This document shows positions 1 through 64,000 of a DNA stretch of 64,000 bases, piece by piece. The first letter of the stretch is position 1; each line of letters opens with the position of its first letter. The notes below the pieces were generated by a model. That model was not told where the DNA came from. It searched no databases and saw only the letters and a program-made list of their open reading frames with translations. The DNA comes from an uncultured Candidatus Saccharibacteria bacterium (GTDB taxonomy: Bacteria; Patescibacteriota; Saccharimonadia; Saccharimonadales; JAGQNK01): contig CAZWRS010000001.1 of NCBI GenBank assembly GCA_964636435.1, forward strand, positions 11,345-75,344, given 5' to 3'. The position numbers and the translations under genes are program-made.

Positions 1-5
1 GTACA

Positions 6-35
6 TTGCTATAGAGTTTAGCACATATGTATAAT
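6..35 (+). promoter_or_regulatory. Candidate sigma-70-type promoter
   Basis: TTGCTA (6-11), 18 nt spacer, TATAAT (30-35), lying 8 nt upstream of the ATG at 44. Confidence 0.3.
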
Positions 36-43
36 CATGTAAT

Positions 44-220
44 ATGCCTGAATTCCCAGCCAGCACACCCCACCAACCAGAAGACCACGATCCGCTTGCG
101 GTGCCTGTGGGCGTATGGGCCGGAGCTGATGCTATCCCGGCCGATGGCTGGCCAGCCCAGGCTGACCCAGCGACAATAAAACGCATCCTAAGCTACGCAC
201 AAGAAGAGACAGAACAATAA
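44..220 (+). CDS. Small hypothetical ORF (58 aa, acidic, Pro/Ala-rich)
   Basis: ATG at 44 to TAA at 218-220. It is below the ORF-track length cutoff, its GC resembles neighbouring genes, and no motif was recognised. Confidence 0.25.
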   Translation: MPEFPASTPHQPEDHDPLAVPVGVWAGADAIPADGWPAQADPATIKRILSYAQEETEQ

Positions 221-224
221 CGAC

Positions 225-1022
225 ATGAAAATATACTCTTGGAACGTGAACGGTATCCGCGCCGTGGTGCGAAAAGGTGAGTTTCAGAAGTTTATCGCCG
301 AGCATGATCCTGACATCCTGTGCCTCCAGGAAACCAAAGCGGAGCAGGGACAGGCTGAAATCGATCTGCCGCAGTACGAGGAGTACTGGAACTCATCACG
401 AACCCGCAAAGGTTACAGTGGTACCGCCATCTTCACTAAACCCAAGCCAATCGCCATCATAAACGATATCCCTGAAGCCTTCGTGAAGGCCGGCGGTCTG
501 GTGCTCGACAACTACGGCCACAGCAACGACGAGGGCCGGGTAATCGCTGCCGAGTATGACAACTTCTATGTCGTGACAGCCTACACGCCGAACGCCAAAG
601 ATGACCTGACGCGCATTCCGCTCCGACAGCAATGGGACAAGGCGATGATCGCCTACTGCGCCGACCTGCAGCAGAAAAAGCCCGTCATCTACTGCGGCGA
701 TATGAATGTCGCCCACACTGAAGATGATCTAGCTAATCCAGGACCGAATAAAGGTAAGAAAGGGTTCACCGAAGAAGAGCGGTCGGGCTTCGACAACTGG
801 CTGGCTGCTGGTTTCGTTGACACCTTCCGGATGTTCTACCAGGGCAATGGTTACTACACCTGGTGGAGCCACTTCGCCAAAAGTCGCGAACGTAACGTTG
901 GCTGGCGTATTGATTACTTCCTGGTGTCCGAATCGTTGAAAGACAGCGTTAAGTCAGCTGAGATCCACCCGGACCAAATGGGCTCTGACCACTGCCCAGT
1001 CAGCATCGAACTTGTTGTATAA
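225..1022 (+). CDS. xth: Exodeoxyribonuclease III / AP endonuclease (EEP family)
   Basis: MKIYSWNVNGIRA, LCLQETK, GDMNVAH, WRIDYF and SDHCPV motifs typical of ExoIII. Confidence 0.93.
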   Translation: MKIYSWNVNGIRAVVRKGEFQKFIAEHDPDILCLQETKAEQGQAEIDLPQYEEYWNSSRTRKGYSGTAIFTKPKPIAIINDIPEAFVKAGGLVLDNYGHSNDEGRVIAAEYDNFYVVTAYTPNAKDDLTRIPLRQQWDKAMIAYCADLQQKKPVIYCGDMNVAHTEDDLANPGPNKGKKGFTEEERSGFDNWLAAGFVDTFRMFYQGNGYYTWWSHFAKSRERNVGWRIDYFLVSESLKDSVKSAEIHPDQMGSDHCPVSIELVV

Positions 1023-1061
1023 ATTAAACAATGAGCGTATTCTCTGTGCTAGGAGAATAAA

Positions 1062-1718
1062 ATGCCAAAAAGAAAAACTAGTCCAAAGAAAGCTGCGTTT
1101 GCCAAGAATAGGGTCATCTATACAATCGTCGGGGTAGTGCTGCTCGCGGCCCTCGCCGCACAAATGTGGTTCAATCTGTTCATGTGGGACACCGCACAAA
1201 AACAAGCTGCTTTTCAAATGCGCTCCCTCCTCGTAGATTCGATACGGGGCATCGACAACATGCGTAGGATGCCACAAGATAATCGCATTCCCGAAGCACG
1301 CCTGTTATTACCGAAAGAAAATGCTGAGGTCGGACCCATCCGCTATCACTACAATGATTTCTACGAAGATGAACCGGTAACACTCAACGTCTCCAGTAAT
1401 AGCCTCGTTACCGCCGGTATCGGAATGATCAACACCAACGCAGAGAACATGGAGCGATTATTTGGCAATGTCGTCAAGAGTCAGGCCTGTGTTACAGGTT
1501 TTACCATCGCGTTTGACGAAAAATATGTAGGCGAACAGGGCGACGAAAACACTACAGGGGAATACTTAGCCGGTACCAAGCAGTTGGCAGACGGTCGAAC
1601 TATGTACCTCTGGCGGCAAAATAAATGTGGCAGCAGTGATTCTGACTCTAGCGACCACGCAACCCGCCAACTGATGAATGATCACGAAAAATACTTGCTG
1701 CAAATCGAGAGCTACTAA
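1062..1718 (+). CDS. Hypothetical membrane-anchored protein
   Basis: Basic N-terminus followed by one TM (VIYTIVGVVLLAALAAQMWF). AGGAG lies upstream of the ATG. No domain recognised. Confidence 0.6.
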   Translation: MPKRKTSPKKAAFAKNRVIYTIVGVVLLAALAAQMWFNLFMWDTAQKQAAFQMRSLLVDSIRGIDNMRRMPQDNRIPEARLLLPKENAEVGPIRYHYNDFYEDEPVTLNVSSNSLVTAGIGMINTNAENMERLFGNVVKSQACVTGFTIAFDEKYVGEQGDENTTGEYLAGTKQLADGRTMYLWRQNKCGSSDSDSSDHATRQLMNDHEKYLLQIESY

Positions 1719-1778
1719 AGACAATGCTTTGTGTCTGTGTATAGACGCTACATATAGCGCTTCTGATACACTTGCACT

Positions 1779-2492
1779 ATGAACAAATTTGCGGTTTTCG
1801 ATATCGACGGGACGCTCATTCGCTGGCAGCTGTATCACGTGATTGTTAATAAGCTCGCCAAAGCCGGAGCACTTGGACCGGAGGCGCAGGCCACGCTCAA
1901 AGCCGCAATGATGGCCTGGAAGCGCCGTGAAGACCAGAACTCCTTCAAGCAGTACGAAAGGAAGCTCATTGCACTGTACGAAGAAGCGCTGCAAAACATT
2001 AGCACGGAGCTTTTTGACCAGCTCGTGAGCGAGGTCATAGGAGAGTACAAAGACCAGTCCTATGTATACACCCGCGATTTACTGCAGCGACTGAAAAAAG
2101 ATGATTACAAATTATTCATCATCTCCGGCTCGCACCTGGAGCTGATCGAGCAAGTCGGTAAACACTACGGCTTTGATGACTGGATCGGCACGCATTATGA
2201 GCGGGCCGAACATACCTTTACCGGCCAAGTCACCATTTCAACACTCAAAAAAGACCAATCGCTTAAGCTACTGCTCGAGCGCAATGATGTCACCGTAGAG
2301 GGTAGTGTCGGCGTCGGCGATACCAAGAGCGACATACCGATGCTGGAAATGGTCGAGCAGCCGATTGCATTCAATCCGGACAGGGACCTCTTCACCGCTG
2401 CCCGGCAAAACGGCTGGAAAATCGTTGTCGAACGTAAAAACGTTATCTATGAACTGGAGCCGAGCAATGGGCAGTACCGACTACTGGCGTAG
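1779..2492 (+). CDS. HAD-IB family hydrolase (phosphoserine-phosphatase-like)
   Basis: HAD motif I FDIDGTL, motif II ISGS, motif III/IV K...GDTKSDIPM. Confidence 0.85.
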   Translation: MNKFAVFDIDGTLIRWQLYHVIVNKLAKAGALGPEAQATLKAAMMAWKRREDQNSFKQYERKLIALYEEALQNISTELFDQLVSEVIGEYKDQSYVYTRDLLQRLKKDDYKLFIISGSHLELIEQVGKHYGFDDWIGTHYERAEHTFTGQVTISTLKKDQSLKLLLERNDVTVEGSVGVGDTKSDIPMLEMVEQPIAFNPDRDLFTAARQNGWKIVVERKNVIYELEPSNGQYRLLA

Positions 2493-3291
2493 ACAAACGC
2501 CAGGTGAACCGCTGTTTCCGGACGTGCTCTGGAGCAGGCCAGAACAAAAGACTACCGCCGGCAAGCTACTGGTGATCGGCGGCAACCTCCACGCCTTTGC
2601 CGCACCCGCCGAAGCTTACAGTGAAGCCGAAAAAGCCGGTGTCGGCACGGTCCGCGTCATCCTACCCGATGCCACCAAAAAGATAGTCGGCCGCATCATG
2701 GAGCACGTCGAGTACGCCCCGAGTACACCGAGCGGCAGCTTCAGTCAGCCAGCGCTGGCTGAGCTGCTTGATACAGCCAGGTGGTCGGACGGCGTGCTGT
2801 TTGCTGGTGATCTGGGGCGCAATTCCGAAACCGCCATCTTGCTGGAAAAATTTGCCAGCAAATACTCCGGTCAGTTGACACTCGCTAAAGACGCTGCCGA
2901 CTACGTCGTGTCATCACCGGAAATAATCCGGGGCAGGGAGAACACGCTGCTCGTACTGAGCTTTGCACAGCTACAGAAGCTGGCGACCGCTGTTGGCTTC
3001 GATAAGCCGTTCACGTTTGACATGGACCTGCTACGCCTCGTCGAAGGCTTTCACGCCTTCACGGACATGTTTACTAGTCACCTCATCGTCAAACACCTCG
3101 ATCAAATCCACTGCGCCGTCAACGGCCAAGTCGTGAGCACCCGCCTAGAGCAAGATGTTGATATATGGCGGGTAAAAACAGCTACTCACGCGGCAGTCTG
3201 GTGGCTCCAAAACCCCGGCAGGCCGCTGGAGTCATTTGCCACCTCCCACGTAAATACTATCTCGTCACTAGATAAGAAGGGTCGTTGTTGA
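2467..3291 (+). CDS. YjeF C-terminal-like (carbohydrate-kinase fold) protein, degenerate
   Basis: GKLLVIGGNLHAFAAPAEAYSEAEKAGVG and DGVLFAGDLGRN resemble NAD(P)HX-dehydratase family motifs. Start placed at ATG 2467 (GGAG 11 nt upstream); the ORF-track start at 2305 overlaps the HAD gene. Last codons lie in direct-repeat copy 1. Confidence 0.5.
   Translation: MGSTDYWRRQTPGEPLFPDVLWSRPEQKTTAGKLLVIGGNLHAFAAPAEAYSEAEKAGVGTVRVILPDATKKIVGRIMEHVEYAPSTPSGSFSQPALAELLDTARWSDGVLFAGDLGRNSETAILLEKFASKYSGQLTLAKDAADYVVSSPEIIRGRENTLLVLSFAQLQKLATAVGFDKPFTFDMDLLRLVEGFHAFTDMFTSHLIVKHLDQIHCAVNGQVVSTRLEQDVDIWRVKTATHAAVWWLQNPGRPLESFATSHVNTISSLDKKGRC
3204..3246. repeat. Direct repeat copy 1 (43 bp)
   Basis: GCTCCAAAACCCCGGCAGGCCGCTGGAG is identical to 3910-3937, and the next 15 nt match at 11/15. 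Confidence 0.9.
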
Positions 3292-3838
3292 CATCATCGT
3301 ATAAGACTACCAGCTCTTTGAGGTCTTTTTCGTATAGGCCACTCGTCTGGATGGTCACTGGCCTTTTGAAATAGCACGGCTCTACGATGCCTACGCCCGG
3401 AACTTTTTCACATTCTATTTTTTCCTCCAGCACAAAGCGCAACACAATCAGTTTGTCACCGTTTCTGGCTTTTATGTCTATTCTCGAGATCTCTGAATTA
3501 CTACTTCCTCCGAGGCTGTCGAACTCATCGCTGATCGTATAACCTTGTTTTATTAAATTTTTCGTAACCTCATCGTACACGTCACCCAACGTCCCGCTTA
3601 CCATGAAGGTAGTCCGCGCAGGTGAGCTCGAGCCAGTTAGAATATCTCCGTTAGGCCTTGCCGAAGCTTTAGTCTCTTGGTCACTCAATATAACTAGGCT
3701 ATTTAAGTATTTTTCATTTTGCCGAGCTTCGAGCATCAGGTCTATCTGCAGCACATCATATATCCATAAAATTACCAGTACAAAAAATGCTACTAGCAAA
3801 CACACTGCGATGGTACGTTTTGTTTTGAAACTTAACAT
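3257..3838 (-). CDS. Hypothetical membrane-anchored protein on a low-GC insert
   Basis: 193 aa with an N-terminal TM (IAVCLLVAFFVLVILWIY). Hand counts of three 60-nt lines give 33-43% GC, against 57-70% in the upstream gene. The gene lies between the 43-bp direct repeats. Confidence 0.6.
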   Translation of the reverse strand: MLSFKTKRTIAVCLLVAFFVLVILWIYDVLQIDLMLEARQNEKYLNSLVILSDQETKASARPNGDILTGSSSPARTTFMVSGTLGDVYDEVTKNLIKQGYTISDEFDSLGGSSNSEISRIDIKARNGDKLIVLRFVLEEKIECEKVPGVGIVEPCYFKRPVTIQTSGLYEKDLKELVVLYDDVNNDPSYLVTR

Positions 3839-3909
3839 AATGCTTATGTTAACACATTAGCGACTAGCAGACGCCGTATCACCTCGAGGCATTGTGGCTT
3901 GTAATTGAT

Positions 3910-3952
3910 GCTCCAAAACCCCGGCAGGCCGCTGGAGCCACTTGCCACTTCT
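3910..3952. repeat. Direct repeat copy 2 (43 bp)
   Basis: Matches 3204-3246 and retains the same peptide frame (LQNPGRPLEPLATSL versus LQNPGRPLESFATSH). Confidence 0.9.
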
Positions 3953-4030
3953 TTGATTTCATATGACAGAAAATTCGTGACACCACGCTTAAAACCCATA
4001 CCACAACCCAATTGGATGAGGTTGTTATAT

Positions 4031-4118
4031 TGGTGCCGGAGGAGGGACTCGAACCCTCAAGCCGTAAAGGCATGCGATTTTGAGTCGCACGCGTATACCA
4101 ATTCCGCCACTCCGGCAC
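4031..4118 (-). tRNA. tRNA-Leu (anticodon CAA), CCA encoded
   Basis: The reverse complement folds as a cloverleaf: acceptor GTGCCGG/CCGGCAC, anticodon arm TGCGA-CTCAAAA-TCGCA, long variable arm, T-arm GAGGG-TTCGAGT-CCCTC, and terminal ACCA. Confidence 0.93.
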
Positions 4119-4260
4119 GGAGTAATTGACCGGGATATTGTACTATATTTTACCGTTCTCCTCCAGAGGAGAGGAGAGCAATTTCCATAAATGAACTAAC
4201 CCGCAGCCAAGCAGTGGGCTTATCAGGTATAATTAACCTGTTAGCGTAAGTTTATTGCCT

Positions 4261-5487
4261 ATGAACGACGATCATCCAAACTACCCAGATCTGAAGCGGA
4301 CCAAGAAAGTTATTGAGCCGCTACCTGGACAGACCGGTGGCCAAGAGCCGAATCCGGCGGTTGAGATGATTCGCAGCAAGATTGACGCGCTGTATGGCGA
4401 TGAGCCGGAAAAAAATACCGATACTCCTCCCAGCAACCAGCCAGCAGCTCCCCAGGCCACGAAGTCCAAGCACCAGCAGTACATGGATGAGCTCAGTAAC
4501 TCTGGGAAATCTTTGGCGGAAATCCAAGCTGCCTGGCACCAGTACTACGTCGACCTACCGAACCACGAAAAACATGAGGTCTGGCAGGAATTCTACGCCG
4601 AGCATCCCCGTCAAGATGACGAAGTTAAAAAAGCCCGGGTCCACCCGCAGCAACAAACAGAGCCGACTCAGACAGAACGGACTGCCAGCAAAGTAGACAA
4701 GCCCCAAGACCTGCGGTCTCTGTCTGAGATAAAGAGCCAGATCGTCAGCAAAGCCCGCGCCCGCTCAAAGCCCAAGAACCCGCACTTACAATCGCTGCTC
4801 TTTGGCCTCAGCATGGGCGCAGTCGTGGTGGTCATCATGCTGTTTGGCTTCTTCAATGAGCGCATCATTGCGCCGTTCATCACGCCGAGCCGCACCGTCA
4901 GCAGTACGCCAATCATCACCGATCCGAACTCGACCGCCGTCGGTAAAGACCCCAAAATCATCATCCCGAAGATCAATGTCGAAATCCCCGTCGTTTATGA
5001 TGAGCCATCCATTCAAGAGGACGCCGTCCAAAAGGCGCTGGAGCGCGGTGTGCTGCACTACGCCACCACGCCCAACCCGGGAGAGAAGGGCAATGCCGTT
5101 ATCTTCGGCCACTCCAGCAACAATATCTTAAACAGAGGTAAGTACAAATTTGCCTTTGTTCTGTTGTCTCGTCTCGAGGACGGTGATACGTTCATGCTCG
5201 AAAAGGATGGGCAGCGCTACGTCTATAAGGTCTTCCACAAAGAAGTCGTCGCGCCAACTGATCTGTCGGTCCTGGAAAATCACGGCGACAAATCTACCGT
5301 CACGCTCATCACCTGCGACCCACCGGGCACCACCATCAACCGCTTGGTAGTCGTGGGCGAACAAATCAGCCCGAGCCCGGCGAACAATGTCGCAAGCTCA
5401 GTGAGCAGGGATATGGCCAGTCGCACGCCGACCCAACTACCGAGCAATTCGCCCAGCCTCTGGTCCCGGATGACCAACTGGTTCTAG
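4261..5487 (+). CDS. Sortase family transpeptidase with long disordered N-terminal tail
   Basis: TLITCDP (TLxTC catalytic Cys), IFGHSSN (His) and NRLVVVGE (Arg). About 190 aa of Pro/Gln-rich sequence precede one TM. The ORF opens with TTG at 4255 and the first ATG is at 4261. Confidence 0.85.
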   Translation: MNDDHPNYPDLKRTKKVIEPLPGQTGGQEPNPAVEMIRSKIDALYGDEPEKNTDTPPSNQPAAPQATKSKHQQYMDELSNSGKSLAEIQAAWHQYYVDLPNHEKHEVWQEFYAEHPRQDDEVKKARVHPQQQTEPTQTERTASKVDKPQDLRSLSEIKSQIVSKARARSKPKNPHLQSLLFGLSMGAVVVVIMLFGFFNERIIAPFITPSRTVSSTPIITDPNSTAVGKDPKIIIPKINVEIPVVYDEPSIQEDAVQKALERGVLHYATTPNPGEKGNAVIFGHSSNNILNRGKYKFAFVLLSRLEDGDTFMLEKDGQRYVYKVFHKEVVAPTDLSVLENHGDKSTVTLITCDPPGTTINRLVVVGEQISPSPANNVASSVSRDMASRTPTQLPSNSPSLWSRMTNWF

Positions 5488-5603
5488 CTTTAATACACCC
5501 TGCTGAACTTTCGGCCTATCCTCGTCAACCAGAAAGCAATTAAGTTGCCCCTACGTCCGGAGAGCTGTGGTACAAAGAGTTCTACTGCTGTATACAAGAG
5601 TGC

Positions 5604-6659
5604 CTACATCGATGCAGCCATACGAAGCAGCTGATCGCTGCTCAAGGCTGAGTTGCCTTCGATCTGATACCACACGCCGCCATCTACCCAGGTGGCGCTA
5701 TTATCGTCATAGATATAAATCGTCTTGCCGCTGTTTTGGAAGGTCTGGTACGTCTTCTGGGCTGCTGCTAAGAAGTTTTCCTGCAATGCCTCACTGTTCC
5801 ACTGGGTAGCAGACTGGCTGACCTTGAACTGCCGATCATCAGACCGCGACGCATAATTCAGCACGATCTGACCGCTCTGGTACTGAATCGGCCCTGCCAG
5901 GCCAAAGCCCGACGGCTGATACCCTGGCAAAGTACCGTTTACGCCTGCCCGGGCGGTAGCCAGCTGCATGCTCAGATTGGGAATGTTCTGGTAGGCCACG
6001 AAACCGGTCAGCAGCATGATTGCCAGGCTCGCAGCTGCGATGTTGATGGTCCGATTACTGACCTTGAGCTTGCGTGACAACCGCTGGCGCCGCGTCGTCT
6101 TCTTGGCCTTGGGCTGCTTGTGGCTCGTCGCCTCATCGAGTGCTGTCTGGATGGCTTTTTGGTGTACCGAGGTGCGCTTGGCGATATCTGCTTTGCCGTG
6201 GGTCTTTAGTGCGGGCGGTTCCGCCGGTGCTGACTTGACAGGCAGGGCAGCGGTGACGGGGCGGACGGCTTTTTGTGATCCGCCAAATTTGCTAACCAGC
6301 GGACTTTTACGAACTGATTTAGCCCGCGTTATCCGCTTGGGATCTATATCGACATGAACCGAGGGCCGGGCTTTTCGAACCGTCGGCGCAGCTGCTTTCG
6401 GCTTCGATGCCACCGGCTTTTTCACGACATTGCGCATCAGGGTCTTGGACTTTTCGGTTTTGCGGTGCACGGCAGTCGCAGTCGTGCGGCTACGAGGCGC
6501 GGCTTTGGGGCGACGGGAAAAGCCATCGATACTACCACCGGCCTTGGCGGCCACTGGCTTCGAGCCCGGCTTTACGACCGTTGGACCGGTAACTACTTTG
6601 CCGGTTCTGGCATCATAACGTTTTCCATTCAATTCAATTGTATTCGACTTGGGTCTCAT
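5604..6659 (-). CDS. Membrane-anchored protein with DUF4367-like C-terminal domain
   Basis: Basic, disordered 200-aa N-terminus, one TM (INIAAASLAIMLLTGFVAY), and a C-terminal segment (GYQPSGF...IVLNY...ATWVDGGVWYQIEG...SSDQLLRMAASM) resembling DUF4367 from memory. Confidence 0.6.
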   Translation of the reverse strand: MRPKSNTIELNGKRYDARTGKVVTGPTVVKPGSKPVAAKAGGSIDGFSRRPKAAPRSRTTATAVHRKTEKSKTLMRNVVKKPVASKPKAAAPTVRKARPSVHVDIDPKRITRAKSVRKSPLVSKFGGSQKAVRPVTAALPVKSAPAEPPALKTHGKADIAKRTSVHQKAIQTALDEATSHKQPKAKKTTRRQRLSRKLKVSNRTINIAAASLAIMLLTGFVAYQNIPNLSMQLATARAGVNGTLPGYQPSGFGLAGPIQYQSGQIVLNYASRSDDRQFKVSQSATQWNSEALQENFLAAAQKTYQTFQNSGKTIYIYDDNSATWVDGGVWYQIEGNSALSSDQLLRMAASM

Positions 6660-6814
6660 TATGATTTTCGAATTTTACCCTCAAAAGTTTGTTCAAAAAG
6701 CTTCTGTTAAATATCTTACTCGCAGTCGCGAGACGATGCAATAGCGATCCATGAACCTATTTAGTATTCGCCTCCCGGGACCAGTGCGCTATACTTACAT
6801 ACGAGCAATTACTT

Positions 6815-8296
6815 ATGGATTTTCTCGACCCACGGAAAAAACGCGCCCACAAAATCAGGCTGTACATCGGCTATGCACTGATGGCCTGTGTACTGGTGAT
6901 CGGCAGCACCATTGTGTTCTTTGAGGCACGTGGCTTTGATATCGACCGCAAGACTGGCGAAATTATTCAAAACGGACTGGTTTTTGTAAATGCCCATCCG
7001 GAACCAGCGACCGTCTACGTAAACGGCAAGCGGGAGGGGCAGACGGATACACGGCTAACCATCCCGACCGGTGACTACACCTTCGAATTTACCCGTGACG
7101 GCTACCGGAACTGGCAGCGGTCGTTCCATCTGGACGGCAGCACGATAGAGCGGCTGGACTATGTATTCATGTTCCCCGAGCAGCTCGACACGGCAGCAAT
7201 TCGTAATTACAGCGCCCCACCACCTTTCGCCAGCCAGAGCCCTGATCGTAAGTGGCTGCTCGTTCAGCAGCCCGGGAATTTTCTCACGTTTGATGTTTTT
7301 GACCTCAGTAATCAGGATGATCCAGCGGTCACCTCCTTCACCTTGCCGGCCAGTCTTATGAACCGTACGGCCGGCGGCGACAAGCTGGAGCTGGTCGAGT
7401 GGTCAACCAACAATCGCCACGTGCTGGTGCGGCATACCTTCAAGGGCGGGAGTGAGTTCATCCTGATCGACCGACAGCAGCCGACCGAGAGCCTCAATCT
7501 CAACAGCCACTTCAACGTACCGATCCACAAAATTGCGCTGCGTGACAAGAAGTTCGATAAATTCCACATTCTGGACAAGCCAGGCGGTACCCTGCGCTTT
7601 GCCGACAGCAGGTCGAGGGAGGTCACTGACCTGGCAGAGCAGGTCTTTTCCTTTAAGTCATACAGCGATAATGTCATCTTTTACGTCACCGGTGCGAAAG
7701 CTGAAAAAGGCAAGGTTAACGTCAATATCAGGAGAGGTGATAAAACCTACACGGTACGCGAACTCACCGCCGGCGCGCGGTACCCAATCGATATCACACG
7801 CTATGACGACGAATGGTTCATGGCAGTCGGTAGCGACACTGACGCCAAGGCGTACGTGTACCACGAGGTCTTCCGTGATTTGGACCGCCAGCCTAGTCGC
7901 TCGCCAAGTCCGGTAGCAGTTTTCAGAGTCGATGATCTTGCCCATATCGCCGTGTCAGCCAACACCCGCTTCATCAGCGCTCAGGGCGGCAGCCGCTTCG
8001 CTGTCTACGATGCTGAGCATGATCGCCGCTACCAGTACGACACTAAATTAAAGTTTTCCGATGGCCAGAAAGCTACCTGGATGGATGGCCATCGCCTGAC
8101 GGCCGTCATAGATGGCAAGCTGCGCGCCTGGGATTACGACGGCATCAATATGCAGACGCTCGTCAGCGCTAACCCGGCCTATCTGCCGTTCTATGACCGG
8201 GATTACGACTTCCTCTACACCATTGCGCCGTCCAGTCAGGACAAAGCCGAGTCTACGCTTACCAAGACACCGATGCGTACGCCCGCCGACCTCTAG
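6815..8296 (+). CDS. PEGA-domain membrane protein with beta-propeller-like C-terminus
   Basis: N-terminal TM, PEGA-type segment PATVYVNGKREGQTDTRLTIPTGDYTFEFTRDGYRNW, then a long beta-rich region. Confidence 0.75.
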   Translation: MDFLDPRKKRAHKIRLYIGYALMACVLVIGSTIVFFEARGFDIDRKTGEIIQNGLVFVNAHPEPATVYVNGKREGQTDTRLTIPTGDYTFEFTRDGYRNWQRSFHLDGSTIERLDYVFMFPEQLDTAAIRNYSAPPPFASQSPDRKWLLVQQPGNFLTFDVFDLSNQDDPAVTSFTLPASLMNRTAGGDKLELVEWSTNNRHVLVRHTFKGGSEFILIDRQQPTESLNLNSHFNVPIHKIALRDKKFDKFHILDKPGGTLRFADSRSREVTDLAEQVFSFKSYSDNVIFYVTGAKAEKGKVNVNIRRGDKTYTVRELTAGARYPIDITRYDDEWFMAVGSDTDAKAYVYHEVFRDLDRQPSRSPSPVAVFRVDDLAHIAVSANTRFISAQGGSRFAVYDAEHDRRYQYDTKLKFSDGQKATWMDGHRLTAVIDGKLRAWDYDGINMQTLVSANPAYLPFYDRDYDFLYTIAPSSQDKAESTLTKTPMRTPADL

Positions 8297-8330
8297 TAAT
8301 CTCACCTCTGTTGTGCAATAATCCTTCACT

Positions 8331-9761
8331 ATGAACAAAGTTCGCACACGTTTTGCGCCCAGCCCAACCGGTTTCCTGCACGTCGGTGGCATCCGTACCG
8401 CACTATTCGCGTGGCTGGTTGCCCGGCAAAGTAGCGGGCAGTTTATCCTCCGGCTGGAAGACACTGACCAGAAACGGGAAGTGACCGGCTCTGCCGAACA
8501 CCTGGTTAAAAGCCTCCGAGCGCTCGGCCTGGATTATGACGAAGGCCCCGACATTGGTGGCGCCCATGGGCCGTATCGGCAATCTGAACGGCTCGACATA
8601 TACAGACAGTGGGCTCAAAAGCTCATCGAACAGGGCCGGGCGTACGCCGACCCCTACAGCCCGACAGAAGTCCAGCAGTTCCGGGAACAGGCCCAGAAAG
8701 AAAAGCAGCCATTTTTGTACCGTAACCATAGGCCAGATGCGCCACCGGCGTGGAATGGCAGTACGCCACTACGCTTTAAGTCGGACCCGAAGTCGTATCA
8801 GTGGCATGACGAAGTCATGGGCGAGCTGTCTACCGGCCCGGAAGTAATTGATGATTTTATCCTAATTAAGTCCGACGGCTTTCCAACCTATAACTTTGCC
8901 CACATCGTCGACGATGCCGAGATGGGTATCACGCATATTATCCGCGGCCAGGAGTTTATCGCCAGCATGCCGAATTACCTGAACCTCTACGAGGCACTGG
9001 GGCTCGATACCCCGGTTTTCGCCACCATGCCGCATATCTTAAATGAGCAGGGCAACAAGAAGCTGTCCAAGCGTGACGGCGCCAAAGACATTCTGGATTA
9101 CATTAGTGACGGCTATTTACCGGAAGCTCTGCGCAGCTTTATCGCGACGCTCGGCTGGAACGATGGTACGGAGCAGGAAATCTTCACGACTGATGAGCTG
9201 GTCCAGAAATTCAGCCTGGAGCGCGTCGGCAAAAGCGGCGCCCACTTTGACAAGCGCCGGCTCAACTGGGTCAATGGCCACTTTATCCGTGAAATGCCGC
9301 TGGACGAGCTGTACGAGCGCGTCACCGAGTACTGGCCACCAGAGGCACGTGACTACGATGATTCATACAAAAAACAAGTTCTCGGCCTCGTCCAGGAACG
9401 ACTGAAGTACTTCGCCGAATTGCCCGAGCTGACGATATTCTTTTTCAAGGACCTGCCGATGAACCCGGAACTCATCAGCGGCCACAAGCAGCTCAAGAAA
9501 ATCGCGTCCGAAGATCTAACAACGCTCCTGCAAGCAGTTGTCGCCGAGCTGGAGCCGAGCGACTTCAGTGTAGAAGATCTTACCAACCGGCTTAATGGGC
9601 TACTGACGCTCACCCATACCAAGCCAGCCGTACTATTCAGCCTCATCCGCATTGCCGCTACACAGGCGCCAGCCAGCCCCGGCCTGGCCGAAACCCTGCA
9701 CGTGCTTGGCAAGGAAACTTCCATGCAGCGCATCCAGAAACAGCTCGCCGCACTCAGCTAA
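8331..9761 (+). CDS. gltX: Glutamyl-tRNA synthetase
   Basis: RFAPSPTGFLHVGGIRTALF (HIGH-type motif), KLSKRDG (KMSKS-type motif), class I GluRS length. Confidence 0.95.
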   Translation: MNKVRTRFAPSPTGFLHVGGIRTALFAWLVARQSSGQFILRLEDTDQKREVTGSAEHLVKSLRALGLDYDEGPDIGGAHGPYRQSERLDIYRQWAQKLIEQGRAYADPYSPTEVQQFREQAQKEKQPFLYRNHRPDAPPAWNGSTPLRFKSDPKSYQWHDEVMGELSTGPEVIDDFILIKSDGFPTYNFAHIVDDAEMGITHIIRGQEFIASMPNYLNLYEALGLDTPVFATMPHILNEQGNKKLSKRDGAKDILDYISDGYLPEALRSFIATLGWNDGTEQEIFTTDELVQKFSLERVGKSGAHFDKRRLNWVNGHFIREMPLDELYERVTEYWPPEARDYDDSYKKQVLGLVQERLKYFAELPELTIFFFKDLPMNPELISGHKQLKKIASEDLTTLLQAVVAELEPSDFSVEDLTNRLNGLLTLTHTKPAVLFSLIRIAATQAPASPGLAETLHVLGKETSMQRIQKQLAALS

Positions 9762-9804
9762 CCTGCGCAGGCATGAGCATCATGCGTGATACAATAATCC
9801 TGTC

Positions 9805-11067
9805 ATGAAAAACAATTTCGAGCCGCTCCAGCCGGAGCCGGCCTACGTACCCGTGCACACTGAGCCCGAACCACTTCCGAGCGTGCACGAAACAACTAAC
9901 GAAGCAAGTACATCGCCTATGAATTCACTTATGAGTAATACTAGTAAGCCAGGCGCCACGCCACCCCGAAATACGAAGCAGCCGGGGAAGGGGAAGTTCA
10001 GTCCCAAAAAACTGTGGCGTAAATTTCAAAATCTGGACCGTAACAAAAAAATTATTATCATCAGCGCGCTGACGGGCCTGCTCATCGTTGCCGGTACGCT
10101 CCTGTGGTACTACGTGCTACGCGCTGAGCCAGCCCCGCCGCCGCCACCACCTGTCGTCAAGGAAGAGGAGCCGCCGAAGCCGACTACCGTTCCGTCACCA
10201 CTGACCGGCGTGCAGGTTAAGCCAGAGCTCGCAAAACTGCCAACGACCGGCGTCATGATTGAAAACAGTCCTGACGCCCGGCCGCAGTCCGGCCTGTATG
10301 ATGCTGGTGTCGTTTTTGAGGCAATTGCCGAGGGCGGCATTACGCGCTTTTTAGCGCTGTACCAGGAAGCTCAGCCAGCACAAATCGGTCCGGTACGCTC
10401 GGTACGCCCCTACTACCTCGATCTCTTGAAGCCGTTTGATGCGCCAATCGCGCACGTCGGTGGCAGCGGCCAGGCCCTGGCAGAAATCAGGCAGCAGAAC
10501 ATCAAAGACCTCGATTCGTTCCATAATCCCAATCACTATCAGCGCGTGAGCCATAGGTACGCGCCGCACAACATGTACACCAGCCGCAAGCAATTGCTAG
10601 AACTGCAAAAGAGCAAGGGCTGGAACACCAGTAAATTCACCGGCTTCTCGCGAAAAGAAGAGAAAAAAGCCGCCACGCCAACCGCTAAAAGCATTGACCT
10701 CAATATATCCAGCTTCCTGTACAACCCCCACTTTGACTACGACGCCGCAACCAACAGCTATAAGCGTGTCATGGGCGGCGGACCGCACACCGACGAAGCT
10801 GCCCGCAAGCAGATCAAGCCTAAAGTGGTCATCGCCCTCGTCATGAGTCACCACTATGCCGGTATCTATTCGGTATATGGCGTTAACGGCAGCGGCGCGG
10901 CCTTCATTTTCCAGGACGGCACGGTGACGAAAGGGACGTGGCAGAAAAAGAACCGCGACAGCCAGTTTACCTTCACTGATACCGACAAGAAAACTATCAG
11001 CCTCAACCCGGGCCAAACCTGGATTTCACTCGTCGCCAGCCCCGGGGCCGTAACGTATAAACCATAG
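9805..11067 (+). CDS. DUF3048 (YerB-like) domain protein with Pro-rich linker
   Basis: N-terminal tail, TM, PAPPPPPPVVKEEEPPKP linker, then ENSPDARPQSGLYDAGVVFEAIAEGGITRFLALY, typical of DUF3048. Confidence 0.8.
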   Translation: MKNNFEPLQPEPAYVPVHTEPEPLPSVHETTNEASTSPMNSLMSNTSKPGATPPRNTKQPGKGKFSPKKLWRKFQNLDRNKKIIIISALTGLLIVAGTLLWYYVLRAEPAPPPPPPVVKEEEPPKPTTVPSPLTGVQVKPELAKLPTTGVMIENSPDARPQSGLYDAGVVFEAIAEGGITRFLALYQEAQPAQIGPVRSVRPYYLDLLKPFDAPIAHVGGSGQALAEIRQQNIKDLDSFHNPNHYQRVSHRYAPHNMYTSRKQLLELQKSKGWNTSKFTGFSRKEEKKAATPTAKSIDLNISSFLYNPHFDYDAATNSYKRVMGGGPHTDEAARKQIKPKVVIALVMSHHYAGIYSVYGVNGSGAAFIFQDGTVTKGTWQKKNRDSQFTFTDTDKKTISLNPGQTWISLVASPGAVTYKP

Positions 11068-11084
11068 AAGGAACATGAAGTACG

Positions 11085-12614
11085 GTGGATGACTTTCAAC
11101 GACTGCAGCAGCGGGCCTACATCTACCTGGTGCTCATCAATGTCCTGACACTGAGCAGTGGCGTTGCGGTCTGGGCAATCGCCGATAGCTATGCGCTGCC
11201 GGCCACGACGGCATTTGGCGCCGCCTGTCTCGTCATGATGCTGTTATTTCTGGCAACCTCATTTCTGGCCAGCCGGCACTTACTCCAGCCGCTTAAGGTT
11301 CTCTGGCAGGCAATTCTGCACGTTTCGCCTGAGGCTGTTAACGTACCGCGGCCCAATATCGATAAGCTCCGCTTCGGCCGCGAGCTCGTCTTGTCACTCA
11401 CGAACCGCGTGTACCAATTTGCCAGCCAGGGGGAAGGCGAGGAGGTGGACCGCCGCAAAGCGCTGTTGCAAGCCGTCAATATCGTCAACTTGTTCCCACA
11501 GCCGCTGTTCGTCTTCAACAAAGACCGGGTGGTTACCAATGCCAGCGCCTCGGCACTGGAGTACCTGGGCCTGGAGAGCACGCAGCTTTTCGGCCAGAAA
11601 CTTTTTGAGCACGTGGACCTGGAATTTGCCACGCCGCACACCCTGGAGCGGTGGATTGAAGACTGCCAGGCAAACAAAGTGACGGATTATGCGTTCTGGC
11701 GGCGCGTGCGCATCAACCTGCCTGATGGCAAAACTGTCAAACAGTGCGATCTCGCCGCCCACTACAACCGGGCCAATGCCAGTGGCACGGAATTTATCAT
11801 TACCCTCGTCGATCAAACAGAGAACTACCACCAGGACGACGAATCACTCAGCTTCATCGCCATGGCCGTTCACGAGCTGCGAACGCCCCTGACCATGCTG
11901 CGCGGCTATGTCGAAGTATTTGAAGAAGAGCTCGACGGTAAGCTAGACGCGGAACTGGCGAGCTACCTCCGTAAGCTACGCCTCTCCACTGACCAGCTGA
12001 GCGCTTTCGTGTCGACAATCCTCAGCGTCGTCAAAGTTGACGAGAACCAGCTGTCGTTCAAGCTAGCTGAAGCGGACTGGCCAAAAACCCTACGCCAGAG
12101 CGCCGACCACATCAATGCGCGCGCTCAGATTCTGGGTAAAACGATCACCTTTAAAATTGACGGGGACCTACCGACAGTCGCCGTCGACCCCACGAGCATC
12201 ACCGAGGTGATCAACAACTTACTAGACAACGCCCTCAAGTACAGCGGCGACAGTACGGATATTATTGTCAGCTCCAGGCTGAACGCGGAAGGCTTCATCG
12301 AAACGACCGTACAGGACTTCGGGGTCGGTATTCCAGCCAATGTCATCCCCAACTTGTTTGAGCGTTTCTACCGTAACCACCGTACCCGCAACCAGTTCGG
12401 CGGCACTGGCCTTGGTCTGTATCTATCCAAAGCCATCGTCAACGCGCACGGTGGTACTATTGCAGTCAAATCCAAGCCGGGCGAAGGCAGCAGCTTCACC
12501 TTTACGCTCAAACCCTACGCCAGCCTTGCCGATGAGCAGAAAAACAGCGATAATGACGGCATCACCCGTCATGCCCACGGCTGGATCAAGAACCACAGTA
12601 TGTACAGAAGGTAA
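11085..12614 (+). CDS. Sensor histidine kinase (2 TM, PAS-like, HisKA, HATPase_c)
   Basis: H-box FIAMAVHELRTPLTML, N-box NNLLDNALKY, G1 VQDFGVGI, G2 GGTGLGLYLSK; GTG start. Confidence 0.9.
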   Translation: MDDFQRLQQRAYIYLVLINVLTLSSGVAVWAIADSYALPATTAFGAACLVMMLLFLATSFLASRHLLQPLKVLWQAILHVSPEAVNVPRPNIDKLRFGRELVLSLTNRVYQFASQGEGEEVDRRKALLQAVNIVNLFPQPLFVFNKDRVVTNASASALEYLGLESTQLFGQKLFEHVDLEFATPHTLERWIEDCQANKVTDYAFWRRVRINLPDGKTVKQCDLAAHYNRANASGTEFIITLVDQTENYHQDDESLSFIAMAVHELRTPLTMLRGYVEVFEEELDGKLDAELASYLRKLRLSTDQLSAFVSTILSVVKVDENQLSFKLAEADWPKTLRQSADHINARAQILGKTITFKIDGDLPTVAVDPTSITEVINNLLDNALKYSGDSTDIIVSSRLNAEGFIETTVQDFGVGIPANVIPNLFERFYRNHRTRNQFGGTGLGLYLSKAIVNAHGGTIAVKSKPGEGSSFTFTLKPYASLADEQKNSDNDGITRHAHGWIKNHSMYRR

Positions 12615-12615
12615 C

Positions 12616-13002
12616 ATGGACGAACAAACTGCAACACCCAAAAAAGTACTCTGCATAGAGGACGAGCATTTCATCAACGAGCTGTATGCCCGCGCACTCG
12701 GCAAAGCCGGCTACGAAGTAACGGTCGTCATGGACGGGGAAGAAGGCTTGGCGGAAGCGTTTACCGATGCCTACGATATCGTGCTGCTAGACATCATGGT
12801 GCCGAGCCTGATCGGTACTGAGGTACTAAAACGTATCCGGAGTGAAAAGCCTGACCTGCGCGCCAAAATAATCATCACGACCAATCTTGAGCTCAGCGAC
12901 CAGGACCGTGCCGCCATCGAAGCCCAGGCTGATGGCTACGTCGTCAAGGCGGAGCTGACACCACGCCAAATGGCGGAATTTTTACAGCAGTTCGACGCAT
13001 AA
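12616..13002 (+). CDS. Single-domain response regulator (receiver only)
   Basis: IEDE, phospho-acceptor D in VLLDIMVP, ITTN, and VVKAE Lys. The ATG lies 1 nt after the kinase stop. No output domain. Confidence 0.9.
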   Translation: MDEQTATPKKVLCIEDEHFINELYARALGKAGYEVTVVMDGEEGLAEAFTDAYDIVLLDIMVPSLIGTEVLKRIRSEKPDLRAKIIITTNLELSDQDRAAIEAQADGYVVKAELTPRQMAEFLQQFDA

Positions 13003-13124
13003 GCCCGGTGTATACTAAATACTAGTCATGGGAGTACTGAGCTTTCTCGGCCCTTTCTACTCTCCAGGCTCTAACCAACCTGGTCTTCCACTCTAGTACC
13101 GGATGACCCCAGCCAGACAACTGG

Positions 13125-13164
13125 CTTCAGATTTATATCTTTTCATCAATCCTTATATCTGAAG
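13125..13164. promoter_or_regulatory. Inverted repeat (possible operator) upstream of umuD-like gene
   Basis: CTTCAGAT (13125-13132) and ATCTGAAG (13157-13164) flank an AT-rich 24 nt containing TTATAT hexamers, 15 nt before the ATG at 13179. Confidence 0.3.
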
Positions 13165-13178
13165 AAGGTGGTTAGTTT

Positions 13179-13517
13179 ATGCATTACGAAAACTCAGCAG
13201 GCGTCAGCGTACATAGCGGCTTCCCCAATCCCGCAGCCGATGCCAGCATCCAGGAAATCGACCTCAACAAGCTGCTCATCCAAAACAGCGTCAGCACGTA
13301 TTTCATGCGCGTATCGGGCGACGACTGGCAGGCTGTCGGCATCTTTGCGCACGATATCATCATCATCGACCGTGCGCTCGTGCCGCACCCGAACGACCTT
13401 GTCGTGTGGATCATGGACGATACATTCGCCATCTCACCCCGTCACGTACTGCCGCCGGGAGCGGCAGCCTGGGGAGTTGTCACCAGCGTCATTCATCAGT
13501 ACAGGGGCAGGGCATGA
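13179..13517 (+). CDS. umuD: UmuD-like S24-fold protein lacking the Ser/Lys dyad
   Basis: GFPNPAAD...IDLNKLLIQ...STYFMRVSGDDW aligns to E. coli UmuD GFPSPAAD...IDLNQLLIQ...ATYFVKASGDSM, and the C-terminal WGVVTSVIH aligns to FGVVIHVV. Confidence 0.8.
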   Translation: MHYENSAGVSVHSGFPNPAADASIQEIDLNKLLIQNSVSTYFMRVSGDDWQAVGIFAHDIIIIDRALVPHPNDLVVWIMDDTFAISPRHVLPPGAAAWGVVTSVIHQYRGRA

Positions 13518-14809
13518 CATCGTCGCCGGTGTTCGCGCTCGTTGACTGCAACAACTTCTTCGTCAGCTGTGAGCGTGTTTTTCGCCCTGACCTTACTAAT
13601 AAGCCAGTCGTCGTCCTCAGCAGTAACGATGGCTGTGCTGTTTCCCGCTCAAACGAAGCAAAGGCGCTCGGCATCCCGATGGGCGCACCGGCTTTTAAGT
13701 ACCGCGACCTATTCGAGCGGCACCAAGTTGTAAAGTTCAGCGCTAATTTTGAACTCTACGGTAGTATGTCACGGCGTATCACGCAGCTGCTGACCAGCGT
13801 TACACCCCGCCTGGAGGTGTATTCGGTAGACGAATCATTCCTCGACTTATCGCAGCTGGATATCCGCGACTATACAGCCTGGGGCCACACCGTCCGCGAA
13901 GCTATCCTCCGGTGGACGGGTATCCCCGTATCAATCGGTATCGCGCCCAGCAAAACACTCGCCAAGCTCGCTAGTGACCGCGGCAAAAAGCTCCCGGAGC
14001 TCAGCGGCGTCCTCAGCCTCGTAAGCAATCCCGACAGAGATAGGCACCTAGAATCGATGCCGATCGAGGACGTATGGGGTATCGGCTGGCGCCTGGCCCC
14101 AAAAGTGCGCGCCGAAGGTGTTGGCACCGCACTGCGCCTCAGCCAGCTACGCCCGCAGCGGGCCCAGCAGCTCATGGGTATCCGCGGCCGGCAGCTCGTA
14201 GCTGAACTGAACGGTACATCATGCTTCCCGCTGGAGCTCGAACATCAGCAACCTAAAAGCATCCTCCGCAGCCGCACGTTCGGTGAAGACACCAGTGCCG
14301 CACATATCGTAGAAGCCGCACTGGCATCGTTCGCGACCACCGCTGCCTTTCGCCTGCGCCAGAGCGGGCAGCTCGCACACCGCGCGGGCATATTTATCGA
14401 CACCAATAAGCACAAGCCCGGCTTCCGGCGCTGGTCCCGAGAGGTCATGTACCACCACCCAACCGCTGATACTGGCCGTCTCATCAGTGATCTGCTCGAG
14501 CTTTTTAGTGCGGTGCATAAACCAGGCGTGTCATACCATCGGGCTGGCGTATGGCTGGCCGATTTTGTGCCCGCCAACCAGCTGCAGGTAGATTTATTCG
14601 GACACATCGACTCTAACGGCCATGCCCGCTCAGTAGCACGCATGCAGGCTCTGGATGCTATAAACGAACGCTATGGTAAACGAACGATTCGCTTCGCTGC
14701 CGAAGATCTGGCCAAAGCCTGGCAACCCAAACACCAGGCCCGTAGCCCCCGCTACACCACCAGCCTGGACGAACTGCCCCTCGCCCAAATCGTTCACACC
14801 GCTAAATAA
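13514..14809 (+). CDS. umuC: Y-family DNA polymerase (UmuC / Pol V-like)
   Basis: FALVDCNNFFVSCERVF, VLSSNDGC, SVDESFLD and PIEDVWGIG motifs. Its ATG at 13514 overlaps the umuD-like TGA (ATGA). Confidence 0.9.
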   Translation: MTSSPVFALVDCNNFFVSCERVFRPDLTNKPVVVLSSNDGCAVSRSNEAKALGIPMGAPAFKYRDLFERHQVVKFSANFELYGSMSRRITQLLTSVTPRLEVYSVDESFLDLSQLDIRDYTAWGHTVREAILRWTGIPVSIGIAPSKTLAKLASDRGKKLPELSGVLSLVSNPDRDRHLESMPIEDVWGIGWRLAPKVRAEGVGTALRLSQLRPQRAQQLMGIRGRQLVAELNGTSCFPLELEHQQPKSILRSRTFGEDTSAAHIVEAALASFATTAAFRLRQSGQLAHRAGIFIDTNKHKPGFRRWSREVMYHHPTADTGRLISDLLELFSAVHKPGVSYHRAGVWLADFVPANQLQVDLFGHIDSNGHARSVARMQALDAINERYGKRTIRFAAEDLAKAWQPKHQARSPRYTTSLDELPLAQIVHTAK

Positions 14810-14895
14810 TGCTAAATAATTTACAGACGTGAAGTAGTGCTAGTGATTACATAAGCACGTGAAATATAACTAAGGGGTTATTAGAAGGGGGAGAT

Positions 14896-15912
14896 ATGAC
14901 ACGAAAATCATTCTCGCGAACGGTGAAACTGACCACCGCTTCGTTTATGGCCGTGCTGTTCGGCTTCCCTGGGGTTGCATTGGCAGACCAGGCGAGCATA
15001 CGGAACACCGGGCCGGATTCATATAACAAAATCGAATTCAGCGACAAGCTGGAGTGTGAAGTTGAAAACAACAATAACGTCAACGCTATCAACTATGTAG
15101 ATCAGAATGCCCAGACCGGTGATGCAATCGTTGGCGGCTCTGGTTGGCACCGGTACGATCCGACCGCCTGGGCAGCACAAGGCCATAGCTACGACGAGTG
15201 GGAGTCAGCAGTCAATGCCTATATGGCTCAGAATAAGGGCAACTGGAAAGGAAATTGGGGCCGGCATGGTGGCGGCAACACCTACGGCGGCGATGCAACC
15301 AGTGGTGACGCTACCAATATCAGCAATAACCGCACCAACATCAGCATCGACAACAGCGGTGCCTGTGACTTTAGCGACCGCGGCCGGCATGGTGGCGGCT
15401 CGAAGTCAGACAAGAGCAAGCCAGGCGACAAAGACTCGTCTAAGCCGGGTAGCGTTCTAGGCAGCAGCTCCGCACATGGCAAGCCAGGTAAAGGCGGGGC
15501 AGGCGGACACGTACTAGGTGGTCACGGCGGCGGAGGTGGCTATGATGACTCCAGTATGTACGGCACCTCCGGGCACGGCGGTCACGGCGGGGGCAGCGTG
15601 TATTACCCGACCAAGAGTGGTGGCGCTGGTGGCGGTAAAGGAGGCGATGGTCACGGCGGCGGAGGTGGCTATGGCGGCAACGACTTCTCCATCAGCAAGA
15701 CCGGACCAGATTCGTACAACAAAATCAGCTACCACAACTCGTCAAATACCAGCGTCAAGAACACCAATAACGTCAACGTAGTCAACATCACGAAACAGAG
15801 CGCCAGCAGCGGTAACGCGACCGTATCAGGTAATACCAAAGCCGGCTCGGCAGGCAGCGGTGGAGCACATAACTCCAGCGGCAGCAGCACTGGTGCAGGC
15901 ATACATAACTAA
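14896..15912 (+). CDS. Secreted Gly/His-rich low-complexity protein with two terminal TGPDSYNKI modules
   Basis: Signal peptide (SFMAVLFGFPGVALA/DQ). The module NTGPDSYNKIEF...NNNNVNAINYVDQNAQTGDAIV recurs as KTGPDSYNKISY...NTNNVNVVNITKQSASSGNATV. GGHGGGG tracts lie between the two copies. Confidence 0.8.
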   Translation: MTRKSFSRTVKLTTASFMAVLFGFPGVALADQASIRNTGPDSYNKIEFSDKLECEVENNNNVNAINYVDQNAQTGDAIVGGSGWHRYDPTAWAAQGHSYDEWESAVNAYMAQNKGNWKGNWGRHGGGNTYGGDATSGDATNISNNRTNISIDNSGACDFSDRGRHGGGSKSDKSKPGDKDSSKPGSVLGSSSAHGKPGKGGAGGHVLGGHGGGGGYDDSSMYGTSGHGGHGGGSVYYPTKSGGAGGGKGGDGHGGGGGYGGNDFSISKTGPDSYNKISYHNSSNTSVKNTNNVNVVNITKQSASSGNATVSGNTKAGSAGSGGAHNSSGSSTGAGIHN

Positions 15913-15933
15913 CGAGGCTAAGCTAAAAATGAA

Positions 15934-15961
15934 AGAGGCCCATTTTAACGGGCCTCTTTTT
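15934..15961. terminator. Bidirectional rho-independent terminator
   Basis: AGAGGCCC-ATTTTAAC-GGGCCTCT with a T-run on the + strand and an A-run upstream, so it can serve both the Gly-rich gene and the convergent tRNA-Glu. Confidence 0.8.
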
Positions 15962-15972
15962 CCATGCTATTT

Positions 15973-16047
15973 TGGTGACCTCACGGGGAATCGAACCCCG
16001 ATTGCCAGGATGAGAACCTGGTGTCCTAACCGTTAGACGATGAGGCC
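15973..16047 (-). tRNA. tRNA-Glu (anticodon CTC), CCA encoded
   Basis: The reverse complement GGCCTCATCGTCTAACGGTTAGGACACCAGGTTCTCATCCTGGCAATCGGGGTTCGATTCCCCGTGAGGTCACCA folds as a cloverleaf with anticodon loop TTCTCAT. Confidence 0.92.
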
Positions 16048-16068
16048 ATACCATGCTAACAGAGGCCA

Positions 16069-16097
16069 ATTCTAACACTTGGCGCACGAACTTTCAA
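16069..16097 (-). promoter_or_regulatory. Promoter for tRNA-Glu
   Basis: On the minus strand, TTGAAA (16097-16092), 17 nt spacer, TAGAAT (16074-16069), about 20 nt upstream of the tRNA 5' end. Confidence 0.6.
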
Positions 16098-16098
16098 G

Positions 16099-16127
16099 TT
16101 GCACTGGAGACTGAAAACAGGGATACT
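16099..16127 (+). promoter_or_regulatory. Candidate promoter for the second histidine kinase
   Basis: TTGCAC (16099-16104), 17 nt spacer, GATACT (16122-16127), back to back with the tRNA-Glu promoter. Confidence 0.35.
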
Positions 16128-16163
16128 AGTAACGATAAGCAGCTCGGCGGGACGCAACTCTAC

Positions 16164-17936
16164 ATGCAACACGTAAACGAAAAATGGCTACGCCTATTTA
16201 ATTACTACTATATCCTCGCAATGGTAGTAATGGGCGGCCCTTACGTCTACTTTGCCATCAACCAGCAATCTTTGTCCGTCACTGGCCAAGACATGTACGG
16301 CATGAGCATCGCAACGGGATTTTTTGCAGTACTCGGCGTCTTATACAACATACTTATACTGCGATACGTCAAGCGCACCAATATCTGGCTGGCTTACCTA
16401 CTGAGCTTCGCCTTCTTCTCGCTCACCTACAACGCAGCAGCAGAGGCTTCGCTTGAGCACACCAGCTCATACATATTCCTGTTGCACAATATTATCATTG
16501 CCTTTGCGGCAGCAACGTTCGGCCCCATCATTGCGCTGCTCGTGCTTGCAATAGTAGGCGTCGTGTTTGCAATGACCGTGTCGGGCAGCACGACTCCCAC
16601 CCTCTTGGGCACGGCAGGAGATGCTGTAACTGTCGCCATACGCGTTATCGGAGTGGCAGCCCTCCTGGTCTGGCTGAAAGACAAGTACCAGACTGTCGGA
16701 CCCACCAACCGCGATAACTATATTGAGCGTTACTTCGTCAGAAACGAAGTCGTCAAGCTCCTGACCGACTCGATTGGTGACGGTATTGTCATCATCGATC
16801 AAAAGGGAAACATCAAGTCAATTAATCCCGGAGCGCTACAGCTACTCGGCAAAGAAGAGGAGGACGTGCTCGATCTGGACTACCGAAGCGTACTCAAGTT
16901 TCAAACGCTCGCGCATGAGACGATTCAGGCCGAAGATGAGCTCGTCGCCAAAGCCATGAAGGACCTGCGCCCCTATAGCGACGAGCTCCTCATGACGGTC
17001 CGCGACAACGAAGAGATATTTGTCGATATCACGGTGTCGGTCATCGCTGACAAGCAGAAAGAAGACGTGTATGGTAGCGTCATCATCCTTCGTGACGTCA
17101 GCAAGAAAAAGCAGGAAGAAACTGCCAGGAGCGAGTTTATCAGTACCGCCTCGCACGAAATGCGCACCCCCGTGGCGGCTATCGAGGGCTATCTCGGCTT
17201 AGCACTCAATGACAAGGTCAGCACCATCGACAGCCGTGCGCGTGGCTACCTGGAGAAAGCCCACGCCAGCACCGAGCATCTCGGCCGCCTGTTTCAAGAT
17301 CTGCTGCTCAGCGCTAAGGCCGAAGACGGCCGACTCATGAGTGAGCCGCGCGTAGTAGAGATGGGGCAGTTCCTTGAGCAGCTCACTGAATCGCTCCGTT
17401 TCGTCGCCGAAAAGAAAGGTCTACTCATGGATTTCGTTATTGGTGCCAGCTCTCAGGAGCAGGCCAACCCAAATAACACCCAGATGATCAGGCCGCTCTA
17501 CTACACCCATGTTGACCCGGATCGCATGCGCGAGGTCATCACGAACATCTTCGACAACGCCGTCAAATATACCGATACCGGCAAGGTCACTATCGGCCTG
17601 ACGGGTAATAATGAAGTCGTGCAATTGTTCGTCAAGGATACCGGCCCCGGCATTCCGGCTAACGACCTAAGCCACCTATTCCAAAAATTCTACCGCGTTG
17701 ACAACTCCGCCACCCGGACAATCGGCGGCACCGGGTTAGGACTATTCATCTGCCGCAAGATTGTCGAGCTCTACAAAGGCCGCATCTGGGCAGAAAGCAC
17801 TGTCGGCAGTGGCAGTACGTTCTTCATCAATCTGCCGCGGTTAACCAACCAGAAGGCCGATGAGCTCATGAAGGCCGAAGCGGCCCAGGAAGCCAATACA
17901 AGCCCTCTTGATAAAACCGTAGCCGTGGTACAATAA
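16164..17936 (+). CDS. Sensor histidine kinase (multi-TM, PAS, HisKA, HATPase_c)
   Basis: H-box FISTASHEMRTPVAAIEGYL, N-box TNIFDNAVKY, G1 VKDTGPGI, G2 GGTGLGLFICRK. The ORF is open from 16053, but that stretch overlaps the tRNA-Glu promoter, so ATG 16164 is preferred. Confidence 0.85.
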   Translation: MQHVNEKWLRLFNYYYILAMVVMGGPYVYFAINQQSLSVTGQDMYGMSIATGFFAVLGVLYNILILRYVKRTNIWLAYLLSFAFFSLTYNAAAEASLEHTSSYIFLLHNIIIAFAAATFGPIIALLVLAIVGVVFAMTVSGSTTPTLLGTAGDAVTVAIRVIGVAALLVWLKDKYQTVGPTNRDNYIERYFVRNEVVKLLTDSIGDGIVIIDQKGNIKSINPGALQLLGKEEEDVLDLDYRSVLKFQTLAHETIQAEDELVAKAMKDLRPYSDELLMTVRDNEEIFVDITVSVIADKQKEDVYGSVIILRDVSKKKQEETARSEFISTASHEMRTPVAAIEGYLGLALNDKVSTIDSRARGYLEKAHASTEHLGRLFQDLLLSAKAEDGRLMSEPRVVEMGQFLEQLTESLRFVAEKKGLLMDFVIGASSQEQANPNNTQMIRPLYYTHVDPDRMREVITNIFDNAVKYTDTGKVTIGLTGNNEVVQLFVKDTGPGIPANDLSHLFQKFYRVDNSATRTIGGTGLGLFICRKIVELYKGRIWAESTVGSGSTFFINLPRLTNQKADELMKAEAAQEANTSPLDKTVAVVQ

Positions 17937-17977
17937 TCTATAACCATAAGCATGCATAACTAACAGGGGACCCATCA

Positions 17978-18985
17978 ATGGCAAAAATCATGCTCGTCGA
18001 AGACGACAACAACCTGCGTGAAATCTACGAAGCTCGTTTGCTCGCCGAAGGGTATGAGATCGTTTCAGCAGAGGATGGTGAACAAGCACTCGCTCTGGCA
18101 GTCAAGGAGAAGCCGGACCTCATCATCAGTGACGTTATGATGCCGAAGATCAGCGGCTTTGACATGCTGGATATCCTGCGCAGCACACCAGAAACCAAGC
18201 ACACCAAGGTCATCATGATGACCGCGTTGTCACAAACGGAAGATAAAGATCGGGCTGACAAACTTGGCGCTGACAGATACCTCGTGAAATCACAAGTCAC
18301 GCTTGAGGACGTGGCTAAAGTTGCCCAGGAAGTTCTGCAGGACGGCGATACCCTGCCAGCAGCAGTTACACAGGCACCCGAGCCAGCAGCAGCGCCAGCA
18401 GCATCAAGCCCTGCCCAGCAAACCCCGGTACAGCCCACACCAGCACCAGCACCAGTCACTGATATGCCGGTAGCAACGCCACCGGCTGATCCCGCGGCGC
18501 CAGCTGCTGCTCAGCCTGCCGTTCAGGCCCCAACACCAGCACCAGCACCAGCACCAGACCCCAGCACCAGCTCTGCGCCAACACCCACGGCCAACGCAGA
18601 TACAACGAACGCTGCCGCCAACGTTGCTGCCGACATGGCAAACGCCGTCAACAATTTGCTGCAAAACAACCCGTCCCAGACAGCTGACCCGGCAACTCCT
18701 GCACAAGCCCCAGACCCCACGCCAGCCGCGAGCAACCACATTGCAGGCAAGAAGGTAATTAGGCCCATCAACGACCTGTCCGCGAACAGCGGCCCGGATC
18801 TGAATGCGCTGCTTGCTAAAGAAATGGGCCAGGACCCAGGCGCTACCCCGGTAGAGCCACAGCCACCGACCACCACCCAACCAACCCCGGAAACACCCGC
18901 CGACGAGCAGCCAGTTGATGTGCCGCTGCCCGGCAATGTCCAGACGCCTGACAACCCGAACGACCCGAACAATATCGCACTGTAG
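17978..18985 (+). CDS. Response regulator receiver fused to a ~210-aa Pro/Ala/Thr-rich tail
   Basis: Receiver motifs VEDD, D in IISDVMMP, MMTAL, LVKSQ. Low-complexity PAPAP/TPAP sequence follows. No DNA-binding domain recognised. Confidence 0.88.
   Translation: MAKIMLVEDDNNLREIYEARLLAEGYEIVSAEDGEQALALAVKEKPDLIISDVMMPKISGFDMLDILRSTPETKHTKVIMMTALSQTEDKDRADKLGADRYLVKSQVTLEDVAKVAQEVLQDGDTLPAAVTQAPEPAAAPAASSPAQQTPVQPTPAPAPVTDMPVATPPADPAAPAAAQPAVQAPTPAPAPAPDPSTSSAPTPTANADTTNAAANVAADMANAVNNLLQNNPSQTADPATPAQAPDPTPAASNHIAGKKVIRPINDLSANSGPDLNALLAKEMGQDPGATPVEPQPPTTTQPTPETPADEQPVDVPLPGNVQTPDNPNDPNNIAL
18534..18557. repeat. Perfect tandem hexamer (CACCAG)x4 inside the RR tail
   Basis: CACCAG occurs four times in tandem. 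A second run of three copies lies at 18438-18455. Both encode (PA)n. Confidence 0.9.
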
Positions 18986-18998
18986 TACAATACCCCTT

Positions 18999-19682
18999 AT
19001 GAGACTCAACAAATTCCTGGCGCTCGCGACCGGTATGTCGCGCCGGGCTGCCGACAAGGCGATTGCAAACGGCGAAGTGCTCATTAATGGCACCGCTGCA
19101 GAGCTTGGCCAAGTTATCAACCCTGAGCAGGGCACGGTAACCTGGCAGGGCAAAGCTGTACGGTTGCCTGAAGGTACGTCGACAATCATGCTCTATAAGC
19201 CGCGCGGCTATGTGTGCTCGCGTGACGGGCAGGGAAGCAAAACGGTATACGACCTGCTACCGGCGCGACTCAATAGCCTCAAGCCAGTCGGGCGCCTGGA
19301 CAAGGACTCGTCCGGCCTACTGCTGCTCACCAACGATGGCGACTTGGCACACAAACTCACCCACCCCAGTTTCCAGAAAGAAAAGACTTATACGGTCGAG
19401 CTCAGCAGCAAACTCTCTGAACAAGATGAGCAAATCATCTCTAGTACAGGCATACAACTCGCGGACGGCCCGAGCCGATTAATGCTCGAGTCATTGAACA
19501 CTGAGCGAACGCGGTGGCGCGTTAAAATGAGTGAAGGCCGTAACAGGCAGATCCGCCGCACATTTCAGGCTGCTGGCTACGAAGTAATAACGCTGCACCG
19601 AACTGACTTTGGCGTCTACTCACTTGGCGACCTCAAGCCAGGTGAGTTCCTGGCTATCCAACCTGATACAATGCAGCCATAA
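18999..19682 (+). CDS. Pseudouridine synthase, RsuA/RluB family (S4 domain + catalytic domain)
   Basis: S4-like MRLNKFLALATGMSRRAADKAIANGEVLING and catalytic motif GRLDKDSSGLLLLTNDG. Start moved to ATG 18999, because the ORF-track start overlaps the upstream gene. Confidence 0.88.
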   Translation: MRLNKFLALATGMSRRAADKAIANGEVLINGTAAELGQVINPEQGTVTWQGKAVRLPEGTSTIMLYKPRGYVCSRDGQGSKTVYDLLPARLNSLKPVGRLDKDSSGLLLLTNDGDLAHKLTHPSFQKEKTYTVELSSKLSEQDEQIISSTGIQLADGPSRLMLESLNTERTRWRVKMSEGRNRQIRRTFQAAGYEVITLHRTDFGVYSLGDLKPGEFLAIQPDTMQP

Positions 19683-19706
19683 TCTCGAAACACAGCAAAA
19701 CAAATC

Positions 19707-21083
19707 ATGCATAAAAGAGCCTTCCAGCGAAAACGAACCGGGGTCATACTGCTGCTCGTGTGGTTTGCGCTAGCTTGGTCGTGGACGCTCTCCACTGACA
19801 GCCTGGAACTATCCGGGTCACGGGCTGAAGGCCTCGTGGTCGCCGCTATTGTATCGATAGTCAATGCCGGCCTGTCGGCCTGGGTAATCTGGAAAGCGCT
19901 AAGTGTAGCTCGTAGTGTTTTTAAGTCACGACCAACCTGGCAGGCGCTCGTAATTGGTATCGGACTTTTTGCGGCGACAGATTTTCTCGTCGCCTGGCTG
20001 ACCGCCATCATCTGGATGGGGCCACAGGGCAGCGTTGATAACGTCCTCCCGCTCAGTTCGCCGACCCTGCTACTCATACACACACCCTTGGGCTTTGCCA
20101 GCAGGCTAGTTGGCTTTTACGGCTTGGCAGCATTCGCCTGGCTGACCGTCTTTCTGCTCGCCCACAAGCGCTACCGTAAACTAACAGTGTACCCAGTAAC
20201 TACACTGTGTCTGTTAGCCCTCATCGGCTGGGCGCTCTACCAACAGCCTACTGGCAGTCACGTACCGGTCAAAGTCGTCAACGAGTCACTGGACAAGCGC
20301 ATACCGCCGGTAGAACCTGGTGACGCCGCCTTCGTACTCTTTCCAGAGTATGGCCTAGATGATATTACCCACGACAATATTCATGAGCGAATCGCGACCA
20401 ATGACAACGATGGATCGCTAAAGTACATCGGCTCGAAGCAACACCCTGCCCCAGAGGGCATCGGCCATTTAAACTCGCTGATCTTTGGTGACTCCCGCAC
20501 GGGCATCATTACGCAGCAGAATAAGCACCGGCTCATTCCGGGTGGGGAAGACCTGCCCTACCTAGTGCGCAGCGGGCTATTTCTTGCCAGGCAAAGCTCA
20601 ACGATTGACTATTTTTCGTTCGCCAAGGCAATTCATAAAAGTCCTGAACCGCTGCATCCAGTCAGCATCGATCATGAAACCATCCTGGGTGCCGCAGTCT
20701 GCTCTAGTATCATTTCACCGGAAGATTACCGCAAGCTTGCCCGTGACGGTGCCACCATACTCACCAACTCAGCATCGCTCGGAGTATTCAAAGGCTCGCC
20801 GGTATTCAGCCTACAGCAGCAGTCGCTGGCCAAGTTTATGGCCACCGCAAATGCTAGATTCTTCCTCCAGGCAGCTAACGAAGCCCCGTCATATGCACTG
20901 AACACAAACGGAAGTGTCATCGCCAGCACCCAGGAGCATGGTGTACTTACCGTAACCGCCCAGAACAACAGGCAAAAAACACCCTATACGCTTCTGGGTG
21001 AATGGCTCGCCATAGCTGGCGGCGTCAGTTTCTTCGGGCTTACATTTGCGCCCCGTGTGGGCAAACTGTTGAAAAAGAAATAA
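19707..21083 (+). CDS. Apolipoprotein N-acyltransferase-like (multi-TM + CN-hydrolase domain)
   Basis: About 6 N-terminal TM helices. CN-hydrolase-type residues FPEYG (Glu), KHRLIPGGE (Lys) and AAVCSSI (Cys). Terminal TM. Confidence 0.6.
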   Translation: MHKRAFQRKRTGVILLLVWFALAWSWTLSTDSLELSGSRAEGLVVAAIVSIVNAGLSAWVIWKALSVARSVFKSRPTWQALVIGIGLFAATDFLVAWLTAIIWMGPQGSVDNVLPLSSPTLLLIHTPLGFASRLVGFYGLAAFAWLTVFLLAHKRYRKLTVYPVTTLCLLALIGWALYQQPTGSHVPVKVVNESLDKRIPPVEPGDAAFVLFPEYGLDDITHDNIHERIATNDNDGSLKYIGSKQHPAPEGIGHLNSLIFGDSRTGIITQQNKHRLIPGGEDLPYLVRSGLFLARQSSTIDYFSFAKAIHKSPEPLHPVSIDHETILGAAVCSSIISPEDYRKLARDGATILTNSASLGVFKGSPVFSLQQQSLAKFMATANARFFLQAANEAPSYALNTNGSVIASTQEHGVLTVTAQNNRQKTPYTLLGEWLAIAGGVSFFGLTFAPRVGKLLKKK

Positions 21084-21091
21084 CGTTGCCA

Positions 21092-21120
21092 TTGACACTA
21101 CAAAACAAGTGTATTATGTT
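21092..21120 (+). promoter_or_regulatory. Candidate promoter
   Basis: TTGACA (21092-21097), 17 nt spacer, TATGTT (21115-21120). Confidence 0.35.
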
Positions 21121-21292
21121 TATGCTTAGACATATAAAATAAACAGGTTAACAATATAGCCAAAACAACGACCAAAAAAATACCAGGTCTTCTAAGTCAT
21201 CAAAGACTTCAAAATCCTCAAAGCAAACTAAGAAGAGTTCTATTTTTAGCAAAATAAACTGGGGATCTAAGAAGGTCCAGCTACTACTGGTA

Positions 21293-21769
21293 GTGCTCAT
21301 ATTCGGCGTCATCGGCGGCGGGTACTATGTTTATAAATCCTCGGCAGCCACTGCTATAGAAAGTAGAATGGCCTCGACACTAGGTGGAGGTAGTAACGTA
21401 ACGGACGTATACTCCGACAATAAGCGTGGACAAGTTGTCAAGCGACTACGCCCTGGCCAAAGCATTCAATGGGATATTCCGGGGAATCGCATGAGCAATC
21501 GAAGCAGGTACATGCTTTGCGCTATCGCCCGGGGCGAAGGTGGCTACCCAGGGCTACGCATGCAAGCCCAACAGCTTATGGGAGCAAGACTGACTGTTGG
21601 TGGTGGCCTCAATGCTTCATGGACAAGACACACCCAGAGCGCAAAGAACTTTAAGCAAGTCTGTACAACGTACTTCACTGGATTTGGTCGCGATAAATTA
21701 CGCTTCAAAATAACAAATACGGGCAACCACAGCGCTCTTATCGGACTCATGTCTCTTCACAGACAGTAG
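21293..21769 (+). CDS. Hypothetical secreted/anchored protein, start codon unresolved
   Basis: The ORF-track start is GTG 21293, in the middle of a TM helix. The frame is open from 21152 and encodes a Lys/Ser-rich tail plus the rest of the TM, but has no ATG/GTG/TTG; ATT 21242, ATA 21254 and CTG 21287 are possible starts. Confidence 0.6.
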   Translation: MLIFGVIGGGYYVYKSSAATAIESRMASTLGGGSNVTDVYSDNKRGQVVKRLRPGQSIQWDIPGNRMSNRSRYMLCAIARGEGGYPGLRMQAQQLMGARLTVGGGLNASWTRHTQSAKNFKQVCTTYFTGFGRDKLRFKITNTGNHSALIGLMSLHRQ

Positions 21770-21791
21770 CGAACTATCAATAATACAAAAA

Positions 21792-21823
21792 ACAGAGAAT
21801 GTAACCACATTCTCTGTTTTTTT
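21792..21823 (+). terminator. Rho-independent terminator
   Basis: ACAGAGAATGT-AACC-ACATTCTCTGT followed by TTTTTTT. Confidence 0.85.
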
Positions 21824-21888
21824 GCGTCTCGGACCCAGCCATAGTCAATTTGCTTATATTTGATCATAACCTCTGTTAGAATAATAGA

Positions 21889-23271
21889 GTGAAAAAACTA
21901 CCGATCGTTGCAATTGTAGGGCGGGCCAACGTTGGGAAATCCAGCTTGTTTAATGCCATCCTGGAGCGCCGCGAAGCTATCGTCGCTCGCGAGGCCGGTA
22001 CGACCCGTGACAGTATCATGGCTAAAGCTTCCTACAATGGTCAGGACTTCTGGCTTGTCGATACCGCGGGTATGAAAGATGCCGAAGATGAGTTCGAGTT
22101 CACCATCCAGGAGCAAATTACTCAGGCCGCTGACAGTGCTGATGTCATCCTCGTCGTCATCGAAGCAAGCACTATCATTACTGAAGAAGACCGCCGTGTC
22201 GCCAAGCTGGCGCTCAAAAGCCGCAAACCAGTCATGCTGATCGTCAACAAAATTGACAAGAAGCCCAAAGCTGACCCAGCAGATTTTCAGAAGCTCGGCA
22301 TCAAGCCCATCATGCTGACCAGCACAACGCAGCACAGAGGCATTGACGCGCTACTTGATACCCTTGTCGCTAATATCCCCAAAGCTACCCTCAAAGAAGC
22401 CGAGGACCGCATCCACGTGGCACTGCTGGGACGGCCGAACGTCGGCAAATCGGCGCTATTTAATACGCTAGCCAAAAAACAGCAGGCAATTGTCGCTGAC
22501 CGCGCTGGCACAACCCGGGATATCAATCGTGCGGTCGTCCGCTACAACAACCGCGAGATTGAGCTCATGGACACGGCCGGCATTCGCCGTTCAGGCAAAA
22601 TCGGACAGGGGATTGAGCGTTTTAGCGTCATCCGCTCACTTGCAGCCATCGAACAGGCCGATGTCTGCTTGCTGCTCATGGATGCTAACGAATTAAATGT
22701 TCAACTGGATCAAAAAATAGCTGGCATGATCAAAGAAGCTGGCAAGGGACTGATACTCGTCGTCAGCAAATGGGACTCAGCCGACAAAGACGCCTACACC
22801 CGTGACCATATGGCACCGCAGATCGCCGCCAACTATGATTTCGTTCCCTGGGCGCCGCTCATCTTTACCAGTGCTGTCACCGGACAGAACGTCACCAAGA
22901 TCTTCGACCTCGTACTCGATATCGACCAAAAGCGCCATACCCGTATCCGCACTACCACGCTCAACAAGTGGCTGCGCCAGATCACTGAAGAGCACCCGCC
23001 AGCTGGGCTCAAAAACCGCACGCCGAAGCTCAACTACATTGTCCAGGAGGATGAAGAACCGACCAACTTCAAGGTTTACGGTGCCCACACCAAGCTTCTG
23101 CACTGGAGTTACAAGCGATTCATGGACAGACGGCTGCGCGAAGAGTTCGGCTTTGAAGGCACGCCCGTGCGGTTCTGGTTCTTTGAAAAGCATGAAACCC
23201 ACAAGCACGGCCAAAGCCCCACCAAAGAGAAGAACAAGGAAATCCGTCGCCGCGAACGCACCCAATCCTAG
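21889..23271 (+). CDS. der: GTPase Der (EngA), double GTP-binding domain
   Basis: Two P-loops (GRANVGKSS and GRPNVGKSA), DTAG twice, NKID/SKWD, KH-like C-terminus; GTG start. Confidence 0.95.
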   Translation: MKKLPIVAIVGRANVGKSSLFNAILERREAIVAREAGTTRDSIMAKASYNGQDFWLVDTAGMKDAEDEFEFTIQEQITQAADSADVILVVIEASTIITEEDRRVAKLALKSRKPVMLIVNKIDKKPKADPADFQKLGIKPIMLTSTTQHRGIDALLDTLVANIPKATLKEAEDRIHVALLGRPNVGKSALFNTLAKKQQAIVADRAGTTRDINRAVVRYNNREIELMDTAGIRRSGKIGQGIERFSVIRSLAAIEQADVCLLLMDANELNVQLDQKIAGMIKEAGKGLILVVSKWDSADKDAYTRDHMAPQIAANYDFVPWAPLIFTSAVTGQNVTKIFDLVLDIDQKRHTRIRTTTLNKWLRQITEEHPPAGLKNRTPKLNYIVQEDEEPTNFKVYGAHTKLLHWSYKRFMDRRLREEFGFEGTPVRFWFFEKHETHKHGQSPTKEKNKEIRRRERTQS

Positions 23272-23366
23272 CGAGCCTGTCAAAAATTTTATATGCTATT
23301 CATATGGCTCTGTTTCAGAAAAATCCCCATAGCGACCGACAGCATCAACCGCTATTTTCCGCCGGC

Positions 23367-23945
23367 ATGAACAAGACTGCGCTGATCATCGGCCTCGGTA
23401 ACATCGGCAAGGAATATGACCAGACTCGGCATAATATTGGCTTCGCTTGCCTGGATGCATTTGCCGAAGCGCATGAGTTCGATGACTGGATCGAAAAGAA
23501 AGACCTAAAGTGCCACATGACTATGAAGACGCTCGGAGATACCCGCGTGATACTCTGCAAGCCCACGACTTTCATGAACTTAAGCGGTGAAGCGGCACAA
23601 AAAGTCGCGCATTTTTATAAGATTCACCGTGATCACATCGTTGCCGTGCACGACGAGCTGGCTATCAAGTTTGGTCAGATTCGCACACGCACTGGCGGCT
23701 CTGATGCAGGGAATAATGGGGTCAAGTCACTGATGACGCACATTGGCGCGGATTTTGGACGAATTCGTGTCGGCATCGATGGCGATAAGCCAGCAAGTAT
23801 GGATAGCGCTGACTATGTCCTGGCTAAATTCACCAAGGACGAGCAGGCGCATCTCCCAGCGCTCACCCGCGAAGTAACCAGCATTCTTACCGAGTATGTC
23901 TTCTCCGGCCAGCTCGCCAATGACACCCGTAACTTCCTGATATAA
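23367..23945 (+). CDS. pth: Peptidyl-tRNA hydrolase
   Basis: LIIGLGNIGKEYDQTRHNIGF and HDELAI...GGSDAGNNGVKS. ATG 23367 is preferred over the upstream in-frame ATG at 23304. Confidence 0.9.
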   Translation: MNKTALIIGLGNIGKEYDQTRHNIGFACLDAFAEAHEFDDWIEKKDLKCHMTMKTLGDTRVILCKPTTFMNLSGEAAQKVAHFYKIHRDHIVAVHDELAIKFGQIRTRTGGSDAGNNGVKSLMTHIGADFGRIRVGIDGDKPASMDSADYVLAKFTKDEQAHLPALTREVTSILTEYVFSGQLANDTRNFLI

Positions 23946-23959
23946 ATAAAAACAGGCCT

Positions 23960-24340
23960 CCGAGAGGGGGTGGGCACCGCTCGAAGACCTGATTTCAGGG
24001 AATAATCCGAAAATTATTCCCAATACCCTTCAACCCACCCCAGCGAAGCACCGCGCACCAAAACTCCAAAAAGTGGCGTGCCTCCACCCATACGGGCGGA
24101 ATCTTTTAGGACTCGCTTTGAATCGGGGACCAATACAGCCAGGGCCGTATTGGGCTAGTTAAAGGGGTTAGTTTGTTTTAGAACGTTGCCCCCTTATAAG
24201 GTGGGGCACCGCTAGCATAAGTGGAGGGTAACAACTTATATAGCCGTTCTAAAACAATCTAACGTATATCCCGAATAACGGGATGTTAGAATAGGGGTAT
24301 AAGGTACGTAAACCTCTTATGCGAGGGTTACAGATTGCTA
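23960..24340. ncRNA. Structured noncoding region, family and strand unresolved
   Basis: No ORF. Perfect helices: 23967-23974/24034-24041, 23983-23986/24028-24031, hairpin 23998-24021, 24130-24136/24147-24153, 13-bp helix 24173-24185/24245-24257, 24217-24222/24234-24239, 24258-24263/24285-24290, hairpin 24268-24284. Confidence 0.5.
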
Positions 24341-24483
24341 TTTTAGCAAATTTATTATCTTTGTCAACACCTATTTTACTTTTTTCCAACTTTATTCATA
24401 AGCATAACTGTTGAGCATCACTTTTAAGATGCACACAGCCTGCAGAGACGACGGCCAGCCATTTGTGCCGCTCAAGTACGTGT

Positions 24484-24511
24484 TGAAACTCCTATCTCTG
24501 CTTGCATAATC
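24484..24511 (+). promoter_or_regulatory. Candidate promoter upstream of topA
   Basis: TTGAAA (24484-24489), 16 nt spacer, CATAAT (24506-24511). A second -10-like TACAAT (24561-24566) sits 7 nt before the ATG. Confidence 0.4.
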
Positions 24512-24573
24512 TATTTTCTTAAAGTACTGTTATTGGCTGTGGCGCGTTTTACCGCTACACTACAATAATACTT

Positions 24574-26886
24574 ATGCCTAAAAATTTAGTAATCGTTGAG
24601 AGCCCGGCCAAAGCCAAGACTATCGAGAAATACCTCGGCAGCGACTTCAAGGTGCTTTCCTCCGTCGGCCACATCCGCTCGATTGCCAAGAAAGCCAAAG
24701 ACGGTGGTGATGCCATAGATATTAAAAACGGCTTTGCGACCACCTACGAGGTTGATCCGGAGAAGAAAAAGGTCATCACTGAGCTCAGGAAGGCTGTAAA
24801 AGCAGCCGATGACGTCTGGCTGGCGACTGATGAAGACCGCGAAGGAGAGGCTATTGCCTGGCATTTGTGCGAGGTACTGAAGCTGGACCCAAGCAAGACT
24901 AAGCGCATCGTCTTTCACGAAATTACTAAAGGTGCTATTGAAGAAGCTATCAAGAACCCGCGTACCGTGGACATGGACCTCGTGCGCGCTCAGCAAGCTC
25001 GGCAGATCCTCGACCGAATCGTTGGCTTTGACCTGTCTGACGTCGTCCGTAAAAAGGTGCCTGGCGGCATCAGTGCCGGCCGTGTGCAATCACCGGGCGT
25101 GAAACTGCTCGTCGAGCGCGAGCGTGAGATAGACGCGTTCGAGAGTTCGTTCAAATTCCGCATCACCGCGGAGTTCGAGGCACATGGCGATACGTTCAGG
25201 GCTGAGCTGCCGAGGCGCTTCGACACCGAAGAAGAAGCCCGAGCGTTCCTGGAGAGCCTGCGAGACGCCACCTTCACCGTCAGTGATGTCAAAAAGAGCC
25301 CCGCCACCCGTAATCCAAGCGCACCATTTACCACCAGCACCCTGCAACAGGATGCTAACAGCAAACTCGGCTTTAGCACCAAAGCGACCATGGCTGCCGC
25401 CCAGAAGCTCTACCAGGAAGGTAAAATCACCTACATGCGAACCGACTCGGTCAACCTGAGCGGCCAAGCATTAGCTCAAATGACGGACTACATTAAGTCG
25501 ACGTTCGGCAGCGAGTATCACCAGGTGCGAACGTTCAAGACTAAGAGCTCCAGCGCCCAAGAAGCCCACGAAGCCATCCGTCCGACCGACGTCCGCGCTG
25601 AAAAGGTCAGTAGTGACGAATACAACCAGAAGCTCTACGACCTCATCCGCCGCCGGACGCTCGCCAGCCAGATGGCGCCGGCCAAGCTGGAGAAAACAAC
25701 TGCTACCATTACCATCTCGACCAGCCAGGAGGTTTTCGAGGCCAAGGGTGAAGTTATTGTCTTTGATGGATTCCTTAAAGTCTATGGCGGCAGCAAAAAA
25801 GAGGCCGATACGCTGCCCGCTCTCAGCACCAGCGATCCATTAGACCTGCAAACTGCCCAGGCCAGGCAGATGTTCGCCAAGCCGCCGGCTCGCTACACCG
25901 AAGGAAGTCTGGTCAAGAAGCTCGAAGAGCTTGGCATTGGCCGGCCAAGCACCTACGCCACGATTATCAACACGATCCAGGCACGCGGCTACGCCGTCAA
26001 GGGCGAATCTGAAGGAAAGCCACGTGATATCATCACGCTGAACCTTGAGGGCAACCAGGTCAACAGAGATATCATCCAGGAAAAAACCGGCTCCGACAAA
26101 GGCAAGCTCGTGCCGACAGCCCGTGGCATGGTAATGAGTGATTTCCTCGACAACCATTTTAACCCAATCGTTGATTATGGTTTTACCGCCAATGTCGAGG
26201 AAGACTTTGACGAAATAGCCGAGGGCAAACTCGACCGCAATAAAATGCTGCAGGAATTCTATACGCCGTTCCAGGAGCTCATCGAAAAGTCTGGCGGCAT
26301 TGACCGCAGCGAAGTAGCCCAGGCCAGGGAGGTCGGCACTGACCCGAAGACGGGCAAAGCCGTTTATGCTCGCTTCGGCCGCTTTGGCCCAATACTACAA
26401 CTAGGCGCTACCGAAGATAAAGATGATAAACCGCAGTTTGCCCCTTTGCCGCGCGGCACCAAAATCGAGACCGTCACGCTGGAGCAGGCACTCAAAGCAT
26501 TCGAACTGCCGCGCGTTGTCGGCCAGACCGACGACGGTCAAGAAATAAAGGCCAACATCGGCCGCTTCGGACCCTACATTCAGGTCGGAAAGCTGTTTGT
26601 GTCAATCAAGCCACTCGATCCGCACACCATTACCCTTGATGAAGCCAAGGAGCTTTACGCAGCCAAGCTAAAGAGTGAGGCCGAGAAAAACATCGCTGAC
26701 TTTGGCGATGGCATTAAGGTCCTAAGGGGTCGCTACGGGCCGTACATTACCGACGGCAAGAAAAACGCCAAGATTCCGAAAGACACCGATCCCGAATCAA
26801 TCACACATGAGCAGGCAAAGAAACTTATTGCTGAAGCGCCAGCTGCTAAAAAACGCTTCGCCCGCCGCAAGGTTGCCAAGAAATAG
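24574..26886 (+). CDS. topA: DNA topoisomerase I (type IA)
   Basis: Toprim LVIVESPAKAKTIEKYLG and DEDREGE, active-site ITYMRTDS. The C-terminal repeats carry GRFGPY-type motifs (RFGRFGPILQ, IGRFGPYIQ, RGRYGPYIT) rather than Cys4 zinc ribbons. Lys-rich tail. Confidence 0.95.
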   Translation: MPKNLVIVESPAKAKTIEKYLGSDFKVLSSVGHIRSIAKKAKDGGDAIDIKNGFATTYEVDPEKKKVITELRKAVKAADDVWLATDEDREGEAIAWHLCEVLKLDPSKTKRIVFHEITKGAIEEAIKNPRTVDMDLVRAQQARQILDRIVGFDLSDVVRKKVPGGISAGRVQSPGVKLLVEREREIDAFESSFKFRITAEFEAHGDTFRAELPRRFDTEEEARAFLESLRDATFTVSDVKKSPATRNPSAPFTTSTLQQDANSKLGFSTKATMAAAQKLYQEGKITYMRTDSVNLSGQALAQMTDYIKSTFGSEYHQVRTFKTKSSSAQEAHEAIRPTDVRAEKVSSDEYNQKLYDLIRRRTLASQMAPAKLEKTTATITISTSQEVFEAKGEVIVFDGFLKVYGGSKKEADTLPALSTSDPLDLQTAQARQMFAKPPARYTEGSLVKKLEELGIGRPSTYATIINTIQARGYAVKGESEGKPRDIITLNLEGNQVNRDIIQEKTGSDKGKLVPTARGMVMSDFLDNHFNPIVDYGFTANVEEDFDEIAEGKLDRNKMLQEFYTPFQELIEKSGGIDRSEVAQAREVGTDPKTGKAVYARFGRFGPILQLGATEDKDDKPQFAPLPRGTKIETVTLEQALKAFELPRVVGQTDDGQEIKANIGRFGPYIQVGKLFVSIKPLDPHTITLDEAKELYAAKLKSEAEKNIADFGDGIKVLRGRYGPYITDGKKNAKIPKDTDPESITHEQAKKLIAEAPAAKKRFARRKVAKK

Positions 26887-26893
26887 CGCTGTA

Positions 26894-26922
26894 TTGTTTA
26901 TTTCTTCATTATATGGTATAAT
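26894..26922 (+). promoter_or_regulatory. Extended -10 promoter driving a probable leaderless mRNA
   Basis: TTGTTT (26894-26899), 17 nt spacer, TGG-TATAAT (26914-26922); the ATG at 26929 starts 7 nt after the -10 hexamer. Confidence 0.5.
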
Positions 26923-26928
26923 TTAGTT

Positions 26929-27465
26929 ATGTCATCCGATAATCCGTCACCTGAGCGCATGCGCGAATTTAGAGTTTCCGTACCGGAAGCAGTGATACCT
27001 GAATTCTGGGCAGCCATTGGTGACGTAGTCGCTAAGCACAATATAGATGTCATTTCAGTCGATCCGGACACGATCGAAGCTTGGCCTTCCACCGAAGAAG
27101 CTGCGCCTCAATACAATCCGGACCTGGTTACATGGGCCACAACCAGCAACTCAGCACAACAAGTACCTGTCATCACCAAGAAGCAGCTCGACAACTTTGA
27201 ACGAGAAACCTTTGGTAGCCACGGTTTAGCCCAACGCTCTTTTACTGCGCTCACTCGCTACGCTACCTGGGAAAACTACCCGCACCCGTATGAAGGCTAC
27301 TATGAACTCAGCGCAGACAGTAAGTCGGTGCTCGGCTTGCGAGCCGATCGTTTTGAGAACCTGTGCGACATCTTAGAAAACAGAGCAATCCAACCGCAAA
27401 ACCTTGGGGCACGCAGCCTCGCGCTATTGAAAGCGGCAAGGGAACAGCTTTTTGCAACGGAATAA
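26929..27465 (+). CDS. Hypothetical protein (178 aa)
   Basis: Long ORF with local codon usage; no motif recognised. Confidence 0.55.
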   Translation: MSSDNPSPERMREFRVSVPEAVIPEFWAAIGDVVAKHNIDVISVDPDTIEAWPSTEEAAPQYNPDLVTWATTSNSAQQVPVITKKQLDNFERETFGSHGLAQRSFTALTRYATWENYPHPYEGYYELSADSKSVLGLRADRFENLCDILENRAIQPQNLGARSLALLKAAREQLFATE

Positions 27466-27660
27466 GCCAAAAACGTAGTAATTTGGACTATTTTTCCACA
27501 ATTTTACAGAGAAGCAACTTATCTTATCATAGCTTTCTATGTAATAGTTTATGCACCTTAGTCCATTTAGTGCTACAATATAGCCACAAGCTTGATAGGG
27601 GGAAGGGCACGACAGAAGGTCGTCGCAAGCTCGCACCTGCAAATTCCCGCACATTATGTG

Positions 27661-27689
27661 TTGACTTTGTGCTTCATATGTTTTAGAAT
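27661..27689 (+). promoter_or_regulatory. Candidate promoter
   Basis: TTGACT (27661-27666), 17 nt spacer, TAGAAT (27684-27689), 45 nt upstream of ATG 27734 (AAGGAACAAGGGA precedes the ATG). Confidence 0.55.
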
Positions 27690-27733
27690 AATATTAATTA
27701 CGTTAAAAAATTATACAGTAAGGAACAAGGGAA

Positions 27734-28771
27734 ATGACTGAAACGCCTTCAAAGCAGCTCCAGATCGAGAGCATAATCACCGATATTCTCGGCACCATCG
27801 ACCGCGAAAGGGAACGAGAGATTATCGCTCGTCGCTACGGCCTCTTTGACCGCAAGGAAACACTGGAGCAAATCGGAGAGCTGCTCGGCATCACCCGTGA
27901 ACGTGTCCGCCAATTAGAGAAAGCCGTTATGGCACGCCTGAAGGCGCAGGCCGACGATGGCCAGCTACCGCACATCCAGGAAGTTCAGAGCGTTCTGCTG
28001 GACGAAGTCAACGCTATGGGCAAAGTCGCCCGTGTAGCCAATCTGAGTGCTCGCCTGACCAAGGAAAACACCCGTATCGATCAAGCCCGTATCTCCTTCC
28101 TCGCCGCGTTGAGCCCCGAGATTGCTGTCGTTGACGAAAATGACCACTTCTATCACTCTGTCGGCATTGCCGATGTACACAATGAAAAGCAGATCAAAGA
28201 ACTTACCGGCAAGACGATTGATGCCATCAAGAAAATCGGCGAACCAACCACCATTGATAAAGTTGCCAAAGAAGCCAAGATCGATAGCCCTGAGCATGCC
28301 GCCGCTCTCGCCAGCACCTCCAAGAGTCTGGCAACCCTAAACGACAAATGGGGCCTCGTCAAGTGGCCAACCGTCAACCCGAAGAACATTCGCGACAAAA
28401 TCTACGTCATCCTGCAGGAAACAGGGAAGCACATGCACTTCAGTGAAATTGCCGAAGCCATCAAAAAGTCTGATTTTAAGCGCAAAGATGTCACCACTCA
28501 GGCAATCCATAACGAACTCATCAAGGACAAGCGCTTCGTCCTGATTGGTCGCGGCATCTACGCCCTCAAAGAATGGGGCTACAGCCGAGGCACCGTCGCC
28601 GATATCATTGCTGAGGTACTGAAGAAGGCAGGCGAGCCATTACACCGCGACGAAATCGTCAAACAAGTACTCAAGAGCCGTCACGTCAAAGAAACGACCA
28701 TCCTTTTAAACCTCCAGGGCAAACCACAGTTCAAGCGTGTCGCCAAAGCTACCTACGCCCTAGCTGAGTAG
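27734..28771 (+). CDS. Sigma-70 region-4-like HTH fused to HARE-HTH/winged-helix modules
   Basis: EREIIARRYGLFDRKETLEQIGELLGITRERVRQLEKAVMARLK is sigma region 4-like. The C-terminal MHFSEIAEAIKK...RFVLIGRGIYALKEWGY and PLHRDEIVKQVLK...FKRVAKATYAL are HARE-HTH-like. No sigma region 2. Confidence 0.7.
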   Translation: MTETPSKQLQIESIITDILGTIDREREREIIARRYGLFDRKETLEQIGELLGITRERVRQLEKAVMARLKAQADDGQLPHIQEVQSVLLDEVNAMGKVARVANLSARLTKENTRIDQARISFLAALSPEIAVVDENDHFYHSVGIADVHNEKQIKELTGKTIDAIKKIGEPTTIDKVAKEAKIDSPEHAAALASTSKSLATLNDKWGLVKWPTVNPKNIRDKIYVILQETGKHMHFSEIAEAIKKSDFKRKDVTTQAIHNELIKDKRFVLIGRGIYALKEWGYSRGTVADIIAEVLKKAGEPLHRDEIVKQVLKSRHVKETTILLNLQGKPQFKRVAKATYALAE

Positions 28772-28795
28772 AGCCTGTTATTCATAATCCTCATC

Positions 28796-29500
28796 ATGAA
28801 ACTCAGAGAAGATGAGCGACTCGTCGCCATGACAAAGACAGAGGTATTTTCTACGTATCTGGCAGGAGTAGACCTACAACCGAACTCATATCAGTATGTT
28901 GCAAATAAGATGCTTTGTAATCAGACTGAGCTGCCCTCAGCTGCATGTGATATAAACCGATTGGGCGCAGCACCTTCAACGTCAGAAAGTGATACGAGCT
29001 TTATTCGCCAGGTACAATCGGTGACATATGAGCCGACTACTCTTGGAGAGCAGTTTACGACGCCGCCCGATGCCTTTGTTTTCACCCTAAAGTCTGCCGT
29101 ACCTGTTGCTGATTGTGTAAGAGGGTTTTTTGATGCTATAGGGCTCGAGCGTCCACTCATTGAGGTAGTAGAGTCTAACCGAGACCTGTCCGAAGGCTAC
29201 TACGAGCTACTCGACAGAACGGATGACAAAGAATTCGCCGAAGAAACTGTACTACAGGAAGCCGACAGACTACGGGATAGTCTGCAGGGCGCTGAGCATG
29301 TGTGTGTTGTAGACCAGTTTGTTTGTAGTGGTATGACGCTAAAACTTGCAGGAGAAATATTAAAGATGGCTGGCCTACGTAACATTTCTGCCATTCGCGG
29401 AGACTGGTATGATGATGCATATTCCTATGATGTTATTCCGGCAAGTGCTACATCATTACATAGGCAGTTTATGTATGGTGTCGGCGCTCGATGCGGCTAG
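28796..29500 (+). CDS. Hypothetical protein with C-terminal PRTase-like PRPP-binding motif
   Basis: HVCVVDQFVCSGMTLKLAGEIL resembles the type I phosphoribosyltransferase loop (hydrophobic-VDD-x-x-x-TG-x-T). The N-terminal 150 aa are unassigned. Confidence 0.5.
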   Translation: MKLREDERLVAMTKTEVFSTYLAGVDLQPNSYQYVANKMLCNQTELPSAACDINRLGAAPSTSESDTSFIRQVQSVTYEPTTLGEQFTTPPDAFVFTLKSAVPVADCVRGFFDAIGLERPLIEVVESNRDLSEGYYELLDRTDDKEFAEETVLQEADRLRDSLQGAEHVCVVDQFVCSGMTLKLAGEILKMAGLRNISAIRGDWYDDAYSYDVIPASATSLHRQFMYGVGARCG

Positions 29501-29518
29501 AACACTTAAATACGAATA

Positions 29519-29541
29519 CATGAACCTTTTACGAACATTTG
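29519..29541 (+). repeat. Iteron-like direct repeat, copy a
   Basis: CATGAACCTTTTACGAACATTTG; 20/23 identical to copy b. Confidence 0.85.
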
Positions 29542-29566
29542 CCTGATTTGCAGCACCTGGATATTC

Positions 29567-29589
29567 CATGAACAATTTGCGAACATTTG
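29567..29589 (+). repeat. Iteron-like direct repeat, copy b
   Basis: CATGAACAATTTGCGAACATTTG, 48 bp after copy a. A weaker copy, CAATGAACTTGGCGCGCACGAC, starts at 29610. Confidence 0.85.
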
Positions 29590-30017
29590 ATATAACAGAA
29601 AGACGTTCACAATGAACTTGGCGCGCACGACAAGGACACTGAGGAAACCCTTTATTTTTACCAGAGCAAAAGGGTAGCCGTAGAGCATGCTACAAATAGT
29701 CTGTAAGTAAACTCAGCGGCAAAAAGAAGCAGCAGACCATCAAACAGTGAACCAAAAGCAAACATACACACGATGTCGTACAATGCATATTTTGCGACAT
29801 GCCTATGGTGATTACAGATGGTTCACGGTACACCTTTTGCAGGGGACTAAACCAGTGCCTAAGGCATTTGCAGCCACATTTCTTCTCGCAATCCGGTCTT
29901 CACTAGACTGTGTGGCTGCCCCTGAGGGAGCCTTTGCAGTAGCCGTGCTTGCCAAGCTTTGGGCCCAGCCTCAGCCATCGATCTGGCAATGACACGTGCC
30001 GAGCAACCATGTTTGAC

Positions 30018-30026
30018 TTTTCCACA
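30018..30026 (+). promoter_or_regulatory. DnaA-box-like 9-mer
   Basis: TTTTCCACA fits the relaxed TTWTNCACA consensus and borders the AT-rich tract. A single 9-mer could occur by chance. Confidence 0.2.
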
Positions 30027-30039
30027 GAATCGCTGTGAA

Positions 30040-30170
30040 AATATTTGCTTTTTTGTTGTTTTGTTTGTTTTATATAGTATTCCCCTGTTCTTTCCCTGTT
30101 TCGTGAAATATTTGACTTTTTTGCTTTGTGATATGTTTGTATAGTTTTTTGAACGCTACCTAGTTAGCAA
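30040..30170. other. AT-rich T-tract region (about 30% GC)
   Basis: A hand count of 30061-30120 gives 18/60 G+C. It contains repeated TTTTGTT/TTTGCTT runs and no ORF. Confidence 0.7.
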
Positions 30171-30173
30171 GTA

Positions 30174-30196
30174 CATGAACATTTTGCGAACATTCA
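30174..30196 (+). repeat. Iteron-like direct repeat, copy d
   Basis: CATGAACATTTTGCGAACATTCA; 20/23 identical to copy b, same orientation, 607 bp downstream. Confidence 0.85.
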
Positions 30197-30219
30197 GGGT
30201 AGAGCGGTCCAGGGGGCTT

Positions 30220-31146
30220 TTACTTATAGTAGACCTTGCCGGGCACACGTACATCAATATATTCACGCGGCTCGACATTATCCTGGGACAGCTTCTTGTG
30301 TGTTGCCAGGTACGTCCCTGCCTGCACCCTACTCTCGTCGCGCAGGTTAAATTTTACATAATACGGCTTACCAGCCATGCGAACGTGCATTTCGTTCGGG
30401 ACGGTAGGCAATATCATTGATTGTATAGTCATATCTTTACGCTGAAGTTGCGCTGCGACTGCTGCCACGAAATTAACCGACTCCTTAGATAAGGCATAAC
30501 GACCAAGTTCAAGTGAGAGGCCGCTCTCATCGCGTAACACCGGCAGCGCATCACGAACAGAGCTCTCGATGTCCGCAGCCTCGGCCATAATCCGGCCATT
30601 TTCATCGAGCACAAACCCACCGTCGACTGTAGTCAGTACCAACTTCGGCGCTGCTGGCTCAGCTTGGACGACTGGCCGCCGCCCAATCAGTGGCAGCACG
30701 ACAGATACGTCGCCCAGCTCCGGATATTCGTCAGCTATCCTACCGGCTATCTCGTTGCTATTTATGAGCAATTTACTTTTATTAGTGATTGAGCTATCCA
30801 AGATTTTGCGTATGCCCGCCTCGTATTCAGTAACATCATGTGTGATGCCAAGCTTCGTATTGCCAGCTATCTGCAGCTTGGGATCACTGCTTAGACTCGA
30901 TATATACAGCAAACAGCCGGCCAGAACAGCCCCCGCAATAAACGATGGCACAAGTGGTAGCCATGCCCGATCTGGCCTAAGCTTGGGCTTTTTACGGTCT
31001 GTTGGCGCGGCCGCCTGATGCATACCACGCCTGGTGCGGACATTTTCGCCGGTCGAACGATTCGCGTAGTACGAAAATACATTTGCCGACTGTTGTGGCC
31101 GAACCTGGCGGACTTTTTGCTCTGGTATTTGTTTTTTTCGGCGCAT
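30220..31146 (-). CDS. ftsQ: Cell division protein FtsQ/DivIB-like
   Basis: Basic N-terminal tail, one TM (LPLVPSFIAGAVLAGCLLYI), POTRA-like region; sits downstream of murG at the end of the dcw cluster. Confidence 0.7.
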   Translation of the reverse strand: MRRKKQIPEQKVRQVRPQQSANVFSYYANRSTGENVRTRRGMHQAAAPTDRKKPKLRPDRAWLPLVPSFIAGAVLAGCLLYISSLSSDPKLQIAGNTKLGITHDVTEYEAGIRKILDSSITNKSKLLINSNEIAGRIADEYPELGDVSVVLPLIGRRPVVQAEPAAPKLVLTTVDGGFVLDENGRIMAEAADIESSVRDALPVLRDESGLSLELGRYALSKESVNFVAAVAAQLQRKDMTIQSMILPTVPNEMHVRMAGKPYYVKFNLRDESRVQAGTYLATHKKLSQDNVEPREYIDVRVPGKVYYK

Positions 31147-31158
31147 CCTGGCACTAAC

Positions 31159-32307
31159 TTACTGTTCTTTAGCTACCTCTAATAATAACATCGTCAGCTT
31201 CTTCGCTGCGTCAGGAATTGTGGCGTGCTGCAGGCGAGACCCGAGCTCGCGTCGCTGATTATCATCACGCAGAAGTTCATCTATTGCCACGCGTAACGGC
31301 GTGGGGTCTTTCTTGATTGTAGTGTCATTTACAATTCTAACCGCCCCCTGCTCCTGATAGTACTCGGCATTCTTGAGCTGATGACCGCCAGCGAGCAACG
31401 GATTTGGTATCAGGATACAGGCCCTGCCCTGCACGCCAAGCTCGGCGATTGTATTCGCCCCTGCCCTGCTGACCACCAGATCGCTCGCCCCTGTAAACTC
31501 ATAGAGGGGAAAGAGTAATTCTTCTACGCGTAGTCGCTCGTGTGCGAAGTCCTGGTAGATGCCTGCCTTGCCCCTGCCTGTTTGGTGCACGATGGTAAGG
31601 TCCTCGTGTTCATCCAATAAATCCCCCACAATAGCTCGCATGGCTTGATTGATATTCGCCGCACCGCTACTACCCCCGGTCACGAGCAACAACTTGTGCC
31701 CTTCAGGTACGTCGACTCGCTTTTTGTACACCGCCTGCTGCTTTGGCGAAACGGCTGTGTGGTCATTGCTAACCAGCACGCCGACATGCTTGACACTCGC
31801 TGGTGCGTACGCATAGTAGTCAGCTGGCATCGCCGTCGCATGGTAGCGCGCCCACTTAGCCACTAGCCGATTAGCCAGACCAGGCACGGCATCTGAGTCA
31901 TGCGTCACAAACGGAAAGCGCCACCAGGCACACGCCAGTCCCACTGGTACTCCGACAAAACCGCCCTTCAGGAGCACTACATCCGGCTTTAATCGTCGCA
32001 TAAGGACCATACTCTGCAGCGTACCTACCCCAAAGTAAAAAAAATCGCGCAGGTTCAGGATATTGGTCTTAACATCCAGTAGCCGCTGTAGCCAAGTTTC
32101 GCCATGATAGCGTCGGAACTTGCCAGCAAAGACCGTATGAACCATGTCGATATCAGGATTATCAGCCGTCATGGCCGCAAACTGTCCACCGCGTTCACCA
32201 ATATATATGATCGTGACAGCTGGATTGAGACGCTTCAGTTCATGCGCGACGGCCAGAAGCGGTGTTATATGCCCGCCGGTTCCGCCGCCAGTCAGCACTA
32301 CCTTCAT
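31159..32307 (-). CDS. murG: UDP-N-acetylglucosamine:lipid I GlcNAc transferase MurG
   Basis: MKVVLTGGGTGGHITP, TGGSSGA, and GGHQLKNAEY near the C-terminus. Start at ATG 32307 with a GAAAGGAAG SD. Confidence 0.92.
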   Translation of the reverse strand: MKVVLTGGGTGGHITPLLAVAHELKRLNPAVTIIYIGERGGQFAAMTADNPDIDMVHTVFAGKFRRYHGETWLQRLLDVKTNILNLRDFFYFGVGTLQSMVLMRRLKPDVVLLKGGFVGVPVGLACAWWRFPFVTHDSDAVPGLANRLVAKWARYHATAMPADYYAYAPASVKHVGVLVSNDHTAVSPKQQAVYKKRVDVPEGHKLLLVTGGSSGAANINQAMRAIVGDLLDEHEDLTIVHQTGRGKAGIYQDFAHERLRVEELLFPLYEFTGASDLVVSRAGANTIAELGVQGRACILIPNPLLAGGHQLKNAEYYQEQGAVRIVNDTTIKKDPTPLRVAIDELLRDDNQRRELGSRLQHATIPDAAKKLTMLLLEVAKEQ

Positions 32308-33526
32308 GCGACTTCCTTTCTGCACTTAGTCTACCAGATGAGCCGATCTCCTGATTCACGGCGTACGATGTGTAGCGGGATACATTGAATACCAGTCCGA
32401 TTGCCGCCATGACGAAAATAATACTGGTGCCTCCGTAGCTAATGAGCGGCAAGGTAATTCCCTTAAGTGGCAGCAACCCGAGCATCGCACCGATATTAAT
32501 GATTGCTTGCGTACTTAGCCAGGCTAGCACGCCGACAACTATCAGACGCGAGAAATCATCTGGTGCTCGCTCCAAAATGTTTTTGATGCGCGTAAAGAAA
32601 ACGCCGAACAAACACACCAGGAACGTCGCGCCCACAAAGCCAAATTTTTCAGCTACGATTGCAAATATAGAGTCATTAGCTGCCTCTGGTAAGTATCCAA
32701 AAGCCTGACCACTGTTTTGTAGCCCAATGCCAAACAGCCCGCCCGAACCGACCGCAATGAGCGCCTGACAGGCCTGATAGCCCGCGTTCTGGCAATCTCG
32801 CTCCGGATTCATAAAGGTCGCGATGCGGTCGCGGCGATAGCTAAATGGCAGGATGAACAGAACGAGGGCAATCGTAACTACAGCACCGATCTGTGCCACA
32901 CGCATCAGCGGCAGGCCAGCAACAAAGGCCATTACCGCCATAATTGCAACGATAACGGCCATGGAGCCGAGATCTTTCTGCAGTACCGCTACCAGGACAC
33001 CGGTTACGCCAAGCGCAATCCCTATGGGCCGGAGCGACTTACGGTCGTCGTGCAACTCACTGCGCCGGATACGCTCCTCTAAGAATGCTGCCAGGCCAAT
33101 GATAATCGCCAGCTTCACAATCTCCACTGATTGCAGTGACAAGCCGCCAAAACGAATCCACCTATGCGCGGGGTACTCGGGACTGACGGGCGTCACAAGC
33201 GCAATTAATGTCGCGATGATGGCAGCGATAATCAGGGGTCGCTGGAACTGGCGCCACTTCGTGAAAGGCACAAACGCTACGGCCGAAAACGCCACTAACC
33301 CCAAGCCGATTGCTGTCAGCTGCTTGGTCACAAAGTAATTTTCGCCAACGTCCCTTTGGGCGCTCAGCCCGGGACTAATGGCATACACGACGATGAGGCC
33401 GACCACCAGCAGTGCAATGCTAAGCAGTATCAGAATATAATCTGGTTTGTGCTTGCGAATAGTACTAGCACCCCGCTGGCCATGGCGATTTGCGATCAAT
33501 GGACGTCGTGTGGCTCGATAGCTCAT
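32240..33526 (-). CDS. ftsW: SEDS-family lipid II flippase/polymerase FtsW
   Basis: About 10 TM, LPEAANDSIFAIVAEKFGFVG and PLKGITLPLISYGGTS motifs. ATG 33526 shares one base with the mraY TGA. The 3' end overlaps murG by 68 nt. Confidence 0.9.
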   Translation of the reverse strand: MSYRATRRPLIANRHGQRGASTIRKHKPDYILILLSIALLVVGLIVVYAISPGLSAQRDVGENYFVTKQLTAIGLGLVAFSAVAFVPFTKWRQFQRPLIIAAIIATLIALVTPVSPEYPAHRWIRFGGLSLQSVEIVKLAIIIGLAAFLEERIRRSELHDDRKSLRPIGIALGVTGVLVAVLQKDLGSMAVIVAIMAVMAFVAGLPLMRVAQIGAVVTIALVLFILPFSYRRDRIATFMNPERDCQNAGYQACQALIAVGSGGLFGIGLQNSGQAFGYLPEAANDSIFAIVAEKFGFVGATFLVCLFGVFFTRIKNILERAPDDFSRLIVVGVLAWLSTQAIINIGAMLGLLPLKGITLPLISYGGTSIIFVMAAIGLVFNVSRYTSYAVNQEIGSSGRLSAERKSHEGSADWRRNRRAYNTASGRRA

Positions 33527-34560
33527 CACTTGCTCCCAAGCAAGTAAAGTATCAGCCCGAGCACGCCTGCAACCTGTCCCAATATCCAAAAACGCATCGT
33601 CACCTTAGTTTCCGGCCAACCAATAGCTTCGAAATGGTGGTGTATCGGCGACGACAAGAAGACCTTTTTTCCGTTTCGCAGCTTCTTAGATATACGGTTA
33701 ATGATCACAGACCCGGTTTCAGCCACATACACCGCGCCAACGACCGGCAGCACATAAATCGTGTCCGTCTGCAGCGCAATAATACCAAGTGCCGTACCGA
33801 GCGCAAACGAACCGACATCACCCATAAAGAACCTGGCCGGGTGGATGTTGAACCAGGTATAACTAAGCAGCGCGCCCACGATTGACAGGCAAAATCCCGC
33901 CAGCGCATACTTGCCCTGCGAAGCCGCAATGATTGTGTAAACAGTAAATGACGACACCAAGAGACCGCCCGCCAGGCCATCCAGACCATCGGTGATATTG
34001 ACGGCGTTGGCCGTAGCAATCACCACGAACCAAAACACCACAATAACGAGCGCACCGAGTGCAACTTGACCAAAGCCGAAGTTCAGACTGGTAACGTCCA
34101 GCTTGTCATAAAACCACCAGCCCCCCACCAGCGCAACCAGACTATGTAAAAAGAATTTTATTTTGGCACGCATGCCGGCAATTGCGCTGCTGCCCCGGAT
34201 ATTCATCCAATCATCGACGAAGCCAATGAGGCCTGCACCCACCATTCCCGCTAGTGGCAGCCAGGTCTGTCCTCTGTCGAGGTTAGCCAGTACGGTTACC
34301 AGCCCGACGGAAACTATAAAAATAATACCTGCCATGTTGGGGATGTTTCGCTTGTGCTTAGCAGCATGGAGCTTGGCATAGACGGTTGCTTTGCCGCCAG
34401 ACCAAGAATCGCTGCGCTGTTTTTTCCACCACTCGTACTTGTACGCTATCGTCGTATAAAATGGCGTCAACACCATACTGACGGCAAACGTCAAGAACGC
34501 TAGCGTCAAAATCTGTATCAGGGTGCTTGTCTGCACGACAAGATTAATCGTGTCTGTCAT
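33526..34560 (-). CDS. mraY: Phospho-MurNAc-pentapeptide translocase MraY
   Basis: NMAGIIF, GFVDDWMNIRG, NAVNITDGLDGLA, MGDVGSFALG and PIHHHFE motifs. Confidence 0.95.
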   Translation of the reverse strand: MTDTINLVVQTSTLIQILTLAFLTFAVSMVLTPFYTTIAYKYEWWKKQRSDSWSGGKATVYAKLHAAKHKRNIPNMAGIIFIVSVGLVTVLANLDRGQTWLPLAGMVGAGLIGFVDDWMNIRGSSAIAGMRAKIKFFLHSLVALVGGWWFYDKLDVTSLNFGFGQVALGALVIVVFWFVVIATANAVNITDGLDGLAGGLLVSSFTVYTIIAASQGKYALAGFCLSIVGALLSYTWFNIHPARFFMGDVGSFALGTALGIIALQTDTIYVLPVVGAVYVAETGSVIINRISKKLRNGKKVFLSSPIHHHFEAIGWPETKVTMRFWILGQVAGVLGLILYLLGSK

Positions 34561-34589
34561 GATTGATTCTCTACATTATACTCTAATTT

Positions 34590-36353
34590 TCATCTGGATT
34601 TAGGTGTGACACCAAAATTATCTATCAGCATTTCCGTAAGATTGACAAAGAGTGGCGCGGCCGCTTCCGAGCCGGCATAGCCGGGGATCCTGGGCTTATC
34701 AACGCGAACCACAATGACGTACTGCGGTTCATCTCCGCCGACAAAGCCCATGAACATTCCATTAAAGACATCCGTATGGTAGCCACCCTCAGGTTTTGCG
34801 ACCTCAGCTGTACCGGTCTTGCCGCCGATGCTATAGGCCGCATGATCACGCTTAAAGCCGTAGAGGCCAGCATTTTTCTCGATGGTATATTCCATCATTT
34901 CTTTGATGGATCTGCCGACATCCTGGCTGACGACGTTTTCCCGGACGATCTTGGGATTGTCTTTGTACTCCTTGCCTGCAGTATCAATCATTTTCTCAAC
35001 GAGGTGCGGCTTGTAGTACGTACCACCGTTAATGACACTGGCCAGCGCGGCCCCCATCTGTAATGAGGTAGCTGACATGCCTTGCCCGAAGCTGGTATTC
35101 GCGTAACGGATATTTAAGCCGAACCCATCATTCGGATCCGGGATCACCCCCGCCGCTTCGTATCCCTGCTCTACGCCAGTCGGCTTACCAAGCAGAAAGT
35201 GATTGACCATATAGTCATGCCATCGTTCCCGCGCCTGCTTATTAATCTCACCGCCGCCCATCTGCATCAGCAGCCAGGAAGCGCCGGTGTTGAGCGATAG
35301 CTGCAAGATATCCCGGACGCTACGCGTGCCGGCGCCACCATCCTCTTCAATATTACTCACCACCGCATCATCAATCTTATATTGACTGGGGTCATAGTAC
35401 GTCTGATCTTTATGCACCACACCCATATCGAGTGCGGCGGCCGCGGTGAGCGGTTTCATGATGGAGCCTATCTCGAGTGGCGAACTGACGGAGGCGTTCG
35501 TAAAACGACTGGCATCTTCAACCTTGTAAAACTCAGCCGGATTAAAGGTCGGGTAATTGGCCATCGCTTTTATGGCACCAGTCTTGGCGTCGAGAATGAG
35601 CGCACCACCGGATTCTGCCCTGACGCGCTGCAGGCCTGTCTGCAACAGATCTTCAAGCTGCTTTTGCATGCCTATATCAATGGTCGTCACCACTCGTTTG
35701 CCAGCTTCTGGCTCGATGTTGATATTGTCTTCATTAGCAGCCAACGGCACGCCAGAGGCATCTGTTATAGCTTTGAGCTGTCCCGGTCGGCCCTTCAGTT
35801 CATTCTCCAAAGCCTGCTCAATACCGTACTTGCCCTCACCCTCATCGTTCACGAACCCGAGCACCTGAGCCGCCAGGCTACCCTGCGGATAAGTTCGGTA
35901 CGGTACTTCCCTGGTGCCGATTCCTTTGAGGTCGAGCTGCGTGATCTTTTCACTTTGCTCTTTTGACAGCTTTTTTGCCAGGATAACGTATCGGGTATCC
36001 TTGGCTTCGAGAGCCTTCTGGTAATCGGTGGCACTGCCACCTATCGCGCGGGCAATCTCATCTGCAGACTTGCGGGCGTCCTTAACATACACCGGATCGG
36101 CATATAACGTGTATAGCTTTTCGTTGAGTACAATCGGAATCGTGGTGTCACCATTATGCGCCTCAATAATGCCACGCTCGGCTGGGATTTCGTACTCTTT
36201 GAGCTGACTGCTCAGTGCTGCCTTCTGGTAGTGATCGTGCCGAATAACTTGCAAATAAAAAAGCCGGATAACGAATACAGCGCAGACGAAAAGCAACAGC
36301 GCGTGCCATACACGGATACGCTGCAGAGGACTCAGAAAAGTGTCGTCTGAAAT
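34590..36353 (-). CDS. ftsI: Class B penicillin-binding protein (FtsI-type transpeptidase)
   Basis: SxxK GSIMKPL, SxN VSNIEE, KTG GGKTGTAE. The ORF track starts at TTG 36296 inside the TM. The frame is open to 36353, where ATT sits 8 nt after AAGGAG. Confidence 0.88.
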   Translation of the reverse strand: MSDDTFLSPLQRIRVWHALLLFVCAVFVIRLFYLQVIRHDHYQKAALSSQLKEYEIPAERGIIEAHNGDTTIPIVLNEKLYTLYADPVYVKDARKSADEIARAIGGSATDYQKALEAKDTRYVILAKKLSKEQSEKITQLDLKGIGTREVPYRTYPQGSLAAQVLGFVNDEGEGKYGIEQALENELKGRPGQLKAITDASGVPLAANEDNINIEPEAGKRVVTTIDIGMQKQLEDLLQTGLQRVRAESGGALILDAKTGAIKAMANYPTFNPAEFYKVEDASRFTNASVSSPLEIGSIMKPLTAAAALDMGVVHKDQTYYDPSQYKIDDAVVSNIEEDGGAGTRSVRDILQLSLNTGASWLLMQMGGGEINKQARERWHDYMVNHFLLGKPTGVEQGYEAAGVIPDPNDGFGLNIRYANTSFGQGMSATSLQMGAALASVINGGTYYKPHLVEKMIDTAGKEYKDNPKIVRENVVSQDVGRSIKEMMEYTIEKNAGLYGFKRDHAAYSIGGKTGTAEVAKPEGGYHTDVFNGMFMGFVGGDEPQYVIVVRVDKPRIPGYAGSEAAAPLFVNLTEMLIDNFGVTPKSR

Positions 36354-36377
36354 AGGAGTAACTCCTTATTGTATAAA

Positions 36378-36725
36378 TTAATTCTGTACGACGCCGGAAG
36401 GCGCAACGCTGACGAGCTGCTTGGCCGTATCGCTATTTTTGATACGCTCCTGCGCCTGCAGACGGGCCGAGTCGACCGCCAGCTGATCATGTTCTTCGCG
36501 CAAACCTGCCTGTCGGTCCTTGAGATCATTGATCTTGTAGCTATAGGCGTTGGTCTTGGTCACCTGTGTAAGATACAGCAAGCCAACCAGGCATGCCAGC
36601 ACGATCAGAATAATCGTGTTGCTGATAGGTCCGACTGCTCTACCCTTCTCACGAAAGCTCGTGGTGTTCTGGCTGCGCGCGGCATAGCGCTGCCGGCCAA
36701 CCGCCAATGATGATGAATATGTCAT
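36378..36725 (-). CDS. ftsL: FtsL/DivIC-like septation protein
   Basis: 115 aa, one TM (IILIVLACLVGLLYL) followed by a coiled-coil-like segment; located between rsmH and ftsI. Confidence 0.7.
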   Translation of the reverse strand: MTYSSSLAVGRQRYAARSQNTTSFREKGRAVGPISNTIILIVLACLVGLLYLTQVTKTNAYSYKINDLKDRQAGLREEHDQLAVDSARLQAQERIKNSDTAKQLVSVAPSGVVQN

Positions 36726-36934
36726 AGTTGTTTTTTGTGTTTATTTTTATTTTTTCTCCACCGGCGTACTGCACGGAGGCGAAGTACGCCGGGGAGTACC
36801 ATTCGTACAATGATTGTGCTAGATCGGATTAAACAACCCGAACTTTAACCTTGTACGCGCGGGAGAGGTTTTTTACCTGAATTGGCATGCCTCTTCCTTT
36901 CTTTTGATGCCCACCCGTATTTCAGGATGAAAGC

Positions 36935-37840
36935 TTATTTTTGTTTTGCTGCGGCCCGAAGCTTTGCGCTCCTGGCTCGCGGATTAAAAACTAATTCTTC
37001 TGTGTCGGCCATAACTGGTTGCTTTGTCAGCAACGTTAGGACGGCGTCGTAGCGATTACCAGCCAGTTCGTTAAAACCTTGCTTAACGATCCGGTCTTCC
37101 AGACTATGGAAACTGATAACCACTATTCGCCCTCCCGGGGCAAGAAGATCTACCCACAGAGGTATAGCTTGCTTGATTTGGTCAAGTTCACTATTCACTG
37201 CAATACGAAGCGCTTGAAACGTTCGCGTTGCCGGATGTACCTTACTATGCCCCGGCCAAGCTTGGGCAACTATTTTTGCAAGCTGCGTGGTTGTCGCAAT
37301 CGGACGATTGTTCACTATCAAACGGGCTATTTTTACTGCCCGCGGCTCTTCGCCGTACTCACGAATTAGGTCACGTAACTCCACTTCACTATAGCTGTTA
37401 ACTATAGTTTCAGCCGTTACGCTTTGTGTCTGATCCATGCGCATGTCCAGTGGCCCTTCAGTCTTCAAACTAAAACCTCTGCTTGCATTGTCAAGGTGCG
37501 GTGACGAAACACCCAAATCGGCCAAAATCAAATCGAATTGCCTGTCTGCCTTCAATAGTTCTTGGCTTGCCCCCAAAAAATCCTGGTGGATTATCTGGAC
37601 GCCACTGTCCGCGAACTTTGCCTGCAGCTGTGCAATTGCATTGTGATCGCGATCTACTAAGGTAGAAGTGCTTGGTTGTAAGGTACGTTCCAGTACTTTG
37701 CTAGCATGCCCTCCGTATCCGGCCGTTAAGTCGAGATATCTATCCCCTTCTTTTGGTTGAAGATAGTCGAGAACTTGCTCCAGCAACACTGGAAAATGTG
37801 TGTTGGTTTGATTTTGGTTGTTTGAGTTGGTGTCTTTCAT
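36935..37840 (-). CDS. rsmH: 16S rRNA (cytosine1402-N4)-methyltransferase RsmH
   Basis: HFPVLLEQVLDYL, DLTAGYGGHA, DLGVSSPHLD, ISFHSLEDRIVK. Confidence 0.92.
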   Translation of the reverse strand: MKDTNSNNQNQTNTHFPVLLEQVLDYLQPKEGDRYLDLTAGYGGHASKVLERTLQPSTSTLVDRDHNAIAQLQAKFADSGVQIIHQDFLGASQELLKADRQFDLILADLGVSSPHLDNASRGFSLKTEGPLDMRMDQTQSVTAETIVNSYSEVELRDLIREYGEEPRAVKIARLIVNNRPIATTTQLAKIVAQAWPGHSKVHPATRTFQALRIAVNSELDQIKQAIPLWVDLLAPGGRIVVISFHSLEDRIVKQGFNELAGNRYDAVLTLLTKQPVMADTEELVFNPRARSAKLRAAAKQK

Positions 37841-37870
37841 GCAAATGTTTGTTTTTGTCCTTATATGAGT

Positions 37871-37899
37871 ATTATATAAGGAAATTTTTGCAAGGTCAC
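37871..37899 (-). promoter_or_regulatory. Candidate internal promoter for rsmH
   Basis: On the minus strand, GTGACC (37899-37894), 17 nt spacer, TATAAT (37876-37871), about 30 nt before the rsmH ATG. Confidence 0.4.
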
Positions 37900-37967
37900 C
37901 TATCTAGCAGTTAGCTTTTTGTTTTTTGTGAATGTTTTTGTTTTTGTGGTGTGATTTTGATTAATAC

Positions 37968-38013
37968 TTGGAACATTTTTGCGGGTTATTATGTATAACC
38001 TGCGACGTTCCAA
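37968..38013. other. Long imperfect hairpin in the mraZ-rsmH spacer
   Basis: TTGGAAC...GTTCCAA outer arms enclose GCGGGTTAT-TATGT-ATAACCTGC. The left arm contains GAACATTTTTGCG, which resembles the 29.5 kb repeat core. Confidence 0.6.
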
Positions 38014-38288
38014 ATAGCAAAATCACTTTTTGAGAGACTTATGTGTGAGGTGGAGTTTTGGGAGGTGTTTTGATGTAAGGTGCTAAGGTTTTTTGTATGG
38101 TTACCTTCAGCCCATATGCTGACTGCCAGATAGCTAACCTTCCGTGAGGCGCCCTTTTTTAAGGCTTCTCATCGCACGGTACGTGGGAGTAAACCCGCCG
38201 CACCGACTGCTTTTCCCACTGAAGAAGCGCAGGAAGTCGATTATCTGACGACTGATCGAATTGTTAAGGTACTGCCGGGGAAATTATT

Positions 38289-38645
38289 TTAAGCGGCTGT
38301 GATGCGCCAATACTTTCCTGCTCGTACTGCAGTGACGTCGCGGTTTATACCCGCGTATTCCAAAAGGTGCTGCTCGATGACCACGCGACCCTGCTTTTGA
38401 TCAAGCTCAGCCTCGGTCTTGCCTGCCCTGAACTTGACGTTCAGGTCCGCTGTCCGCTCGTCAAGAATGTTGCCTTGGAGCTCTGGCTCCATTAGCTCAT
38501 CCCAAACGGACTTCGGGTACAGGTGCAGATAGTTTTGGAATCCACGTGTCAACACTACTCCGGAAGCGAACTCGGCTCTCAGCTCAGTTGGAATCGTCAA
38601 CCGACGCTTATCGTCAAGCTTCCTCTCGAAATAGTCTACTGCCAC
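38289..38645 (-). CDS. mraZ: Transcriptional regulator MraZ
   Basis: Two SpoVT/AbrB-like halves with LDDKRRLTIP and LDQKQGRVVI (DxxxR-type) motifs; first gene of the dcw cluster; GTG start. Confidence 0.85.
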   Translation of the reverse strand: MAVDYFERKLDDKRRLTIPTELRAEFASGVVLTRGFQNYLHLYPKSVWDELMEPELQGNILDERTADLNVKFRAGKTEAELDQKQGRVVIEQHLLEYAGINRDVTAVRAGKYWRITAA

Positions 38646-38708
38646 GCTTACGTCCCGTTTAAATTACTAGTGGTTTTTATTTTTTGGATGAGTAGTCTGT
38701 TTTGGACT

Positions 38709-38755
38709 ACCCACATTTACCCACTACCAAGAGTGTACAACCCACCACTACCCAC
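38709..38755 (-). promoter_or_regulatory. Four phased GTGGGT boxes (MraZ-operator-like) overlapping a candidate mraZ promoter
   Basis: ACCCAC on the + strand at 38709, 38719, 38740 and 38750 (spacings 10, 21, 10 bp). On the minus strand, TTGCAA, 18 nt spacer, TACACT brackets the first pair. Confidence 0.6.
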
Positions 38756-38778
38756 TTGCAAGCCTTTTCTTGATAAAT

Positions 38779-38799
38779 AACAGCTGATTTTCAGCTGTT
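38779..38799 (-). terminator. Hairpin downstream of the yvcK-like gene (weak terminator)
   Basis: AACAGCTG-ATTTT-CAGCTGTT, a perfect 8-bp stem; followed on the minus strand by ATTTAT. Confidence 0.4.
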
Positions 38800-38866
38800 A
38801 TCCACAGTTTTGCTATAGTTTGCTAACTATCCACAATATGTAGCGTGACTGCTCGTCACCAGCACG

Positions 38867-39883
38867 CTATGAAGAGGCATCGGCCCCGCTGACGAACTCC
38901 ATGAGCTGCCGAGCGATAGCTTCTGCGTCATGACGAATGAGGGATCTATATATAAAAGTATCGTTATCGTCACGAACAGCACCTTCTTGTGCGAGGAATC
39001 TTCCGCCAATTGCCTGGTATCGTGCCTGCCGCAGCACTGACTCATCTACCACCACGGGAAACTCGCCATCAAGTGCGTACTGGTCCAGCTGCTGTCTCGT
39101 TGGCTGATCGGTGTTATAAAATACGGCGCCAACGACCTCCGAGCCAATAAAGCGCTCAAGTTCAGCGACATAATCATGCACTGCAAAATCAGTCGTATGA
39201 TTAGGTTTATTCACCAGATTACACACATACACTACGGGCGCGCTAGCCGCTGCCAGCGCCTCTCGAACGCCATTTACCAATAGTGCCGGCATCAACGATG
39301 CGTACAGATTACCAGGTGCAATAACAATAAGATCGGCTCTTGCGAGCGCCTGCCGCGCCTCCGGATTGATGAGTGAGTCTGGCTCGAGCCACATATGCGG
39401 CGGATGCTGCCTGGCGTTAAATATCGTTTTTTCGATAGCGTATTGGCCTATGATGGTCTTTCCTCGCACCGCCATCGCTAGCTTGCAGTTCATGAGGGTC
39501 ATCGGCACAACCTTACCGCGAATGTTTAACACTTTACTAGCTAGCTTGACGGCTTCGCCGAAGTCGTTGGTCGTCATTTCGACCGTACTTAAGAAAAGAT
39601 TGCCGAATGAGTGACCTTCCCATTTCGTTCCTTTTGGATAACGGTAATTAAAAAGAGTCCGTAGTTCTTCCGAGGCTTCACTAAGCGCCACCAAGCACTG
39701 CCGAATGTCGCCCGGCGGCAACACCCCAAACTCATCACGGAGCTGCCCAGTTGAGCCACCGTCGTCGGCCATATTGACCAGCGCGGTAATATTCTTGGTG
39801 TGCTTTTTGAGTGCCTGCAGTATGGTAAAGCTGCCCGTCCCGCCACCGATGACTACAATTCGAGGATGTACCAGCTCAGCCAA
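38867..39883 (-). CDS. YvcK/CofD-like gluconeogenesis-factor family protein (UPF0052)
   Basis: IVVIGGGTGSFT, NMADDGGSTGQLRDEFGVLPPGDIRQCLVAL and IVIAPGNLYASL motifs. Confidence 0.85.
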   Translation of the reverse strand: MAELVHPRIVVIGGGTGSFTILQALKKHTKNITALVNMADDGGSTGQLRDEFGVLPPGDIRQCLVALSEASEELRTLFNYRYPKGTKWEGHSFGNLFLSTVEMTTNDFGEAVKLASKVLNIRGKVVPMTLMNCKLAMAVRGKTIIGQYAIEKTIFNARQHPPHMWLEPDSLINPEARQALARADLIVIAPGNLYASLMPALLVNGVREALAAASAPVVYVCNLVNKPNHTTDFAVHDYVAELERFIGSEVVGAVFYNTDQPTRQQLDQYALDGEFPVVVDESVLRQARYQAIGGRFLAQEGAVRDDNDTFIYRSLIRHDAEAIARQLMEFVSGADASS

Positions 39884-39889
39884 AATAGC

Positions 39890-41155
39890 CTATCCTCGGT
39901 TGATTTGCTTTATGCGCTGCGCAAACCACTTGGCGCTGGGTCGAACTTTGCGCTGCATACCATTCTGACGGTCAATCTCCACCAGACCGAACTTTGGCCA
40001 CCAGCCATACTTCCATTCGAAGTTATCGAGCAAACTCCAGTGCAGATAGCCGCGCACGTCTACACCCTCACTAATCGCCTTCTCCATAGCCACGATCGTC
40101 TCTTCAAGCCACCAGCGTCGATAGTCATCGCTGGCATCAGCGAGGCCGTTTTCGGTAATAAATATCGGTTTTTTGTAATGCGACCAGACCCGCAGCAGCA
40201 ACGGATGCAGCCCCTCCGGTTCCATGTACCATCCCAGATCATTAAGAGGCACCTTCGGATTATCGCGCCGAAAACCGCGGTAATAGTCACTGAAATAGTA
40301 ATTGAAGCCAATAAAGTCCTGCTCGTTCCGGCAGCGGTTCAAAAACCACCAATTCCAGTAGTAGCGCATCCACTTCGTAGCGATCGTGTCGATAATATTA
40401 TGCGGCCGCTTGGCCTGGATGTTGGCTAGCTGTGCTGCGAGACCAATCTGTAGCTGTGGTTTTTGCCGCTTAAGGATATGATACGCCTCTTTGTGTGCCC
40501 GAAGCAGATTGCGGTAGACAGTAATACCGGTCCAGACGTTTTTCTCTTCCGGTGGCCACTCGCCCACTATATAGCTAAAGGTCGTGTAAACATTCGGCTC
40601 GTTCAGAGTAATGATATATGTCAAATCATCCACTAGCTCGTCGGCAACCTTTTGTATGAATCGGGAGAAGTACCGTACGTTGCTCCGCTGCTTGAACCCA
40701 CCTTTTTCGGCAAACCACGTCGGTACGGTCCAATGCCAGAGGTTGGCAAATGGCTCAATACGACGAGTACGCAGCTCACGGATGTATTTCCGGTAGTGTT
40801 CAATCGCCACCTCATCCCACTTCCCTTCCTCGGGCTCGATACGCGACCATTCAATGCCGAAACGAAAAGCATTCAAGTTAAGCTGCTGGAGAATATCAAA
40901 GTCTTCTTTATACCGCTTAAAGTGATCGACCCCGCGCCCAGAAATGTAATTTTCGGGTAATTCCGCCTGGATCTTGATGTCATCCCACTTGGGCAAGCCG
41001 CTAATACGTGTGTGCGCCAGCTGCGAAAACTCCTTTGCGTTCGCTAACTCCCAGACTGACCACTGATTTACATTACCTCCCTCGACCTGATGTGCTGCCG
41101 TACTCGCTCCCCAAAAAAAATGCTTCGGGAAATAATTGTTGGTTTTGTCTTCCAT
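39890..41155 (-). CDS. GH1 family beta-glucosidase
   Basis: FFWGASTAAHQVEG, acid/base TLNEPN, nucleophile ITENG, WSLLDNFEW. Confidence 0.9.
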   Translation of the reverse strand: MEDKTNNYFPKHFFWGASTAAHQVEGGNVNQWSVWELANAKEFSQLAHTRISGLPKWDDIKIQAELPENYISGRGVDHFKRYKEDFDILQQLNLNAFRFGIEWSRIEPEEGKWDEVAIEHYRKYIRELRTRRIEPFANLWHWTVPTWFAEKGGFKQRSNVRYFSRFIQKVADELVDDLTYIITLNEPNVYTTFSYIVGEWPPEEKNVWTGITVYRNLLRAHKEAYHILKRQKPQLQIGLAAQLANIQAKRPHNIIDTIATKWMRYYWNWWFLNRCRNEQDFIGFNYYFSDYYRGFRRDNPKVPLNDLGWYMEPEGLHPLLLRVWSHYKKPIFITENGLADASDDYRRWWLEETIVAMEKAISEGVDVRGYLHWSLLDNFEWKYGWWPKFGLVEIDRQNGMQRKVRPSAKWFAQRIKQINRG

Positions 41156-41203
41156 TGGCTTCGATTATAACACTTCGTCCTGCCTACCGGACCGAGACAG
41201 ATG

Positions 41204-41923
41204 TTACGAGCGATACTCAGGATTCTCAAAGTCGAAGCGCGTACCAGCCTTCCATTCACTATTCTGATTGCCGTACGCAGGAATGCCACCGCTCATCTGG
41301 AGCAGCTTCGCCATATGCATGAGATTCCAGGACATAAATGTAATATTGCGATTCGTAAAGTCATTCTCCGGGCCACCGGAGCCTTCATCCAGATAGCTGG
41401 GGCCCGGGCCAGCTTCGCCGACCCAATACGCATCAGCTTGCGGCGGAACAGTAAAGCCAATGTGCTGCAAGCTATAGAGAATATCCATGGCGCAGTGCTT
41501 AGCACCATCCTCGTTACCAGTAATAAGCGCGCCGCCAACTCTGCCATAAAAAATACTCTGACCAGCCTCATTTTGCTCGCCAAAACTACCATACAGTCGC
41601 TCGATAACCTTCTTGGTCTGTGAACTATTGTCGCCCAGCCAGATCGGACCAGCTATGACGACTATGTTTGCATCGAGTACTTGCTGGTAGATTTCAGGCC
41701 ACTCATCTGTCGCCCAGCCTTTCTCGCGCATATCCGGATACACCCCGGTAGCGATATCCCGATCAATCGACCGAACCACTGTCGCTCTTACTCCCTGCTT
41801 CTCCATGATCTTCCGGCTAGCCTCCACTAAGCCATCGGTATGGCTTTGCTCCGGCGATCTTTTGAGCGTACAGTTAAAAAACAGTGCTGTTAGGTCAGCG
41901 TAATCCCGCGTATCTTCTGCCAT
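41204..41923 (-). CDS. Flavodoxin-like fold NAD(P)H-dependent FMN reductase family protein
   Basis: FFNCTLKRSPEQSHT, IVVIAGPIWLGDNSS and ALITGNEDGAKH resemble the FMN_red/flavodoxin_2 families. Confidence 0.7.
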   Translation of the reverse strand: MAEDTRDYADLTALFFNCTLKRSPEQSHTDGLVEASRKIMEKQGVRATVVRSIDRDIATGVYPDMREKGWATDEWPEIYQQVLDANIVVIAGPIWLGDNSSQTKKVIERLYGSFGEQNEAGQSIFYGRVGGALITGNEDGAKHCAMDILYSLQHIGFTVPPQADAYWVGEAGPGPSYLDEGSGGPENDFTNRNITFMSWNLMHMAKLLQMSGGIPAYGNQNSEWKAGTRFDFENPEYRS

Positions 41924-41947
41924 AGCGCCTCACCTCCTCCGCATTAA

Positions 41948-42748
41948 CTATTGGCTCAGCCTATTCAGTGCTGTCATATCTGCTTCCGTTAGTTCAAGGT
42001 CAAATACCTGGAAATTACTTGTGATGCGTTCATAGCTGGTTGCTTTTGGTATCGGAACGGCGTCGTGCTGTATACTCCAGCGCAGCAAAATCTGTGCCGG
42101 CGTTTTCTGGTAAGTCTTCGCAAGCCGCCCAATGGTCACATCGTCGCCCCACGCCATTTGTGCGAGCGGACTATACGCTTCGATGATTATTCCTTCCTCG
42201 GCGCAATAATCGAGTACCGGCCTTTGCTGACGGTAATTGAACGGGTGTAGCTCAATCTGATTTACGGCCGGCACGAGATGCGCAAACTCTTTTAGCTCCA
42301 TGAGGTGTTTCACTGAGAAGTTCGACACGCCGATATTACGCACTCGCTCCTCACGATAGAGTTCTTCCATCTCTTGCCAGGATTCTTTCCAGGCTTCATG
42401 AGCTGGCCAGTGAATGAGATACAAATCGACATAGTCAAGCCCCAAGCGCTCTAACGAATTTTCATAAGCAGCTCGTGTTCGCATCAACCCAAGATCGGTC
42501 CGCCACACCTTGGTCGTAATAATAATCTCTTCTCGCGGCACCCCGGTCGAGCGCACCGCTGCGCCAACACTCTCTTCGTTCATGTAAATTGCTGCGGTAT
42601 CAATAAGTCGATAGCCAGTCGCTAGTGCAGCCTTGGTGGCTTGCAAAGCTTCATTGCCATTTTCAAGCCGCCACGTACCAAATCCAATCCTCGGCAGTAG
42701 CAGCCCCGTATTTAGCCGGACATGTGTGTCTTCAACGGTCAGTTGCAC
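41948..42748 (-). CDS. Aldo/keto reductase (2,5-diketo-D-gluconate reductase-like)
   Basis: GFGTWRL, IDTAAIYMNE, LYLIHWP, GVSNF, IPKA near the C-terminus. Confidence 0.9.
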   Translation of the reverse strand: MQLTVEDTHVRLNTGLLLPRIGFGTWRLENGNEALQATKAALATGYRLIDTAAIYMNEESVGAAVRSTGVPREEIIITTKVWRTDLGLMRTRAAYENSLERLGLDYVDLYLIHWPAHEAWKESWQEMEELYREERVRNIGVSNFSVKHLMELKEFAHLVPAVNQIELHPFNYRQQRPVLDYCAEEGIIIEAYSPLAQMAWGDDVTIGRLAKTYQKTPAQILLRWSIQHDAVPIPKATSYERITSNFQVFDLELTEADMTALNRLSQ

Positions 42749-42834
42749 AAGTCTTAAACCCCCACTTACCCAGCCACAGTCTAGGCCACAAAGAGGTCCA
42801 CGTAAGTTAAATAAACCACTAAATCACCGAGAAG

Positions 42835-43428
42835 TTAACTATCGCCCGGCTTTGCGGACTTCCGCCTGCGGCGGTCGTAGTAGGCCAACTCACGCTTTTG
42901 CTGATCGATACGGTCGATATACGAATCAAATGCGTTATACAGGCTAGAATAGTGACCGGTGGGAGCAAGGATTTTCAGCAGCTTGCCCTGCTGCTCTAAG
43001 TATTCAACCAGCGAATAGAAATCCCCATCGCCAGACACGATGACGGCTTTATGGTAATTCTTGAGCTCTTTCATAGCCCATAGCACCAAATCGGCGTCAA
43101 TATTACCCTTAGTTTGTTTTTTATCTTCTTCGTTTTCTGGCTTGCCGTCACCGTCGGTTTTTTCGACGTGTTCGGGGCGCGGCCGGGTCATATCGAACGT
43201 TGGCTTCAGCACTACCATGTATCCTGCTTCGTGAAGCTGTACGTACATATCTTCAAATTCCGGCACATAACCGATAAACATGAAAGCCTTGGTTACTCCG
43301 TACTTTTCGGACAGATGCTCGCGAAACTTCCGCCAATCGATTTTCCAACCGAGGCGCTGCACGCTAATATTCAAATTCTGGCTGTCAATAAAAGCGTATA
43401 CTTGCTTTTGCCTACGGCGACGTCTCAT
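42835..43428 (-). CDS. NYN (LabA-like/PIN-like) domain protein
   Basis: YAFIDSQNLN near the N-terminus, DADLVLWAM, and IVSGDGDFYSLVEYL, which fits the NYN acidic motifs. Arg-rich termini. Confidence 0.75.
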   Translation of the reverse strand: MRRRRRQKQVYAFIDSQNLNISVQRLGWKIDWRKFREHLSEKYGVTKAFMFIGYVPEFEDMYVQLHEAGYMVVLKPTFDMTRPRPEHVEKTDGDGKPENEEDKKQTKGNIDADLVLWAMKELKNYHKAVIVSGDGDFYSLVEYLEQQGKLLKILAPTGHYSSLYNAFDSYIDRIDQQKRELAYYDRRRRKSAKPGDS

Positions 43429-43448
43429 ATCCCCAGTGTATCACTTCT

Positions 43449-43829
43449 TCACCTATGGCCCGTAATACAAATCACGTTGCCGCTCGGGTCCTTAAACCAA
43501 GCAGCCCTGCGCTTAGTGCTCAAAGACTGCTTGGCTTTCTTGGCAATTCTCATCGGGGCATTATCGTGCCTCTCAAACTGCAGCCCCCGCGCTTCGAGAG
43601 TCTGAAATAACCTTTCTGGCTGATGGACGATCCAGATTGCCGCTGGAGTTTTACTCGTACCAGCAAGATCTGATTGATACAGTGCAAACCGTGTGTTGCC
43701 GGCACGATACCATACACCATTCTCATCTTCGTCAATAATATCCATGCCGAGCGTTCTGCCATAAAAATCTATCGACTTTTTCAAGTCCTTGACGGGAATG
43801 GTTGCGTACAGCGGTATGTCGCTCAGCAT
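43449..43829 (-). CDS. VOC (glyoxalase/bleomycin-resistance) family protein
   Basis: YATIPVKDLKKSIDFYGRTLGM and AWFKDPSGNVICI are typical beta-alpha-beta-beta-beta module signatures. Confidence 0.7.
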   Translation of the reverse strand: MLSDIPLYATIPVKDLKKSIDFYGRTLGMDIIDEDENGVWYRAGNTRFALYQSDLAGTSKTPAAIWIVHQPERLFQTLEARGLQFERHDNAPMRIAKKAKQSLSTKRRAAWFKDPSGNVICITGHR

Positions 43830-43932
43830 AAGCTGATTCCTCGAGTGTGAGCCATTAGCGGTGGCCTATTGTCAATAATACACTTATTTATCAATCCTGC
43901 CAGCTAATTTTTTCTCTGAGGCTGACAAAATT

Positions 43933-45468
43933 TTAATCTGCTGGTTGGCCTGTCAGCGCGTCCTCACCGAAATGCTTCTTTATCCGAGCCCGAATTGAGC
44001 CGGGATGTCGGCCAAAAACTTCCGTCAGTTCCCTGACGGTTACCTCCCTCCCGTCGCTAAAAAGCTCAACGAGGCGCCTGTCATCAGCCTCACTCCATGG
44101 CTTATAGGCGTTCGGGTATTTTTTCCGCATTTTATCGAGCTTATCAGTCCACGAGTTGGATGTTACGGCGGTCTCTTCACGTTTTCGTGCTCGTTCAGCT
44201 GCTTGGTCACGCAAATACTCGAACCGTACGGCGTCCCTGGCCGCCCGACTACGTAAGTCTTCATCAATTGCCAGCGCCTCGGAACTGACTCGCAGTGCCA
44301 TCTGGTTGATACCAGCCAAGCTCAATGTCTCCAGGCTACGTACGCGACTGAGTGCCACGTAACCCATACCCTCAACAAATGCTTTCCTGAGGTCTATTCG
44401 TGCAGCATCTAGCGTCATACCTTGGCTTTTATGGACAGTGATCGCCCAAGCCAGCCGCAGCGGAATCTGACTGAGTGCTGCGCGTTTTTTGTCACCGTCG
44501 CGAAGTTCCCACGCCTCGGGCGCAATAGTTATTTTTCGTCCATCTTTGAGCTCAATTATTGGATAGCCTGTTTCTTTTTCGAAGCCAGCAACAACCCCGA
44601 GCGAGCCGTTGACGTACTTCTTCTCAGGATTGTTGCGAATACACATAACGAGCGCACCTTCCTTCAGCACCACCTCCTCCTGCGCCAGACACGACCGCTT
44701 GAGCGTTTCAACATAACTGGACTTGCCGCTCGTGCTCATGGTGTAAACATGAACATCTCCGTCCAATTGGCGCAACCGCTCCTGGTTAATGGCGTCCACG
44801 TCCACATTAGTGGTATGCAACTCGGTAGCCTCCTCAAAAGGATCATACGCACCGCGCCGCGCCAGCAGCGCTTCAGCGTGACGGCGGCGAATATCACCGG
44901 CGCGCATAGCATTGAGAATTTCCAGGAACGCATTGTCGTTTTGCCGATGCTGCTCAGTTAAGTAGCACACGACCGGGTCGAGCTCTTGCCAAACGTTGGC
45001 ATTGATTATAAAACTGCCTGGCCGGCTATCATTTCGAGTCACCGGTGGCAGTTGAAAAAAGTCTCCACACAGCACCACTTGGAGGCCACCGAACGGCGCG
45101 TCTACCTCACGGACTTTACGGGCAATTTCATCGACCATATCTAGCCGATAATCGTGCAGCATTGATACTTCATCGATAATCAGTACATCTGTTTTCCGGA
45201 TCGTCTCCCGTCGACCCTTGAGCAGGTGTTCATGAAAGTTGCGGGGTAACTCGTCGTGAATACCGATGCCGCTCCAGGCATGGATCGTATTACCATTCAG
45301 GTGTGTCGCCGCCAGACCGGTCGTGGCGGTGACTGACACGTGCCTGCCTTCCTGCTTGGCTCGTCGGATAAACTCATTGAGCACATACGTCTTACCAGAC
45401 CCGGCTGGTCCAGTTAGCAGCACACTTTCGCCTGCCCCCATGATTTCGAGTGCTAAAGTCTGATCCAT
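43933..45468 (-). CDS. Pif1/RecD-like SF1 helicase with C-terminal HTH-like tail
   Basis: Walker A GPAGSGKT, TGLAATHLNGNTIHAW, Walker B IIDEVSML, LCGDFFQLPPV, TVHKSQG and YVALSRV motifs. About 90 extra C-terminal residues. Confidence 0.85.
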   Translation of the reverse strand: MDQTLALEIMGAGESVLLTGPAGSGKTYVLNEFIRRAKQEGRHVSVTATTGLAATHLNGNTIHAWSGIGIHDELPRNFHEHLLKGRRETIRKTDVLIIDEVSMLHDYRLDMVDEIARKVREVDAPFGGLQVVLCGDFFQLPPVTRNDSRPGSFIINANVWQELDPVVCYLTEQHRQNDNAFLEILNAMRAGDIRRRHAEALLARRGAYDPFEEATELHTTNVDVDAINQERLRQLDGDVHVYTMSTSGKSSYVETLKRSCLAQEEVVLKEGALVMCIRNNPEKKYVNGSLGVVAGFEKETGYPIIELKDGRKITIAPEAWELRDGDKKRAALSQIPLRLAWAITVHKSQGMTLDAARIDLRKAFVEGMGYVALSRVRSLETLSLAGINQMALRVSSEALAIDEDLRSRAARDAVRFEYLRDQAAERARKREETAVTSNSWTDKLDKMRKKYPNAYKPWSEADDRRLVELFSDGREVTVRELTEVFGRHPGSIRARIKKHFGEDALTGQPAD

Positions 45469-45518
45469 AGTCTATCTAGTATAGCTGACCGTACTGACAC
45501 CCAGGTAAGCGGCGGGTA

Positions 45519-46556
45519 CTACAAGACCTGCTTCAGCAGCTCTTCTTCGTCTGCCTCTTTGATGAGTTTCTTGCTCTTGATTTCGTAGCGCAGCCCCGTT
45601 AGCGGCGACTCCATATAATCATCGTTGAGCAAGTTCACAAATTTATTTAGATCTTTGTCATCCATTAAAATGATTGCGCCCTGATCATCCAACATCAGCT
45701 CGATACCGATATCGTCAGCATGCTCTAGCAACTTCTCCTGCGTGGTGGCCGTCGGATCGACTTTTTGCAACTTGTTGACGAGTGCCTTCTTGCCCTTCAC
45801 TATCGCTTCGAGCGACTCTTCCTCATAGCTCAGCTTGAAGATCTCGCTGATCATTTTCATCTTCTGCACCGCAATACCGTACTTCTTGGCATTGTAGCCA
45901 AACAGACTATCTAACTTGGCAGGGTTAAAGGCATAGATGTCTTGATCGAGCACTAGCAGCTGATTGTCCGCCGGAATCTGCAGGCTACCGTCAGCATCGA
46001 ATGGCACGAATTTACCGTCCTTCATGAGCCACGCCGTACTGCCTTTCATGAGCGACGAACCAGGCAGACCTTTAATGATGTAGAACGGCTTTTTCAGCTC
46101 TGGATGACTGCAGCGCACCAGCACCCCCTTAATCCGCTTGAAGTCATGCTCCTCTTCTACAAACGGTTCAATCTCTGCCTCTTGCGTCTTGAGCCAGCTA
46201 AGCAGCACCCGGGCGCTGTCGACATTTTTGAGCCGGGTGCGCTGCAGCACCTTACCCTCGGCCTCACCCTCCTCAAACTCGCGCACGATCATCCCCTCTT
46301 CTGCACCTGTCAAAACGTACTCCAGTAAATTATCGATGAGCAGCGGCTCTAGAGTTCGGCGCAAATCCTTACTAACGTTTGTCCTGTACACCACGTAGTT
46401 CTTGTTGAACAGAAACACTTCAATACGCAGCTCTTCTTTAATTGGCACGAGATTATTCGCCCACAGAAACACATCCGATGTTTCGTAGCGCTCCGCCTCT
46501 ACCTCCTGGGCTTCTGCAGATTTTGTTTGTTCAACTGCTACTGAAGGTTCTTCCAC
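45519..46556 (-). CDS. Acidic 345-aa protein, tentatively DUF4868/KwaB-like
   Basis: GTG start with GGAG 9 nt upstream, 50 nt upstream of the helicase on the same strand. The C-terminal NKFVNLLNDDYMESPLTGLRYEIKSKK segment recalls DUF4868-type proteins from memory only. Confidence 0.4.
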   Translation of the reverse strand: MEEPSVAVEQTKSAEAQEVEAERYETSDVFLWANNLVPIKEELRIEVFLFNKNYVVYRTNVSKDLRRTLEPLLIDNLLEYVLTGAEEGMIVREFEEGEAEGKVLQRTRLKNVDSARVLLSWLKTQEAEIEPFVEEEHDFKRIKGVLVRCSHPELKKPFYIIKGLPGSSLMKGSTAWLMKDGKFVPFDADGSLQIPADNQLLVLDQDIYAFNPAKLDSLFGYNAKKYGIAVQKMKMISEIFKLSYEEESLEAIVKGKKALVNKLQKVDPTATTQEKLLEHADDIGIELMLDDQGAIILMDDKDLNKFVNLLNDDYMESPLTGLRYEIKSKKLIKEADEEELLKQVL

Positions 46557-46666
46557 TGTTTATCTCCGTTTTGTCGTATTTAAATGTCGTGATGAATAGT
46601 TACGCAATCAACGAACCCTATTCTACCTGATTCTGTCTCAAATAAATGGTGTAAAATCCGCAAGGC

Positions 46667-47131
46667 TTATTTTCTAAAGGGACGCCACTCTATGCGACCA
46701 TCTTTTCTGAAGTTGACCTCGTCCATAAGTACAAATAAGCTCGGCGTCAGTCGATACATTCGATGGTGGTTCGCTCCGATGATAAAATTTTTATAAAACT
46801 CTCTACCTACGCCATACTTGGACACATACTTTTGCACTACACTCTCGACAACTCCCGCATCCTCGACCTCCTCAGCAATGCCCTCGATTTGTACTCCGAT
46901 AATAGGCTGATCTTGCTTAATGGCAATAGCCGCAGCGACCTTACTGTTACCCATCAACTCCTTGCTATGCCGCCGCGTAGGCCAGCTGAGCCAGTATAAA
47001 TTTAGCTCGTCATCGGCTACGAAATATACCGTACATACCCAAGGCTGATTACCGGCAACCGTTGCTAGCTGCATTGCCTGAGTATCTCCACACATGTATT
47101 GACGGATTTTCTCACCTACTCGATCGTGCAT
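46667..47131 (-). CDS. Pyridoxamine 5'-phosphate oxidase-like FMN-binding split-barrel protein
   Basis: MQLATVAGNQPWVCTVYFVADDELNLYWLS and the general PNPOx-like layout. Confidence 0.65.
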   Translation of the reverse strand: MHDRVGEKIRQYMCGDTQAMQLATVAGNQPWVCTVYFVADDELNLYWLSWPTRRHSKELMGNSKVAAAIAIKQDQPIIGVQIEGIAEEVEDAGVVESVVQKYVSKYGVGREFYKNFIIGANHHRMYRLTPSLFVLMDEVNFRKDGRIEWRPFRK

Positions 47132-47242
47132 ATCTTTCTCTGTACGCTACTTTAATGCAATATTACACGAACACGAAATCAGTCATTATGACCACCGCAA
47201 ATACCCACATCAAAATAACTGTAGTTCGGTATAATATAACCC

Positions 47243-47533
47243 GTGTCAAAGCAGAAAAAGTACTGGTTCAAACGCCGTCGCTACGGCTGGGGCTGGCTGC
47301 CAGTAACGTGGCAGGGCTGGCTGACGGTCGCAGTGTTTTTGGCGCTGTCACTCAGCGCTGCCCGCTTACTGCCGCCAAAGCCTCAGCAGCCGGCAACCAG
47401 CGAGTTGGTGAGCTTTTTAGCCATTCTCTTAGGATTGACAGTCGCCCTGCTAGCTATAGGCTACGCCAAAGGCCCTGCGCCGCGCTGGCGCTGGGGCAAA
47501 AAACCATCAGACACCCCGGATGAAGATTTTTAA
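47243..47533 (+). CDS. Small 2-TM membrane protein
   Basis: 96 aa with KKYWFKRRRYGWGW followed by two hydrophobic helices. One of the few + strand genes on this side. Confidence 0.5.
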   Translation: MSKQKKYWFKRRRYGWGWLPVTWQGWLTVAVFLALSLSAARLLPPKPQQPATSELVSFLAILLGLTVALLAIGYAKGPAPRWRWGKKPSDTPDEDF

Positions 47534-47573
47534 GCAGAACGGAAACAAGCTTGTCTATTATTAATGCGCTTTG

Positions 47574-48140
47574 CTAGTGCCTCGTAGCCTTGAGCTTTGC
47601 AGTGGTTATCACGCCACCTTGCTTCTGATGCTTTGCTATTCTTCTCGCCTGCTTGGCCTTAGCAGCCGCCGACAAGCCGGTTGCGACTATATGCAAAGCA
47701 AAGAAGGGCATCATAGTAGCTACAGCCTTCTCTACCCAGTCATACTCCGACTGGTCTTTAATCTTTTCGAATTCTGACCGAGCAGTATCTACAGACTTAA
47801 ACTCGTTGGCCGCTTGTTTGGCAAGCTCTGCATGAAACACGCCAGGCCCATCATCACACACCTGCCTCAGCGCCTCTTCTGTTTTTTTGGCCGATTTCGG
47901 TGCAGCATAATAGTTTTCGCTGGCAACCGATAGCCCCGATAGCACCCCTCGCCCACAGTCACTACCTGCAAGCGCAATATAGCCAGCCTGCTGCTGCAAG
48001 TAGCGCTCTTGGGCCGCCTCAACCTCCTGGGGTGTGGCACTGTTCAAACGCTCTCCCAGTTCGTAGCCACCGTATCCAATGCCGCCAACAATTCCCGCTG
48101 CGCCTATAGTCATCGCAGCGCCAGCAATAAACTTCCTCAC
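47574..48140 (-). CDS. Hypothetical membrane protein (188 aa)
   Basis: N-terminal Gly-rich TM and a second TM near the C-terminus; no motif recognised. Confidence 0.5.
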   Translation of the reverse strand: MRKFIAGAAMTIGAAGIVGGIGYGGYELGERLNSATPQEVEAAQERYLQQQAGYIALAGSDCGRGVLSGLSVASENYYAAPKSAKKTEEALRQVCDDGPGVFHAELAKQAANEFKSVDTARSEFEKIKDQSEYDWVEKAVATMMPFFALHIVATGLSAAAKAKQARRIAKHQKQGGVITTAKLKATRH

Positions 48141-48217
48141 CTCAGGACCTCCATACTCCAGACAATCTCTTTACCTTATTAATAATGATACTACATTTCT
48201 GTAGCTCCTATGCTGTT

Positions 48218-48988
48218 CTAGAAATTCTTTCGAATCGTCAGCTCAACTAGTTCACCCGTCCAAATCTCAAACGCTAATGCACCCTGCTCAATGAGCATGC
48301 TTAACCCACTGGCACTTTGAAGCCCTTTCGAGCTTGCCCATTCACAAAACCACGTCGGCCTACCCGACCGAATGTATTGAACATCGTAGACAAACGAAGT
48401 TGGCTGGACGAAATCCTCCAGCCAGCTAACATCAAATGGATCTGGTGCGGAAGTAGCGTGCACAACAAGATCATAAAAGCCCTCCACTTGATCTGTAGCG
48501 CCTAATGCTTTAGTAAAACGTCGCACACTCTCTCTGCTCCTTCCCCAGACTGCTGCTCCTTGGGCTCCCATCGTCTGAAGCTCGCCAATAATTCCAGCTG
48601 CCACACCACCTGTACCCAGCACAATAACGCGCCTGTCACGCACATCAAGCCCATGATAGTTATGCAGAGCCGAAACGACACCAGGACCATCAGTGTTATA
48701 CCCAATGAGCTGCCCATTATCATTATGTACGCAGTTAACTGAGCTCACTCGACGGGCCAGACCACGCACCTCATCCAGCAGTTCTGCCACCTGCTCTTTG
48801 AATGGGGCTGTTATGCTCGCACCGTGTCCACCGCTAGCAAAAAAAGACCGAAATGCCTCCTCAAAGCCTTCTGCGCTAACCTGGATTCTATGGAAGTCCA
48901 CCTCCCTTCCAGTGGTCTTTCCAAAATACGTATGCAGCTCTTCAGAAAAACTCTGTGACAAGTCTCCGCCAAATACACCCAGCTTCAT
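48218..48988 (-). CDS. aroE: Shikimate dehydrogenase
   Basis: GASITAPFK, SVNCV, GYNTDGPG, LGTGGVAAG (NADP-binding). Confidence 0.8.
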   Translation of the reverse strand: MKLGVFGGDLSQSFSEELHTYFGKTTGREVDFHRIQVSAEGFEEAFRSFFASGGHGASITAPFKEQVAELLDEVRGLARRVSSVNCVHNDNGQLIGYNTDGPGVVSALHNYHGLDVRDRRVIVLGTGGVAAGIIGELQTMGAQGAAVWGRSRESVRRFTKALGATDQVEGFYDLVVHATSAPDPFDVSWLEDFVQPTSFVYDVQYIRSGRPTWFCEWASSKGLQSASGLSMLIEQGALAFEIWTGELVELTIRKNF

Positions 48989-49092
48989 ATGCTCTTAACT
49001 ATATCAGTAAGCCCTGTAATATCCTGCTCTTGCTCTGCGCCTATCCACAGCAAGCTTAAGTCTCTTAGCTACAATTGCTCTAGACAAACCCA

Positions 49093-49746
49093 CTAGTCAC
49101 TTCCACGATGTATCGCATGCAATGCACCCCAGAGCAAACTCAACTCTTCAAAAAGCTGCTCTGCGTCATACTGTGTTCCAAGACTCATGTCATCGTAAAA
49201 TGAATTATTTTTTAATAGTAAATTTGCTTCAGGGAAATTTGAGCCTGCCGCACCCTGCGCAATTTGCGCATCCGACACACCTTCTAGCAAGTCTAATTGC
49301 TGCTGACCCACTAGCAGTAAAGGGCCTTCCTGCTCGGAATCATTCGGCAGTATTAACGCATAGTGCTGCATGTACCCAGAATTCACCAAGCCGCCCTTGA
49401 GAGTCGACCACTCCATGGCCATATTATATAATTCGCCGTATGCCTGCTCACCTCTCTCGTGAGTACGATTCACCGTTATACGCAGCCTTAGTGGCCGCAC
49501 ATACGCAATCTCTCCGCTGTCGCCTGCAGTCAATACTTCTGCTTCGAACCACTCATTAACCACAGCCGCACTACATAAAGCTGAGCGGTCATCTAATTTA
49601 GCCGAGATGATATCGTCTATGTATTCAGATAGTATACTGGCAGTATCGTGATCAATCGGCGCATGCATAACTGCCCGCTCCCACCGCACATCCGGTGAGT
49701 CAGCCATAAATTCACTCATAATGCACGCATTGTAGCAGCTAGTCAT
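49093..49746 (-). CDS. Hypothetical protein (217 aa)
   Basis: Long ORF; no motif recognised; start uncertain. Confidence 0.5.
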   Translation of the reverse strand: MTSCYNACIMSEFMADSPDVRWERAVMHAPIDHDTASILSEYIDDIISAKLDDRSALCSAAVVNEWFEAEVLTAGDSGEIAYVRPLRLRITVNRTHERGEQAYGELYNMAMEWSTLKGGLVNSGYMQHYALILPNDSEQEGPLLLVGQQQLDLLEGVSDAQIAQGAAGSNFPEANLLLKNNSFYDDMSLGTQYDAEQLFEELSLLWGALHAIHRGSD

Positions 49747-49877
49747 GTTTCTCTGCCAAGGCTTACGAATGAGCGTAAAGACTAATACTGAAGACGGTGC
49801 CAGCTGATTTAGTAAGTACCATTCGCTCTAAGCTAATCAATTCAGCATTTGCATTCTGTAGAACCAGTAAGCCCACC

Positions 49878-50441
49878 CTATGTCTGCTCTGTGGCTCTCT
49901 TAACCCTCTTCAGGTATTCTTGATAGGTCATGTAAGTTTTTGGATCCTTTACACGATCCACGAAAAGGACTCCGTTCAGGTGGTCTACCTCGTGCTGTAC
50001 GACCTGTGCGTTCAGGCCAGTCAATGTTTTCGTTTGCGTATGGCCATTTTTGTCTAAGTACTTCACCGTCACGTCACTGTACCTAAGTACTTGCGCAAAT
50101 AAATCCGCCCTGACATTGCTGCCAGCACTTATGCATCCTTCCCACATTTTCTTGCGCCGACCTTTTGTCTCGACAATTTTAGGGTTAATCATTACGAGCT
50201 CAAACGGCTCAATGCCTGGCCGTAGTTTTGTCGGACGAATTACAATAACAGCAAGCGCTATACCCTCACCAACCTGTGGCGCGGCTAGCCCAATGCCAAG
50301 CTGCTCTTCTGTTAGAGTGTAGCGCATATTCAGGATGAGCTGCTGAATCTTGGCAGACCTAACCTCTGACGCTGTAAGCTGTCTGGCCACCTCACGAAGG
50401 ACAGGGTTTCCAAACTGAGTTCGCGTAAGCACCTTCATCAT
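49878..50441 (-). CDS. def: Peptide deformylase
   Basis: GIGLAAPQVG, EGCIS and HEVDHLNG metal-binding motifs. Confidence 0.92.
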   Translation of the reverse strand: MMKVLTRTQFGNPVLREVARQLTASEVRSAKIQQLILNMRYTLTEEQLGIGLAAPQVGEGIALAVIVIRPTKLRPGIEPFELVMINPKIVETKGRRKKMWEGCISAGSNVRADLFAQVLRYSDVTVKYLDKNGHTQTKTLTGLNAQVVQHEVDHLNGVLFVDRVKDPKTYMTYQEYLKRVKRATEQT

Positions 50442-50530
50442 TATGCTCTACTAGCTTCATAGGACTTCATCAGCCACTGTCTTGCTGCTACTGAAATCCA
50501 AAATAATATGCGGAGTAATATGCCTAACCC

Positions 50531-51880
50531 CTAACCTTGTACGCTGTCTATAAGCTTTTCGATACCTACTCGCTCTTGCTCAGTTGTGTCACGATCACGA
50601 ATGGTTACCGCGCCATCCTCCAGCGTGTCGAAATCTATGACAACACAGTATGGTGTACCGATTTCGTCCTGGCGGCGATAGCGTTTACCGATATTGCCGT
50701 TGTCGTCCCACATGACATTACCGACGTCTTTCTTTAGCATAGTGTATACTTCGCGGGCTTTTTCTACCAACTCCGGCTTGTTTTTAAGCAGCGGTGATAC
50801 GGCTATGCGGTATGGCGCCAACTCCGGCTTGAGCTTAAGTACCACGCGTTTTTCCCCGTGTACCTCTTCTTCATGATATGCATCTGTCAGGACAGCTAGG
50901 AACATACGGCCGACTCCAACTGATGATTCGATAACGTATGGCAGGAATCGCTCACGCGTAGCATCATCAAAGTACTGTAGATCTTTACCACTGACCCGCT
51001 GATGATTTCCGAGGTCAAAGTCAGTTCGATTATGCGTACCCCACAGTTCCTTAAAACCCTGAGGAAAATTGAAGTAAATATCATGTGCAGCTGCCGCATA
51101 ATGAGCTCGCTCATTCTCTGCATGCTCATGCCACTGCAAATTCTGCTCATCAATACCAAGGCGATCAGTCAAGAACTCCCATGCAAACTCACGCCAGTCT
51201 TCATACGCCTTCCCTTGGTCTTCTGGGCGGATGAAATACTGCATCTCCATCTGCTCGAGCTCACGAACGCGAAAGATAAAATCACGCGGGCTGATTTCGT
51301 TACGAAACGCCTTACCTATCTGAGCAACACCAAATGGTAATTTAGCCCGCATAGTCTCACGAACATTTTCATAGTTAGTAAAGATTGAGCCAGCTGTCTC
51401 TGGGCGCAAATACGCGATTGATGACTCATCCTCTACTGGGCCCACCCAGGTTTTCATCATCATGTTATATGTCCGTGGCTCAGTCAGCGCTTTCTTGCCG
51501 CAAGTCGGACAGGCCTTATCTTTGAGCAGACCTGCCAGCTCTTTTAGGTCGGTAGAATCTGTGCCAGCTAAATGGTCGGCGCGGTGCCGTGCGCCACAAT
51601 TTTTGCAGTCCACCAATGGATCCGTAAAACCAGCCACGTGGCCACTTGCTTCCCAAAGCCGGGGATTTTGGATAATAGCGCCGTCGACACCGAAAATATT
51701 CTCACTTTCGGTAACCATAGCCTTCCACCATTCAGCTTTGATTTTATTAACCAGCTCAACGCCGAGCGGACCATAATCCCAAAAACCAGCCAAGCCGCCA
51801 TATATTTCTGACGCCTGAAAAACAAACCCTCGGCGCTTGCACAGGCTGACAATATCTTCCATTTTTACAGATTCTTTCAT
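50531..51880 (-). CDS. glyQS: Glycyl-tRNA synthetase (alpha2 dimeric, class II)
   Basis: RGFVFQASEIYGG, YLRPETAGSIF, FRNEISPRDFIFRVRELEQME, C-terminal anticodon-binding domain. Confidence 0.95.
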   Translation of the reverse strand: MKESVKMEDIVSLCKRRGFVFQASEIYGGLAGFWDYGPLGVELVNKIKAEWWKAMVTESENIFGVDGAIIQNPRLWEASGHVAGFTDPLVDCKNCGARHRADHLAGTDSTDLKELAGLLKDKACPTCGKKALTEPRTYNMMMKTWVGPVEDESSIAYLRPETAGSIFTNYENVRETMRAKLPFGVAQIGKAFRNEISPRDFIFRVRELEQMEMQYFIRPEDQGKAYEDWREFAWEFLTDRLGIDEQNLQWHEHAENERAHYAAAAHDIYFNFPQGFKELWGTHNRTDFDLGNHQRVSGKDLQYFDDATRERFLPYVIESSVGVGRMFLAVLTDAYHEEEVHGEKRVVLKLKPELAPYRIAVSPLLKNKPELVEKAREVYTMLKKDVGNVMWDDNGNIGKRYRRQDEIGTPYCVVIDFDTLEDGAVTIRDRDTTEQERVGIEKLIDSVQG

Positions 51881-51901
51881 GATGCTCAGTATTATAACAG
51901 A

Positions 51902-52291
51902 TTAGAAAGACTGCCAGCTGCCGCCGGAACTTTCACCGGGCCGCGGCGGCAGCTTCAGCCTAGGCGCCTTTCGTTTGTGATTATGATGTCTCTGTACCTC
52001 CGCCATGCCCAATATAGAGCCACCAACCGCACCTGCTAGCATACCGAATCTTATGCCCGCAAGCGTTCCATCGGGCGATTCACTAGACGTATCACTGCGC
52101 TCCGTCACCAATTCTGCAAGCTCGGGCTGGGCAGCTTCTATCTTCACCCTATCCACGGGCTGCATCAACACGTCCGCGACCCCGCCATACAAAGTACCGA
52201 CGAAAGCGCCACACACGCCACCAATGGCTGCCGCAGCCACCAATGACAGGCGCGAGGGCTGACTGGTCCCGAGCTCTTTCTCTCTAGACAT
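51902..52291 (-). CDS. Small Gly-zipper membrane protein
   Basis: Two Gly/Ala-rich helices (AAAAIGGVCGAFVGTLYGG and FGMLAGAVGGSILGM) and a basic C-terminus. Confidence 0.5.
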   Translation of the reverse strand: MSREKELGTSQPSRLSLVAAAAIGGVCGAFVGTLYGGVADVLMQPVDRVKIEAAQPELAELVTERSDTSSESPDGTLAGIRFGMLAGAVGGSILGMAEVQRHHNHKRKAPRLKLPPRPGESSGGSWQSF

Positions 52292-52367
52292 AAATGTTAT
52301 TTATACTCAATAGGCTGGTGAAATTCAAGAACCCGAAGACCCGCCTTCAGCTGATCAGCTAGCTGGC

Positions 52368-52865
52368 TTAGCGCTGCTGGCCTTTAACCGCTATGGCTAC
52401 GGCATCAATAAAATTCTCGGCAATTCGATAATCAGGCAGCTCCATCTCTATCGTGCCACCATCTTCGTTCAGAACCTGCAGCTGGTAAGGTTGCCCCTGC
52501 AGCACTGTCATTCTATAGCCCGTTGCCGCCTTGGCTGCATGCGCCAGAATAGCGAACTCATCCCGCCTACCGGTCGCCATGACTATACCCGACAGTACAC
52601 TTTCCTCATTCGTATCATCACGGCGCACCTCACTCAAGGTCGCCGTCGCTGATGACTGGTCCACTGCTATCTGCAGCAGCGCCGTCTGCCCTTTATCAAC
52701 ACCGGTGAGTTCATCGGTGTTGTTAAGCACCAGCCTGCCAATATGCACTGGCACGTGTCGCCGCGCCTCAAATTCGCCCACCCCGAAGCACGCCGCTATT
52801 CCGTCATATAAGACCTGGTGCGAAGGATACAGCCATGGCTGGCTCTGCTCGAGAGCAATACTCAT
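52368..52865 (-). CDS. Hypothetical protein (165 aa)
   Basis: Long ORF; no motif recognised. Confidence 0.5.
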   Translation of the reverse strand: MSIALEQSQPWLYPSHQVLYDGIAACFGVGEFEARRHVPVHIGRLVLNNTDELTGVDKGQTALLQIAVDQSSATATLSEVRRDDTNEESVLSGIVMATGRRDEFAILAHAAKAATGYRMTVLQGQPYQLQVLNEDGGTIEMELPDYRIAENFIDAVAIAVKGQQR

Positions 52866-52948
52866 GTCATTATTATATCATATTTGTTATATTTGGTCCA
52901 GCAATGAGCTTCTTGGCCATGCTGACGGGTGGCACCATAATCTTCCTA

Positions 52949-53632
52949 CTACGCACTCTGTTCTGGTGGGTACTCGGACGCCATATCTGTTTGAGGAAAA
53001 CCGTGCCGCGCAATAAGCTTTATGATATCGCCGGGAGTGTTTACCGGCTTGTCGTACACCGAATCGAACAACGACTCGTCCGGATTCAGGTCATCGATCC
53101 CCTCTCCAACAGGGGCAAAGAGTTGGCGCTGGTCCTTGAGTGCAAAAGTACCGAGTGGGACGGTGCTATACCTCGTGAAATAACCACACATACGCTGCTC
53201 TATGCTGCCTTGCTTTAAGAACTTGGTCTGCGTAGCCATGTCCGACCACTGTAAATAACCACCCGTATCCAGCCAAAAAGAGCCTATGTTACCGTGGCTG
53301 ATGAGCACCATGTCAGACACTTCTTTGTCCCCCAAGTCGGCATAGACTTGATCTTGCGTAGCCTGTCGCCTGATATCTACACCGCCATAGTAACCCTTTC
53401 TCAATTGAGCAATTTCTTCTGCCTCACGATGAAAGGCATGTAGTTGCTCTGTAGAAGGATGCTCGCTGTCAGAACTCGGTATGTTCGAGACTACAATAAC
53501 CAGTCTGCCAAGCTTACTGGGCAGCGACAGCTGATCATTAAGCAATTTCTTTTCATGATCAGCAACCGCCTTATGCAGCCTTGCATTGAACTTCCGTTCA
53601 CCTTTGCTCAGAGACGGTTTGGATATGGCCAT
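52949..53632 (-). CDS. Hypothetical protein (227 aa)
   Basis: Long ORF. The VSDMVLISHGNIGSFWLDTGG segment is noted, but no family was assigned. Confidence 0.5.
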   Translation of the reverse strand: MAISKPSLSKGERKFNARLHKAVADHEKKLLNDQLSLPSKLGRLVIVVSNIPSSDSEHPSTEQLHAFHREAEEIAQLRKGYYGGVDIRRQATQDQVYADLGDKEVSDMVLISHGNIGSFWLDTGGYLQWSDMATQTKFLKQGSIEQRMCGYFTRYSTVPLGTFALKDQRQLFAPVGEGIDDLNPDESLFDSVYDKPVNTPGDIIKLIARHGFPQTDMASEYPPEQSA

Positions 53633-53691
53633 ACTTCACATTAGCGGTTAGTTATAAGCAAACAATAGAAGATATTTGTGGCGGTCGCAAG

Positions 53692-54387
53692 CTAAATCCG
53701 GACCTGCTGACGAAGCAGATTGGTGGCGAGCTTAAGTGCGTCGGGTGCGCATGCAGCAGCGTCCGTAACCTGCTTGAGGACCAGCGGCTGATCGGTGGCA
53801 TAAGCCAGGCGCAGCAACTTAATATGATTAGCGACAAACGGTGCACCTTTCTGCGCGCGAAACGCCATATGCTCAAAATCGAACAAATATTGCTCCTCCG
53901 GCTGCAGTTTATGCCCCGCCGTGTCCGTCTGTAAATTGGGCATATGTCCCGTGACATTGAGTAGCTGCATACTGAACCATAGTTCTGTCAGGTCGGGCGA
54001 AAACTCCAAGTCATCCAGCGCCTCCAACGTCCGCTGTAGAATCAGAAAGTACTCCTCGCCAGCCGCGTCCTCGGTCACATGATTCATCCGCTTCATAAAT
54101 TCATACGACAGCATCGTCCTATTGATGTCTTGTACGATATTGCCGAAATGCCTGATCAGTCGCGAGGATACCAGCGTGCCCATATCGCCCCTGCCCGGCA
54201 AGACCGTGAGACTACTGACACTGAGCAGCTCAATGCCACCGGCTAGCTTGGAGCGTGGACGACGCACCCCTTTGGCTATAACCTTGAGCTTACCCTGGTC
54301 AGGCGTCAGGAGGGTCAGAATCCGATCTGCTTCACGAAAATCGGTGCGCGCCAGGACAATACCTGTCGTGATTATCTGATTTTTCAT
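53692..54387 (-). CDS. recO: DNA repair protein RecO
   Basis: N-terminal OB fold GIVLARTDFREADRILTLLTPDQGKLKVIAKGVRRPRSKLAGG; its ATG overlaps the upstream TGA (ATGA at 54384-54387). Confidence 0.8.
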   Translation of the reverse strand: MKNQIITTGIVLARTDFREADRILTLLTPDQGKLKVIAKGVRRPRSKLAGGIELLSVSSLTVLPGRGDMGTLVSSRLIRHFGNIVQDINRTMLSYEFMKRMNHVTEDAAGEEYFLILQRTLEALDDLEFSPDLTELWFSMQLLNVTGHMPNLQTDTAGHKLQPEEQYLFDFEHMAFRAQKGAPFVANHIKLLRLAYATDQPLVLKQVTDAAACAPDALKLATNLLRQQVRI

Positions 54388-54752
54388 GCCTGCACTAACG
54401 TGGCTTCGTTGACCGTACGTATTAGCTGCTGCAGGTTGGTTGCCGGTTTGTACAGATACGCCACCACTCCGAGCTCAGGAGTTATGGTCAGGTGCTGGTC
54501 AAACGCCAGCGTGTGGAGTATGATGGGGACTTTCTGCCATTCCTGGTACGAACGGAATTCATACAAGAACTCTACCCCGCCATGCCCGGGCAGTTGCAGC
54601 TCGAGCACGACGACGTCTGGCGTAGTTGAGTCAGCAAGCATTACTGCCTGCTGGCCGCCCCGCGCCCATGCGACAGTATGCCCTGCCCGCTCCAACGCCG
54701 TCCCGTACACATCCCCCAGCAGGGCGTCCGGCTCTATCAGTAGGACGCTCAT
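54384..54752 (-). CDS. Pseudo-receiver (REC fold with Glu at the phospho-acceptor position)
   Basis: Aligns to the other receivers in this window: LLIEPD, VVVLELQLPG (their xxxLDxMMP), IILHT, YLYKP. Confidence 0.8.
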   Translation of the reverse strand: MSVLLIEPDALLGDVYGTALERAGHTVAWARGGQQAVMLADSTTPDVVVLELQLPGHGGVEFLYEFRSYQEWQKVPIILHTLAFDQHLTITPELGVVAYLYKPATNLQQLIRTVNEATLVQA

Positions 54753-55444
54753 ACGAGGCTCAACTGGGCGCTGGGGTGGAGCGTAGCCGCCAGCCCGGTA
54801 AATTTATTATGTCTCGCGACCCTAAGAGAGGACTCCATCGTCTTAAACAAAGCATCGGCTACAAATACACTCGCACCGTTCGAACCGGTAGCCGTCGGCA
54901 TTGCCTGCTTCGCCCCGCCAAAGAGTGCCCTGCCGCGGCGCAGCATGTCCGTGCTCAATCCGGGTTGGTTATCAAAAACACCAGCCACCAGGCCGTGAGC
55001 GCTTCTGTGCGCGGCCAGAACCACGCGGTGTCGTGCACTTTCAGCCGTGCGGGTTTCTATCATGCCGTACCCCAGCAGCAGCAGTGCCGACTCCAGGCTC
55101 TGGCGATGCGCCATAACCGGGCCATACCTGCCAGACAGGCTTAATTCCAGGTCACAGTCATTCTGCCGGGCCAGTGGCGCCAGCTGGTGTGCTGTTTCAT
55201 GCAATACCGAGGCAACGGACACAGGTTCCAATTGGAAAACCTCTTGTGCCTGCCGGTCAGCACTCAGCAGGAAGCTGTCCAGAATCCGCAGCGCCGTTTC
55301 GGCGACGTAGGAGATGCTCTGTAAATCCGCGGTTTGCGGTGATGCCTGCCTCAGCTCTGACAGGCGGGCAATCTGTAGCAAGGGTAACTTTAGCTGCTCA
55401 GCGATTGCGCGTAGTAATCTGTCATCGGTGGTCGTGCCTGCCAC
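54749..55444 (-). CDS. Degenerate histidine-kinase-like protein (no His, no N-box Asn)
   Basis: LLRAIAEQLKLPLLQI sits where the H-box SHELRTPL is expected; LLLLGYGMIE sits where NLLxNA is expected; VFDNQPGL keeps a G1-like box; the G2 box is eroded; GTG start. Confidence 0.7.
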   Translation of the reverse strand: MAGTTTDDRLLRAIAEQLKLPLLQIARLSELRQASPQTADLQSISYVAETALRILDSFLLSADRQAQEVFQLEPVSVASVLHETAHQLAPLARQNDCDLELSLSGRYGPVMAHRQSLESALLLLGYGMIETRTAESARHRVVLAAHRSAHGLVAGVFDNQPGLSTDMLRRGRALFGGAKQAMPTATGSNGASVFVADALFKTMESSLRVARHNKFTGLAATLHPSAQLSLV

Positions 55445-55471
55445 ACCTCATACCCTCTTTCAATGAAAGCA

Positions 55472-55480
55472 ATTATACCA
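55472..55480 (-). promoter_or_regulatory. Extended -10 element upstream of the pseudo-kinase operon
   Basis: On the minus strand, TGGTATAAT, 27 nt upstream of GTG 55444. Confidence 0.45.
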
Positions 55481-55529
55481 TCATTTGGATACTAAGTTTG
55501 TTCGATTGTGCAGTAAACTGCAGTAATTT

Positions 55530-56333
55530 TTACGGAGTGAATTCGAGCGTTTTCAGCACAACGTCGTTGAAATCCTTGCCGAAGCTCTGTCCGGATAGCG
55601 TGCTGATGCGTATTGTTTTATCACGTAGTGGCAATACGACCGCACTGCCCTGCTTTTCGCGCTCGACTTCGCCATCTATGCGTGCACCTAGCACAGCTGG
55701 CACCCGCTCAGCCTTAAACGGCGAGACACGCACGGTGCCGCGTTTTGCGCTACTCTCATAACTCCCTAATACCCTATCGTACGGCTGTTCCAGCACCTCG
55801 AGTCGGAGCGCAAACGCAGCTCCGGATCTTGGCCCCGGCACAACGCCGCGGTGAAAATATCCATTCACTGGCGTACTGCCACTAGACTCATCGACAGTAG
55901 CGCTCCAGGTCTTGGGGTAGTCAAACCGAACACGCCCAAACGTGTCCGGACCGGAATACTTCAGATAGGGACTTTTGGATTGCTCGGCGTACTTCTGCTC
56001 CTCAACTTTTTTGGTTTCTTCGATAGCTGCATCTACCGCCGCAGCGACCTTTTGATCAGAATTGTTCTTATAGTCCTGCATCTCGGCGTACGCCCAAAAG
56101 GCAAAGCCGCTCGAGCCGAGGAACGCAAGCACGAATACCACGAGCGCAATAATTAATCCCCATGGCTTTTGCTTTTTTTGCTCGGACATCGATACGCCCG
56201 CTTGGGGATAGGACTGCTGGACCGGCATCTGTGGTGGTTGTAGCGGTTGACCAGCGGGCGGTAATGCCGGACTAGGCGGCATAGCCTGAGCAGGACCCGT
56301 CGGGGGCTGCTGATAGGGATTATCAGGATTCAT
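55530..56333 (-). CDS. Membrane-anchored protein with Pro/Gln-rich N-terminal tail
   Basis: PQ-rich 60 aa, one TM (WGLIIALVVFVLAFLGSSGFAFWAY), and a 170-aa extracytoplasmic domain not assigned to a family. Confidence 0.6.
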   Translation of the reverse strand: MNPDNPYQQPPTGPAQAMPPSPALPPAGQPLQPPQMPVQQSYPQAGVSMSEQKKQKPWGLIIALVVFVLAFLGSSGFAFWAYAEMQDYKNNSDQKVAAAVDAAIEETKKVEEQKYAEQSKSPYLKYSGPDTFGRVRFDYPKTWSATVDESSGSTPVNGYFHRGVVPGPRSGAAFALRLEVLEQPYDRVLGSYESSAKRGTVRVSPFKAERVPAVLGARIDGEVEREKQGSAVVLPLRDKTIRISTLSGQSFGKDFNDVVLKTLEFTP

Positions 56334-56348
56334 ATAGCTTATGCTATC

Positions 56349-56858
56349 TTAACTTTTCTTGCTCGGCAAGTAGGTATAGAGGTACACGCCGTTTTTCTCT
56401 TTAGCGATATCCTTGCCAGGAATTTTGAATGCAAAGCTTGCGAGTTTGACTTTTTGTTCGGGATAATTCTGAATAATCTTTTTATCCAACTTTTCCATAT
56501 ATCTGTCCAGCAAAAAGACATAAATGCCGTCTGTCCGTGGCCACATATGCCACCAATAATTCGCCCAGTGGATAGTAACGCTATCCCGGTACTTCCACGT
56601 ACGTACGTAACTAATGATGACGAGCAGCGGATTCAACTCGTAGCCAACTACCTTCAGCCCCTTCTCGGCTGCAGCTTTTAACATAGCACCGTCACCGCTA
56701 CCAAGCTCAAGAAGGGTCTGCCCCGGCTCTAGGTCGAGCAGGTCCAACGCAGCTGCTTTCTGCTTGCTCAGCGTGGGCAGATACGGGGCGCCAAAGAACA
56801 CCACGAAACCAAATAGCAAGACCAGCCAAACAACAGCAAGGAAAATAAAAACCCACAT
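56349..56858 (-). CDS. Class I SAM-dependent methyltransferase with N-terminal TM
   Basis: LLELGSGDGAML (motif I) and VVGYELNP (motif II). Confidence 0.75.
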   Translation of the reverse strand: MWVFIFLAVVWLVLLFGFVVFFGAPYLPTLSKQKAAALDLLDLEPGQTLLELGSGDGAMLKAAAEKGLKVVGYELNPLLVIISYVRTWKYRDSVTIHWANYWWHMWPRTDGIYVFLLDRYMEKLDKKIIQNYPEQKVKLASFAFKIPGKDIAKEKNGVYLYTYLPSKKS

Positions 56859-56859
56859 A

Positions 56860-57072
56860 CTAAGCCTGAGCCCTTGATTCCCAATCGGCCTTGACCCTGG
56901 CTACCTTGTTCTCCGCTTCCTGTAAGTACGCCTCGAGCTCCTTGGCAATCTTCATGCCGCGCTCATACAAATCAACCGCTTCGTCAACGTTCAACTCCGC
57001 TGACTGCAGCTTACCTAAAATCTCATCCAGCTCACTACTGAGTGTTTTGTAATCAGTTTTTTGACTTGCCAT
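56860..57072 (-). CDS. xseB: Exodeoxyribonuclease VII small subunit
   Basis: 70 aa; LSSELDEILGKLQSAELNVDEAVDLYERGMKIAKELEAYL is typical of XseB. Confidence 0.8.
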   Translation of the reverse strand: MASQKTDYKTLSSELDEILGKLQSAELNVDEAVDLYERGMKIAKELEAYLQEAENKVARVKADWESRAQA

Positions 57073-57081
57073 ATGCTTCCA

Positions 57082-57633
57082 TTATAAGCCTTCTTTTTCC
57101 AACTCGCTAATGACCCGCGGCAAAAACAGTCCCGCAATGTTTCTTACGAATTCATGCTCCTCAGACTCAAAATGTATCGGCGAGGCGCCTGTGGTGCATT
57201 GCCATAAAAACGTTTCAGAATCAGGCAAGTCTGCGCTTAATGCATATGCGCGCTCTTGTGCTCTAAATTCACTTATAGACCCGTAGGAGTTCGCCTTTCC
57301 GGTAGTAACATGAGCATGCTGAAGGCCATATTCCATCCAGCCAGATATTTTATCGCCTCTGGCTCGCAACCAAAGTCTGTCAATCTCAAAATCCCCTTCC
57401 AGCTCCATAGATCGTATAAATCTTTTCCTTTGCTTAGCGTCATCCACAGGTCTGAGGTCAAGGCCGTTATGTGTGTACTCCATCTCTGCAACAGTTTCAT
57501 GGAACAGCACACGGGCGAGTTTAGTTTTTCTTGCAGCTACTTCACGCAATTTCTGCTCATTGGCTTTTTCTGCATAAGCTGCCTTCGTTTCCGCATGTGC
57601 ACGGCGTAATGATTCACGGCCAAAAAGTTTCAC
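57082..57633 (-). CDS. Hypothetical protein inserted between xseA and xseB
   Basis: 183-aa ORF 9 nt upstream of xseB and 36 nt downstream of xseA; no motif recognised. Confidence 0.55.
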   Translation of the reverse strand: MKLFGRESLRRAHAETKAAYAEKANEQKLREVAARKTKLARVLFHETVAEMEYTHNGLDLRPVDDAKQRKRFIRSMELEGDFEIDRLWLRARGDKISGWMEYGLQHAHVTTGKANSYGSISEFRAQERAYALSADLPDSETFLWQCTTGASPIHFESEEHEFVRNIAGLFLPRVISELEKEGL

Positions 57634-57669
57634 ATCAATCCTCTTTCTTATTCTTGTTATAGCTTATTG

Positions 57670-58785
57670 CTAATTGTTGATGCTAGTTATGCTTGCTCGT
57701 AAATGACCGTCCTGCAGCTCAATGTCAATTTCGCCACCGATGGATACAGCTTTCGTTGATGTCACGATCTTGCCGCCAGAGCGCAGTACGGCATAGCCGC
57801 GACGCAGCGCGTCGGTCGGACTGAGTGCCGCCAGAACTTGCTGCCACAGCTGTAATTCGTGTCGTACGTCGCGCAAATACTGACTTGTAGTTTGCGTAAG
57901 CTCCGTAACCTTTGCCTGCAAACTTTTTTGCGCGTCACCGACACTTGCCTGTAGATAATTACCAAGGGCAACCTGGGAGTTTTGGACGTTTTGCAGCAGC
58001 GCCTGCTTGTCAGGGACAAGCAACTGCGCGGCGTTGCTTGGCGTACTCGCCCGCTGATCAGCTGCCAGTTCTGCCAGACTGACATCCACCTCGTGGCCAA
58101 TCGCCACGATAGTTGGGATGCGGCTAGCAGCGATAGCCCGCGTTAACTGCTCGTGATTGAACGCTGCCAAATCCTCTGCGCTGCCACCACCCCTCGTCAT
58201 GACCAGCACATCCACCGGATTTTCATGCGTGTTGAAGTAATCAAGAGCGGCAATCAGCTGGCCAGGCGCTCGTTCACCCTGCACCTGCACGTCCGCCAGC
58301 GCGATATCCACCCCACCCCAGCGCTCGTTCAAAATCTTCATAAAGTCATGGTATGCCGCTGATTCACCAGATGTAATCCGCCCAATGCGCTCCGGCGGAT
58401 TCGGCAGCGGCCGTTTCCGTGACTCATCAAATAGCCCTTCCTTGCGTAACTTCTCTTCCAGCAGAGCGGCAGCCCGTCTGAGCGACCCCTCACCGACGGG
58501 CTGCATGGACTGCACGGTAATGCTAAATCCATACAGCGGATGCAGCCGCGGCGTGCCTGTCACCTGCACCATCAGCCCGTCCTCGAGCGGCCCCGGCAAC
58601 TGGTAAACCGTACCAAATAATTTCACGCTGGCGCTCTCGTCCTTGAGGTCAAAGTACACCCAGCGGTTTTTGCTCACCCGAAAATTCGCCAGTTCACCCA
58701 CCACACTCACCGAGGGATACGCGTATTCAATCGTCTGATTAAAAACAGCGACAAAATCTGAGACACTAAAGACCAGATCGCTCAT
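57670..58785 (-). CDS. xseA: Exodeoxyribonuclease VII large subunit
   Basis: N-terminal OB fold (VVGELANFRVSKNRWVYFDLKDE) and TRGGGSAEDLAAFN. ATG 58785 is preferred over 58815. Confidence 0.9.
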   Translation of the reverse strand: MSDLVFSVSDFVAVFNQTIEYAYPSVSVVGELANFRVSKNRWVYFDLKDESASVKLFGTVYQLPGPLEDGLMVQVTGTPRLHPLYGFSITVQSMQPVGEGSLRRAAALLEEKLRKEGLFDESRKRPLPNPPERIGRITSGESAAYHDFMKILNERWGGVDIALADVQVQGERAPGQLIAALDYFNTHENPVDVLVMTRGGGSAEDLAAFNHEQLTRAIAASRIPTIVAIGHEVDVSLAELAADQRASTPSNAAQLLVPDKQALLQNVQNSQVALGNYLQASVGDAQKSLQAKVTELTQTTSQYLRDVRHELQLWQQVLAALSPTDALRRGYAVLRSGGKIVTSTKAVSIGGEIDIELQDGHLRASITSINN

Positions 58786-59851
58786 GCTTCTCTGCCTCTT
58801 TTTCCAACTGCTCACTCAGCGCCGGCTTGGCATGTAATGTCTTATGGTAGAAGAAATACCCGAGCGGCAACTGCATCGACATAACGAGCACGCGGTACAT
58901 GACGGTCACCGGCAGACTGACGGCCGCCGGGATGCCACCAGCCGACAACACGGCAGTCATGAGCGCTTCGTAAATACCAATGCCGCCCGGCAAAATCGAC
59001 ACCATGCCCGCAAAGTTCGCCACTGCATACGCCATAATCACCGCACCAATATTCACGAACTGACCAAACGCCGCGTAGACTGCATAAATCGTCAGCACCT
59101 CGCCAGCCACAAACAGCAACGCAAAAATGAGTGGCCGTCGCAGCAGGCTCAAGTCTTTTTTGAGCACCTGGAAGTTTTCGTGCAGCTCAGTAAAGGCCAG
59201 CTTGGCTTTGGATATATTGATCGCCTCCGGCCGCCGCGGTCGAACAATACGAATCAAACCGTTGATCAGCCGCGTAATGCTCGTGAAGAACATGTTGATA
59301 CGCGTTTTACTGCCAATAATATAGGTTAGAAGCAATGTACCGACTGTGATGAGCGTGCCAAATATACCAGCCAGCAAGATCGCAAAGTCATTTGCCTGCC
59401 CACCGATCGCCAGCGCAATCAGACCCAGGAACAGCCAGATCTGCATGGCTATAAAGATCATAATGAAGCGCATCATCTGGATAAGCGTCGCCTTGGCCGT
59501 TGAGACTTTTTCATCTTTGAGCCGCAAGGCAATATATGAAAAGCCACTCACGCCACCGCTCGGAAACACCGTGTTCACGAAGTTCAACTCGGCCACGAGT
59601 CGCAGCATCGGCTTGAAACGAAACCGATCACCGACAGCACGGAACAGACTCTGGTACATATTTGCGTGAGCGGTATAGCTCAGGACTTGTGCCGGGACAA
59701 TCAGCACCACCAGCCACAAATTCACGTGGTGCAGGTTGTCGAACGTCTCGTACAGCTGGTCACGCAGCGCGTAAGCCAGCACCACAAGTGCCAGAATGGT
59801 AACGATATTTATGGCGAGCTTCCATCGCCGCGATCGGAGTTTCTCAGTCAC
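58766..59851 (-). CDS. Flippase-like/MprF transmembrane-domain family protein (UPF0104)
   Basis: About 8 TM and an ILPGGIGIYEA motif. GTG 59851 is preferred because the longer ORF overlaps the divergent gene at 59884. Confidence 0.65.
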   Translation of the reverse strand: MTEKLRSRRWKLAINIVTILALVVLAYALRDQLYETFDNLHHVNLWLVVLIVPAQVLSYTAHANMYQSLFRAVGDRFRFKPMLRLVAELNFVNTVFPSGGVSGFSYIALRLKDEKVSTAKATLIQMMRFIMIFIAMQIWLFLGLIALAIGGQANDFAILLAGIFGTLITVGTLLLTYIIGSKTRINMFFTSITRLINGLIRIVRPRRPEAINISKAKLAFTELHENFQVLKKDLSLLRRPLIFALLFVAGEVLTIYAVYAAFGQFVNIGAVIMAYAVANFAGMVSILPGGIGIYEALMTAVLSAGGIPAAVSLPVTVMYRVLVMSMQLPLGYFFYHKTLHAKPALSEQLEKEAEKHERSGL

Positions 59852-59883
59852 TGATAAGGTATTATAGCGTATACTATCAACGT

Positions 59884-61083
59884 ATGATTGTAGCGATTCT
59901 GGGAAGACAGCCCACACTCGGGCTCGCAGAGCTTGAGAGCTTACTTGGCGCAGACACAGTCCGACCACTTGAAAGTGGTACGGCAGCTCTGGTCGAACTC
60001 GAGCCAGATAATTTTCCGATGGCGAGGCTTGGCGGCACCATGAAGGCTGCCCGTTATCTAACAGAACTTCCCTACACCGACTGGGATAAAATAGAAGAAT
60101 TTTTAGTCCAAGAGTTACCTAAACACACCTGCTGTCGACCGCCCGGCAAAATTCGCCTAGGCCTCAACGCGTATGGATTTAAGGTATCGGTAAAACGACT
60201 TAACGCCACCGGTCTGACACTCAAGAAAGTCGTGAAGCACCCACCCGAAGGTGAAGGTCGCTCTGTGCGCGTCGTACCCAACAATGCCCCTGAACTTAAC
60301 ACCGCCCAGGTTATTCACAACCAGCTGACTGGCCCGACCGGCTTTGACCTCATACTCATAAAAAACGGCGCCAAAACTATTCTCGCGCAAACATTTGCCG
60401 TTCAGGATATCGAGGCCTACGCTGCTCGTGATCAGCAGCGCCCCAAGCGTGATGCCCGCGTCGGCATGCTACCGCCAAAACTCGCGCAAACCATCATTAA
60501 TCTGGCAACCACCACCACTGACCCCCATCATGGCGCCATCCTGCTCGATCCTTTTTGCGGAACAGGCGTTGTCCTCCAAGAAGCACAGTTGATGGGCTTT
60601 GATGCGTACGGCACCGATTTGGAGCCGCGCATGATTGAGTACAGTCAGGAAAACCTCGCATGGCTGCACGACACGCACGAAGTCGCAGCAAATTATTACC
60701 GACTCGAGATAGGTGATGCCACCGATTTTCAGTGGCATAACCCGAAAGCGATTCGTTTCATCGCGTGCGAAACCTATCTCGGCCGGCCATTCTCTGGTCC
60801 GCCCACCCCACCGGTACTAAAAAAAGTCATACAGGATGTCGACACTATTCATAAAAAGTTTCTCCGAAACGTCGCCAAACAAACTGACCCTGGTTTCCGA
60901 ATGTGTATTGCCGTTCCGGCCTGGAAGACCAAAAATGGCTTCCAGCACCTTAAAACCCTTGATTCTCTCGAGGAACTAGGGTATACTCGTGTAAGTTTTG
61001 TTCACGTGAGCCATGAGGATCTCATCTATCATCGCGAAGACCAGATAGTTGCCCGTGAACTGGTAGTACTAATAAGGAAGTAA
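59884..61083 (+). CDS. UPF0020/Trm11-like RNA methyltransferase
   Basis: ILLDPFCGTGVVLQEA (motif I) and GTDLEP. The N-terminal domain precedes the MTase fold. TATACT lies 8 nt before the ATG. Confidence 0.7.
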   Translation: MIVAILGRQPTLGLAELESLLGADTVRPLESGTAALVELEPDNFPMARLGGTMKAARYLTELPYTDWDKIEEFLVQELPKHTCCRPPGKIRLGLNAYGFKVSVKRLNATGLTLKKVVKHPPEGEGRSVRVVPNNAPELNTAQVIHNQLTGPTGFDLILIKNGAKTILAQTFAVQDIEAYAARDQQRPKRDARVGMLPPKLAQTIINLATTTTDPHHGAILLDPFCGTGVVLQEAQLMGFDAYGTDLEPRMIEYSQENLAWLHDTHEVAANYYRLEIGDATDFQWHNPKAIRFIACETYLGRPFSGPPTPPVLKKVIQDVDTIHKKFLRNVAKQTDPGFRMCIAVPAWKTKNGFQHLKTLDSLEELGYTRVSFVHVSHEDLIYHREDQIVARELVVLIRK

Positions 61084-61086
61084 GTT

Positions 61087-61359
61087 ATGGCAAAAGTTAA
61101 AGCAGGTGGTAGTAGTAAAAACGTTCACGACAGTCCCGGCCAGCGACTGGGCGTCAAACTTTTTGGTGGCCAAAAGGTCAAGAACGGCCAAGTCATCGTC
61201 CGACAGACCGGTCTGACCAAGCGTGCTGGTGATGGCACCTACTTCAGCCGCAATTACACAATTCATGCCGCCAAAGATGGTATCGTAAAATTCCAGAAGC
61301 GGCGTGTCCGCCTCTTTACCGGCAAAACCGTCCAGCGCACTGAAGTCACGGTCGAATAA
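61087..61359 (+). CDS. rpmA: 50S ribosomal protein L27
   Basis: MAKVKAGGSSKNVHDSPGQRLGVKLFGGQ...IVRQTG matches the L27 signature. Confidence 0.9.
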   Translation: MAKVKAGGSSKNVHDSPGQRLGVKLFGGQKVKNGQVIVRQTGLTKRAGDGTYFSRNYTIHAAKDGIVKFQKRRVRLFTGKTVQRTEVTVE

Positions 61360-61381
61360 ACAATATCAACGAGATATTCAA

Positions 61382-61419
61382 ACGTACTGCCCCATGCATG
61401 GCGCAGTACGTTTTATTTT
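61382..61419 (+). terminator. Rho-independent terminator
   Basis: ACGTACTGC-12 nt loop-GCAGTACGT followed by TTTTATTTT. Confidence 0.8.
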
Positions 61420-61443
61420 GCAGCCATGTATAGGTAAACCTCG

Positions 61444-62301
61444 CTAGCCCTCACCCTGCAAGGGAGCTTGCCCATATGGACCTGTATAAAGGTCATCTGC
61501 TTCTTCATGTAGAACACGACTAATATACTCATCTATGACTGCGGGGTCTGACTGATTAGCCTCCTCGCCCAAGCGTGGAACATAGCCATTAATAACAAAT
61601 CCGCCACGCTCCCTCGCTTCATCTCGCGGTTCAGCAAGCTGGTCAAAGTCTGCCCTCTCCTCGCTTTTGCTAAAATCTGCCCGGTAGATATAACCAATCA
61701 TACGAGCTGTGCGACCATTGCCGTCTTTAAAAGGATGTAACATTACCGTCGTCAAAGCTAGTGCATCACCTATGCGTGCGGGATTTATCGACTCATCTGA
61801 ATTTTGTATCTTCTCGTAAATAGAAGTGAACAAGTCATACCTCTCCTCGGGCGCCACAGTTGCTTTATCACCTATTTTCACAGTGTCGTCATGAATGAGC
61901 GTATCATTCGATCCCTGTAGGCGTCGGTTGAGATCGGTCAGGAATGTCGCAAATGTTTCTTTCGGCTGCTTTTTTAGGGCTTCAACCCGTGCCCGTGGCG
62001 TCTCGCCGCCAAGCCCATACTCCCCGAGCATAGACTGTAGCTCACCCAAACTTAATTTTTCACGAGGGTGGTCACTCTCCTGCCTACTTTGTGCAGTACC
62101 AGCTCCGACCTCTGTCGACCCAAGGCCCCTGTCCTCTGCTTCTGTTTCCGGCAGCTCAACAGTACCTAGGCCCATTGGGGCAGTAACCATATCGACAGCA
62201 AGCTCGGCGGCAACGTCTAGGCCCTCCTGGAAGCGCTTACCTGTAAGCTGAGCATCAAGATGTTCAATATTTTGCTGGGGTGCTTTTTCGATACCGGTCA
62301 T
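61444..62301 (-). CDS. Fic domain protein
   Basis: The canonical HPFKDGNGRTARM motif (HxFx[D/E]GNGRxxR) is present. The N-terminal 110 aa are acidic and disordered. Confidence 0.85.
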   Translation of the reverse strand: MTGIEKAPQQNIEHLDAQLTGKRFQEGLDVAAELAVDMVTAPMGLGTVELPETEAEDRGLGSTEVGAGTAQSRQESDHPREKLSLGELQSMLGEYGLGGETPRARVEALKKQPKETFATFLTDLNRRLQGSNDTLIHDDTVKIGDKATVAPEERYDLFTSIYEKIQNSDESINPARIGDALALTTVMLHPFKDGNGRTARMIGYIYRADFSKSEERADFDQLAEPRDEARERGGFVINGYVPRLGEEANQSDPAVIDEYISRVLHEEADDLYTGPYGQAPLQGEG

Positions 62302-62331
62302 TTTTGTTTTTAGTTTAGTTAACTCTTATAG

Positions 62332-62360
62332 ATTATAGCATAAGATTTATATTTGGTCAA
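62332..62360 (-). promoter_or_regulatory. Near-consensus promoter for the Fic gene
   Basis: On the minus strand, TTGACC (62360-62355), 17 nt spacer, TATAAT (62337-62332), 30 nt before ATG 62301. Confidence 0.6.
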
Positions 62361-62375
62361 TTTGCTTGTCGTATA

Positions 62376-62404
62376 CAAAAAGAACCTTCCCGTAGAAAGG
62401 TTCT
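62376..62404 (-). terminator. Rho-independent terminator after the orphan response regulator
   Basis: AGAACCTT-8 nt loop-AAGGTTCT, followed on the minus strand by TTTTG. Confidence 0.8.
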
Positions 62405-62425
62405 TTGCCCTGCTAAGCGTTAGCT

Positions 62426-62839
62426 TTAAGAAATGCCTAGGTGGTGCTTGATGCGTTCTACGACGTCAGCAATCACGACCTGCGATTTGACTAAGTAATC
62501 GTCCACGCCCATCTCTTCAGCGCGCTGGCGGTCAGAGTCCTGGCTCAGTGCGGTCAGCATGATGATTTTGGCGTTGGTCGTTTCCGGTGTGTTGCGCAAA
62601 ATGTCGAGTACGTCAAAGCCACTGACTTTTGGCATCATGATATCGAGCAAAATGAGATCAGGCTTATACTCTAGTGCTGCAGCCAGGGCCTCTTCACCAT
62701 TAGGCACACGCTTGAGATCAAACCCTTCAGCATGCAAACGGGTTTTATACACGTTTGCGAGCGTATCGTCGTCTTCAACAAGGAGGATTTTTTTAGCTTT
62801 TGCGTTGGCGGCAGGAGTTGGGTTTGGTTGATCGTTCAT
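62426..62839 (-). CDS. Orphan single-domain response regulator (receiver only)
   Basis: LVEDDD, LILLDIMMPKVSGFDVLDIL, MLTAL, LVKSQ; a close paralog of the receiver at 17978. Confidence 0.9.
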   Translation of the reverse strand: MNDQPNPTPAANAKAKKILLVEDDDTLANVYKTRLHAEGFDLKRVPNGEEALAAALEYKPDLILLDIMMPKVSGFDVLDILRNTPETTNAKIIMLTALSQDSDRQRAEEMGVDDYLVKSQVVIADVVERIKHHLGIS

Positions 62840-62856
62840 ATGCTTATGCTACCCCG

Positions 62857-64000
62857 TTACTTATCTGATTGCAATACTGCCTGGACAAAACCGCGAAACA
62901 TCGGGTGCGGTCGGTTTGGCCGGGACTTGAATTCCGGATGGAACTGACTGGCCAGGAAGAACGGGTGGTCGATGCCCTCGATAATCTCGACGAGTGTACC
63001 GTCGGGACTGGTGCCAGAGGCGCGGATGCCCCACGCTTCGTACTGATCACGATACTCGTTGCTGCACTCATAACGATGGCGATGACGCTCCTGGATCTCT
63101 TTCTCGCCATATACTTTGGCTGCTAGGCTGCCCCTCTCAAGCTTACACGGATAATTGCCGAGCCGCATGGTTCCACCAGTGTTTTCTTTACCCTTTTGGC
63201 CATCCATAGTGTCAATAACCAGGTGCCTGCCGTCTGGCTGCACTTCTGCCGAGCTGGCGTCAGCAATCCCCGCAGAACGCGCTGCCGCAATCACCGCCAT
63301 CTGCAGCCCCAAGCATAGGCCGAGGTATGGCAACTTGTGCGCCAGAGCGTACTGAGCAGTTCTAATTTTACCTTCGACGCCGCGCGTTCCAAAACCGCCC
63401 GGCACCACAATACCATCTAACCCCTCCAGAGCCTTACCAACATCCGCACTCGGCTCATCGAGTGCTTCAGCGTCAATCCAACGAATGTCCAGCTTGGTAT
63501 CCTGTGACCAAGCAGCCGCTCGCAGCGCCTCGAACACCGACATGTAGGTATCGGTGTTGTCCATGTATTTGGCAACCACACCAATTGTCGCCTGCGCCGA
63601 AAAGCCATTCGTCGCCCGCTTGACGACTTCGCGCCACTCCTTCAGATGCGGCTTACTAACCTTCAATGACAGCCGTCTGCTGATAACATCGGCAATACCG
63701 GTGTCCTCCAGCGTTAATGGCACCTCATATATACTCTGTGCGTTCGGCAGTAGCGCAATAGCTTCTTGTGGTACGCCGGAAAACAAGCTGAGCTTCCTGA
63801 CAACGCTCTCTGGTGCTGCACGCTCAGAACGGGCCACCAGCACATCCGGCACGACACCATAGCCGCGCAAATCACGCACTGCGTTCTGTGCCGGTTTGGT
63901 CTTGAACTCCTGGCTTGCCCCCAAGTATGGCATATAAACAACATGCACGTAGAGCGAGTTCTCGCGCCCCACGCGAAAGCCCAGCTCACGAATGGCTTCA
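62857..64000 (-). CDS. pyrG: CTP synthase (C-terminal part; N-terminus lies beyond the window)
   Basis: GATase domain GLCLGLQ (Cys), HRHRYE and QFHPEF. The frame stays open to the window edge. Confidence 0.95.
   Translation of the reverse strand, partial: EAIRELGFRVGRENSLYVHVVYMPYLGASQEFKTKPAQNAVRDLRGYGVVPDVLVARSERAAPESVVRKLSLFSGVPQEAIALLPNAQSIYEVPLTLEDTGIADVISRRLSLKVSKPHLKEWREVVKRATNGFSAQATIGVVAKYMDNTDTYMSVFEALRAAAWSQDTKLDIRWIDAEALDEPSADVGKALEGLDGIVVPGGFGTRGVEGKIRTAQYALAHKLPYLGLCLGLQMAVIAAARSAGIADASSAEVQPDGRHLVIDTMDGQKGKENTGGTMRLGNYPCKLERGSLAAKVYGEKEIQERHRHRYECSNEYRDQYEAWGIRASGTSPDGTLVEIIEGIDHPFFLASQFHPEFKSRPNRPHPMFRGFVQAVLQSDK

Follow-up and report, generated by a model that had tools for sequence, protein, structure and literature searches.

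What could a kinase-shaped protein that lacks its phospho-accepting histidine do, when it is encoded immediately upstream of a receiver that lacks its phospho-accepting aspartate, and when both genes are coupled to recO? This arrangement is found in the window, i.e., the whole stretch of 64,000 nucleotides analysed here, which is part of a Saccharibacteria (TM7) genome and in which three minus-strand ORFs, herein genes A, B and C, were read from the sequence (Table 1). The first-pass annotation of this stretch had described the three as an operon held together by two ATGA overlaps behind an extended -10 element, had regarded A and B as a degenerate two-component pair, and had proposed that coupling to recO reflects a role in the control of DNA repair or recombination. 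Both junctions indeed read ATGA, and they are the only 4-nt stop/start overlaps that precede a real gene among the 58 putative genes of the window. The operon has its own promoter. The extended -10 element, TGGTATAAT, is present as described; a consensus promoter scan is silent at this site because a -35 element is absent. A -10-like hexamer (TATAAT or TATACT) lies no more than 120 nt upstream of A at 76 of 80 orthologous loci, and the pattern TGnTAnnnT is found upstream of A at 33 of the 80, against a background of 13%.

Table 1. Positions in the window of the genes, junctions, codons and signals of the A-B-recO operon and of its upstream neighbour
Feature	Position	Strand	Basis
Gene A, soluble pseudo-histidine kinase, 231 aa, GTG start	54749..55444	-	AF2 fold and alignments
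Gene B, single-domain pseudo-receiver, 122 aa	54384..54752	-	Pfam PF00072 and RR468 alignment
Gene C, RecO, 231 aa	53692..54387	-	Pfam and TIGR00613
E16 codon GAG, phospho-His column of A	55397..55399	-	Alignments to CpxA and to a window kinase
E51 codon GAG, phospho-Asp column of B	54600..54602	-	Aligns with D53 of RR468
Gene A/B junction	54749..54752	-	ATGA stop/start overlap, read in sequence
Gene B/recO junction	54384..54387	-	ATGA stop/start overlap, read in sequence
TGGTATAAT, extended -10 promoter element upstream of A	55472..55480	-	Read in sequence
GAGGG, Shine-Dalgarno-like, 8 nt upstream of the A start codon (GTG)	55453..55457	-	Read in sequence
UP, membrane protein with one transmembrane pass, an N-tail rich in Pro and Gln, and an extracytoplasmic domain	55530..56333	-	Conserved neighbour of A

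Gene A encodes a DHp hairpin (residues 3-66) followed by a CA-like domain (residues 73-222), and neither a sensor nor a TM segment. In the AF2 model (pLDDT 84, pTM 0.83, with low pLDDT over the lid region), helices spanning residues 3-34 and 41-66 are followed by an alpha/beta domain, so that the protein is predicted to have the DHp hairpin and alpha/beta CA (Bergerat) domain of a HisKA-type kinase. The best Foldseek match was HK853 (E 1e-11); DivL (4q20), also among the best, was matched with a TM-score of 0.71, and RetS, CpxA, CusS, an EnvZ chimera and others were matched over about 230 columns. No Pfam match to A was found at E<=1, and the NCBIfam PhoR and CpxA models scored about 15 bits, against curated cutoffs above 300. 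At E<=1e-3, the A family comprises 809 representative clusters, of which the best 150 listed are mostly of about 230-250 aa. Its representatives seldom match Pfam either (a weak match to HisKA in 7/148, to HATPase_c in 1/148), and 10 further, divergent members matched neither model. Conservation within A is highest in DHp helix 1.

The motifs reported earlier, AIAEQLKLPL with Glu in place of the phospho-His and LLLLGYGMIE without the N-box Asn, were found, and the alignments agree with them: E16 aligns with the phospho-His of CpxA and also with that of a genuine kinase encoded in the window (hhalign, probability 78%). Among 151 unbiased representatives, this column holds E in 121, Q in 10, D in 9 and H in 3, and none of 56 unbiased A/B pairs has His at the phospho-site of A. 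The column of the N-box Asn is G127 in the window protein and Gly, Ala, Ser or Thr in relatives, with no Asn in any family member read. A G1-like DNQPG, said to be retained, is present in the window, but the motif is lineage-specific and A-D-T-K-Q is what the majority of the family has. The G2 region, G-A-G-x-F-x-A-D, is glycine-rich in part only, and A has neither a G1 (DxGxG) nor a G2 (GxGxG) nucleotide-binding box.

Gene B codes for a receiver fold. It matches Pfam Response_reg (PF00072) at 8e-14, with 52.2 bits against a cutoff of 30.2, over profile positions 1-109 of 111, and 102 receivers in the PDB match it at E<=1e-3, RR468 being the best sequence match. The alignment with RR468 agrees with the description of B as a receiver that keeps the Thr and Lys switch residues but has Glu at the phospho-acceptor position. 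The residue corresponding to T81 is T in 41 and S in 31 of 72 orthologues, K102-P103 is found in all 72, and the aromatic Y99 in 64. The acidic pocket is also degenerate, which goes beyond what had been recorded before: the pair D9-D10 of RR468 is replaced by E7-P8, so that B has no Mg2+-binding DD, and E-P-D is found in 70/72 orthologues. The columns that are invariant or nearly so among the 72 are E7-P8-D9, E51, Q53, H57, G59, E61, T/S81, Y99 and K102-P103. A conserved face of B reads H57-S-G-I-E-F-L-Y-E-F-R-S-Y. As a point of comparison, three genuine receivers in the window had been said to read LLDIMMP; one does, and the others read LLDIMVP and ISDVMMP.

How general the acceptor Glu is depends on how the relatives were found. 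It is present at 72/72 genome loci, which were found with a Glu-containing pattern, and a scan of genome contigs gave a count of 81/81 that is biased because the peptide pattern itself included the acceptor Glu. We therefore turned to samples blind to the phospho-sites, from a HMMER search of representatives and from a metagenome scan seeded on helix 3 of the receiver. The acceptor residue was E at 99, D at 18 and N at 1 of 120 metagenome loci (tblastn), with 2 unresolved, and E in 46, D in 9 and N in 1 of 56 complete unbiased pairs; the window protein thus belongs with the Glu majority.

The trio is conserved. Counting loci long enough to judge, recO lies directly after B at 70/70 genome loci and 64/65 metagenome loci (134/135), and A lies upstream of B at 71/71 and 58/62, respectively. 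Of the four metagenome loci apparently without A, one also without recO, two were read: L097 has a very divergent A, and L088 is on a rearranged or chimeric contig. Because A, B and recO stay together, the objection, anticipated in the first-pass annotation, that recO might have other neighbours in relatives falls away. The 4-nt B/recO overlap itself is kept at 62/70 genome and 48/64 metagenome loci (110/134, or about 82%); the A/B junction, which ranges from -4 to about +16 nt in relatives, is less conserved. Both A and B are under strong purifying selection: compared with the closest relative, A has a dN of 0.12 and B one of 0.29, dS being saturated or impossible to calculate, and many columns of both proteins are invariant among relatives. 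That this is a degenerate two-component pair is therefore borne out by the AF2 fold, by the family-wide absence of the catalytic His and Asn from A, by the Glu majority in B and by purifying selection.

We also looked at covariation between the two proteins, as APC-corrected mutual information over 132 pairs. The top pair, A-R27 (His+11) and B-Y16 (helix 1), falls in the canonical interface and is driven by one clade split; 8 interface pairs are among the top 50, against 4 expected, a twofold signal that is confounded by phylogeny. Co-occurrence of His in A with Asp in B was considered and rejected, since the three His-bearing A proteins all adjoin Glu receivers.

The third gene is recO, as proposed: RecO_N (PF11967; 1e-18, 67.5 bits, cutoff 27), RecO_C (PF02565; 7e-6, 26.3 bits, cutoff 22.1) and the equivalog TIGR00613 (83.7 bits, cutoff 48.7) all score above their cutoffs. 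Literature searches found no description of a linkage between recO and a pair such as A/B, in keeping with what had been stated before. The entire block xseA-xseB-MT-UP-A-B-recO-glyS is syntenic across the lineage, and conserved gene order alone therefore weighs little. Moreover, recO is notorious for staying linked to functionally unrelated genes, era among them (PMC10582724). The recO-glyS neighbourhood is an old synteny in which era normally lies upstream, and most CPR lineages are reported to have lost it (PMC10582724); no Era is annotated in the cultivated saccharibacterium Southlakia epibionticum. The era-recO(-glyQS-dnaG-rpoD) arrangement of other bacteria (PMC10582724) resembles the one studied here in that recO lies directly 3' of an essential, unrelated gene and adjoins the gene for glycyl-tRNA synthetase. 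It differs in that Era is a GTPase for ribosome assembly, whereas here the upstream slot is filled by the pseudo-kinase and pseudo-receiver.

Published Tn-seq data for Southlakia epibionticum bear directly on what the operon is needed for. Insertions in the kinase-like gene SEML1_0246 and the receiver-like gene SEML1_0247 are lost (PMC10633639): SEML1_0246 is called GD/GD/ES, with normalised reads of 92, 3.8 and 0.9, and SEML1_0247, which had only 10 input insertion sites, is called NE/GD/ES, with 47, 0.75 and 0 (PMC10633639 Table S1). In recO (NE/NE/GD), 29 insertions were present at T2, with normalised reads of 1265, 513 and 295, and insertions in recF (NE/NE/GD) and recR (GD/GD/GD) are tolerated like those in recO (PMC10633639). 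The other genes for two-component proteins that were read, 0238, 0317 and 0318, are mostly called non-essential, with 0317 GD at the last time point, and the kinase-like/receiver-like pair is the sole essential-called pair among the two-component-like genes read there (PMC10633639). Polarity on glyS cannot explain the loss of insertions in the pair, because the tolerated recO insertions sit between the pair and glyS. The orthology of SEML1_0246 and SEML1_0247 to A and B rests on exact synteny, gene sizes, the 4-nt overlaps and Pfam matches (i-Evalues 7e-6 and 3e-4) that are about as weak as those in our scan of the A family. Some Pfam matches of the Southlakia kinase-like protein look strong, but these are conditional E-values, and the independent ones are weak. 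To the extent that these syntenic genes stand for A and B, the published Tn-seq shows that the pair is needed for growth and that RecO, RecF and RecR are dispensable. Thus, the proposal that coupling to recO signals a role in DNA repair or recombination control runs counter to the phenotypes, and the locus is a caution: a conserved 4-nt overlap resembles functional coupling, yet the fitness data contradict it.

On balance we favour, if by a modest margin, an essential pseudo-kinase/pseudo-receiver pair that does not rely on phosphotransfer and is no dedicated regulator of RecO; recO would be a co-expressed passenger. A and B would be cognate partners, derived from a HisKA-type kinase and the receiver that it served, and would have lost phosphoryl transfer. 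A retains the dimerisation hairpin of the DHp and a domain shaped like CA, but not the His, the Mg-ATP Asn or a conserved G1 box; B retains the fold of a receiver, together with Thr/Ser81, Tyr99 and Lys102 as its switch residues. Possibly, the A dimer still docks B via DHp helix 1, and B, held permanently in one, probably active-like, conformation, may act on an essential target through protein contacts. We read recO as a passenger because the pair and the recombination genes behave differently in Tn-seq; it would be the promoter-distal, translationally coupled gene of an essential operon, in its ancient position next to glyS, with the A/B pair where era lies in other bacteria.

It could instead be that the pseudo-pair assists or regulates RecO, with B, alone or on an A scaffold, binding RecO and controlling its loading on ssDNA in repair or natural transformation, and with co-translation matching the amounts of the proteins. 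Such a role is what the B/recO overlap would lead one to expect, as B and recO are apart in a single rearranged contig and the two junctions of the operon are unique in the window; a stoichiometric relationship between B and RecO would also predict that this overlap is the better conserved of the two. Saccharibacteria are, in addition, naturally competent (PMC10633639), and xseA and xseB belong to the same conserved block. That block, however, also includes an unrelated methyltransferase gene and glyS, recO keeps unrelated company elsewhere, and we found no evidence of fusion or of co-variation. The sharply unlike Tn-seq phenotypes, with insertions in the pair lost and those in recO, recF and recR persisting, make regulation of RecO unlikely.

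The absence of a sensor domain from A raises another possibility, namely that UP, A and B together make up a single module for transmembrane signalling, in which the PsbP-like extracytoplasmic domain of UP senses some cue at the host interface and signals to the soluble pseudo-kinase. UP precedes A at 70/76 genome loci and 33/38 metagenome loci, and its orthologue SEML1_0245, to which a PsbP/Mog1p-like fold is assigned, is called ES/ES/ES (PMC10633639 Tables S1, S2), so that the orthologues of UP, A and B are all required in Southlakia epibionticum, and the flanking methyltransferase and recO are not. But UP has its own stop, and the gap of 85 nt between UP and A holds the conserved promoter of A; moreover, A-B-recO is kept without UP at several loci (L024, L025, L027, L044 and L045). 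The few relatives read show a cytoplasmic tail of UP that is short, of low complexity and unconserved, and that therefore offers no obvious surface for A. We consider such a module quite improbable.

It also seems conceivable that phosphoryl chemistry persists in the pair, at least in the Asp subclade, with A as a His-independent phosphatase or binding partner for a receiver that obtains its phosphoryl group from acetyl phosphate or another kinase; the Glu forms would then be later, locked-on derivatives. An Asp acceptor with an E-x-D pocket occurs in 9/56 unbiased pairs, most of these retain Thr/Ser and Lys, His occurs in rare A members, and the phosphatase activity of HisKA proteins is not strictly His-dependent (PMC12632262). 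The existence of a subclade of receivers that retain Asp means that phosphorylation may still matter in some members. Nevertheless, none of the 56 unbiased pairs joins His in A with Asp in B, the His-bearing A proteins adjoin Glu receivers, the N-box Asn is absent from every member read, and the lineage of the window has a Glu acceptor with Pro as the second acidic residue; for the pair as a whole, we regard this possibility as very unlikely. Least probable of all seems to us a phosphorylation-free A2B2 switch, essential and unique to Saccharibacteria, in which B and RecO are co-translated because they associate physically, as B-RecO or A-B-RecO; such a complex would couple an essential process, for example the cell cycle, attachment to the host or the uptake of DNA for nucleotide salvage, to the recombinational handling of incoming or damaged DNA.

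Returning to a pair that acts without phosphotransfer, its components have counterparts among known proteins. DivL of Caulobacter is anchored in the membrane, carries PAS sensor domains and has Tyr at the phospho-site; the receiver with which it pairs, DivK, is genuine and can be phosphorylated. As with A and B, a kinase-shaped protein without the phospho-His serves there as a platform that binds a single-domain receiver (PMC4211667; PMC5361649). In contrast, both partners are dead here and A is reduced to a DHp-CA core, with no known downstream kinase. B may bind to the DHp of A, with relay to another protein, as for DivL and DivK; indirect support for this comes from the high conservation of DHp helix 1. 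The HK853-RR468 complex of Thermotoga (3dge), a canonical HisKA kinase-receiver complex, provides both the best fold match for A and the best sequence match for B, and is a docking template; however, His260, the N-box Asn and the G boxes of HK853, and D9, D10 and D53 of RR468, are all replaced in A and B.

Pseudo-receivers and pseudo-histidine kinases are thus known kinds of proteins, and it is the mechanism of the A/B pair that we infer. About 2% of receivers are without the Asp and 0.9% of HisKA domains without the His, and the working of bacterial pseudo-receivers is described as little understood, in a 2025 review (PMC12632262). What is unusual is a cognate pair with both partners dead that has been retained at virtually all related loci examined across Saccharibacteria, a lineage whose genomes measure about 1 Mb. 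Southlakia epibionticum is genetically tractable, and the function of a kinase/receiver scaffold independent of phosphorylation could be addressed cleanly there. The Glu pseudo-receivers covered in the same review, of plant PRR/TOC1, fungal Rim15p and bacterial aspartate-less receivers, share with B the receiver fold, the replacement of Asp by Glu, which is the commonest, and a presumed phosphorylation-independent action (PMC12632262). The plant PRRs and Rim15p are multi-domain proteins for which the part of the review drawn on here describes no dead-kinase partner (PMC12632262), whereas B is a stand-alone receiver whose gene adjoins that of its dead cognate kinase and which a relative needs for growth.

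Three minus-strand genes, encoding a pseudo-histidine kinase (A), a pseudo-receiver (B) and RecO (C), are joined by two ATGA junctions, each of them, as read in the sequence, a 4-nt overlap of a stop with the start that follows. No other 4-nt overlap among the window's 58 putative genes leads into a real gene. GAGGG stands 8 nt ahead of the start codon of A, behind the promoter element TGGTATAAT, which a consensus promoter scan of the window did not flag because it has no -35 element. A genome scan with one genome per species gave 80 related loci, of which nearly all carry the label Saccharibacteria or Saccharimonadales; in the closest, A is 80% and RecO 89% identical. The window therefore belongs to a Saccharibacteria (TM7, Patescibacteria) genome. 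Upstream of A, 76 of the 80 have a TATAAT or TATACT hexamer, and the -10 has a TG extension in 33 of the 80, against a background of 13%. That the hexamer is kept in relatives suggests that A, B and recO are served by their own predicted promoter. A short inverted repeat, with no T-run on the transcribed (minus) strand, immediately follows the stop of the upstream gene (UP), ahead of this promoter. Antisense to B runs a shadow ORF slightly longer than B itself, by which a longest-ORF gene caller would be misled at B.

Features of the window discussed in the text
Feature	Coordinates	Strand	Description
UP	55530-56333	minus	conserved; single-pass membrane protein, Pro/Gln-rich N-terminal tail
Inverted repeat TGCAGTAAACTGCA	55509-55522		
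Promoter element TGGTATAAT	55480-55472	minus	sequence read
A	54749-55444	minus	ORF, 231 aa, GTG start
C-terminal region of A	54752-54790	minus	conserved motif
B	54384-54752	minus	ORF, 122 aa
Shadow ORF	54400-54786	plus	128 aa
C (RecO)	53692-54387	minus	ORF, 231 aa
Three ORFs between recO and glyS	51902-53632	minus	129, 165, 227 aa
Receiver	17978-18985	plus	genuine (ISDVMMP)
Sensor kinase	16053-17936		627 aa

A had no match in a Pfam scan, and its similarity to PhoR and CpxA in profile and structure-sequence comparisons was marginal. The AlphaFold2 model, built with 94 homologues as input (pLDDT 84, pTM 0.83), has a pair of long helices and then an alpha/beta domain, and the top 50 Foldseek matches in the PDB were all DHp-CA kinase cores, the best being HK853 (E 1e-11) and DivL (TM-score 0.71), then RetS, CusS and CpxA. 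E16 falls at the phospho-His column and G127 at the N-box Asn column both in the alignment to CpxA and when profiles are aligned with a genuine kinase of the same window (probability 78%). The DHp and CA domains consume the 231 residues of A, which therefore lacks any sensor or membrane segment. The best-conserved portion is DHp helix 1 (RLLxALAEQLKLPLLQIAR). A second motif, P-S-x-Q-L-x-L-V, is highly conserved at the C-terminus, relatives included; Gln227 is invariant in 151/151 representatives, in a part of the model where confidence is low. These C-terminal residues may form a docking tail.

Pfam identifies B as a receiver (52 bits, cutoff 30). Aligned to RR468, it has E51 for the acceptor D53 and E7-P8 for the metal-binding pair D9-D10, and keeps the receiver Thr and Lys. 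Its invariant set comprises E7-P8-D9, E51, Q53, H57, G59, E61-F62, R67-S68-Y69 and K102-P103. The two genuine kinases of the window, like its three genuine receivers, have the canonical residues. A and B are a pseudo-kinase and a pseudo-receiver, outside the working members of their classes, whose defining catalytic tests they fail. C exceeds the cutoffs of RecO_N, RecO_C and TIGR00613. The first-pass annotation had read the locus as three ATGA-coupled genes behind TGGTATAAT, encoding a kinase-shaped protein without phospho-His or N-box Asn, a receiver with Glu for the phospho-Asp and RecO; the ORF coordinates, junctions, alignments and domain matches agree with it.

The A family has 395 matches in a 90%-identity database; at E<=1e-3 it comprises 809 representative clusters, mostly about 230-250 aa long among the best 150 clusters. 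As the genome-scan pattern itself contained the Glu, residues were counted in two unbiased samples: 151 HMMER representatives, and the 56 pairs that were complete among 120 metagenome loci found with a receiver-helix-3 seed. In the former, the His column of A holds Glu in 121, Gln in 10, Asp in 9 and His in 3, and the N-box Asn is absent from every member read. In the latter, the A/B sites are E/E in 38 pairs, D/D in 7, D/E in 3 and Q/E in 2, with L/E, G/E, Y/E, N/D, E/N and unaligned/D once each; none of the 56 has His in A. The three His-bearing proteins (P0244, P0233 and P0211; loci L081-L085; e.g. ALAHDLRLPL) also lack the N-box Asn, and their neighbours are still a Glu receiver and recO. 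Receivers that keep Asp form one subclade, which may represent an earlier stage of decay; their partner A proteins read LSDDLALPLLQIK, in which Asp occupies the His column. The metagenome loci of this subclade (L089, L117, L138, L143, L150, L174 and L178) have the pocket E-[STAP]-D. Values of dN to the closest relative (A 0.12, B 0.29, RecO 0.07; dS saturated or not calculable) point to strong purifying selection.

Conservation of the trio across relatives had been set beforehand as a test, and it was found: B is followed directly by recO in 70/70 genome loci and 64/65 metagenome loci, with the 4-nt overlap in 62 and 48 of these loci, respectively. The sole exception, L088, is a rearranged or chimeric contig; there the receiver gene stops short at Lys102 and runs into AT-rich DNA of foreign appearance where recO would be expected. 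A lies upstream of B wherever contig extent permits, with four apparent exceptions. Two were read: one is this same contig, and the other, L097, has a very divergent A. This gene (1167-1859 of L097, with an identical ORF at 2431-3123 of L088) belongs to a low-GC lineage and was missed by tblastn; it has no His and has lost the H-box Pro, and retains the size, position and C-terminal QL motif. Conservation extends over the entire block xseA-xseB-methyltransferase-UP-A-B-recO-(variable)-glyS, and therefore order alone says little on function. The stable core of the block is A-B-recO; the variable parts are the recO-glyS stretch and, at a small number of loci, the region before A. The former is a variable insertion spot within an otherwise fixed order: its length varies widely, its 165-aa and 227-aa ORFs had no match in a Pfam/NCBIfam scan, and in only 4-5/80 related loci is a homologue of the 227-aa ORF present at this position.

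Tn-seq data are available for Southlakia epibionticum (Wang et al., Cell 2023, PMC10633639), in which the order is xseA, xseB, methyltransferase, a 220-aa hypothetical protein, kinase-like, receiver-like, RecO and GlyRS, with the same 4-nt overlaps. The kinase-like SEML1_0246, annotated as a 235-aa 'HAMP domain-containing histidine kinase', was called GD/GD/ES (32 input sites; normalised reads of 92, 3.8 and 0.9 at T0, T1 and T2), and SEML1_0247, a 121-aa 'response regulator', NE/GD/ES (10 input sites; 47, 0.75 and 0). RecO (SEML1_0248) was NE/NE/GD (1265, 513 and 295, with 29 insertions at T2), and RecF (NE/NE/GD) and RecR (GD/GD/GD) behaved in the same way (PMC10633639). Polarity on glyS as the cause of the loss of A and B insertions is ruled out, because insertions in recO, which lies between the pair and glyS, are tolerated. 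The other two-component genes read were called non-essential, save SEML1_0317, GD at the last time point (PMC10633639). The Pfam matches of SEML1_0246 are weak by independent E-values (6.9e-6 and 3.4e-4; PMC10633639 table), similar to the best weak matches among A-family representatives, and family frequencies suggest that the Southlakia pair is E/E. The terms 'histidine kinase' and 'response regulator' never occur in the main text of PMC10633639, and the locus tags of the pair are unnamed in the other literature searched.

Linkage to recO had suggested a role in recombination control. This proposal is not borne out by the tolerance of recO, recF and recR insertions where those in A and B are lost, and is further weakened by the synteny of the whole block. 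Across bacteria, recO is found downstream of era and beside glyQS, dnaG and rpoD, and most CPR phyla are reported to have lost era (PMC10582724); no Era is annotated in the Southlakia tables (PMC10633639). The recO-glyS adjacency here belongs to this old synteny, with the pseudo-pair filling era's usual slot, and recO is probably a passenger.

The other part of that proposal, a degenerate and rewired two-component pair, is supported: neither the two phosphotransfer sites nor the ATP-binding residues survive, the fold and the receiver switch residues are retained, and A and B are strongly constrained. A would act as a dimeric docking scaffold and B as a receiver fixed in one state by its Glu, the pair acting on an essential target through protein contacts. 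Covariation gives as top inter-protein pair A His+11 and B helix 1, at the canonical interface, a pair that reflects one clade split. The closest functional analogue is DivL-DivK, which has a genuine receiver and a kinase that bears sensor domains; here, in contrast, the receiver is dead and A has no sensor domain. Glu-type pseudo-receivers are common. According to reviews, Glu at the acceptor is often, but not always, phosphomimetic, and about 2% of receivers are without Asp and 0.9% of HisKA domains without His (PMC12632262). Dead in both partners, cognate and lineage-wide, the A-B pair is apparently essential and well suited to genetic work in Southlakia.

UP was considered as part of the A-B system and rejected: it has its own gene boundary, it is missing from some loci, and among the few relatives read its cytoplasmic part is not conserved. 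Its Southlakia orthologue (SEML1_0245; ES/ES/ES, normalised reads 4.9, 0 and 0) is essential and Patescibacteria-enriched, with an assigned PsbP/Mog1p-like fold (PMC10633639). Elsewhere in the window, one genuine receiver, adjoining a sensor kinase, continues into a low-complexity stretch of about 200 residues rich in Pro, Ala and Thr, with no recognisable output domain.
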